DNA from: Vitrella brassicaformis CCMP3155
Lineage: Eukaryota > Protista > Chromerida
Reading direction: 5' to 3'
Length of the DNA stretch: 46,762 nucleotides
NCBI GenBank assembly: GCA_001179505.1
Contig: CDMY01000587.1
Location: 1-46,762, forward strand
Shown: positions 1 through 46,762 of the stretch, in pieces
Numbering within the stretch: the stretch's first letter is position 1
Layout: each line of letters begins with the position of its first letter
Translations under genes and position numbers: made by a program
The notes under the pieces: model-generated
Told to the model about the DNA's origin: nothing
The model's database searches: none
Seen by the model: the letters and a program-made list of their open reading frames with translations, nothing else

Positions 1-278
1 AGGGAGGGGAGGGTTTGCGGGACTGGGGTGTGCTGATGGGGCGGGGATTGATCCCTCCTCCCCTTGAGCCTGTTTGAGTCTGCGTGCTGATGGGACTGTA
101 TTTGTATGAGTATCACGGACACACAGACGAGTGTTACGGTTAATGACAGTTTCCCCCCCCCTAGCCGAGCAACGATTAGCCTAAAATTGACCCAAATGCG
201 GAGGGCAGGCACCGAACTGCGGAGGCGTTAGACGGGAAGCAAAAATAATAGTCCAGGACCTCAGCAGTCGCATCTGCC

Positions 279-574
279 ATGACGCCTGTGTCGCCGAGCC
301 CGTCTGCTTCAGGCGGCCCCTCACGCACCGAAAAGTATGTAGGTACATTGTGGTGGTGAAAGGTGTCTTCAACTTTGTGCCTGTTGTGGATTTCAGATTC
401 CGCGTCGCCGCTGGCACCGACAGGGCAGCCGAGAGGATTGTCCTGCACTTGAAGAGCCTCGATGTCGATGGCGACGGCAAGGTTAGGTATTCAGTCAAGT
501 CGACTGACTGTGAGGTGTTTCCAGTGTCCTTTTTCTGTACTACAGTTCACTGTTGATGATGTCGTGCGGGCAAC

Positions 575-626
<52 letters not shown>

Positions 627-2296
627 AGAGAGTATTGTAGAGAGAGAGAGAGAGAGTCATTTGTCTGTGACCAGGCGGAAGCTCTTTGCCGAGAAAAACA
701 CTAACACACGGCTCCGCTGGGTCATCGCTGTGGTAAGTGGTAGAGCCACAAGGGAATGCGGTCATGCTCTTCTGCAAACAGATGTCAGCGGCCTACGTTG
801 CCACGATGGCCATCATACTCGGCTTGGTGCGCAAACATGACAAACACAATCAACACGACAGACCATTGTGCTCCAATCACTTGGTCTCCAGGTTGTTGGC
901 GGGTTTGAGCGTAAGAGCGCACTTTGACATCGTTGCCAATGCTTGTGAAATCGTCTGTCGCTTCAGTGAGCAAGGAGACAAGGGTCAGGCCTGGGGGCTA
1001 CTTGAGTACCAAAGCAAAGCCTTCGATGCCCATCCGTAGGCCCTGCATGCTGTTTACGATACGAACAAGCCCTGCGATGATCATGTTTGTCGGCTAGGAG
1101 TGCGAGAGCACTTGGATGCGTTCAGCTTGTACGACGTCTTCAGGTGAATGAACGAGCCACACAACACGCCAACACACCCAGCTGAGTGCACGTATGGGAC
1201 CGAAGAATGCTCCCATGCCAATGGCATGCAGCACACCGATAGAGGACTACGACTCGGTGGAGGCAGTGATTATTCCGGTATATTTGGAATTTCTCTGCCT
1301 TCTTGCCTGCTGCCTGTGGTTTCATATTTGTGTGGTGCGTGTGGTGTGTCCCTCTACCTGGCTGGTTATCGTTTGGTCGTTGAATCCCATCATGGTTCCT
1401 GCTCACTGTCCCGTCAAGCACAACGAGACTGGGTCGTTCGGATACTACAAGGTCGCCTCCATCATAAATGGCCCTGCGTCCCTCCTCATCTCGATGGTGC
1501 TAAGAGGAACAGGTAGATGACTTGATGTCTCCTTTTCACCTTCAGGTGGGGGGCGAGTCCCTGGCTGTGAACCCCCTGGGCTATACTTTGATCGACGCTT
1601 ACGGAAGCTTTATTCGAGACATTTCATTCGTCGAGGAGGCTGAGCAGGCGGCGCTATCTGTGCCAGAAAGAAATGGGACAGATGACGCGTCTGCGACCCG
1701 CAGGCGCTTGTACGACAGCGCCCTGGCGATCAGATGTCGAAACGGCGCAAGAAGCCCGCAGTGCTTCTCAGCAAACGCTGTCAGCGTGTTCAGCGGCGTG
1801 ACTCACTCTTTGATGATCGGGGGCCAGCGCGTGTCGGTGCCCTTCAATTCGCCAATTCTCAGCTCATGTGAGCGGCCGATGTCAACTGATCCTTGATGGA
1901 CTGATACGTCAGTGTGTGTTGGCATGTTCACTCACTCTTGTCTCACTGTCTACGTATGACATCTTGCCGATGCCTCCTTTTTAACGTCAGACATCGGGCG
2001 CCGGGGCATCGGTCGAGGCCGCGGCGGCGTCGGACCTCGCCCAATCAAAAAGGCTGGTGGCTGCGGTCCTGCTGCGTATCGGTGCACGGTGAGCACACTT
2101 GTGCAAAGTGCATTCCAACAGACGAGACAAGCTTTCCTCACTGTGTGTCATCATTGCATGTGTCGCACAGTCTGACTCAGAGTGTTGCTCCGGTGCATGT
2201 GTTTCCAAGCTGAGTTCTGGCGGCGGGTTCTGCACCCCCACGCGGACGGATCTGCTTACCAGACCCAAAGATCTCCGCCAGAAGAGGATCTACTGA
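279..2296 (+). CDS. Multi-exon hypothetical protein with one EF-hand-like loop followed by a transmembrane helix
   Basis: Phase-consistent GT-AG splicing gives MTPVSPSPSASGGPSRTEK-FRVAAGTDRAAERIVLHLKSLDVDGDGK-FTVDDVVRAT-RKLFAEKNTNTRLRWVIAV-MSAAYVATMAIILGL. DVDGDGKF is an EF-hand-type loop, followed by a hydrophobic stretch. Later exons include VGGESLAVNPLGY...TRRRLY and a last exon ending QKRIY* at 2296. Middle exons are less certain. Confidence 0.6.
577..655 (+). repeat. (GA)n microsatellite in an intron
   Basis: About 75 bp of gagaga directly after donor gtgaga at 575. Confidence 0.95.
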
Positions 2297-2479
2297 ACGA
2301 AGAAGCTGTGGTGGCATTTTCCACGGTGCAGGAGAAAACACCTCACGAAGGTTTGAACGCTACGTATCGCAGTCACGCTTTCCGGCAGACAGAAAGGGCC
2401 CAAAGGGCCGGCGGAAAGGTGCACCATGCCACCCGATGCGGACGACGTTGACGTGTGCAGCGACAAGAAGAGCATACTT

Positions 2480-2893
2480 GTACGTTCTGAATCATAACAT
2501 GTGAATCGGCTGGGCTATCACTCCCAGTCGAAATGTCCCTCAAATCAGCCGTCCGGGCCCATCATTCAGTTGGAAAATCCTCAGACGATAAAGACGCCCT
2601 CTACCCTGCAGACTGATTGATACCGTCACCATGGCGTTGGAAGAAAAGAACTCGCCGTGTCCCTTTAAAAAAGCCCGATGACTCTTTCTTTCCTCAAAGA
2701 TCTCGGACAGTGATCTTAGGTAGCGTTTCAATCGAGACTCGAAAAACTCTAGAGGGGCTCCCGCAGCAGGACGAATAATGAGACAAGAAGCGAGAGAAGA
2801 GACGGTCTTTCTTCGTTTAGTCATGAGTGTGACTCAGGCACTGGATCACCTCCGCAGACCACAGGTGGGTCAGACGTAAGTGGATCCGGGCTG
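2480..2893 (+). mobile_element. Degenerate non-autonomous repeat, same family as 36881-38138
   Basis: ctcaaatcagcc 2539-2550 plus downstream similarity matches 36955-37020. 2792-2835 matches the reverse complement of 37316-37351. It ends in gtgggtcagacgtaagtgg, like the motif at 37151-37200. Confidence 0.55.
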
Positions 2894-2933
2894 ATGAAAC
2901 GTGAGAAAATCAGTCCCATCGTCTTTTTTTTAT

Positions 2934-3048
2934 CGCTATCGAGCATGCCGGAACAAACCTCACCCGACTTTGGTAATGATCACTGTGAAGTGCAATTTGC
3001 GACTTCCGCGTCTTACATCCCTGCTTCCCTTCTTTTCATTCTCCGTCT
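2934..3048 (+). pseudogene. Duplicated exon/intron fragment of the GT90 gene
   Basis: 2934-2981 aligns to 17697-17749 (exon end, gtaatg donor, start of intron). 3022-3048 aligns to 17759-17785 with one mismatch. Confidence 0.75.
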
Positions 3049-3232
3049 AAGTGAGAATAGTCAGTCACTGAGTCAGTCTCTGACTCAGTCGGCATATCAC
3101 GGGTGTGGTACTGATTTAAGCGATACTCACTGTATCACTCTTCGATATGGCCACAGGACAAACAGAGCGCGGGGGATCGGGGTCGGTCTAGCCAATTGAA
3201 GCAATTGAAGCATATCAGTCACACGACACCAG

Positions 3233-6130
3233 TCAAGAAGAGAGATCAATGTACAAGCCTCCTCCCACACCCGCAGGATTGGCGCCACTTCGGCTGTTGA
3301 GATGCATACGGGGAGCAGCAGCATGAGCATGTTGCATTCTCTCGTCGTCGTCGCTGGGCGACTCCAGGTCAATCACCTCACGAGCACGCGCGTCGTTCAC
3401 AGGAGGCGCGAGCTGGGGAGGCGACACATCCAGCTGCGCATGCGAACGACTGAGGTGACACACAGCAACGACCAGAGTCGGACTCGGAGTCTGCCTTCGG
3501 TGTCCCGTATGTGTGCTTACGGCTGTTCAGCAGAGTGCCCGTGCTCGTGGCCATGCGCCGACTCTGCAACGCCCTGGCCCACAGACAGGCAAAGACATGC
3601 CGTGTTGAGTCTTTGTGTATTCCATAAGTTGGATGCGACGCCTTACCTGATCTGCGCGAGGGCCATTGAGCACAGGAGGAAGCAGGGGGGGAGGAAGGGG
3701 CGCGGCCATCGAGGACGGCTCGTGTCTTGCCCGAGACGTCGGTGGCTCACTCTCCTCCTCCAAGTCAATTACCTGCGTCAACCATTCTTCATATGAATGC
3801 ACACAACCATACATGGAAAGCAGTATACCTCGGGTGATGACCTTTGTCGCTTCGGTAATCTTGCAGGAGCAGCTGCGGCGGCTGATACACACGAAGAATG
3901 TATGGATCGGTACAATGCAGTAGGCACCTGCATACCAGCGGATGCTCGAGAGACGTCACCAAGAAAGGGTTCCTGCTGCACCCACCAAAAACACACATGC
4001 ACAGCATCGTCATTCAATGCATGTTTTCTGACCTTGACCACAGCCTGTGCGCCACGCCTGACGTCCTCAGGAGCAGGCAGTTGCCACCTTCCGTCCTTTT
4101 GGACAGACCACAAATTCGTCCACACCGGTCCATTCTGTCTGAAGTGTTTCGTGTTACCTCTGTGATTTCGATCTCGTCGACGTTGGCCGTCTGCCTGTCC
4201 GCGAGAAGGCGTTTGAACCACATGTCAACAGTCAGGTCGGCGGGCCTGAAAATGAACGCATGTTACGTAGACGACGAGAGCGGACGCTGTGCGTCTTGAT
4301 GTACCGTACAACTAGGTGGCAGCACGGGCACTTCCACCTGCTCGTGGGAGGGAGGCAATCAAGCTCCTCTGCCACCTCTTGGTTGTGTCCCTCTCTATGT
4401 GCGTGCGGGTGCACTGGCGACCTGTTGTTAAATGACCTCTGCGTGCTGGTGATCTCGAGAAAACCCATCAGGTCAAAGCACTGGAGGTGACGACACGAAC
4501 GACCACGAGCAGGGATCGAAATACTGAGAGAGAAAAAATGCGGACACCTCCATGATTTCTTTCCTTGGATGTAGCTGCGTACCGATGAAGTGTATTTGGG
4601 CACGTTAGCTTCACTTTCCGTCCGCCCTGGACGCATGTCACCTGTACAGACCATGCCATGCTGCTGAGAGCGAATACAGTACTGACGCAAACACACCTCG
4701 TCATCGTGATTCTGCCTAAAGAGATCCAACACTGAAGAAGAAGACCATCCTGTGCAGGCATCCTAGAAGACCGTGCTTCTTCTCACCTCTTCTGAGCCCG
4801 TCCCTCTCAGATATTTCCTGTCTGCGCACAACCTCCTGAACAGTACGACAGCAAGCCAGAGTGAGTCACATGTTTCTGTTTTGCCACGCAGTGCCTCACT
4901 TCGATGTCTGCAGGTGTGCGCCGCTGAGCTACGAAGAAACCAATAATGTACGCCTACACGAACGCAATAGAGCACGGATACAGGCACACCTTGAACACGG
5001 CTCATCATTGGTCTACCGGCCTGATGGTGACCCGCCGTCCATCTCGGTCCACTTGCTCATCAGCGATGCTCCAGTTGATTTCTACTCTGTTGTTGCCCTG
5101 ATTCTGACCGGCGCTGAAGTACTTGGTTAGCTGCAAAAGTTTCTCACAGAAGGATGAAGCCGATATTTTCATCTTCCTTCTATTTTGACAGCTCCCTCTT
5201 GCGCGTACGTTGAGCGGCTCTTCTCTCCTCTTCTTTTCTGGTGACGCCTTCGGAATCTTGGCCTCTTGTGGAAGCTGCAGCGCACACGATTTCCGATCCG
5301 TTTCGGTCACACAACCACCTACCGTGTCATTGACTTTTATCGACAGCTCATAGGGCCACGTGTGCGTGAGTGAGGTGTCCCTGGTCGACAAGCATCGAAC
5401 CCAAATCTCGTAGTTTTTCCTGATCACACGTGACGTTGCGTCATGGGCGTACATGCTCATGATGGATCTCTCACCGCCTCCACTCAACTAGCCTCGGAAG
5501 ATGCAGTGTCTGCTGCTTCATATTGCTTCCCGAAACCAACACATGCACAAACAGAGGGCCGTCAACCTGAACCAAACACATGCACCGTGGCCATACCCAA
5601 GAAATTCAACGGTCATCACGTACCCAGGTGACCTGCGCTGTGTACTTGTGCTTGCTTACCACTTGGTTGAATGGGTCCATCTTCTTGAACCGACAGATAT
5701 GACACACGTAGCGGCTCCTGTCCCCGTGATAGTGCACACAACGCTCATGCTGAAGGAAGCGAGAAGGAAACGCGGAAGAGGAACTTATGCCCGCTATGCT
5801 CTCAGTCCACCCGGCCACCCCACTTACATATAGTCCGTAACACTCCCTGCAGCGGACAGATGGCGACGAGAACGTGCTTCCCATATCTCGCCGGCCGCAC
5901 AAACATGCCCCCGGCGGTGGACTTCCCGACGCCAAGTTGCCCGACGCTGCCGCCGCCGATGATGGCACGTTCCCGCTATAACGATCAGAGTCCGGAAACC
6001 TTCACACACACCATGTATCGTGCCATGAGGTTCAATGGTCTTCAGCGCGTACCTGTACATCGCTATGGTTGGTTGGTTATTGTTCAGGCTCGTGCTGACG
6101 CATTGGTGGCTGAGTTGCAACGGTTTCACA
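3233..6130 (-). CDS. SIZ1: SIZ1/PIAS-like SUMO E3 ligase (PHD, PINIT-like, SP-RING, C-terminal SIM-like motifs); 5' end uncertain
   Basis: Spliced [47 protein letters not shown]...WKCPCCHLVV. PINIT-like: THTWPYELSIKVND...EEPLNV...NRVEINW. PHD-like: CLC...CREC...HERC...CHICRFKKMDPF. VIDLE occurs twice and the protein ends YIDLSS* at 3233. Confidence 0.88.
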
Positions 6131-6662
6131 GCTACTCCAAAACAACGTCATAAGCCCCCTAGCTCCTTTTTTCTTGCCTGATCCCGCATCACTTTAAGGT
6201 CGGCATCACTTTAAAGAACGCACGGAGCGCTCACATTCAGCGACCATCCGTGCAGTCACTTTTCGGATTAACCACTGTCGATGGGAGCAAGTCGATGAGT
6301 GCATTCAAGAAAAGCATGCACCACTCGCATGAGGGAAGGACGGGATGGAGGAAGGGAGGGAGGGAGGGATGGAGGGAGGGAGGGGGACAAAGGATGTGCA
6401 GGTGGAGAGAGAGATGCATGGTGCACTAGAGGAGGAGTGCATACAAACGTACGTACACGCAGAGGCAGGCAGGAAGATCCACCCAGCGTCACAGGAGGCA
6501 CCGACGAGTGCCGTGGCATGACCGACTCCCGACACTATCTGCAAAGCTAAACAAAGCCATACGATCAAGGATGCTTTCTGTCATAATGCTCCTCTCTCTG
6601 CAGTGCCTGTAAACCAGCTTCTCACACCAGCAAATCTGAGACTTGCCCATTCAACGTGCCCA

Positions 6663-8107
6663 TCAGGCGTCAATCGGTATCTGTGTCGCGCCCCGCCACT
6701 TTCCGTCAACTACACCGTCATACTGCGCCTTCACACCCGACTCGCTGTATTTCGCCCCATCAGCAACAACACGATTGCCGTCGCCATCGAAAAACCTCCC
6801 ACCAAACACTATCTGCAGCCGGTGAAGAAAGCGTGTGTCGGTCGTCCGTCTCTCTGCTTTGGTTTGTTCATGCGTGTGAGTGTGTGAATGGCATACCTGT
6901 GGCCATCCGGTGATGAGCTTCAAGACGGCCTGGGGGATGGTGAGGAACTTAACATAACTGCCAGAGCCGCTCACCCGCCGAATGCGTGGCACTAAATAGT
7001 CCGCAACAGTGTCGGGCTCCTCACACAAAGTATTGAAAAACCTGAAAGGGCGACCACAGGCAAGCAGCTAGAGCTGGACAGATGGATGGCTGGAGTGCCT
7101 GCCTTCCCTGTCTAATCCATACCTGCGAAAGGCCGGTGTGGAGTCGGCCAGGAGTAAATCTGTTAGCACCATCCCTGGGCTCAAATTGTGCACGCCTATC
7201 TGACGCAGCCACAGACATGCACGGTCATGCAGACAGGGAGGGACACACAATCGACACTGGGGAGGAGCTGACCTTGTTGTGATTTGCTTCCTTGAGCTCT
7301 TCCCTGATGGAGGCCGATAACTGCGGCATGGCGCGCTTGGAGGCGCCGTATGCAGCGTATCCCTTTGTTGCGCCGCCCTCTACACCTGCACCATCCATGT
7401 TGAAGATATGGCCGCCCTGCTCTTGCCTCGACATGATCTGAAGCCCCACAAGTACACGCCCGCACAACACATCGTCAAGTAAGCAGCCATCCCTGCGTGG
7501 TCCGCACCTCGATTGCCTTCTTGCAGCAGAGAAGGGTGCCGAGAAGGTTCGTGTCCAGCACTTGTTTGAGGTCGTCGGGCGTCAAGTCAGACAGGCGCCG
7601 CCGCTTCCCAGCCACCGTCCCTGCGTTGTTGACCCACACATCAATGTGCCCAAGCTGCTCGACGCAGAAGTCCCCAAGCCTCTCGACGTCTTGAGGGCTC
7701 CCCACGTCACACAGGATGCCCCCCACAGATGCCTTCGCACCGTCATTGGCAACACCAGGATCTCTTCTCAGGGCCTCCACTGCCATCGCCAGGCGGTCAG
7801 CATCACGCCCGCAGACGATCACTCTGTCGCCCTCTCTCAAAAATCTCTGCAATCCATCCATCGCAGACAGCCACTCAAACTGTCATCTGGTGTCCATCTG
7901 TCCCATCTATCCCACCTTTGCCAGGGCGTATCCGACTCCTTTGGTCCCTCCAGTAATGACCACGTTTTTGCTGGTGGTGCTCTGCAGCCTTGAGATCTTT
8001 CTCTCAGCGTGCGGTCTGCGAGCGGCCGTGCTGGGAAAGGACGGGGATGAGTCCGGAAAGCCAGACGCTAAAACAGCCGTGCACAGGTGCACTATTAGGC
8101 TCAACAT
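6663..8107 (-). CDS. NOL: NOL/NYC1-like (chlorophyll b reductase family) short-chain dehydrogenase with bipartite plastid leader
   Basis: TGGTKGVG, NNAG and YGASK SDR motifs. GGHIFNMDGAG, VHNLSPGMVLTDLL and LCEEPDTVADYLVPRIR closely parallel plant NOL. The N-terminus MLSLIVHLCTAVLASGF looks like a signal peptide followed by Phe. Confidence 0.88.
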
Positions 8108-8282
8108 TCACCCTTGCCGATGAAAATTCCTCGGGGTTAGGTGGGTTTGAGTAGGGCTCAGGGTTTACAGAATTGCGAGCTCGACAGAACGTCCTCCTCC
8201 TTCATCTGCATAGGGTTATCGAGGAGGCCCCCTGAGGACGACGAATATCTACGGCGCCGTGAACCTGGCGGCGGTTTGCGAG
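8108..8282. promoter_or_regulatory. Putative bidirectional promoter (175 bp between divergent ATGs) with telomere-repeat-like motifs
   Basis: NOL ATG at 8107(-) and PARP-E2 ATG at 8283(+). Contains ggggttagg, gggtttga, tagggct and agggttta at about 8132-8168. Confidence 0.5.
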
Positions 8283-11200
8283 ATGAGTTCCGAAGCTGAC
8301 TGGGCTTTGCGAGACCTCGAGCGATGGGCGAAGAGCAAGGGCATCCACACGTGAGCACACGCGCGTCTGTGCAGTGCCATTCGCCTGATCTGTATATATG
8401 ATATTCCTACTGTGTGTGCTGTGTGTGTGCGTGTTGGTGTGGTGTCATCTGCAGCCTCGAGGTATTGGAGGTCAATATCGACGGCAGCGCGCAGAACAGT
8501 CAGCCCAGCAGCGTCAAGATACGGTATGCGACCCACACACCACGCTGACATCGGGCACGGTGCTGGTGTGGTCGTGTGATGGTGTCATTCAGGCTGGACA
8601 ATGTCCGTGTCGACATCATCGGGTACGCACACGAGGGCAGGGGAGCGCAGGCAAGGGAGGGGAGGGGAGGGAAGGGGACGAATGGGCAAGGTGTAGGTCA
8701 TAGACACATCCATGCGTTTGTGTGACGATGCTGTCACGGCAGTTTGCAGGGCGGCATGCTCATCAACGTCATTGACGACCACTCCAGTGAGCTCGAGACG
8801 ATGGTCAAGGCGTGCAGCAGCAGGGTACGTACGCACCCACGCCACACGTTGGCAAACAGAATGACAGACTGACAGGAAATACCCAACCAGCCAGCCAAGA
8901 CAAACAACGTCACTAGCTTAGTCTGTGGGTGATGTTCAGGCGATGGAGGGGCGCTACACTGTCAGACGTAAGCTACCGGACACATGCATGTCCTACCGAC
9001 GTCTGTATGCTTCATCCTTCCCTCTGCAGAAGCCTTTGAGGACCTGCTGACTGAGTACAAGGCCACCCTCATGGCCTCACCTGACGGGATACGCCAGGCA
9101 AGCACACAGACACAATGCAGGGGGCGGGCAGGTCAGTCAGGACACTGTGCTCACGCCCCGTTGCGTGTTGATGCGTTGCTTGCTTTGGTTGCTTGGCACC
9201 AGAGGTTCGACGCGTGGAGGCAGGCCAACCTGAGCAAACTCGGCGACAGGGCAGACCACACCGCGTTCATCAGATTCGGTCCGCACAGATACCCACGCAC
9301 CCACCCACCCACACATACATCTTTGGCCCCTCAGATTCCCACGACAACGCGGCGACGGTCGAGTTTCTCGGGTGGCGTGTGTCGCTCGTTGAGACCGAGA
9401 ACACCTACTTCGTCTCAAGCTTCGCCGAGTCCTCAGAGGAGAACATCAACGAATGGATCGTACGTGACGACCACACGGGCACATATGCAATGGTCCGTCC
9501 GTATGGTGTTGTGCTGTTGTGGTGGGGGTGCTCTCAGAATCGCAGCTGTGAGTACGCCTTCCAGGAGGCCAGCGGGCGCACCTTCGAGCAGATACTCGAC
9601 TACCTCCTCAAACACGCACCACACGTACGTAGCTAAGATGGACATACAGAGAGAGAAGGAGAAGGAGAGGGGGGGAGATGGGGTGCTGGTGTGTGCTTCT
9701 TCTTCTTCTCATTCACAGTGTTTGTTGGACGGGGAGGGCGACGCGGCGATGCATGACGACGACTACGGCGAGGATGACGGCGACCAACTCCACTTCTCGA
9801 CGAATTTCCAGACATGGGCGGTGCAAAAGAGGATCCCCGTCGGGTCGCCCCTCCAAAACGAGATCGAGAAACGCGTCCGCGAACCATTCGGTACACTTCA
9901 CATGCACCATGCACCGATACTTATGTTTGTTGTTTGATGCTCATGACGGTGGCGGCGCTGTTGTTGATGCAGGTGGCGTAGACGCGATTCGCGAGGCGTT
10001 CATCTGCAAGGCAGGCAAACCCGTCCCGTCCCATCCCATCCATCCCATCCACGATGGGCCCGGCCCCTACACGCGGATATCCGTGTACTTGTGTATGTAT
10101 TCGTTTAGGAGGTGGAGAGTGGGCGCAGAAAGTGCTGCACCAAGTACGGCGCGGGCAAGGTGGAGATCGGATGTCTGCCCGAGCTCGGATTCGTGCAACT
10201 CGCCATCGACCTCGGTGGGCGGGGGAAGCGGAAACCTAACCGTCTAGACGCCTGCAAGTGCACAGTCATCTCTCTCTCTGCCGTGTTCGTATGGTGTCAG
10301 CTGGGATGGAGACCGACGCGGCGACTCTGAGTCTGATAGGCATCCCCGCCAACACGCCCGTCGTGTGCAGCTTCCTCTTCTCACAGGGGGTACGTGGGGC
10401 GCCCAACCACACTCGCAACCTTTTGCATGGCTCTTCGTTGCCCCTTTCCATCTGTCTGTCTGTCTGTCTGTCTGTGGGTGCGGTCTGTGGTATGGTGTGG
10501 TGTGGCGTGCAGGCGATGAAGGCCCGGTCCTTTACGGACGCGTTTCGCGACTTCAATGCGTCGGACCATTTCTTCGTGTGGCAGAACAAACTCTACGGCA
10601 CAGAGGCCGCTGAAGTGGTGCGTACGTCTGTTCACTTGATCAAACTGCTGCACGTGGCGAATATTTGTGTGCGCCGGTTGTGCACACAGGGCGGTGATTC
10701 CTCACCGCGTGTTGGTGGGGTGGGCAGCAAGGAGCAGAAGGGCTACGGCACCTCGCATATCATCCCCAAGGTCATGACCATCACCATCACCTCACACCAG
10801 GACCATATCAACCAACAAATTGCGTTTGTCTTGTCTGCTCTTTCCTGCGATGGTTGGTTGGTCCGTTGGTGCGTCAGATATTCAAGGGTTTCATCAAGGT
10901 GAGCACTGATGCAAAGCCTCGCTCCCTCCTTGCAATGATGCGTCCGAATGTGTGTGTCCCGTCCCGTGCAGGAGTACATCCCCAAGTCGTCGTGGCGTCC
11001 CCCCCTGCCCCCCCAGGCCTCATCCACCGGCAAGCGCCGTATCGACCACGACAACACGACCACTGCCAGCATGGACGTCGACCCCAAACCCGCGCCGCCC
11101 AAGCCCCATGCCGCCAACCACCAGCAGCACCACTCGCCCCTCGCTCACAAGCCCCTCAAGAGCATCCGGACCAATGGCATGGCAGACCATCACGCCCAGC

Positions 11201-14200
11201 AGCACGCCGGCCATTCAGGCGCCGAGAAGACGCTGTGCGACATGGGCTTCGACATCGCCATGGTCAGGAACGCACTCGCCGCTGCGCAAGGTCAGTTGTT
11301 TTGGCAACTGATAAGGGAGATGGAATCTTTGGGTCTTCCGTGGGTTCGTCCTTGGATGCGTGAGTGCGTGTTGTTCTGTTGGTTGTGTGCAGGCAATGTG
11401 GAGACGGCGGCGGCGTTTCTGCTTGGCGACGAGCAGCCCGCGCAGGTGGCCCACTCCGACGGCGCGGCAGCGTCGGCAGCGTCTGGGGCGGCAAACCAGC
11501 ACCACCAACAACAGCAGCAGCGGAATGGACGACAGGTTGGTGCTGGTGCGGGGCAGGTCGATTGCACAGCACAACACGACACGAAACACGACGACGGCAT
11601 GGATGGCTCCATGTGGGTCCTTCCTTCGTGGCTTCATCTCTTCTCATCCAGAAGGTTGGAACCTCAAGCTCGTCGTCGTCGTCTCGCGTGCGAGGTGTGT
11701 TTGGGGGGCTGTTTGGCGGCCGTGGGTGGGGCGGGGGTGGCGGCAAGGGCGATGCGGGTGATGGTGGCGGGGATGGTGGGGAGGACTATGACGGCACGGG
11801 TGACGTCCTCATGTACCACCACAGGGGGGACGCTGTCAACTTCTTCAGGTGAGGGAGGAGCACGTCCCTGTGAAAGGGTGAATGGGTGAATGGACGAATG
11901 GTGTGTTGGTGGGTGGGTGGTGCAGTGACTTTGTGGAGCACATAGGGAAGTTCTTCGCCAACATCCACAAGTACTGCGTCATCTGCTTCAACCCACACGC
12001 GGTACGACAGAGAGACAGGTGCATCGCACCCACATACTGGCCTTGACGCCTGCCTTGTCGATACATGCGTTTGGCTGGTAGGACGTCCTCTGCCGCAAGC
12101 TCTTCCCCTGCAACAACGTGAGAGAGAGGGGGGGAGAGAGAGAGGAAGAGAGAGAGAGAGCCATCGGTGCCTCCCCTCTCTGTGAATGGATGCTCAAATG
12201 TGTGCTGGTTTTGCAGGAGCTGTGCATCTTTTCGTATGAGGAGTTCGTGGCCACGGTGTACGCCGAGCTGCAGGACGACAAAGACCTCGTCGACCTACAC
12301 GTCCGTCCGTCCGCACACACGCATTCACACATACACATGTGCGAATGTACTTACGTGTGCGCTGTGTGTGGTCTTTGGCTGGGCGGGAGGGAGCAGTTGT
12401 TTCTGGCGGGGTGTGCATGCAACAGCCAAGACACCTACGTGGAGCCATTCCCACCGCACGTACGCACCCATTCCACGCACCTACACCCACACCCACACCC
12501 ATACACGAGTCTATGGATTATGTGCCAGTTCTTGAAGCGCCACGAGATCCGCACCCGATCGGGCATCTACGACAACCGTAAGCACCACACAAGACAAGAC
12601 AACGCATCACATCGCGCGGACTGCACGTACACGCGGGAATGCTATCTGTGCGTGGGTGTGTCTTTGCAGCCAACGCACTCAAATCGGGCACGGCGAGGTA
12701 GGGTGGGCGGTCAGTGCTGCTTTCGTCCACTCATTCATTCATTCATTCATTGTGTCTCTCTGTCTCTGTGCAGGGCAGGGTATGCGTACGGTGGCGGGCA
12801 GCCGCAGAACAACCCCGACAGCAACAAAGACCTCTACAAGTGGGGATCGATCCACACATACACATACACATATATGTATGTATATACATGAACATATACA
12901 TACATACACATATATACAGACACATATACATATACAAGCACGTGTACATGTGATGTGAGTATGGGTCAGGATGAAGCGCTGTTTCCAGAAGCTCCCGTCC
13001 GTCAAGGAGCTGGCAGCGTGCTCATCGGAGGAAGCCATCATCTCACTCCTGCGTACCCAGCCTCACACCCACTCACGCCCACCCGCCCATCCATCCATCC
13101 ATCCATCCATGGGTGCCTGTCTGAATGAATGAATCTGTGAATGGATCATTTCCAGGTCGCGAGGGCAGCGATGAGGACGAGCCCGGTGAGGCGAGCGACC
13201 CGATGCTGCCGTACAAGCTGGTGCAGTTCGTGCTGGCCACCAATCGCATGATCATACGACGAATCGACAACACACCCGAAGCCATTCCTGGGGTGGGCTG
13301 CGTGAGGATGGATGGATGTCACCTTGTTTGACGGTGAACGAACGTGTGTGTCTTATTGTAGTTGAGCAACGTGATGCAGCTGGCGGTGTACAAGAATGCG
13401 CCAGAGAGGGAGGGTACGCACGGAGAAAGAGCCTATGTATCATCTGTCCCTTTGTCACGCCTCTGTCTCCATCGCGTATGGGTGCAGATGCGTTTGCGCA
13501 GCTGAGAGCCGCGTCCGGCCGTGGCAGCGCCTTCGCGTTCCACGGCAGCCCCGCACACAAGTGGTACAGGTACGACCTTGACACACATCCATCCATCCAT
13601 CCATGCACTCGTGAGACATCAGACAGATGTTCGTATGGATGGCTGCAGCATCATGCGCAACGGGATCCGCAACCTGTCCAACACGGCCCTCATGACGGCC
13701 GGCGCCGCGCACGGGGCCGGCGTATACCTGGTACCCACGCACACAGACACAGACAGACAGACAGACAGACAGATGCTGATTGACTGATCCGTGGATGGAT
13801 GGATGGATGGCTGCGTCGTGCTGTTTTGTGCTGTTTTGGGTGTATGTGTTGGGTGCAGTCCAAGAACAAGGAGCTCTCTCTCAGCTACTGCCAGGTTTGT
13901 CCACACGTGTCTTTGACACCATCAACCCATCTATGCATAGGTGCGCTTTTGGATGTAAAATATTGTGTGCAGGGTGCAGGGACGACGGTGTACAACAAGA
14001 GCAAGGCCCGCTCGCGCCTCGTCCTCGGCGTGTACGAGTACATCAACGACGACTCCTGCAGGAAGGTACACATGGGGGCGCACAGGCTCTTTGTACCCAG
14101 CCAGTATGGTTGTCCGCCATGGGTGCACGCACAGGATACTGGCCACCAGATAGTGACGGTGCAGAACGACAAGGCGTTGCTGATGCGCTTCATGTTGATA

Positions 14201-16088
14201 TGGGAGTCGTCCAGCGCCCCCGCATCAGGGGGCTACTACGGCGGCCGGGGCGAGTACGGCAGCCTCACTATCGAGCAGGCCAAAACAGCGTGGGACAAGG
14301 TGCGCATGCGCACAACACAAGAACACAGAGCCGTACCCACTGGCTAGTTGCTGTCTGCTTGTCTGTCTGTCTGTCTGTGCAGTTCCAGGAGCGTATGCAG
14401 CGTGAGGATCGCGAGCGTCAGCAGCAGGAGAGCGTGGCCACGCTCGACCTCTCGTTCGTGCACAAACCCATAGACGAAGACCTGCAGCCGAAAAGGCACG
14501 CACCCGCACAAAAGAAATGCAGACGTATCCACATCCGTCTCTTCTCTGTGGGCAGGAACATCAGCGGCGACCGTCGGAGTGCCAGGCCACCTGGTGAGCA
14601 CATATCCAGACCAACTCACCAATTGCCGCTTTATGCGTCTCTCCTTGTCTCTCTCTGGCCGTGTACCCATGCACCCCCCTGTCAGACCCTGTCCCCCCCT
14701 GTGAGTTTGAGCGTGACCGCCCCTGTCCGTCCCCCGATGCCATGGACGAGGACGACCAGGTGGCAGAGGACGATCAGTTCGAGTTCGAGGACGACGACAA
14801 CGACATGCCCCTCATCGACAACGACTTCGCCAGGCCCGCCGAGACGCAACACGACAAAGAGCAACGGCTCAAGAAACAACTGGTCTGCGGGTGGTCGAAA
14901 ATGAGGGAGGGAGGGAGGGATGGACTCGTGTATGGTGCGGTGTCTTTGGTTGTGTCAGGAGGAGCAGGAGTTGGACAAGCGGATGGAGCAGATCGAGAAT
15001 CGCATGGAGGAGAGCGGCACACTCACCGCCGACAAGGTGAGAGAGAGAGAGAGAGAGAGAGAGGACCGAACACATAGCTATTGCCAGTTTGTTGGCTGCG
15101 CTTCAATGCACTGCAATGTCTTGCATGGCCGCAGGCGTCGAGCGCCGCCACAAGGACGCTGATGAAGGAGTTCCGATCGCTGATGCGCCTCTCACTGACC
15201 AAAGACAAGGGTACGCACGCATGAAGGCATCGGCGCATTGGCACGTCCCTTCGTCCGTCCGTACTTTCGTCTGTGTGCACACTCCACCGAGTTCATGCAG
15301 ATGGCAGCGAGTCTTCGACAGGGTTCGAGGTCACGTTGGTGCGTGAGAACATGTACCACTGGCAGGTCAAGCTCACGGCCGACGGCTTCCCCAACGACGC
15401 CCCACTCAAGAAAGACCTGCTCACCTTCGCAGAGAAAACCAAGAAGGTCAGCCACTCTCCCACTCACCCCGAATGCACCAGGCAGGCACATGCATGAATG
15501 GGTGCTTGGGTGGGTGCAGGAGGCTGCAGTGGTGATGGACGTGCTCTTCCCGGGCAACTTCCCCTTCGCCCCGCCGTTCATTCGCGTCATACGACCGCGA
15601 TTTGTCTTCCACACGGGTAACCCACACGAAGTGTAGTGTTTCGGTGGGTTGGTGCCTGATGGGATGACCATGTATGTGTGCCTGGCATGCAGGTCACATC
15701 ACGGTGGGTGGCAGCATCTGCATGGAGCTGCTGACGCCGTCGGGGTGGCGGCCGACCTACTCGATCGAGTCCGTCCTCATACAAATCAAGAGCGAAGTCA
15801 TCGGTAAGCAAACACGGCACGGGAGAGAATGATCCACCGCTGAGTCTGTCTACACGTCAATGTATGTGTCAATTCATGTATTGCGTGCTTCATCTGCAGA
15901 GGGCGGCGGTCGCATTGACTTCAACCATGTGAGTGAGGTTGTGGGGAGTGACTTGGTGACTGGGTGACTGGTTTGGCGCCCATACGTGCGTTTGTTTTTG
16001 TTTTTCCTTGCAGTGTGGCGACTACACTGACGCTGAAGCGAGGGCCGCGTACGACCGGGTGGCCCGCCAACACGGCTGGATCAAATGA
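8283..16088 (+). CDS. PARP6/8-type ADP-ribosyltransferase fused to UBA and a C-terminal UBE2Q-type E2 (UBC) domain
   Basis: More than 30 hand-spliced exons. UBA: LCDMGFDIAMVRNALAAAQGNVETAAAFLL. PARP6/8-type C4 zinc finger: CVICFNPH-DVLCRKLFPCNN-ELCIFSY, then DLVDL...VEPFP. Catalytic: FAFHGSPAHKW-SIMRNGIRNLSNTALMTAGAAHGAGVYL...QIVTV...MRFMLIW. UBC: NMYHWQVKL...FPGNFPFAPPFIRVIRPRF...HITVGGSICMELLTPSGWRPTYSIESVLIQI. Ends QHGWIK* at 16088. Confidence 0.9.
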
Positions 16089-17042
16089 TCCATGCAACAC
16101 GCATGGACACATACTCACCCACAGAGAACATCCAGACACACATAACACTGCTCTGGGGGCGGGCGGGTGCATGTGTACACAATACAGACGTACAGACATG
16201 ATGATCGCATCGAGAGAGGGAGAGAGCATACATACATATTATATACATACCCATATGCCAACACACCTACGTGAATTCATGCCATCTCCCCCGGACGGAG
16301 AGATGGTTTGAAATTTTGACCCGAGCATCTTTGCATAGATGCATCCACTTGTGCCAATGAATGCATTTTTGCCGGCTGTGTGGGGGAGAGAGATGAGAGA
16401 GATGGCGGTGCAATGTCTGCAGAGCAAAGCGGCGGCTCTAGTAGGGACGGAGAGAGTGAGAGGAGCGAAACGACTGTATGTACCATATACCCAAACCGCC
16501 TGCCTGCCTGCCTGCATACATGACCTGCATACGTGCATGCCTCTCTGCCTCCCGTGTATTTATTTGTGTCCATCGACTGACTGACCGACTTATTTACTCA
16601 ATTTCACGTCCAAGTTTTCCCGCTATCCCCAGCCGCCCGTTCACGTGCGCGTGTCGGTGCCGCTGCCTGGGTGATGGACTCACTCAGTATTACATCTATA
16701 TGTGTCTACATGGACTGATGATCTGGACCACTTGCCTGCCTCCCTGCCGCCCTCTCTCAATCCTCCGTCAACCCACAGAATCCACCGTCTGTCGTGTGCT
16801 GGCAGACTTAGATCAAAGTTACGGAAGCGCAATCGCCAAGGCGCGCTTCTGCTGGAACCTGACGGCGATTCTCTGTCAGTCCTCATCCCCTACTCTGATA
16901 GCATACGTCTGGTGCTCGTGCTTATACCGGACTGCGACAGCACGTGCACACGGTGCACCCAGATATTGTGATTCTGTCAGTGCAGACCGCCGCGGAGCGC
17001 TGTCACACAGTGACGCTCAACAACTCGCTAAGCCTCACAGCT

Positions 17043-19087
17043 ATGCAGCAAATAAAAGGCAAAGGATGGCAGAAACAGAAGCCCATGCCGGTTTTTTGCG
17101 TTTGTCTTTCACTTTCAGCGCTGTGTGTTGTCCTGTTTGCCCTCTTGTCGTCTAAGCCCACTTACAGACCCACCCGTCCATCCCATCTCGATGGAGCGCC
17201 AGTGAACCTGTCGTTGCTGGACTCCTTTGTCCGCCAATTGGAAGACGGCCTCCTTGGGAACCACTGGTACGGCCAATGACATGAGGCCACCGGCTTCCAT
17301 GGCCCGGCCTTACGAGCTTGTGTGTGTCAGTGAGCGGTACTGGCGCCATTCCTTGGACAGGAGCAGCACGCTGCAGGCCCTGGCCTCGACAAATGAGCCA
17401 CTCTCGACGCTTGCCGACAGGGCTTTCAGTCTTCGATATCACAAGGACACGCTTCTGCGGCTCTCCATCAGGGTTACATACATCCTGGCAGTCGGCCAGT
17501 TCAAATTTTGTTTGTTCCGTTTTGTTTGTGCAGGATGGGAAGCTCTTCTGCTATCCTCCGTCTGAGAGCGTGGTGCAAGAGGAGACACAGGACGCATCCA
17601 TGAAAGAGTACATACAAATAGACAACACCTGTACAACGATCAACTGCCGCGGATAAGCAGATACATGAGCACAGTGTTCGTCGACCGACTGATTGACGCT
17701 ATCGAGCATGCCGGAGCAACCCTCACCCATGTCGACTTTGGTAATGATCTCCCATTCATGCTTCCCTTCTTTCCATTCTCCGTCTTTCACAGCTGTCCAC
17801 TTCGCATTCTGCCCAGTCATATGGAAAGACATGAACTATTCACTGGCGCGTGGTGAAAGGTGTGTCCAGCACCAGTCGACGTTCTACGATGCAGATCGGC
17901 CACCCACTCTCTTGTTCGGAACCGCCTCATCCGACCGATTCAACTGGGACGCGCCGTTCGTGCCCTACTTCACACATGGTGACAGCGACGAGAGAAGCGT
18001 GCGACAGCACCTGGCAGACGCCCTCTACAGCACGGTCGACGGGAGCGAGTCGCTGTATGTCCGGTTCGACAAAATGTGGAAAGAGAAGCGGGAGGGACTG
18101 TTCTTCATCGGTGAAGACAGATTAGTGAAATGAAGACAGACGATTCGCAGCTGACTCTCACACAGGGCGGAGGAATGACCCATCACGTCTAGAGACGGCC
18201 TGCGGTGTGAACGTACTTGATGAGAGGCTTTCTGAGGATGTCTTCTTGGCGGACAGCGCAAACAGGAAGATGCCTCGCAACTACTGTCGCAAAGAAGCAG
18301 AGGAAATGGAACGGTAGATGCCACACCTCAGTCGTCCATGCGTCCTCTGGGGTTCTTATCGCTTACAGGAAGCGCAAGTGCTCATCCGCCCACGTTTGTC
18401 GTGACCTGCCAACCACAGGGCGCGAGTGGCGACGTAGGTTGTCCAGGCATAAATACGTGTTGGACATGTAGGTACTCGTATATGGAGGAGGCACGTATAG
18501 ACATTGATCTGTGTCTCACGCAAGGCCGGGGTTTGGCCCTTGGAGCCACCGGCTCCGCTTCCTCCTCCTGAGTGGAGCCGTCGTGTTTCAGCAGAAGCGC
18601 GCCTTCGACTTTGAGCAGTTCTATGACAGGTGTGATTGCATACGGAGTCAGCGCATACCCCTTTGACAACGACACAGGCCATTGAAGGAATACGGCGTAA
18701 TTGTGCCCTTCACGGACGCCAATGATCTCCTTTCGAAAGTGCGGTGGCTCCAAAAGCACGACGAGGTGGCCAAGAGAATTGCCTCGGCGGCACACGCCTT
18801 CGCGTGGTCCTGTCTCTCTCAAGAAGGTATGTCATCTGATGTACACGTGTGTGTTTTCATGGAACACGGATGGATGTGTGGTGGGTGAAGGCATTCGTAT
18901 GTTCATCGTCTCCCTGATGAAGAAGCTGCAGAGCATCGGGTCGATGAAAGCGGGGCCTGCGACAGGAGCTTCGCACCGTCGAGTCGCTTTGGACCCATCC
19001 AACCCCCGCGACTTCGCCAGACGGAAAGAAATTTGTCAATGGGGTGACGGCAATGACGTCTTGACGCTGTCTCTCTCAGCCTCTTGA
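17043..19087 (+). CDS. Glycosyltransferase family 90 (CAP10/KDELC/POGLUT-like), type II membrane protein
   Basis: N-terminal TM segment VFCVCLSLSALCVVLFALL. LTHVDF; MWKEKREGLFFIG; RHKYVLDM-PGFGPWSHRLRFLLLSGAVVFQQ...FEQFY; DLLSKVRWLQKHDEVAKRIA all follow the GT90 motif order. Confidence 0.82.
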
Positions 19088-20215
19088 CAATCGTCTGTTT
19101 TGTATTCATGTGTTGCCCGCTCGGATTCTTGTTTCTCTTTTTTAAATGATGGATGGACGGCATTCACTCAGTAGAAATTCAAATATAGGCATGGCACAAT
19201 GTTGAGTAATGCTTCGACGTATTTGCTTACATATTGCAGTGGGCAGACGATCGCTGTGGCCAGATACGCATGTGTACCACCTTACAGTATGGCCCTCTCG
19301 CTTGTTTGTCCGTGGCTCAAGCACAGATCGTGTGGAAACTGCTCCGGAATAGTGCATGTGTGAAACTGCTCTGGTCGAAACCTACAGTGAATCCCATCTC
19401 CCTAAGCCCGAGCGGACAGCCAGGCTCACAAGCAGCTGTCCCTCAAGTGCTACGCTGAACACTACCATTATGTCAGCACTGCAGGGCGAGGTCGAATGCA
19501 CACACGAATCTGGCTGAGGGCACGTGCCCAAATAAAAGTCACGCGCACGGCCATCCATCCATCCAGCAGACACTACCTTTTACATGACCCGCGAAGACTA
19601 ACTAATAGAGGCACACGGGCAGATAGGCAGACAGGCATACAACAACTCACGTCTGAGTGTGAGTGGCAGGCATGGCGAATGGCCTTTGCCACCGCCACGC
19701 TCGCTTCCTCACTCAGCGGCACACTCCATCCGTCCAGCCATCCAGTCAGTAGAAGCAGCGGACCTGACTACCTGACTACCTGACAACATGACATGAATAC
19801 CTTTGCGAGGAAGAAGCAAGCACACGAAATACCTACACATACATACAGAGATAAAATTCGGGACCAAGGCCCGCAAGTGGGACAAACAGGAGCCCAGTGA
19901 GGGTGTGTGGTGCAACACAGCACTGCCCATGACGTGCATGACTTTGCACCAGTCAATGCAGGTGCGTGTGCGTGTGCGTGCGCTCGAGTATACGTCTCTC
20001 TCTCCCCATCTCTCTCTCTTTCTGTGTGAGAGGCTGACTGACTTCGCCGCTCATAAAAGCTGGCATTCACACATTCACACATCCATACATACATACGACC
20101 CCCAAGAAGACATACAGACATACAGGCAGGCAGGCAAGCAGGCAGGCACCCATGGCTCAGGAATACCTGAAATGCATCTCATCGCTACAGAAACGTCAGT
20201 CATTCATTCGCTCTC

Positions 20216-21304
20216 TCAGGGCCGCGCGTATGCGTACAGAGTACGGCCGCCGGTCTGTCTTGCGGCCCAGCAGCTGGAAGTAGACGGGCCGACACAGTCA
20301 ACCCTGCCCCCACACTTCTCCCCCCCACACCAGGTCATCCTGAAACGAAGGGGCGGTTTCTTCTTCTTGCATTTCGACCGCGGTTGCACATCCACAGGGG
20401 GCGGGCTGACGAAGGCCTGCAGGGGAGCGGATAGCTTGCGCACGTCGAAACCGAGGAACTCGTCGTAGCTCGAGTCCCTCAGCGCACGGCGAACTGTCTG
20501 CTCCTCTGCACACAAGCATCAGACAGCACAAGTAGAACATCTTCACGTGTTTCGTGCCACTGTTCTCTGCTTACTTGTTCCGACGAAGCCAGCGCACTTG
20601 CGAATCGTGGTGAACATATAGACGTGGCCGCTCGCCAAGTGCTTTGCCTCGTACGACAGCAGACCCCTCCGCCCTCTCTGGCTCCGCTTGCCGCCCTCCA
20701 CCGACTCGCCCACCCCGCTGTCCTGCATGTCCGTCTGGGTGTCTGGCACTGTCAGAGGCCTCCTCTGCACCACCACCTTCGACTGATGACCCCACGGTGG
20801 GATGAAGACGGGGGAGTCTGGCAGCTTGCGCTTGTTGGACCTCGTCTGGCCGCTTGTGTCATGAAGGCAAGGGGTGGCGGTGATGAGGGTCTCACGTGGG
20901 GTCTCCCAGATGGCCGAGGGAAGGGGGGTAGTCAGAGCTTGGGCAGGCGTGGAGAGGTTCGTCAGCTCCATCAGCGAGGCGTTGCCGAAGGGCTGCAGCT
21001 GGTCCGGGGCTCTCCACAGCGACGACTCGCGCTCGAGGTTGCCGGGCACGCCAGTGACGCCGCCCATGTCGAGTGGAAGCAGCGGCTGCCATGGCAATGC
21101 GCCAACGCCGCCCAGTATCGACTGGTCATCGTTGCCGAGAGACAGCCCTCCCAAACTCACGAGTGGCGCCTCGCTGCTGCCTGGGCAGCCGTACTGGAAG
21201 TACTGGAAGTCTGGGCCCGTTACGGACGTTTCGCTGCGGACGTCGTCGTGATCTGCTGAGAGGGAGGGGGGAGAAAAGACAAGGCTGGGAAGGCTGATAC
21301 TCAT
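20216..21304 (-). CDS. Hypothetical nuclear protein with a NUMOD1/IENR1-like helix-turn-helix and basic NLS-like motifs
   Basis: ORF 21304-20575, a 69-nt intron at 20506-20574, then EQTVRRALRDSSYDEFLGFDVRKL. The joined sequence YEAKHLASGHVYMFTTIRKCAGFVGTKEQTVRRAL resembles NUMOD1. Also NKRK and KCKKKKP. Confidence 0.6.
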
Positions 21305-21402
21305 AGCGTCACGATTGGACCACGGACTGAGTTGAGACTGCCCGTCGGCTGCCTAGGACATTGCGTGAAACTGCTCGTCCGAGACGGGGGGCCATAGAGA
21401 CC

Positions 21403-21468
21403 CCTTTTCTCCCCTTCATCCCCTTCGTTCTCTCTCCTTTTCTCCCCTTCATCCCCTTCGTTCTCTCT
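21403..21468 (+). repeat. 33-bp pyrimidine-rich tandem duplication in a divergent intergenic region
   Basis: ccttttctccccttcatccccttcgttctctct occurs twice, exactly. Confidence 0.9.
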
Positions 21469-21486
21469 CCTTTTCCCCTCATCATC

Positions 21487-24400
21487 ATGCCGCCAAGCTG
21501 CCAGCACGCCATCAGCCTGGAGGACCTCTTCCGTGGCGTAAGTAAGTCCTCCACACTATCAACGGCAGCGTCCCTGACCCTCAAAGCCAATCCCTTCAAA
21601 GCATTCGTCCCCGAAGTGCCGTCAGCCGCTCACCTACACGACCCTGATTACGTCACCTCACTCGAGCGCAAACTCCTCGTCGATGAAGCTAGTAACGACA
21701 AGAAAGGCCACACAAGGCTCTTCCATGAGAGAATGCCACTCGGCAACAGCCTCTCGTCTGCGGAACTGGACAAATTACTGGAGACATCAGCCGCAATCAC
21801 CGCAGGCCTTCAGGGAGTGCTATCGACTGTTGGTGGCCAGAAGCGGCAGCACACCGACGCGGCCGCTATGCTTCGCAGCAGGGGCAGACAACCAGACGAC
21901 CGGTTGCAGGGCCGCGTAAAGAAGCTGAAAGAGGCATCGGCGGCAGCGCCCGACGCACCTGTGTGGTTGGACAGCCGGCGCGGCTCTCTTGCTGAGAATA
22001 TGGACGAGGACCGTCTTGTCTCGCTGGTGCTGGACGGCGAGCACAAGCCTGTGTACCGGACGTCCGTGCGCACAGAGGCGAGGGCAGCAGTCAAGGGAAG
22101 CGACGACGAGGACGACGCAGTGGTCCGCCAGGTGTATGAGGGGTTCCTGATGCGAATCAAGCTGATGTATTTCTGGGACCGCATCGCGCGCGCCACCACC
22201 CGTCTACGGGGGCAGCTCGACATGATGGAAATCGCCAAGGACATTCCCTGGCCCGAGGAGCGCATCCATGTCCGCCCCAAAACGGCCACGGATTCGATCA
22301 CCCCTCAGCGGCGAGAGATGCTGAGGTGTCTGGCGGAGGGAGGCAAGTCGACGGACGATGTCCGCCGGCGGCTCAGGTCGCTGGTTGGGACGCTGGAGGC
22401 CAAGTGGCAGGTTGCTGCACTCACCCTGACGAGCCTCTACCAGAGGGTGCCCAAGCATCAGCTGCTGGAGAGGCAACTCACGCGATACGAGATGCAGTTC
22501 AGCAAGGAAGTCATGCAGCTGCAGGAGGTCAGATCCACACGCCCACACGGACTCGGGCATAGGGAACTTGGCCTGGATTGTGAAGTTTGGCCTTAGGCTG
22601 TTCGTGTGCTGTGTGTCGGTCGGTGGGCGTATGACGGATGCAGGCCGTTCGAAGCGGTCGCAGCGATGTGCAGAAGGGGTCGTGCAGCCGCTTTGAGGCC
22701 GTCTACGAGAAGCTTCGTTGGTTCTACACCCACCTCCTCTCCTCCCGGCTGCAAGTGGAGGTCGCACACAGGGCAGCCAAAGAGGCCGAAAAAGAGGCCG
22801 AAGAACAGAAGGCGCTTATACCTGACGCAAGTAGACAAAGGGGTGAAATCACGACCACAGCAGCAATTGCAGATGCTTAAATATTCTTCTGTCTGCTTGT
22901 CGCCCTTTTTGTTGGTGTCAGTCGCCCTTTCCCAGCTGTTTCTGAGCCCTCGTGTCTCGCAAAGCACGGTGCCCACGTTCGAAATCGACCACGACAAACA
23001 CGCAGCAGGAGCGCAGCTTGTGGCAGACGACAAGATTTGGCAGCTCATCGCAGCCACCGGGCTCGACTTCAAGGTGACAGCTCACCGAAGGGACGGAGCA
23101 AGCAAATGTGTGTGGGTGCATGTCTACACGTCTGCAGTCGCCAGATTTGAAGAAACTGTTAGCCAAGATCTACATCCGTGGCGGGCAGCGTCGGCGGAGC
23201 ACCCGTACGGGGCTGCTTGAGAGCTACACAGAGCGCGACACAGGCGAGAGGCGACCAGCCGACGAGGCCGGCGAAGACGATAGGTCACTCGGGCAGCTAT
23301 CAGTCCAGGCGAGCCCGCTACTCTCCGGCGCCGTCCTGCAACTGTCCAGGTCAGGCGCGACGTCGCCCGTCTCACTCAGCTTCGCGGGACCGACGCCGCT
23401 CGGCAGCAAGCCACGTGCAGACGATGAAGAGTCAGAGGTGGCAATCAGACAGACAGACATACAATGTGAAAGTGTGCTCAGAGCGCGCATGGTTCGGTTG
23501 TCGGTTGCTGCGTAGGCCACGTCCACCCTCAGCTACCACATGCTGGAAGAAAGCGCGGGGCCTCAGAAACAGCAAGAGCTGCTCGAAGTTGCACTGGTTA
23601 GTCAGTCAGTCAGTCGGTCAGTCTCTTTCCACCCACTTGTGCGACACCCACCGCTGCTGACCACGTGCACACAGGCGTCCAGATCGGGCATGTTTGCGGT
23701 GTCCGAGGCACTCCGACGCTCCAAGGGCACGGGCGATCGGGAGCGCGTCTACGCCAACCTCATTGAGAAACAGGAGCTGACCCGCCTGGAGCTCGTTGAC
23801 AAGGTTGCGACGCAGCAGACCATCGTGGACGTGTTCCAGGAGGAAATCGGCCAGGTGCTGCACGCGGCCACCACCATCACTGACGAGGAGTTCGAGGAGG
23901 CCAGGCAAGAGATGGTACGACAGTCGCGGCTCCTCACGGCACGCAGCAGGACAAAGGGGCTGGTGGACGAGGCCGCTTCTGCCGGCCTTGTGAGCGCCGT
24001 CTCGTTGCTTGTGCCGGAGGAAGAAAACGAAAGCTCAAGTTCGGCATCTACTCATGTTGATGCCGCGGCCGTCCAGCAAGGGCAGCAGGATTCGCGAGGG
24101 GCCCAAGTGGAGGCACGCCGACAAACACAAGACACGGAGCAGCAACAAGGGCAGAAGGAGCCAGGGCAGCCTGACATGGCTGAGGTAGAGCCACGGCCAC
24201 AGGGACCGCAGCCCAAGCCGCCTGTCCTTCCCGAGGCCGCCCTGTCACGAGGTCGCCCTTCGTCCGCTGCATCCCTCGGGACTTCGGCGGCCTCGGTCGC
24301 TATGTCGATCAGCCCGTCAGCGCTGCTCAAGGACCTGCCCGAAAAGCTGGAGTCCCAGTCGCTGCAGGACGACACCATCGGCACGGTGCGAGCCCTGGCG

Positions 24401-27400
24401 GTCATGTGGCGCCAGGTCAGGGACACCAGTGAAAGGTTCTACGCCAACGCTAGCAGACTCGTCGAGGAGACGGTGGCGGCGGGAGGAGAGGCGTCCAGGA
24501 CCCTCTACACGCTGCTCGACAACGCCAGGAGAAACTGCTCTGTCAGTCAGCGTACATGACGAGTGAATCAACGAGTCGCACTCAATGAATGGCTGCCTCA
24601 CGGGTTCATCGTCTGTCCGTCCATTCGTCTACCCATGCAGGCACTGCCCAACGTTGAGTCGTTCGAGAAGCATCTGGAGCAGATTCTGGCTGTGCCTTTG
24701 CCCAAGGACTGCTCGACGCGGTCGCCTGCAACAGACGGCGCTGCAAGTGAGGCAGAGATCAAAATGATGGTGGCAAGAGCAGTCCCACACAACATTCGCA
24801 CTGCGGTGAGTGAGCAAGCGATACCTGCTCCCATGACTGACTGACTGACTGCCTGACTGTCTACCTCTTACTTGCTCGCTTGACTGTTTGTATTGGGTCA
24901 TTCAGGTGAAGCACGCTACCAACGCCATCGACACGAGCGCCCTTTCCGTTGGGGAGATCAAGAGGCCCCTCGCTTCGTGGATTGAAATGCTCAAGCAAAC
25001 GCCGCTCGCTATGAATGATGAGCTAGCCAGCAGGATACGCGAGGGCGACGCTGGGCAGCCGCCTCTCTTGGCGAAAAGCGGCGGGAAGAAGGCGGCCAAG
25101 AAGGCGCCGGCAAAGAAGCCTCCGCCACCTGCCATCGACACGGAGCCGGCAGAGGAGGCACAAGAAGCCGTCACGGAGATGGAGCCGGTCGTTGCTGAGA
25201 TTAAGTGGGACGAAATGTCGCCGCGGAGACGCGCTGACTTCGACAATATGACCGTGAGTCAGTGGCGCGACAAGTGAGCATAACGCTCATTGGCTTCACT
25301 GTTTGTTTGTTCGAGGGTGCAGGTTGTGGTGGATAATCTGCGGCGGATCAGGGACCAGCTACAGCGGAAGGCGGAGATCGATCAGACCATCGACCTTGCG
25401 AAGCCAACAATGGCACGCACTCGCACGCACTCTGATGAAAGCATGCATTCACGTTTCCGTTGATTCATTATTGCACAGCATGACCAACTATTTCCTCTTG
25501 TCGACCATGCACTGGTGCAGGAGCCGCCAAAGCGCAAGAAGACACGCACGGGAACGGTCACTTTAGCTGGCAGCGCTGGAAAAGTACCTTCCAAGGAGAG
25601 CGTACTGGGACCAAAAAGGCCGAGTCCGAAGGCGAAACTGGCGCAACAGCCGACCTTATTCGTTGCGTTGGGTGCACAGTCAACATCCTTCTTCACCGAC
25701 AACCCGAGGCCCGAGGTGACCCTGCTGCTCGACCAAAAAGCCGGGCTGAAGGAGCAGGTCCGACGGACAGATATTCTTCAGCTTATCTTTGCCGGTCTTG
25801 TTGATGGGTCCGTGCAGGTGGGTGATCTGCAAAGAAGGTTGGCCGATCTGGAGTCAGCGCTAGCATCACGAGCATCTATGGAAGCACAAGCCCCCACAGC
25901 CGTCGCTTCCACTCTATCTGGCCGTGCTGACAAGGCCCGGCCCGACAGCGGACCGAGACACGGGCCCGCCCCCTTGGGTTCACGGAGAGTTGCCGAGCCC
26001 GCCCCCTCAGTGCCAAAGAGCCCAGCTGAAAGAGGACAAGCGCAACAGCAGACCGCCAGGGGCAGGACACCAATAGCGCCATCGGAAACGGTAGGCGCTG
26101 TGCCTAAGCCCAAGGCCAGGGAGGGGGTCAGAGCGGCCCGCAGCGACAAAGAGGGGGCTCGCAAAGCTGAGCCTAGACGAAGCCCACAGAGAGAGCCCAG
26201 CACACAAGACAGGTCCCGAGACGATGACGATGGCCGCAGCACAGCAACAGCAAGGGGCAGGAAGGACATGGAGAGGCAGTTAAAGCAGCAGCAGCAGCAG
26301 CAGAAAAGCCCACCACTGTCCCTGAAAGCCGTTGCCGTCGGTGAGAGGGCGGCTCGGACACTCCCTCAGCAACCGCCCTCTAAACCAGCCGCAGTTGCTG
26401 CCCCCACTCATACTCCTGGAACGGCGACGCCATCTCGCAGCTCACCAGAGGGGCAGCGCCACGGCAGGGAGCGGAACAGAACACCCGACACCGACGGCAA
26501 AAGAGCAGCGCAGGAGGTGGGTAGAGCAACATTTCAGTCTGTTCGCAGCAAAAGTATTGCTCGCATCGTGTGAGACGCGTGCTCTGTCCGCCACAGGAGC
26601 CCAAGTTTATGTCTGAGGACGACCAGCACTTTCCGAATTTGTCGGAAGATATGCGGAGGATCAAAGCTGAAATGCTGAAGGGGGCTGGAGTGACAAGCGC
26701 ACAGGTGCTGATCTACTATGTCGCTGCACCTGCCTGCCATTCTCGTTCGTGGTCTGTTTGCAGTGGGTCAAAAGCTCGGTCAAGCGGCGCAGGGTGGCCC
26801 GGTGGGTTGTGAAGCAGAGGAAGACCCTGAAAGTGTACGTCGGATGCACGGCATGTGCACGCACACAGATGTGAGAAAGAGACCCAACCAAGTCTCGTCT
26901 TGTCTGTCCATTGGCTCACAGGCGTCTTTTGCTTGCCCAAGGTCTGCTCAACAAGTTCCTACTGCGACAGATAGACCAAGCCACCGCCAGGAGCTTCAAG
27001 AAGGTGCGCGCAGGTGCAGGCACCCGCAAGAATCAAGCGGTCTTCTCTCTTTTGAGGCTCTCTTCCAAATGTTGCTGCTTGATGTTGCAGATGCTCGATG
27101 GTGGTGGCAAGGAGAAAGACTTCGGAGAGGAGCGGCGGGCGCTCGCTGTGCGGATAGGAGACATCAGCAGACTCGTATGCAGACAGCCAGACAGACATGC
27201 ACACGATTCCCAATGGCAACCACGCATCGGACACGGTGTGCTGTAGTGTGACTTTTGGCGTGGGCGCCTCGACATCCTGGGCGAGGCTGTACAGTATGGG
27301 TTCGCTGATATTCTTGAGTTTCAAAAGGCCAAGAAGGACGGCACCTTAAGGCCGCTTCAGGACGTATACGGTATGCCGGTGCCCCCCAAGGTGGCTGCGG

Positions 27401-30400
27401 CCAAGGCAACCATCAAGGCACTGAGGCCGACAGCTCTTTCGTAAGCCGTGAACCCACTGCGCAGGGAAGGATTGTCATGCACGAAGAGACATGCTCGCTT
27501 CTCACTCATTCCTGTCTGCAGCGCGAGGTTGAGAAGAGTGCCCGTAACAGGGCTGGGCGAGAGCCGTATCAGTCATGTGACAGAGGAGACAATTGAGGTG
27601 AGGGACGAGTCAAGCAGCAAATACCTCATGCACAGATACATGATACCCCATGCCAGCTTGAGAGCCCCGTGCCCCAGCGTCCTCAAGACCGACCGGGACG
27701 CGGATCCAGCAGGCTCCACAGTCCGATGAAAAAGAGGTAAGCGGATGGCGAGACGGGCAGATGAGTCAGAGTAGAGCTTGTGTGTCCCTCTTGTCTCGCG
27801 AAGTCCAAAGGCCAGCCCAAGCATTTATCGTCGGAGCCGTCGCCGAGTGCGGCGCAGCCTCACACAGGGAGACATGGACGCTGCGAAGCTCCACCAACAG
27901 CTCCAGCAGCAGCTGGCTCTCCGCAGAGGCGACACAGCAACACCACAATATCAGCTGACACTTGTGACCCGCGCCCTTGAGACGTCGAAGGGCGGGCTGC
28001 GACGCTCGAGCTCGCTGGGAGACATGGATGGCCTGAGAAAAACCCGGGGGAGACTCAAACGGCGTCATAGTAGCGGCCTTCGGTCGGCATCTAGCCGCGG
28101 AAGCAGCTGCGTCAGTCCCGCCCCGGTGCTGCCGCACACGCTGGCTGGCCAGCTGAAAGGGGTTTCGCGCAGCCAAACAGTGACCGCCCTTGGCAGTCGC
28201 AGGCACTCATTCGCCCACAGTGGCCGGTCATCGCGACGCAGCGTGTCCAGTCGACGCTCCTACCAGGGTGGTCAAAGTGAAGATGGGTCAAGGCGATCGT
28301 CGGTATGCTCGGCGGAGGGGGAGAAGGCATACGTGAGAACGCGAAGGAGGGCCAGGTCCGTCATATTCGGCCGACGGCCGACGGGACTAGACGACCTGAT
28401 AGCCTCTCATTCGAGGACGTCGACGCCCGAACCTGAGAAGACAGAGGTCGACAAAGCAAGCATCATCAATCAGCACCTGCAAAAGATCTTCCCTGTAGGC
28501 TGAACGATATGTACATGCCTTTTACGCCAAGAGAATCAACACGTGACGGTTTCTCTTTCTCGTCCAGGAGGCTGTCGAAAAGGGCAGCCCAAAATCGCCT
28601 CAAAGTCTCTCACAGGTCAGCCACGCACGCATTGTCGCAACACCCCTGCTAGTCCTTGGCACTTCATTCAGGCGATGATCAAGTATATGGCGCGGGAGAA
28701 GGCCGAGAGGCACCTCCTGAAGGAGTGGCTCGACCGAATCCCTGAGCTCAACTGGCAGGTGCGCGAGGGCCTCTTCACAGAGCTGATGGCCAAAGAGGAG
28801 AGGCTCATCGCCGACTTTGCCAAGTGAGCGAGCCACCAAGCAACAGGAGTATTTATTCATTCATTCATTATGGATGCACATGCTTATCTGCCTTTTTCAC
28901 CTGAAGGAAAGGGCTATCCTTCACGAGCGTCAAATTCGCCACAGCCGAGCGCGTGCTGGCGCTTCTGCGTATGGAGTTGATCAACATACACAATGCCGTC
29001 GACCAGCAGCAGCAGCAGACGGTCAGCCATCAAGCAGAGCCGCTACACTGTCGAGACAGCAGCGACTGTGTCTGGTGTGTCATTGCATTGCAGCCTGTCT
29101 TGGACAGAATCCGTGTCCCCGATCAAGTGACCGAAAAGCTGCAACAGGTCAACCGACAGACTCACAGCCACTCAGTCCTGCTAATTGCCGTGTCTCTTTG
29201 TCACTCTCTGTGCGTGTGTCTGTGTGTGTGTGCGCTGGTTCAGATGTACGATGTGTTCCTGCAGAAGGTCACTGCCAAAGAGGAGGCCCAGCGGCGGGCC
29301 GAGGAGATGAAGCAGCGCGCACTCCTGCTCAAGCAGCAGCTGCAGAACATCCGCTTCAGCAGCGCTGCCGACTCAGTCGCAGTCCAAGCCGACAGAGCAG
29401 ACATACCTGACAGGCTCGACAAGGCGGACGAGACCGACAAGGCCATCGATCAGGCCGCCCCGGCCACGCCGGCCAAGGGCTCGACCAAAAGCTCCCCGAA
29501 GATGTCTCCACCGAGAGTTCGCACACCTGGCCCGATCGCGTCACGAAAGTCGTCGCGGCCGTCCACGGCGGCTCCTCGCAGGGCGGTAGCAGAAGCCGGG
29601 GGCTCTGGAGAGGCGGCAGCGGAGGCCCCCGCCGACAAAACATCACTCGGCCTTCTTTATGCAATTGGCGGAGAGTCGGATGATGCCCTGAGCGACGTGG
29701 AGACCCCGAGGGTCGCTGCACCGGTGACTGACCAAGACACTGCGGAGGAGCAGGAGGCTCGCGAGCAGGCGCTCCGTGAGGAGCGGCGTCGGCAAGTGCG
29801 GAATGCTTTTCTGTCGACTTACTTTGCTGCCTGGCGGCTGTATGTGGAGATGCAGAAGCAGGGCGTGAGGATGCCACCCGATGATGAAGACGAAATGGCC
29901 ATTGGCAGGCCCTCAACCACAAAGCGCAAGTCACAATCACAGCGGAAGAAGAAGGCCGCGAGTGAACGTACGAGCCAACGTCTGCTGTTCTCCCTTTTCC
30001 CGCCCGACGCTGACGAAAGTGACGAAGAGGATCCGTTCGCGAACGAGGACCTGCAGCCACTGATCCACGTTGACGAGGACGACTCCGACGTGAGCCAACA
30101 CGGTGACACTGAAGCGCATCGGTTGTCGCGGCGGGTTATCCGGGTGGGGGACGTAGAGTTCGAGCTCGACAAGAAGCAGTACGTGGCGCTGCGGCAGCGG
30201 CGGGACGATCGCATGCTGGTCCTCAATCGTGAGTACGGCAACATGGCCGTGGCTACCGACAACCGGCGGGTGCAAGCCATCAGAGAGGTCGCTAACGTCA
30301 TCAAGAGTGAGATCCAAGAAGAGCTCAGAGAAGCCGCCATGTCCTGGAAGCGAAAAGACTCCTTCTCGGTAACTCGTGAGTGAGACTGTACGAGCGGATG

Positions 30401-33400
30401 GCTGGGCACATCGTTTCTCTTCATTCACTGGCATTCCTGTGTCTATGCGCGAGCACAGAGGGTGATAGAGCATGAGGATCAGATGAGGTTAACGTCGCAA
30501 CGGTAAGCAAAACGAGTCACCAATCGACTTGTCATTACAAATCACATTCACTGCTGTATGCACACACGCAGAGCGAGTCGCAAGTCGACTGCCCCCGTGG
30601 TTGCGGTGTCGTCTCAGCCCCGTACCCCGTTCTCTCCCCAGGGTCTCCATTCCTCCCGCACCAGCCAGCGAGGATCTTTACACAACATATGGGCGAGCCC
30701 CGAACAGATGACCCCGCCAAGGACTGCACCCACACCACATACTCAACAAATGAGACAGCAAGGCTACCCCGGCAGCGTTACGCTGGCGAAGCCCGACACC
30801 AAGGATGCTGTCGCCGATGCAGATGCAGCAGTGCAAGACAAACAGCGGCGTGCGATGCGGCGAAGCTCGACCCATGGCATTATCATGTCGATCATGGACG
30901 AACAGGACACGAAATCACAAAAAGCGGGTAAGGGATGTCGGGAAGAAAGGTAATGGGATGCATAAGTCTTCTTCCTGGATGGATCCCTTCATGTCTCGTA
31001 GAGCCCAAAGTGAGCATCAATGAAAAGGTCCTTGAGCATCGAGTTATGATTGATGACTCCGAGTCGGCAGGGAGCGCTACCGACATATCAATGCGGCATC
31101 ACCAAGCTATCGAGCCAGTGGCATCCACAACAAAGGAACTGCCCAAGCAGGACAAGAAACGACCTCGATGGAGCGACAGTTTTACTCCCTTCCAGCCCGT
31201 ACAGGCGCAATCGATGGCTGCTGATACAAGGGAAGCCCAGAGGTCCGCCCCACGCCCACGCACGACAGACGCCCGCCCACCCTCCTCGTCCATTTACCCC
31301 CACGTCAGCGAGACGCGACCAGCTGAAGTGTACGCGACACTCGCCAAACCAACATCAAGGGGCAGAGGCTATGGTAACCTTCCTTCGCCGTCACCTGCAC
31401 GTAAGCAGCGCTCTCTCTGGAGCACGGAAAGAATCAGTAAGTGGGTATCTTTTTGGGTCTCCCTCACTCATGCCAGGATTCACATATAAGAAGCGCGCTT
31501 TGCGGGCATCTCGTGTTCAAATGCGGCGGATGTCTGGGGGGCCTCTTCGCGTCGCGACAATTGGCGTCAGCACTGGCAGCAGGTATGGAAATCCTCAATG
31601 TCGTACGTTTACGTGGTGTGTATGCTGGATCCCTGTGTGCAGGATCGCCAAGCGGCATCGGGGATTCCTAACACGCCACTTCACCTCGCTGTCCAGGACG
31701 GCTGGCGCAATCCTGAAGGGCGGGCTTCTCAACGCCCAAGGTGCGCTGCAGGCCCAGAGGAGGAAAGTGCACTGCAAGAGGCGCAAGTTCTCGGCCACTT
31801 ACCCCGACGTGCATGCGCACTACCATTCGCTGATTCACTCTCTCGAAGACCTTGTAAGTGAACGACCGATAGAGTCGCGAAGTGCAACAGGGCGCTTACT
31901 CACATTCGCCTTGCAGGTCAATGAAGCGGTGGCGAGTCTGTGTGTGAGTCCATCACTATCCCTCCGCCGGCGTGCCCCACTGAAAATGGAGCGTTCTTCG
32001 AAGCCAGAGCCTCTCGCGCACAGGTAGGCATCGTACGATCACTAGCACCCGTCGATTGATGCCAGCCTTTCTGCCTGCATCTCTGCAGTGACGGCCGTCC
32101 GGCGTCTGCACGGGACAGATATAGCATGCCTGGCCAGAAGCCGCTTGTGCTGCACGCCACTCCGTCTTTGCCTCAGGTCAAGAAGAGCAGCCCAGCCCAG
32201 GCAGTCATCGACCACACGACCAAGAAGCCATCAGTTGTCCACTTCCTGTCGCCACATGAGCCCCCACCTCTGCCTACCAAACGACTGCCGGTCACTCCTG
32301 AGCCCCACCACGTGAGCGAGACGCGGCCAGCTGAAGTGCATGCGATGAAGAGCGCTTTGGACCTACCTCCCGCTTGGCGTGCCCTTGATAGACAGCCCTT
32401 CGCGAGCCCGGACACGGAGAGGTGGGCTCACGTAAAAGGAGATGGCCGACAGCCCTTGGGTGGTCCGCAGTCGCATGCCGCTGACCTGACTGGCGATAGG
32501 AAACATCCACCAAAGACCGGCCTGCGTCCCGCCCCTGCTGTTCCCCGCGCACCTCCCGAAAGACCAGCGAGCCCAGCGGCGCCGTTGATGGTGCGGCCTT
32601 TCGTCGAAGCGGACACTGCCCGTAAGCGCGCCAGGGACGAGAGCGTTGAATCAAAGGGAGAGAAACAAGCGGCTGTTGGCGGCAGCGAGTCTCAGCCTGA
32701 CCTTTCGCTTGGCGTCCCTGCACCGGCGGCCTTGTCTGTTGAGCAGCACGTGGTTCCTCCATCTCTGCTCCAGCGTGCCAGAGTCCTGCGGCCCTCCGGC
32801 ACTCGAAGACATGCGACAGCCACTGCTGCTACAGACAGACAGGGCGACCAGTTGGTCGTCACGAGCACCACAGGCAGAGACAAGGGGAGGGGACAGGAGG
32901 ACATCAATGCGTTTCATGGGGGGCCAATCCTTGGCCGTCGTCACCCGTCCCTGACTGCCCTGACGGAGAGGAGGGAAGACGATGGCGTGGAAGGGGGACG
33001 GTATGGGTTGGCTGTCTCACTGCATCCCGCCGCCCTGCAGGCTGGGCCGTTGACTGAGCGCACCCCAAGGAGGACAGTGTTTAAAGATATCTCGGCCAGG
33101 CCGGCCGAGCGTCGAGAGTCAGCAAAAGCCTCACTCAAAGTGGTGTCGTCACTGCCGCTGGCTGTCTCGGTCGACAGAGGCGTCAGGGCGTTGCTACAAG
33201 CACCAAAGGAACAAGAGGCCGGGAGCACCGATCATCAAGTATCTCCACAGCGCCCTGACAAGAGCAAAGCAAAGCAAGAAGGCACGGCCATCGCAACCGC
33301 CGCAGCGCAGCCTACGATCGATGACTTTGCCACTCTCCTCAAGTGAGTACCTGACTGATTGCACCACCGCACCGTGTACGTATTGCCTCACGCTCGTCGG

Positions 33401-33969
33401 TCTTGTCGGTCGGTCTTTCTGTTCATTTGTCTGTTATTCAGGTGGATGATGGTCAGACAAAGAGGTCGGGGCGAGGTTGGCGAGTTGGAATATCCGCCTG
33501 CCGTGGTGCCGTCGTCTCTGCGTGGACATGTCTCTCCCGCCTCGGTGCTTGACCGGGAGGACTCGATGAGGTCCGAGACAGTACACTTGCCGCCTCTCTC
33601 GCCGCCCGGGACTGACGTAACACGAGAGACACAACAAGACACATCCATCGAAAAGAAAGGAGGGCAACAGGGCCTTGTGTCGCCGGGCAAGAGGTTGGAC
33701 GCCAAGAAGCTGCTCCATGCGGCCCGGCAGTACGTGCAGTCAGGCTTCGCCACATCTGCTCTCCATCAACTCTTACAGGCGGGATGCGCATCAAGTCAAT
33801 GAGCAAAGGAGTCATTACAAGTGAGTACCCGCACGCAACCATTAGACCAGCGTTTCTGGGCCGCAGACAGACAGACAGACAGACGGTCAGCACTACATTC
33901 CTTGGGACGGATAGACGGACAGGCAGACACGCGAAGCACAACAGAAGGAAGAAAGAAAAGGCTGACTAA
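21487..33969 (+). CDS. Giant multi-exon low-complexity/coiled-coil hypothetical protein (estimated >3000 aa)
   Basis: Long + strand ORFs (21361-22596, 23540-24559, 25515-26573, 27778-28503, 28953-30383, 32126-33346) are linked by phase-compatible introns at the junctions checked. Rich in A/E/R/S/P/Q, with no recognisable domain. Probable last exon ends KEKAD* at 33969. Confidence 0.6.
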
Positions 33970-34149
33970 CCTACTGCCTTTTTTTCATTTTTTGTGTTTG
34001 CTGGTGAGAGCGCTTCATTTGTAAAAATGCGACATGGGTGTACAGATTTGTTGAGTGACAATGAAATGCTCTGATATTTCTATGTGTCGTGTGCATACAC
34101 ATTGACCCCCGAGTTTACTTTCCGCTATCAGACGCTTCTACCCGCCCCC

Positions 34150-34390
34150 GCCACACCACACAAAATACAGCGTCATCGCCTGATGGTGCGGCCAAAAAGC
34201 AAAGCCAAACCAGACTTGACTCAGTAGTGAGGGCACTGCCTCTCGCCGCCTGCACTAGCTGTGCTGGAAATTGGACTCACAGTGGTGGGCACTGCATTTC
34301 CCTCGCGCAGACATACATGATTGCATGAATAACCTCACTCACTGCCCCCGGCCAGTCGAGTCGCTGATTCGTGCATCCGTCCATGCAGCG
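34150..34390 (-). repeat. Orphan copy of the LHC gene 3' flanking sequence
   Basis: 34247-34270 is 24/24 identical to the reverse complement of 43351-43374. 34340-34383 is 39/44 identical to 40498-40541. Confidence 0.75.
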
Positions 34391-34497
34391 ACACATGGCA
34401 TCCGTCAGCCAGTTGGTCTGTCGGTGTTGGCGAGATACACCTAACCCACTGAACCTAGCGCGACACACATAACGGGGCACAACTAAACGAGACACAG

Positions 34498-35067
34498 GTT
34501 ACAGGTTCGTTACAGGTCTTCCACTTTGGTGACTGTGACATTCATGGGCTCGACATCGCGCTAACCTTGGCCGTCGACCTGGAGCCATACAACATTGCTG
34601 TGTTCTGGCACGCGGTGATGTGTCTGCAGGTGGAAGTGTGGAAGGAAGAGATACTACGGGAGAGAAGTTGCCATGTGGGAGGAAAATCTACTTGTGTGCT
34701 CCGTCAGTGGGGTCTGGGGACCATCGCGCTCAGCGAGAGAGACGAGAAGAAAGCTCGGGCATTCTTGCAGGTGCCCGCTAGTGGCCGTGTTAGTCAGTCG
34801 ATAGCAAAGAAGTGGAAGACACAGGTACGCCAACACGGGTGTTGCAACAATGTCGCGGCTATGGGGGTTCGTCCAGGATCAGATGGAGACCATCGTGGAG
34901 ACCCGGACACAAACGAAGCTGAATGTAAGTGCGTGCAAACGGTGGGTCGTCGCGCAATGAGTGATTTGTCATGTGCGTGTACGCAGATGACTTTTGAGAA
35001 AGGGGACGAGGATGTTCTGCGAGAGACATTCCGACAGCTTCGCGACATACGACTTCAGAATACATGA
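34498..35067 (+). pseudogene. 5'-truncated Spo11/Top6A (or JetD-type) TOPRIM-like gene fragment
   Basis: VFHFGDCDIHGLDIALTL (DxD) ... GLGTIALSERDEKKARAFLQ ... KKWKTQ, resembling the Top6A/Spo11 C-terminus. The clear GT-AG introns near the 3' end (52 and 62 nt) keep the frame. No upstream winged-helix exons seen. Confidence 0.5.
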
Positions 35068-35200
35068 CCTGTATCTGAAGCTACCGTCCTATGTCCATGA
35101 GACCAACACATGTGATTCTGACAATGAATCCATCCATCCGTCCCTCCAGGCCAGCTGGTCAAAAAACCACACACACATGACTGTTGTATGCCGGCCTCTG

Positions 35201-36838
35201 TCGGTCTCTGTTTATTTGTCTGTCATTCAGGTGGATGGTGTTCGAACAAAGGGATTCAGGCGAGGTTGGCGAGTTGGAATATCCGCCTGCCGTGGTGCCG
35301 TCGTCTCTGCGTGGACATGTCTCTCCCGCCTCGGTGCTTGACCGGGAGGACTCGATGAGGTCCGGGACAGCAGAAGGGCACACGACACGCGGAATAGCTT
35401 GCATTTCTGGAAATGGGAACGAGATCTGGAATGGCCGGCGCCTCCAGGAATGGCTCCGGTTGCCAGCAATGACCTGCCAGCTCTGGCATTGACTGTCCAT
35501 TCCTGGCAGTGCATGTCCATTCCTGGCAGTGCATGGCCATTCCTGGCATTACATGGCCATTCCTGGAAGCGCATGGCCATTCCTGGAAGCGCATGGCCAT
35601 TCCTGGCATTACATGGCCATTCCTGGCATTGACTGAGCATTCCTGGCATTGACTGACCATTCCTGGCTTTGAACGGCCATTCCTGGCATTGACTGACCTT
35701 TCCTGGCAACATTCACCGTCACACCAATCAATCAGTCGATCAATCGATCAATCAATCAATCAATCAGTCAGACAGTCAATGGTACTTGTCAAAAAATCAC
35801 AAACAGCCAAGCACAGACAGACAGCCGCACGCAGAGGCCGTCACTCTCTGGATGAGCCGGGCTGCCCTTTGTGTGGTGGCATGAGGAGTGTGGCTGCATG
35901 GCTGGCTCTGCACAGCTCCCGGAGGCTGTGGTGGAGCTGCCATTTCAGGAGGTTGCCTTTCTGCAAGCGGTGCCGTATATGTATGTGCCAGAGGGTCAGA
36001 TGGATGTTTTCTTTGCTGCAGACAGGTCGAATTCACTCGATGACTACAACTACCATTGACTGTCTGACTGATTGATTGATTGATTGACTGATTGATTGAT
36101 TGATCGACTGATTGATTGGTGTGACGGTGAATGTTGCCAGGAAAGGTCAGTCAATGCCAGGAATGGCCGTTCAAAGCCAGGAATGGTCAGTCAATGCCAG
36201 GAATGGCCGTTCAAAGCCAGGAATGGTCAGTCAATGCCAGGAATGGCCATGTAATGCCAGGAATGGACATGTACTGCCAGGAATGGCCATGTAATGCCAG
36301 GAATGGCCATGTAATGCCAGGAATGGCCATGCGCTTCCAGGAATGGCCATGTAATGCCAGGAATGGCCATGCACTGCCAGGAATGGCCATGCACTGCCAG
36401 GAATGGACAGTCAATGCCAGAGCTGGCAGGTCATTGCTGGCAACCAGAGCCATTCCTGGAGGCGCCGGCCATTCCAGATCTCGTTCCCATTTCCAGAAAT
36501 GCAAGCTATTCCGCGTGTCGTGCATGTGCACCTGCCGCCTCCCTCACCGCCCAGCACTACTGAAGTAATACGAGAGACACAACAAGAGACCTCGGCCGCA
36601 CCCGCAGCATCAGAAAAGAAAGGAAGGCAACAGGGCCTTCTATCGCCGGGCAAGAGGCTGGACACCAAGAAGCTGCTCCATGCCGCCCGGAAGTACGTAC
36701 AGTCAGGTTCGCCAATGAGGCTCTCCATCAACTCTTGAAGGCGGGATGCGTATCAAGTCAGTGCGTGAGCGAGTAGTCTGAGCACTTCATTTTAAAACGC
36801 GAATGCGACATCGGTGTCCAGCTTTGTTCAGTGACCAT
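35201..36838 (+). pseudogene. Diverged duplicate of the giant gene's 3' exon region, interrupted by a foldback element
   Basis: 35201-35370 matches about 33408-33580. 36523-36790 matches about 33581-33830. 36781-36838 matches about 34008-34063. Confidence 0.85.
35381..36522. mobile_element. Foldback-like element: long inverted arms made of 20-bp tandem repeats around a ~266-bp loop
   Basis: The left arm 35381-35784 is the reverse complement of the right arm 36051-36522. There are 11 units (35481-35700) versus 14 units (36141-36420) of consensus GAATGGCCATGTAATGCCAG, plus (TCAA)n/(TTGA)n tracts at the inner ends. Confidence 0.85.
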
Positions 36839-36880
36839 ACACTTTATATGGTGTATGTACTGTATCTGTTGTGTTGTGTA

Positions 36881-38138
36881 CAGTCCAGCCTTAACGCACT
36901 CGATCTGTACATGGTCAAAAACGGGTCGGATAACCGGGTCACCTCCCAAAGAGACTCAAATCAGCCATCCAACCCGACCATTCATGCCTGAAGATGACCG
37001 CAAGACGATGAGAACCTCTCTGTAAAATGCGGACCGATGAAAGAGTCACTTGACGCGTCACAATGCAGTCATTTTGATCTTGTCGTGAACACGTGAGCAT
37101 TCGCTGGTCGCGCTATGAGAATGGTGAAATTTTTCGTACAGTCCGGACCGCGTAAGTGGGTCAGTACAGGGCTGACCCACTTACGTGTGTGACCCGCTTA
37201 TGCGTACGTACAGAGCTGACCCACTTATTTTCCGGCGACTTTTGGAGTGATTTCTCGCTGTAAATGAATCACAGGAGCCTCTCAGAAGCCCGTTGACTCT
37301 TTTTTTCTCGCTCAAAGTCACTCAAAACGACGAAAAACCGTCTGTTCTCTCATTCATTCAATCAGTCCTTGGATGGCTGCGAGAGCCCTTGGATGTCTCC
37401 GAATGTTTGATTCATCGTCGATCTCCACACACGCCACGCAAAGTGATGCAGCCTGAGTGATTTTGCGAGAAGATTCGTCATTGACACATTCACTTGGCGT
37501 CATCAACGGTGTCTGATGGGCCATGACGGCACGAAAGGCATGAACAGCAAGCATAACAGGAAGCAAATCACATAAATGATGCCGCCCCACCGCCTGCAGC
37601 AGTGAATGCATCCGTCGGAATGCACGATGAGTGGGTAGTGGGTGGGCGGATGGGGTGGGTGTGGGTGGGCGGAGGGTGAAGTGATCCATGGAATGACTGA
37701 GGAGGAAGGAAGGCCGAACACATCAGGGCTGAAGAAACGTGTGTTCGGCTGGATGAATGCCGCCAGATGCCTCAGGTGACTCTGTTGACCACCACCTTGT
37801 TTGTCACAAATGGGTGTTCGTGCCTCAAACGTGAAGCAGCTGCTCTTCCGTTTACATCGTGATCAACCTCGCCAAGCAAACTCGCCTTTTTGTCGCCTTG
37901 ATTCGTCTCAGAAGATGACAATCAAAATGTCTGTATTTCTCCATGGAATCATTCTCTCATCGGTCCGCTCTTTCACAGAGGTGTTCTTCATCGTCTTGCG
38001 GTCATTTTGAGCCACGAATGGTCGGCCCGAATGGCTGATTTGAGTCTCTTTGGGAGCTGACCCGGTTATCCGGTCCGTTTTTGACTGTGTACAGAGTGAT
38101 CGGGATGGGCTGACCCACATACGCAATTGACCCGCTTA
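36881..38138. mobile_element. Nested/tail-to-tail non-autonomous DNA-transposon-like repeats with TA|CAG ends and a repeated TGACCCRSTTA motif
   Basis: 36901-37079 is an imperfect inverted copy of 37921-38097. Perfect 14-bp stem at 37151-37164/37172-37185. TA-CAGGGCTGACCCACTTA at 37165 and TA-CAGAGCTGACCCACTTA at 37209. The element runs into the gap. Confidence 0.65.
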
Positions 38139-38438
38139 NNNNNNNNNNNNNNNNNNNNNNNNNNNNNNNNNNNNNNNNNNNNNNNNNNNNNNNNNNNNNN
38201 NNNNNNNNNNNNNNNNNNNNNNNNNNNNNNNNNNNNNNNNNNNNNNNNNNNNNNNNNNNNNNNNNNNNNNNNNNNNNNNNNNNNNNNNNNNNNNNNNNNN
38301 NNNNNNNNNNNNNNNNNNNNNNNNNNNNNNNNNNNNNNNNNNNNNNNNNNNNNNNNNNNNNNNNNNNNNNNNNNNNNNNNNNNNNNNNNNNNNNNNNNNN
38401 NNNNNNNNNNNNNNNNNNNNNNNNNNNNNNNNNNNNNN
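38139..38438. other. Assembly gap (300 N)
   Basis: Run of n characters. Confidence 1.
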
Positions 38439-39120
38439 CCCGCCGTGTCATTATCATCCAGACAGTCAGGGAAGGCAAACACGATAGACAGCCTTTCCTC
38501 TCGCCGCGGCAGCAGGTTCTCCAACCGCCCCCACCTGCACACAAACACGCAGAGAGATAAGCCTGGATGGATGTCTACACCCGTCATCTCTCTCGGTCTG
38601 TCTGACTTACCAGTCACAGACGAGCGGCTCGCCGTTTTCCTGCAGCACCTCCACACCCGCCCGAATGCCGTGGTTCAAGTTCTGCATGCCAGAAAGGTCA
38701 GTCAGAAAGCCAGAGACAGCGTGGCATGTCAATCACACCCGCCTTGAGCACGGAGGGAGTCTTTCGCTGAGCTTACATAGCGCGCGTCCCCCGAGAAGCT
38801 GACTAACGAACGGAGTCTAAAGAGGCAGTCAATGTCGCTGTCGGTCCAGGATGACCGAGCAATCTGAGCAGGGTTCTTGCGCACACCTGCCCAGCCCACA
38901 CAAACGCGCAAAACAGACACGAACGAACAGATGAGAGAGAGGGCCGCCTGCCACTCACACGCAGCGGTGGCTGCTGCTCACCGGTGGGGCAGTCGACGGG
39001 CGAGAAGGTGATAACAGTGCCAGAGAGGAGACCCAGAATGAAGACGTGAGGGCCGTCGGTCATCGGATCGACGTGGGCGTCGAGTTTGAAGAATCGAGAG
39101 TCTGTGTTCAGCAAACTCGA
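38439..39120 (-). CDS. AlkB-family 2OG-Fe(II) dioxygenase, 3' exons only (5' half missing; stop codon in the gap)
   Basis: LDAHVDPMTDGPHVFILGLLSGTVITF (HxD), SDIDCLFRLRSLVSFSGDARY-NLNHGIR (distal His), and PRREERLSIVFAF, joined by canonical minus-strand introns. Confidence 0.75.
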
Positions 39121-39228
39121 CTGACTTCGAGAGTCAGTTCGGCGCCCCACACACAAGGAGATGGAGGAAGAGAGACAGTGCCATAATCGTATGTGTGTTT
39201 TAATTTGTGTGTGTGTGATGTGGTTTAG

Positions 39229-39596
39229 TTGGTGGAGCTGTCGTCTGAGTGTTCGTCTGAGAGTGAGGAGGACAGCGACATGAAGGACGCGCCCCCCGCA
39301 CGAGCCCGCGCCAAGGCGAAAGCCAAAGCCAAGAACAACAAGGAGAAGAAACCAAAGGTCAGAGACACGCCCGACACACACAGAGGGGGGAAGAGAAACA
39401 TGGACATGTGTGTGAGGGTGTGTGTGTGCGTGTCGTTGGTATTGCGTCAAGATGATGCAGTTGAAGCTGGATGCATACGCCAAGCAATCCGTCGCCAACA
39501 GGCCTACGGTTAGGCCTCATCCATTTCTGGATGGCCCATTGCAACACAGCGTCTTGTGTGTGCCGGGTCGTGGCTGAGGTCGTGGATCTCACATGA
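39229..39596 (+). pseudogene. 3' fragment of an unknown acidic/basic (nuclear-like) protein gene
   Basis: LVELSSECSSESEEDSDMKDAPPARARAKAKAKAKNNKEKKPK | MMQLKLDAYAKQSVANRPT | VVDLT*, with introns 39358-39451 and about 39510-39578 typical of this genome. Confidence 0.5.
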
Positions 39597-40624
39597 AAAC
39601 TTCACACACACAGACAACAAGGTCAGACTGGCACACGTCATACATGCCCTTCATACGTGTATGCGTGTCTGTCCGTGTGTGTGTCGTCCGTGTGTGATTG
39701 GTTGCAGTTTGACTGAGTTGATCTCCGACCGGCAGACCATCGTGTGCCAGCAGACAGACTGATCATGTGTGTGTCCCTGAGGTCCGCTAACAGACAGACA
39801 TGACAGTCATGACAGACTTGACAGACATGACGAACTAACAGAATGTCCCGACACATCAGGCAGCACAGTGCGAACGTGTCCACCGCAATACCCATTGTCG
39901 CTTGTCCGTGCTGCTGTCCTTATGAGGTGTGATGATTCATGTTGAATGCGTACACCCGAGCAGCTGCATGCCGTTGCATAGGGGGTTCCCATCAGACTCA
40001 TCTCGGTCTGTATGCAAATGAAAACGAACACAGAGACTCAACAACGGATCAGCAACTAACCCTCAATAACCGATGGATGGATGGATGGTATTGTCTCAAT
40101 GAAAAGGGAGTCAAGATCCATGAAGGCGAAGCGGCGCGAAGCCAAACCGATGTCGAGCATAGCGTGATTTAACATTGTGTGTGGACTGTTGGTACAAACA
40201 AATGATGAGCCCGTCCATGTGTTTGACTTTCATCGACTGCCTCACCTGTTCCACATCACTGTTCACCCATGACACACTGTCACAATGGACGCAAAAAATG
40301 CTCCGCATGTGCGCGAAAACCAAAGGCGCACTGCGGTGGCACGCTGCTCTCTGTCTTTGCCTGCCTGTCTGCAAATTCGTGACTTCCCCCTCACCTGCAC
40401 AACTGTGCTGGTAGCGGCACACATGCATGATTGGATGAACAGGTCGACACCCAAAAATCAAATCCCCACTGCATGTCACATCACACGCACGTCCACCCAC
40501 TGCCCCCAGTCAGTCGAGTCGCTGCTCCGTACATCCGTCCAGCCCCTCAACCCCCCATGCACGCCAAACATGCATCCCCACCACACACATGGACGGCCCT
40601 TCCAATCTGTCTACACTGCCTTGG

Positions 40625-41734
40625 CTACTTGGAGGTGAAGGGGAAAGGCGCAGTAGAGACGAGGTCCTGCACCATCAGGCCCATGATGCCGATCATCGCC
40701 AGGCGGCCGTTGTTGATCTCGCGAGACTGATAACCCTTCATCTGCTCGGGGTCCTCAGGGCCCTTCCACCAGAAGCCAGGGCCGACATCGATTCCCTGCG
40801 CACAAAACACCAACCAATGCGGTCCCGCGGTGGGATGAATCCGGCTGGCTGTGTGGGCTGTCCTGCCCCTGTCGTACGTATTTCGAATCGACGGGGAAGA
40901 CGATGTTGTCGAGGAAGGCGATGAAGAACATCAGCTGCGCGATACCGGCGGCCGAGATGGCCCTGACGGCGTCAATGCCTGTAACCAATGAATGTCGACA
41001 GGCACACAACCCACACGGACCATGAATGTGAACCCGGAGGCATGCGGCAGCCTTACTGACTGACTGACTGACTGACTTACCAGGTGGGATGTCGGCGAAC
41101 TTGAGCTCGGGGTTGGTGGCGAGCCAGCCGTCGAATTTGAAGAAGTAGGGGACTGCGTAGCCGATCATGGCGAGCATAGCAACACGCCCGTGCTTGAGCT
41201 CAGCCCGGCGGTAGAAATTGAAGGTCTGACAAGGACAAGCATGCAGCCAGCCATGCCTTCACCCCGCCGCGGCACCCATAGTTCACGGATGCGTACCTCC
41301 TCGTCCTTGGCGAGGCCAATAGGGTCCCAGTAGCCCAGGGGCGCGGTGATGCCCGCATCGTCCTGCAACAACACACCGGGAAGGCGAGTATCATGACAAG
41401 ATCTGCGCACACAGTGCTCACTCACGAGTCGCTTACCCGTGCGAACGCCGGGACGTCTTCGGCGACCATCTGAGGTGCGGTGCGGGGCGCAACTGTCTTG
41501 GTCAGCCTGACACGCATGACATGACCGCAGTATGAAAAGCACCAATGACGCAGACAGACATGTGTCCGCCTCAGGAGTCCGCTCTGATCCGCGCTGCTGA
41601 GCTGAACTGTGTCTGAGTGAATGACGGTCTGCCTGCCTTTGGTCTTACCCTCTCAGAGGAGTGGTGGGCGGCACAAAGGCCTCATGGGCCGATGCGGCGA
41701 CGATGAGCAGGGCGGCGCACACCACAGACTGCAT
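40625..41734 (-). CDS. Light-harvesting complex protein (chlorophyll a/c-binding, FCP-like family), copy 1
   Basis: APLGYWDPIGL, RRAELKHGRVAMLA, EINNGRLAMIG. Leader MQSVVCAALLIVAASAHEAFVP. Confidence 0.95.
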
Positions 41735-41790
41735 GGCTGCTGACGATTATGGAAGAGAGAGGGCTGAGGGGACAGGAGGGCGACGAGAGA

Positions 41791-41911
41791 GCGAAGCGGG
41801 GGACGGGAGCAAAACTCCAGATCTGGGCGCAGAGCTTTCCGCGAGTAGATTTGTAAATCTAGATCAGAAATTTCCACGAGGAAAAGAAGCCGCAAAAGCC
41901 CCTCGCATTGG
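41791..41911. promoter_or_regulatory. Unique spacer / shared promoter of the LHC palindrome, with a central AT-rich dyad
   Basis: Inverted identity between the genes stops at about 41790/41912. tagattt-gt-aaatcta at 41846-41861 sits near the spacer midpoint (~41851). Confidence 0.55.
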
Positions 41912-41967
41912 TCTCTGGTCGCCCTCCTGTCCCCTCAGCCCTCTCTCTTCCATAATCCTCAGCAGCC

Positions 41968-43119
41968 ATGCAGTCTGTGGTGTGCGCCGCCCTGCTCATC
42001 GTCGCCGCATCGGCCCATGAGGCCTTTGTGCCGCCCACCACTCCTCTGAGAGGGTAAGACCACAGGCAGGCAGACGGTCATTCACTCAGACACAGTTCAG
42101 CTCAGCAGCGCGGATCAGAGCGGACTCCTGAGGCGGACACAGGTGTGCTTGTCATGTCATGATGTGGTCATGCGTGTCAGGCTGACCAGGACAGGTGCGC
42201 CCCGCACCGCACCTCAGATGGTGACTGATGACGTCCCGGCGTTCGCTAAGGTGGGTTACCTGTCTGCATGGAGGGTCACATTCATTTGAGATCGTCTCAC
42301 CTTTGCCTCTCCCGGTGTGTTGTCTGCAGGACGATGCAGGCATCACCGCGCCCCTGGGCTACTGGGACCCTATTGGCCTCGCCAAGGACGAGGAGGTACG
42401 CATCCGTCTATTGCGGACACAGCGAGATAACGCGTCTTGATGCTCTGTGGGTGACATGTATCGTGTGGGATGTGGCTGCGTTGTCTTGTTTGTGTCTGTT
42501 CAAACGCAGACCTTCCAGTTTTACCGGCGCGCTGAGATCAAGCACGGGCGTGTTGCTATGCTCGCCATTATCGGCTACGTGGTGCCCTACTACTTCAAGT
42601 TCGACGGCTGGCTCGCCACCAGCCCCGAGCTCAAGTTCGCCGACATCCCACCTGGTCAGTCACTCCGTCGGTCCGCCACATCACATAGATTCATCGTCTG
42701 GACACCGCTAGGATGGACAGTGGTCTCTGTGTGTGGTTTCTTTCCATGATCTATCTACCAGGCATTGATGCCATGCAGGTCATCAGCGGCGCCGGCCTGG
42801 CCCAGCTGTTCTTCTTCATCGCTTTCCTCGACAACATTGTCTTCCCCGTCGCCAAGGGCGGCTCCGGCCTCTACGTAAGACAGCACTACTGATGTCTTTG
42901 ATGCACTGGTTGATGTGTTGCCTTATCTTTCGATTGATCTATCAGAGTGGTCTCGATGTCGGCCCTGGCTTCTGGTGGAAGGGCCCTGAGGACCCCGAGC
43001 AGTTCAAAGGCTACCAGGCACGCGAGATCAACAACGGCCGCCTGGCGATGATCGGCATCATGGCGGCGATGGTGCAGGACCTCGTCACCGACAAGCCCTT
43101 CCCGTTCACCTCCAAGTAG
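41968..43119 (+). CDS. Light-harvesting complex protein (chlorophyll a/c-binding, FCP-like family), copy 2
   Basis: Same leader as copy 1. DDAGITAPLGYWDPIGLAKDEE-TFQFYRRAEIKHGRVAMLA...EINNGRLAMIGIMAAMVQDLVTDKPFPFTSK*. Confidence 0.95.
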
Positions 43120-44121
43120 ACTGACTGACAGACAGGCAGAGTGGCTGATGGAGGCGTCGGTGGGTGGGCGTGTCGCGTGTGCGTGGGGCTTTCATGGGGC
43201 GTGCATGGCATGCCGGGCCGGCGGATCAACGGATCAGCGACTCAGCTGATCTGGCTGACTGGGGGCAGTGAGGGGGCGTGTGTGTGTGACGTGACATGCA
43301 GTGGGGATTGCTTTGGGGTGTCGTCTGTCTCATTACTCATTCACAAAAAGTTTCCAGCACAGCTAGTGCAGGCGACATGCACACATGGGAGACAGGCATG
43401 CGAGAGATATAATAGTGCGGCTTTGCTTTCTGGCCGCACTGTGCATTTTGTGTGGTGTGTGTGTGGTGTGTGGCAGCCATGTGATGTGTGGATGTGTGAA
43501 GTAGATGGATGTACCACAGGCAGACAGGCAGGCATGCAGGCAGACAGGAGGAGGTCATCCACAAGACATAAGATGTTGTATACACACGATTTTTCGATCG
43601 TGTCGGTACTTGGTCGTCGATGGACAAACGCGTGAACGTTGGAAGGTGAATGGATGGCAAGGAGGATCTGGTGGCTTGCAAATGCATTAGTGCATTCATT
43701 CACAGGCAATTAACAGACAAGGAACTTACAGTCATCATCATCTAACGCGTCTGAATATGCACATGGCTCGTCCCTTTGCCCACTTGCACGCCGACAGAGT
43801 GCAGCTCTCACTCGGGTATTCGCTGATCAGTGAGATGGCTTTATCAATCACATGATGAGTGGTGTGAAGTCCATTACACAAATGGTGCCGGAAAATCGTT
43901 GGAGCGACCCAGCAGGGTACACATCTGTATCTCCCTACACACCAACGGTCAGTTGATCGAAGACAAATGCTCACTGGCCTCACTCAGCTGGTCTGTCTGT
44001 CTGGTTGCAAGGAAAACTCAGCCGACGGAAGAACCAACGAAAGGAGGGATGGATGATGGATGGATGGATGGATCACACATGGTGCACAGTCTGCCTGCCT
44101 GCCTGCCTGCCTGTGTGTAGT

Positions 44122-46329
44122 CTAGACCATCTCGAGGCCGACATCAGCCGAATCGAGCTCCTTGAAGACACCGCAAAACTCCTGCAGAGTGCAGTCGTTG
44201 GCCCCGGGGCGCTGCGCCTGTCGTCCATCGCGACATACACACACACACAGCCACTCACTCGGTCGCTCACGTACTTGGTTCGCTCGCCGTGCGTGTGCCC
44301 GCGCTTACGAGTATGTGTTTGTCGACAAGTTGGGAGATATCCTCCGCGTTGAGATCCGAGAAGCCGAGCTCATCTAGCAAGTCGGGGAACCTGCACACAA
44401 CACACGCACACGACATGCAGGATACCTACCATGGCCTGCTGCTCTGCGTGAGTATGTTTGGTGAGATACGTGTGGCTCACTGACCGTTCCAAGGGGACCG
44501 TGTGAGTGTCGTCCATATCGAAGCGGTCGAACGTGTTTCTGATCTCCGACATCTGCGGCAGTAAAGATTGCTCTTTCGTCTGTGCAGGCCTGTACGTATG
44601 CCTGTCTGTCTATCTATGCATGTTTATGTGTGTGTGTGTGTGGTGGTGGTTGTGTGACCACTAGGCGAGGGATGCCGAGAGCCTCCCCGACCAAGGACCC
44701 CTCGGCAAACAGCTTGCTTGACTTGTGCTCACGGCCCTGAGTCAGCTTCGTGTCCATCTAGATACATGTGCAGAAGTAGATCCATACACACATGTATGCA
44801 AGGAAGTGTGGTGACCGACCTTGAAGCTCTGTTGGGTCCTCTGGAGCTCGGCCTTGACGAGCTGTTTGCGCCGGTCCTCGTCAAGCTGCTCCTCCCTCTC
44901 GAAGCCACCAATGCCGCCCACATCGCCCCCGGAACTGTACATCGACAGACGCAACTTGCCGTCACCCGCATTCTCCCCCTCAACAGCAGGAGTGTCGTGC
45001 TCTTGTCCCTCCTCGTCCTGCTCGAGCACCAGGGTGATGGTGGGACCAGCCTCGCTGGAGCTGGATGAGCCACCCAGTTCCTTCTGCTTCATGTACTGCT
45101 CGTACGCCGTGTTGAGCTGCCCCCGTGGTTAACAACGTGTAGTCAGTGGACGGGAGTGAGTCTGTGTTGGATAGATTGCTGACCTCTTGCTCAAACTCTT
45201 CGCCGCTTTTCTTCTCTATCACGCCCGTCTGAAGGCAAGCAGCCAGAGGAGGGGAGAGGGGGAGAGCCACGTGGGCGCTGCCATCCATCCATCGATCCGC
45301 TCGTGTGAGTATTTGTGACATTGCCGCGCACCTGGACCTCGGTGATCTGGCCATCTCCGCCCACATCCTGCGCACAAACAGACGAAGAACCCACGGAAGA
45401 CAACTCGGGTGAGAGATCAGCCGTTTTTTGTGGCGGTTGCATGCCCGTGTACCTACCTGTCTGAGGCAGATGATGTTGCCGTTGTCGGCCTCCCGCTGTA
45501 TGTGCGTGACGTGGATGTGGTAGTACTGCCCATCGTCGTTGGTATCGAAACGAATGCCGTCGGTGATGCAGAAGTCGACCGATAGGGCGTCGTTGGGGAC
45601 GCCCACAGTGCACCGCAGCGTCCCGTCCCCCTCCCGCAGCATGGGCGTCATAAACGGCGCATGCATTTGGGTCCCGTCCCACCCGTTCCAACCCCCCATG
45701 TAATACAGCTGCGTACGGTAAGTAAGACATACATACCATGCAATGCAACCACACAGGTGAGATGCCTGGTGAGCGCGTGACTGACTGACTGACTGCCTGA
45801 CTGGCTAGACTTGGTTGGTTGGCTGGCTGTTCCTGACCTGCCCCTGTTGCTGTGGTGGGAAGGCTTCAGGTGGTGGTCGGTAGCTGACCACCAGAGTGTC
45901 CCCCGCCCCGACCTCGGATGCGCCAAAGTAGCTCAGACGACCCGCAATCATGACGTTCTCTGCAGTGCAAGCAGCAGACAGGTCGACGAGTGAGGGTAGG
46001 GCGCTGTCTGTCTGCATGCCTTGGTCGATGACGGGCACATTGTTGGCGTTGACGCGCCGCCGTGGTCCGTCGACTGCCTTGACGCTTGCTGCTTTGTGCA
46101 CAAGAACGCACGCCAAGCAAAACCAATTGATGGTGGGCCAGATGCAGTGGCGGAACGTGTCTGGTATGCCCTCTCTCGTCTCCTTCTCACCGAAGATCTT
46201 TCTTCGCCTCGTCGGCGGATCTGCAGACAGATCTCTCCAGGCTCTCCTGCCGCTGGACGGCTGCCGAATCACGAAGCACTCACTCAATGCTAACAGCTCA
46301 CAAAACACCCAAACAAGCAACATCATCAT
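44122..46329 (-). CDS. Signal/transit-peptide protein with a CBM53/CBM25-like starch-binding module and a C-terminal EF-hand pair
   Basis: Leader MMMLLVWVFCELLALSECFVIRQP (alternative ATG at 46362). CBM-like: LHGGLNGW...LRCTVGVPNDALSVDFCITDGIRFDTNDDGQYYHI. EF-hand-like: IRNTFDRFDMDDTHTVPLERFPDLLDELG and CTLQEFCGVFKEL. Ends GLEMV* at 44122. Confidence 0.75.
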
Positions 46330-46462
46330 CCTCCTGCCTCCCAAGCTCGCATCGACCAACATTCCGTGAAACCGCTCACCGTGCCTCTCGTCGCCGCAGA
46401 AGCCCGAGGGGTCTCCGAAGACCGATAGCCGCGGTGAGGCTCACCACACGCCGCGATGTATA

Positions 46463-46762
46463 TGTAAGAATAGGTGGGAGAGAGTCGGGGAGAATGGTGA
46501 AGAGAGGATCTGCCGGGCGGTCAGTCCCGGATAAAGGATTAAGTCAATGCAACGTAAGGTCTGTGGATTTTGTGGAGAGTCCACGTAGGACATGTAGTAT
46601 GCGTCAGTCCATTCTGTCTGACGTCCTGTCCGTCATGGCCTGTCTCATGGAACGGACAAAGACTCAACAGCCGTCCTGTCTCACAGATCAGTGGATCGTC
46701 GGTCTATGAACCCTAGACCCTAAACCCTGGACCGACTTGCACTTCTGACATGTAAGAATAGG
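46463..46762 (+). mobile_element. LTR-like element (288 bp, TGTAAG...CTGACA) immediately followed by the start of a second copy
   Basis: TG...CA termini with a 5/6 terminal inverted match. tgtaagaatagg at 46463 recurs exactly at 46751-46762, directly after ...CTGACA at 46750. Confidence 0.55.

Follow-up and report, generated by a model that had tools for sequence, protein, structure and literature searches.

Can one polypeptide of the chromerid alga Vitrella brassicaformis CCMP3155 combine a PARP6/8-type mono-ART, a UBA domain and an E2 ubiquitin-conjugating (UBC) domain? An original prediction, made from the letters of this locus, proposed that it does, and that the product could write both ADP-ribose and ubiquitin. 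Few PARPs are as poorly understood as those of the PARP6/8 type, and chromerids are the free-living sister group of Apicomplexa.

A single expressed gene

At positions 8283–16088 on the forward strand of the window (the whole 46,762-nt stretch that was analysed), where all features described here lie, the exon chain, phases and stop counts define a 44-exon ORF of 3996 nt, i.e. 1331 codons plus TGA, with no internal stops. The start ATG is at 8283–8285, with the nearest in-frame stop 23 codons upstream, and the TGA is at 16086–16088. The 43 introns measure 56–130 nt (median 85) and have AG acceptors, with 40 GT and three GC donors, and an exon-by-exon check of the frame found no stop in exons or split codons. 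The gene is single-copy in the V. brassicaformis genome.

Spliced contigs from four public runs agree with every exon boundary from 10972 to 16290; these are assembled contigs, not single molecules, and no run is on record as RNA. The contigs from X8 (5491 nt) and X7 (4717 nt) extend without a break from the UBA exon into the 3′ UTR, taking in the ART, the linker and the UBC, and a 1759-nt contig from X1 joins the ART exon 14198–14299 to the UBC and the 3′ UTR. All introns in these bridging contigs are excised at GT/GC–AG sites, and the offset between window and contig is a constant +101 nt once the in-frame 69-nt intron 14066–14134 is removed. By the size of the spliced contigs, the stretch upstream of the ATG measures 101 nt in X8 and about 89 nt in X7. 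The single transcript that had been predicted is supported by contigs from the UBA to the UBC and the 3′ UTR, with exons 1–16 beyond the read-checked stretch.

The locus might instead hold two neighbouring genes. The first would be PARP6/8-like and end shortly after 14299, the second UBE2Q-like with its start at the ‘MDEDD’ ATG near 14743, and the assembler would have merged their overlapping transcripts. Read-through of the donor at 14300 does meet a stop (14345–14347), the linker exon 14686–14882 does hold an in-frame ATG, and a contig crossing two genes need not prove a single transcript. Against this, donor 14300 is joined to 14383 in X1, X7 and X8, with four more linker junctions within one contig, and the 142 linker codons are stop-free in the ART frame while the other frames of those exons have stops. 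The fused layout is moreover the rule among fungal homologues (299 of 322). Because the X7 and X8 contigs continue unbroken from the UBA exon into the 3′ UTR, we regard two genes as very unlikely; transcripts ending between the PARP and UBC exons had been named as the outcome that would speak against a fusion, and contigs bridging these exons were found in X1, X7 and X8 instead. The locus is one real, expressed gene with a product of ~1331 aa, and UBA, zinc finger, ART and UBC are joined in one polypeptide, as predicted, by contigs that bridge the parts and a frame that stays open across the linker.

Contig joints from 13809/13811 to 14900–14904 and from 11520 to 13790 were considered as splicing; they have non-canonical ends, sides of 20–21 nt and very high depth, and they were rejected as assembly chimeras since they fall on GGATGG/GGGAGG simple repeats. 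A putative 35-nt intron in 14066–14100 breaks the frame, and the true intron is 14066–14134. Accordingly, the large ‘ART exon’ originally read at 13973–14299 is two exons.

Domains of the encoded protein

We consider it very probable that the protein begins with an N-terminal region and continues through a UBA, a C4 zinc finger and a helical extension to the ART, after which come an acidic linker and a UBE2Q-type E2 core. The N-terminal region (exons 1–16, 8283–10898, residues 1–415) is defined solely by splice signals, frame and the total size of the spliced contigs, and two of its GC donors, at 9098 and 10011, have in-frame GT alternatives at 9134 and 10023, which would add 12 and 4 codons. 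The original prediction had put this region at ~230 aa, but the exons ahead of the UBA amount to ~415 aa, followed by a low-complexity stretch of ~80 aa. Exon-wise searches gave no significant Pfam match on exons 1–16, and a six-frame and exon-wise Pfam search for RWD gave no match at the locus. Exon 9 (9538–9624) has a weak UBA-like match covering the third helix only (Pfam UBA_9, E 0.0013, 19 bits, cut-off 27).

The UBA (11221–11427) is split by an in-frame intron at 11291–11392. Its first half, AEKTLCDMGFDIAMVRNALAAAQ, matches Pfam UBA below the cut-off (E 0.0044, 17.3 bits against 22.4; genome-level E 0.84), and its sole match among solved structures is the UBA of UBAP1. The second half, G-NVETAAAFLLG (also given as GNVETAAAFLLG), comes from direct reading of the next exon and was not detected by Pfam in a single-exon search. 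The domain is only half-detected because the intron divides it, and the exon junction is present in the spliced contigs. The Pfam match, the UBAP1 match and the spliced junction point to a probable UBA upstream of the finger, where one had been predicted.

The PARP6/8-type C4 zinc finger spans exons 20–22 (11975–12225) and reads CVIC, 14 residues, C, NNEL, C (CX2CX14CX4C), in agreement with CX2CX9-19CX4C, the Cys-rich motif upstream of the PARP6/8 ART (Perina et al. 2014). The two introns within it, 12002–12081 and 12118–12216, are spliced out in the contigs, and the finger that had been proposed from the exon translations holds. Between finger and ART lies a helical, HE-like region (12217–13292), compared here with the published alignment of clade 6, that ends in LVQFVLATNRMII, the counterpart of LLQWIISSNRSHI in PARP6.

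The ART catalytic core occupies exons 29–34 (13362–14299). Its His (FAFHGS) is encoded at 13541–13543, its Tyr (GVYL) at 13725–13727 and its Ile (HQIVTV) at 14150–14152, with a second Tyr in SLSYCQ; the HGS, GVYL and QIVTV motifs are all where they had been placed. Two consecutive exons, 13490–13567 and 13650–13730, share 26 of 45 residues with the human PARP6 core as printed, gapless across the exon junction. They score 54 and 75 (BLOSUM62) against this 45-mer, values that none of 5000 shuffles attained, and fall in the best two of 1484 six-frame segments of the window. At the third triad position QIVTVQNDKALLMRFMLIWE aligns without gaps with PARP6 NIWVCPVSDHVCTRFFFVYE, placing Ile on Ile; this weakly supports the assignment, as the alignment was made by eye and 4 of 20 residues are identical. 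These data support a PARP6/8-type ART with an H-Y-I triad.

Pfam PARP (PF00644) matched nothing at the locus, either when the genome was searched in six frames, which gave 16 matches elsewhere, or on exons taken one by one, a weak test given that these exons are 12–55 aa long. A search of 1.84 billion representatives with the 109-aa piece 13973–14299, which includes a 23-codon in-frame intron, gave three unrelated proteins (CHU_C/SprB and others). Word searches for spliced or PARP6 fragments gave no hits, no full-length relative was retrieved, and the exon queried from the locus was not recognised in the ESM Atlas. Among solved structures, the ART exon 13650–13730 had no match, and the piece 13784–14344 matched adenylate kinase only, which we discarded as a chance match.

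The acidic, coiled-coil-like linker (exons 35–38, 14383–15036, residues 1013–1154) is open in the ART frame without a stop, and all its junctions, including the GC–AG intron 14496–14555, are in the contigs of X1, X7 and X8. The UBE2Q-type UBC follows in exons 39–44 (15135–16088), with the catalytic Cys (GGSICMELL) at codon 15719–15721 and a His and a Trp near the C-terminus in the sequence QHGW. Three consecutive exons have UBE2Q1 (2qgx) and UBE2Q2 (1zuo) as their top matches among solved structures (E 2.2e-8, 0.0051 and 0.067), colinear and with the Cys aligned, and the Cys exon distinguishes UBE2Q1/2 (E 2.2e-8 and 8.3e-8) from other E2s (0.0045 or worse). The Cys region ICMELL...YSIES is identical to UBE2Q1 at 22 of 32 residues. 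The predicted UBE2Q-like UBC with an intact Cys is borne out by these matches. Upstream of the Cys, FHTGHITVGGSIC contains no HPN motif. In searches of single exons, Pfam UQ_con (E 4.4e-5) stayed below its cut-off of 27, with 23.5 bits for the Cys exon and 11.6 bits for the preceding one, and no Pfam model rose above cut-off on any single exon of the gene; the first UBC exon and the last exon had no match among solved structures. Of the ‘YHW’ determinants of UBE2Q, the Tyr position is apparently a His here and the His–Trp spacing is shorter, on what we take to be the UBE2Q1 numbering.

Relationship to known PARP–UBC proteins

Fusions of this kind had been expected in non-animal lineages and have indeed been described. 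In fungi they are known as PARP-Ubc, clade 6A or fPARP2 (Citarelli et al. 2010; bioRxiv 10.64898/2026.07.25.740670; Biochem Soc Trans 2026), and PARP6/8 homologues with a UBCc occur in the moss Physcomitrella and the green alga Chlamydomonas, while homologues with a UBA occur in Acanthamoeba castellanii and Trichomonas vaginalis (Perina et al. 2014). The layout is already published. The V. brassicaformis protein belongs to the PARP6/8-plus-UBCc architecture (clade 6A, PARP-Ubc, fPARP2), to which it adds a UBA. The homologues of Perina et al. 2014 share the PARP6/8 backbone with ubiquitin-system domains, but UBA and UBCc are found in different organisms, whereas the V. brassicaformis protein has both together.

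With fungal PARP-Ubc the protein shares the order of a long N-terminal region, a PARP6/8-type C4 finger, a helical extension, a short ART and a C-terminal UBE2Q-subfamily UBCc with its Cys. At 1331 aa its length is similar to that of the fungal proteins, which average 1154 aa and reach 1324 aa. It differs from them in its host, an alveolate alga, in the UBA between N-terminal region and finger, and in the RWD/FPE domain, for which exon-wise searches gave no match. The triad is H-Y-I as in animals, in contrast to H-Y-Y in fungi (bioRxiv 10.64898/2026.07.25.740670). Human PARP6 and PARP8 resemble it in the H-Y-I triad, in the CX2C...CX4C finger and in a motif of the LLQWIISSNRSHI type, with 58% identity over 45 ART residues for PARP6, but have neither UBC nor UBA and carry non-catalytic RWD domains instead. 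UBE2Q1 and UBE2Q2 share the Cys context, the lack of HPN and the His and Trp near the C-terminus; each of them is an E2 by itself with an RWD at its N-terminus, whereas in V. brassicaformis the E2 forms the C-terminal part of a PARP.

Proposed activities and meaning

To our knowledge, no PARP–E2 fusion has been biochemically characterised. The predicted ART would bind NAD+ and add single ADP-ribose units, single-unit transfer being suggested because Ile stands in for the chain-elongating Glu. An E1 would load ubiquitin onto the Cys of the fused E2, which may discharge onto hydroxyl groups and not lysine, like UBE2Q1/UBE2Q2, which also lack HPN. The UBA may keep ubiquitin or a ubiquitylated partner close, and mono-ADP-ribosylation and ubiquitylation could be coupled on the same targets or on the PARP–UBC protein itself. 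Judged from its domains, the protein may therefore write both marks, as originally proposed, and take part in ADP-ribose–ubiquitin crosstalk.

It is also conceivable, although improbable, that the fusion is real and one module is a pseudo-enzyme, with an ART that merely binds NAD+ or ADP-ribose, or an E2 core that is an RWD/UEV-like binding module. Clade 6 PARPs have triad substitutions and activity has been shown for few, the UBE2Q YHW positions appear to depart as described above, and the RWD domains retained by human PARP6/PARP8 are only of the non-catalytic kind. On the other hand, the ART His, both Tyr and the glycine-rich NAD+ pocket context are intact, and the E2 Cys lies in the conserved UBE2Q1-like context given above. 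A bolder extension of the two-activity reading is that the hydroxyl-directed E2 would ubiquitylate the ADP-ribose just attached by the adjoining ART, a one-polypeptide ‘MARUbylation’ without a DELTEX-type E3, and that the PARP6/8 RWD domains would be relics of an ancient coupling; we think this unlikely. UBE2Q enzymes attach ubiquitin to hydroxyl groups, and human cells are known to contain mono-ADP-ribose with ubiquitin joined to it as an ester; together, these two facts make the PARP–UBC family a natural candidate for a one-protein writer of this hybrid mark.

By itself, the V. brassicaformis locus leaves existing knowledge unchanged. As a clear, expressed chromerid case, it widens the PARP–E2 fusion past fungi, moss and green algae and contradicts the recent claim that the fusion is fungus-specific, and it lends support to the view that PARP6/8 and UBE2Q-type E2s have long been linked.

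Spliced contigs and gene model

A run look-up found eight sequencing runs. Three of them contain 97–99% of sampled words, as expected of genomic DNA, and four contain 19–35%, as expected of spliced RNA; no run is on record as RNA. Intron-free contigs with GT/GC–AG joints were found in all four public runs X1, X2, X7 and X8. Two long contigs, X8 record 9 (5491 nt) and X7 record 8 (4717 nt), each extend from the UBA exon (10972) through exon 14135–14299 of the ADP-ribosyltransferase (ART) domain and all linker and ubiquitin-conjugating (UBC) exons to past 16290, and X1 record 3 (1759 nt) joins 14198–14299 to the UBC exons and the 3′ UTR. The original prediction of one polypeptide over 8283–16088 is supported by these assembled contigs from 10972 to beyond 16290, with 8283–10898 (exons 1–16) standing as a model. 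Both long contigs extend past 16290, by 1192 nt in X8 and by 430 nt in X7; the 3′ UTR is then long, or else the contigs merge with a downstream transcript.

Exons were chained from a three-frame reading of 8000–16600 and the raw sequence, using AG acceptors, GT/GC donors and phase, and corrected by the transcript contigs, which were compared over 10300–16290 only. In the resulting model, the fused gene (forward strand) is divided into 44 exons by 43 introns, each 56–130 nt long, with 40 GT and 3 GC donors. Its CDS of 3996 nt (1331 codons and the TGA) is free of stop codons inside exons and split codons; an in-frame stop lies 23 codons 5′ of the ATG at 8283. The long X8 and X7 contigs leave 101 and ~89 nt 5′ of this ATG, compatible with modelled exons 1–16, and exons 20–27 are fixed by contig arithmetic (485 nt between 11848 and 13156). 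The GC–AG introns are at 9098, 10011 and 14496; that at 14496–14555 is confirmed by contigs of three runs, and for the modelled GC donors 9098 and 10011, GT donors at 9134 and 10023 would also keep the frame. GC content is 0.61 in exons and 0.54 in introns; elsewhere in the window, it is 0.40 at 38001–39000 compared to ~0.50–0.63 in the rest. The fused gene is that of a chromerid alga, in line with the alveolate placing in the original prediction.

The 69-nt intron 14066–14134 is in frame and stop-free, and is spliced out in all four runs. Contig coordinates keep a constant offset of 101 nt from exon lengths only with this intron removed; its retention would lengthen the ART by 23 residues, placed after the strand that ends in ...SCRK and before DTGHQIVTV. 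Simple repeats of the GGATGG and GGGAGG types lie in introns at 13790–13815 and 14903–14924, with contig depths of hundreds to thousands and many loose ends. Because of these repeats, false joints arise between the two and with 11520: joints 13809–13811/14900–14904 and 11520/13790, with non-canonical ends, 20–21-nt sides and depths of hundreds to thousands, were rejected as splicing and are repeat-driven chimeras.

Domains of the predicted protein

Pfam gave no PARP match at the ART exons when run on single exons, and a six-frame genome search with Pfam PARP left the ART locus unmatched. As Pfam missed the ART, the reference was taken from Citarelli et al. 2010, whose Additional file 3 prints the catalytic sequences of PARP6 and PARP8. 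Exon 30, a split-codon Ser and exon 31 align ungapped with a 45-residue segment of the human PARP6 core (YGSTFAFHGS to GIYLS), with 26/45 identical. The BLOSUM62 local scores of exons 30 and 31 against this segment (54 and 75) were reached by 0/5000 shuffles, and the two exons fall in the two top segments among 1484 six-frame segments of the window. The next-best chance scores, 36–47, come from low-complexity sequence on both strands at 35342–36543, coinciding with a satellite/foldback flagged earlier. The ART has His (13541), Tyr (13725) and a second Tyr eleven residues beyond. Its C-terminal strand aligns weakly with PARP6 (4/20 identical), which puts Ile (14150) on the PARP6 Ile and gives an H-Y-I triad, tentative at its third position. 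5′ of the core, the clade 6 motif LLQWIISSNRSHI has its counterpart in LVQFVLATNRMII, and the zinc finger, CVIC-x14-C-x4-C, fits CX2CX9-19CX4C (Perina et al. 2014), as expected of a PARP6/8-like C4 finger.

The expected UBE2Q-like UBC with intact Cys was also recovered. The Cys exon of this E2 matched Pfam UQ_con with an E-value of 4.4e-5, below the cut-off for the single exon. Among solved structures it matched UBE2Q1 (2qgx, E 2.2e-8) and UBE2Q2 (1zuo, E 8.3e-8) with the catalytic Cys aligned, compared to E 0.0045 or worse for all other E2s. UBE2Q also ranked first for the two exons 5′ of the Cys exon, and the three exons are colinear along the UBE2Q chain (residues 28–64, 70–92 and 100–131). 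UBE2Q is without an HPN motif, and likewise none lies 5′ of the Cys in the Vitrella E2. Critical UBE2Q1 residues are Y343, H409 and W414. Near its C-terminus the Vitrella protein has a His and a Trp (QHGW), and the position of the UBE2Q1 Tyr appears to be His in Vitrella. The exon of the ART core, like the E2 Cys exon, matched a single locus in the genome search, that of the fused gene.

An in-frame intron splits the UBA domain. Searches with the spliced model used single exons; for this reason no Pfam cut-off was reached and the N-terminal 415 aa were assigned no family. The first UBA half matched Pfam UBA with E 0.0044, the UBA of UBAP1 was the sole solved-structure match, and the second half, GNVETAAAFLLG, is readable by eye and too short to score. 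Exon 9 (9538–9624) ends in FEQILDYLLKH and has a weak UBA_9 match (E 0.0013), weaker than the main UBA; the exon could represent another UBA-like module, degenerate in form, within the N-terminal region.

Relation to PARP–E2 proteins and possible function

Fungal PARPs of clade 6A end in a UBCc and have an N-terminal domain that resembles RWD (Citarelli et al. 2010). UBCc is also part of the homologues from the moss and from Chlamydomonas, and the Acanthamoeba and Trichomonas homologues have a UBA; the finger motif occurs across all supergroups (Perina et al. 2014). The fungal protein has been named PARP-Ubc, with its E2 put in the UBE2Q subfamily and the fusion viewed as fungal (2026 bioRxiv preprint 10.64898/2026.07.25.740670), and the modelled order of fPARP2 is RWD, C4* finger, helical extension, ART and E2 (2026 review, Biochem Soc Trans). 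A literature search on PARPs of chromerids returned no paper. The Vitrella gene has the fPARP2/PARP-Ubc layout plus a UBA, and is therefore a member of an already known protein kind.

With an H-Y-I triad, the ART would mono-ADP-ribosylate, the fused E2 would receive ubiquitin from E1, and the UBA would retain ubiquitin. Hydroxyl-directed discharge has been shown for UBE2Q1 and UBE2Q2, and by analogy the Vitrella E2 may discharge ubiquitin onto hydroxyl groups. Unlikely as it is to be shown, a single protein that writes ester-linked ubiquitin on mono-ADP-ribose is conceivable, since human cells contain ester-linked ubiquitin on protein-bound mono-ADP-ribose.
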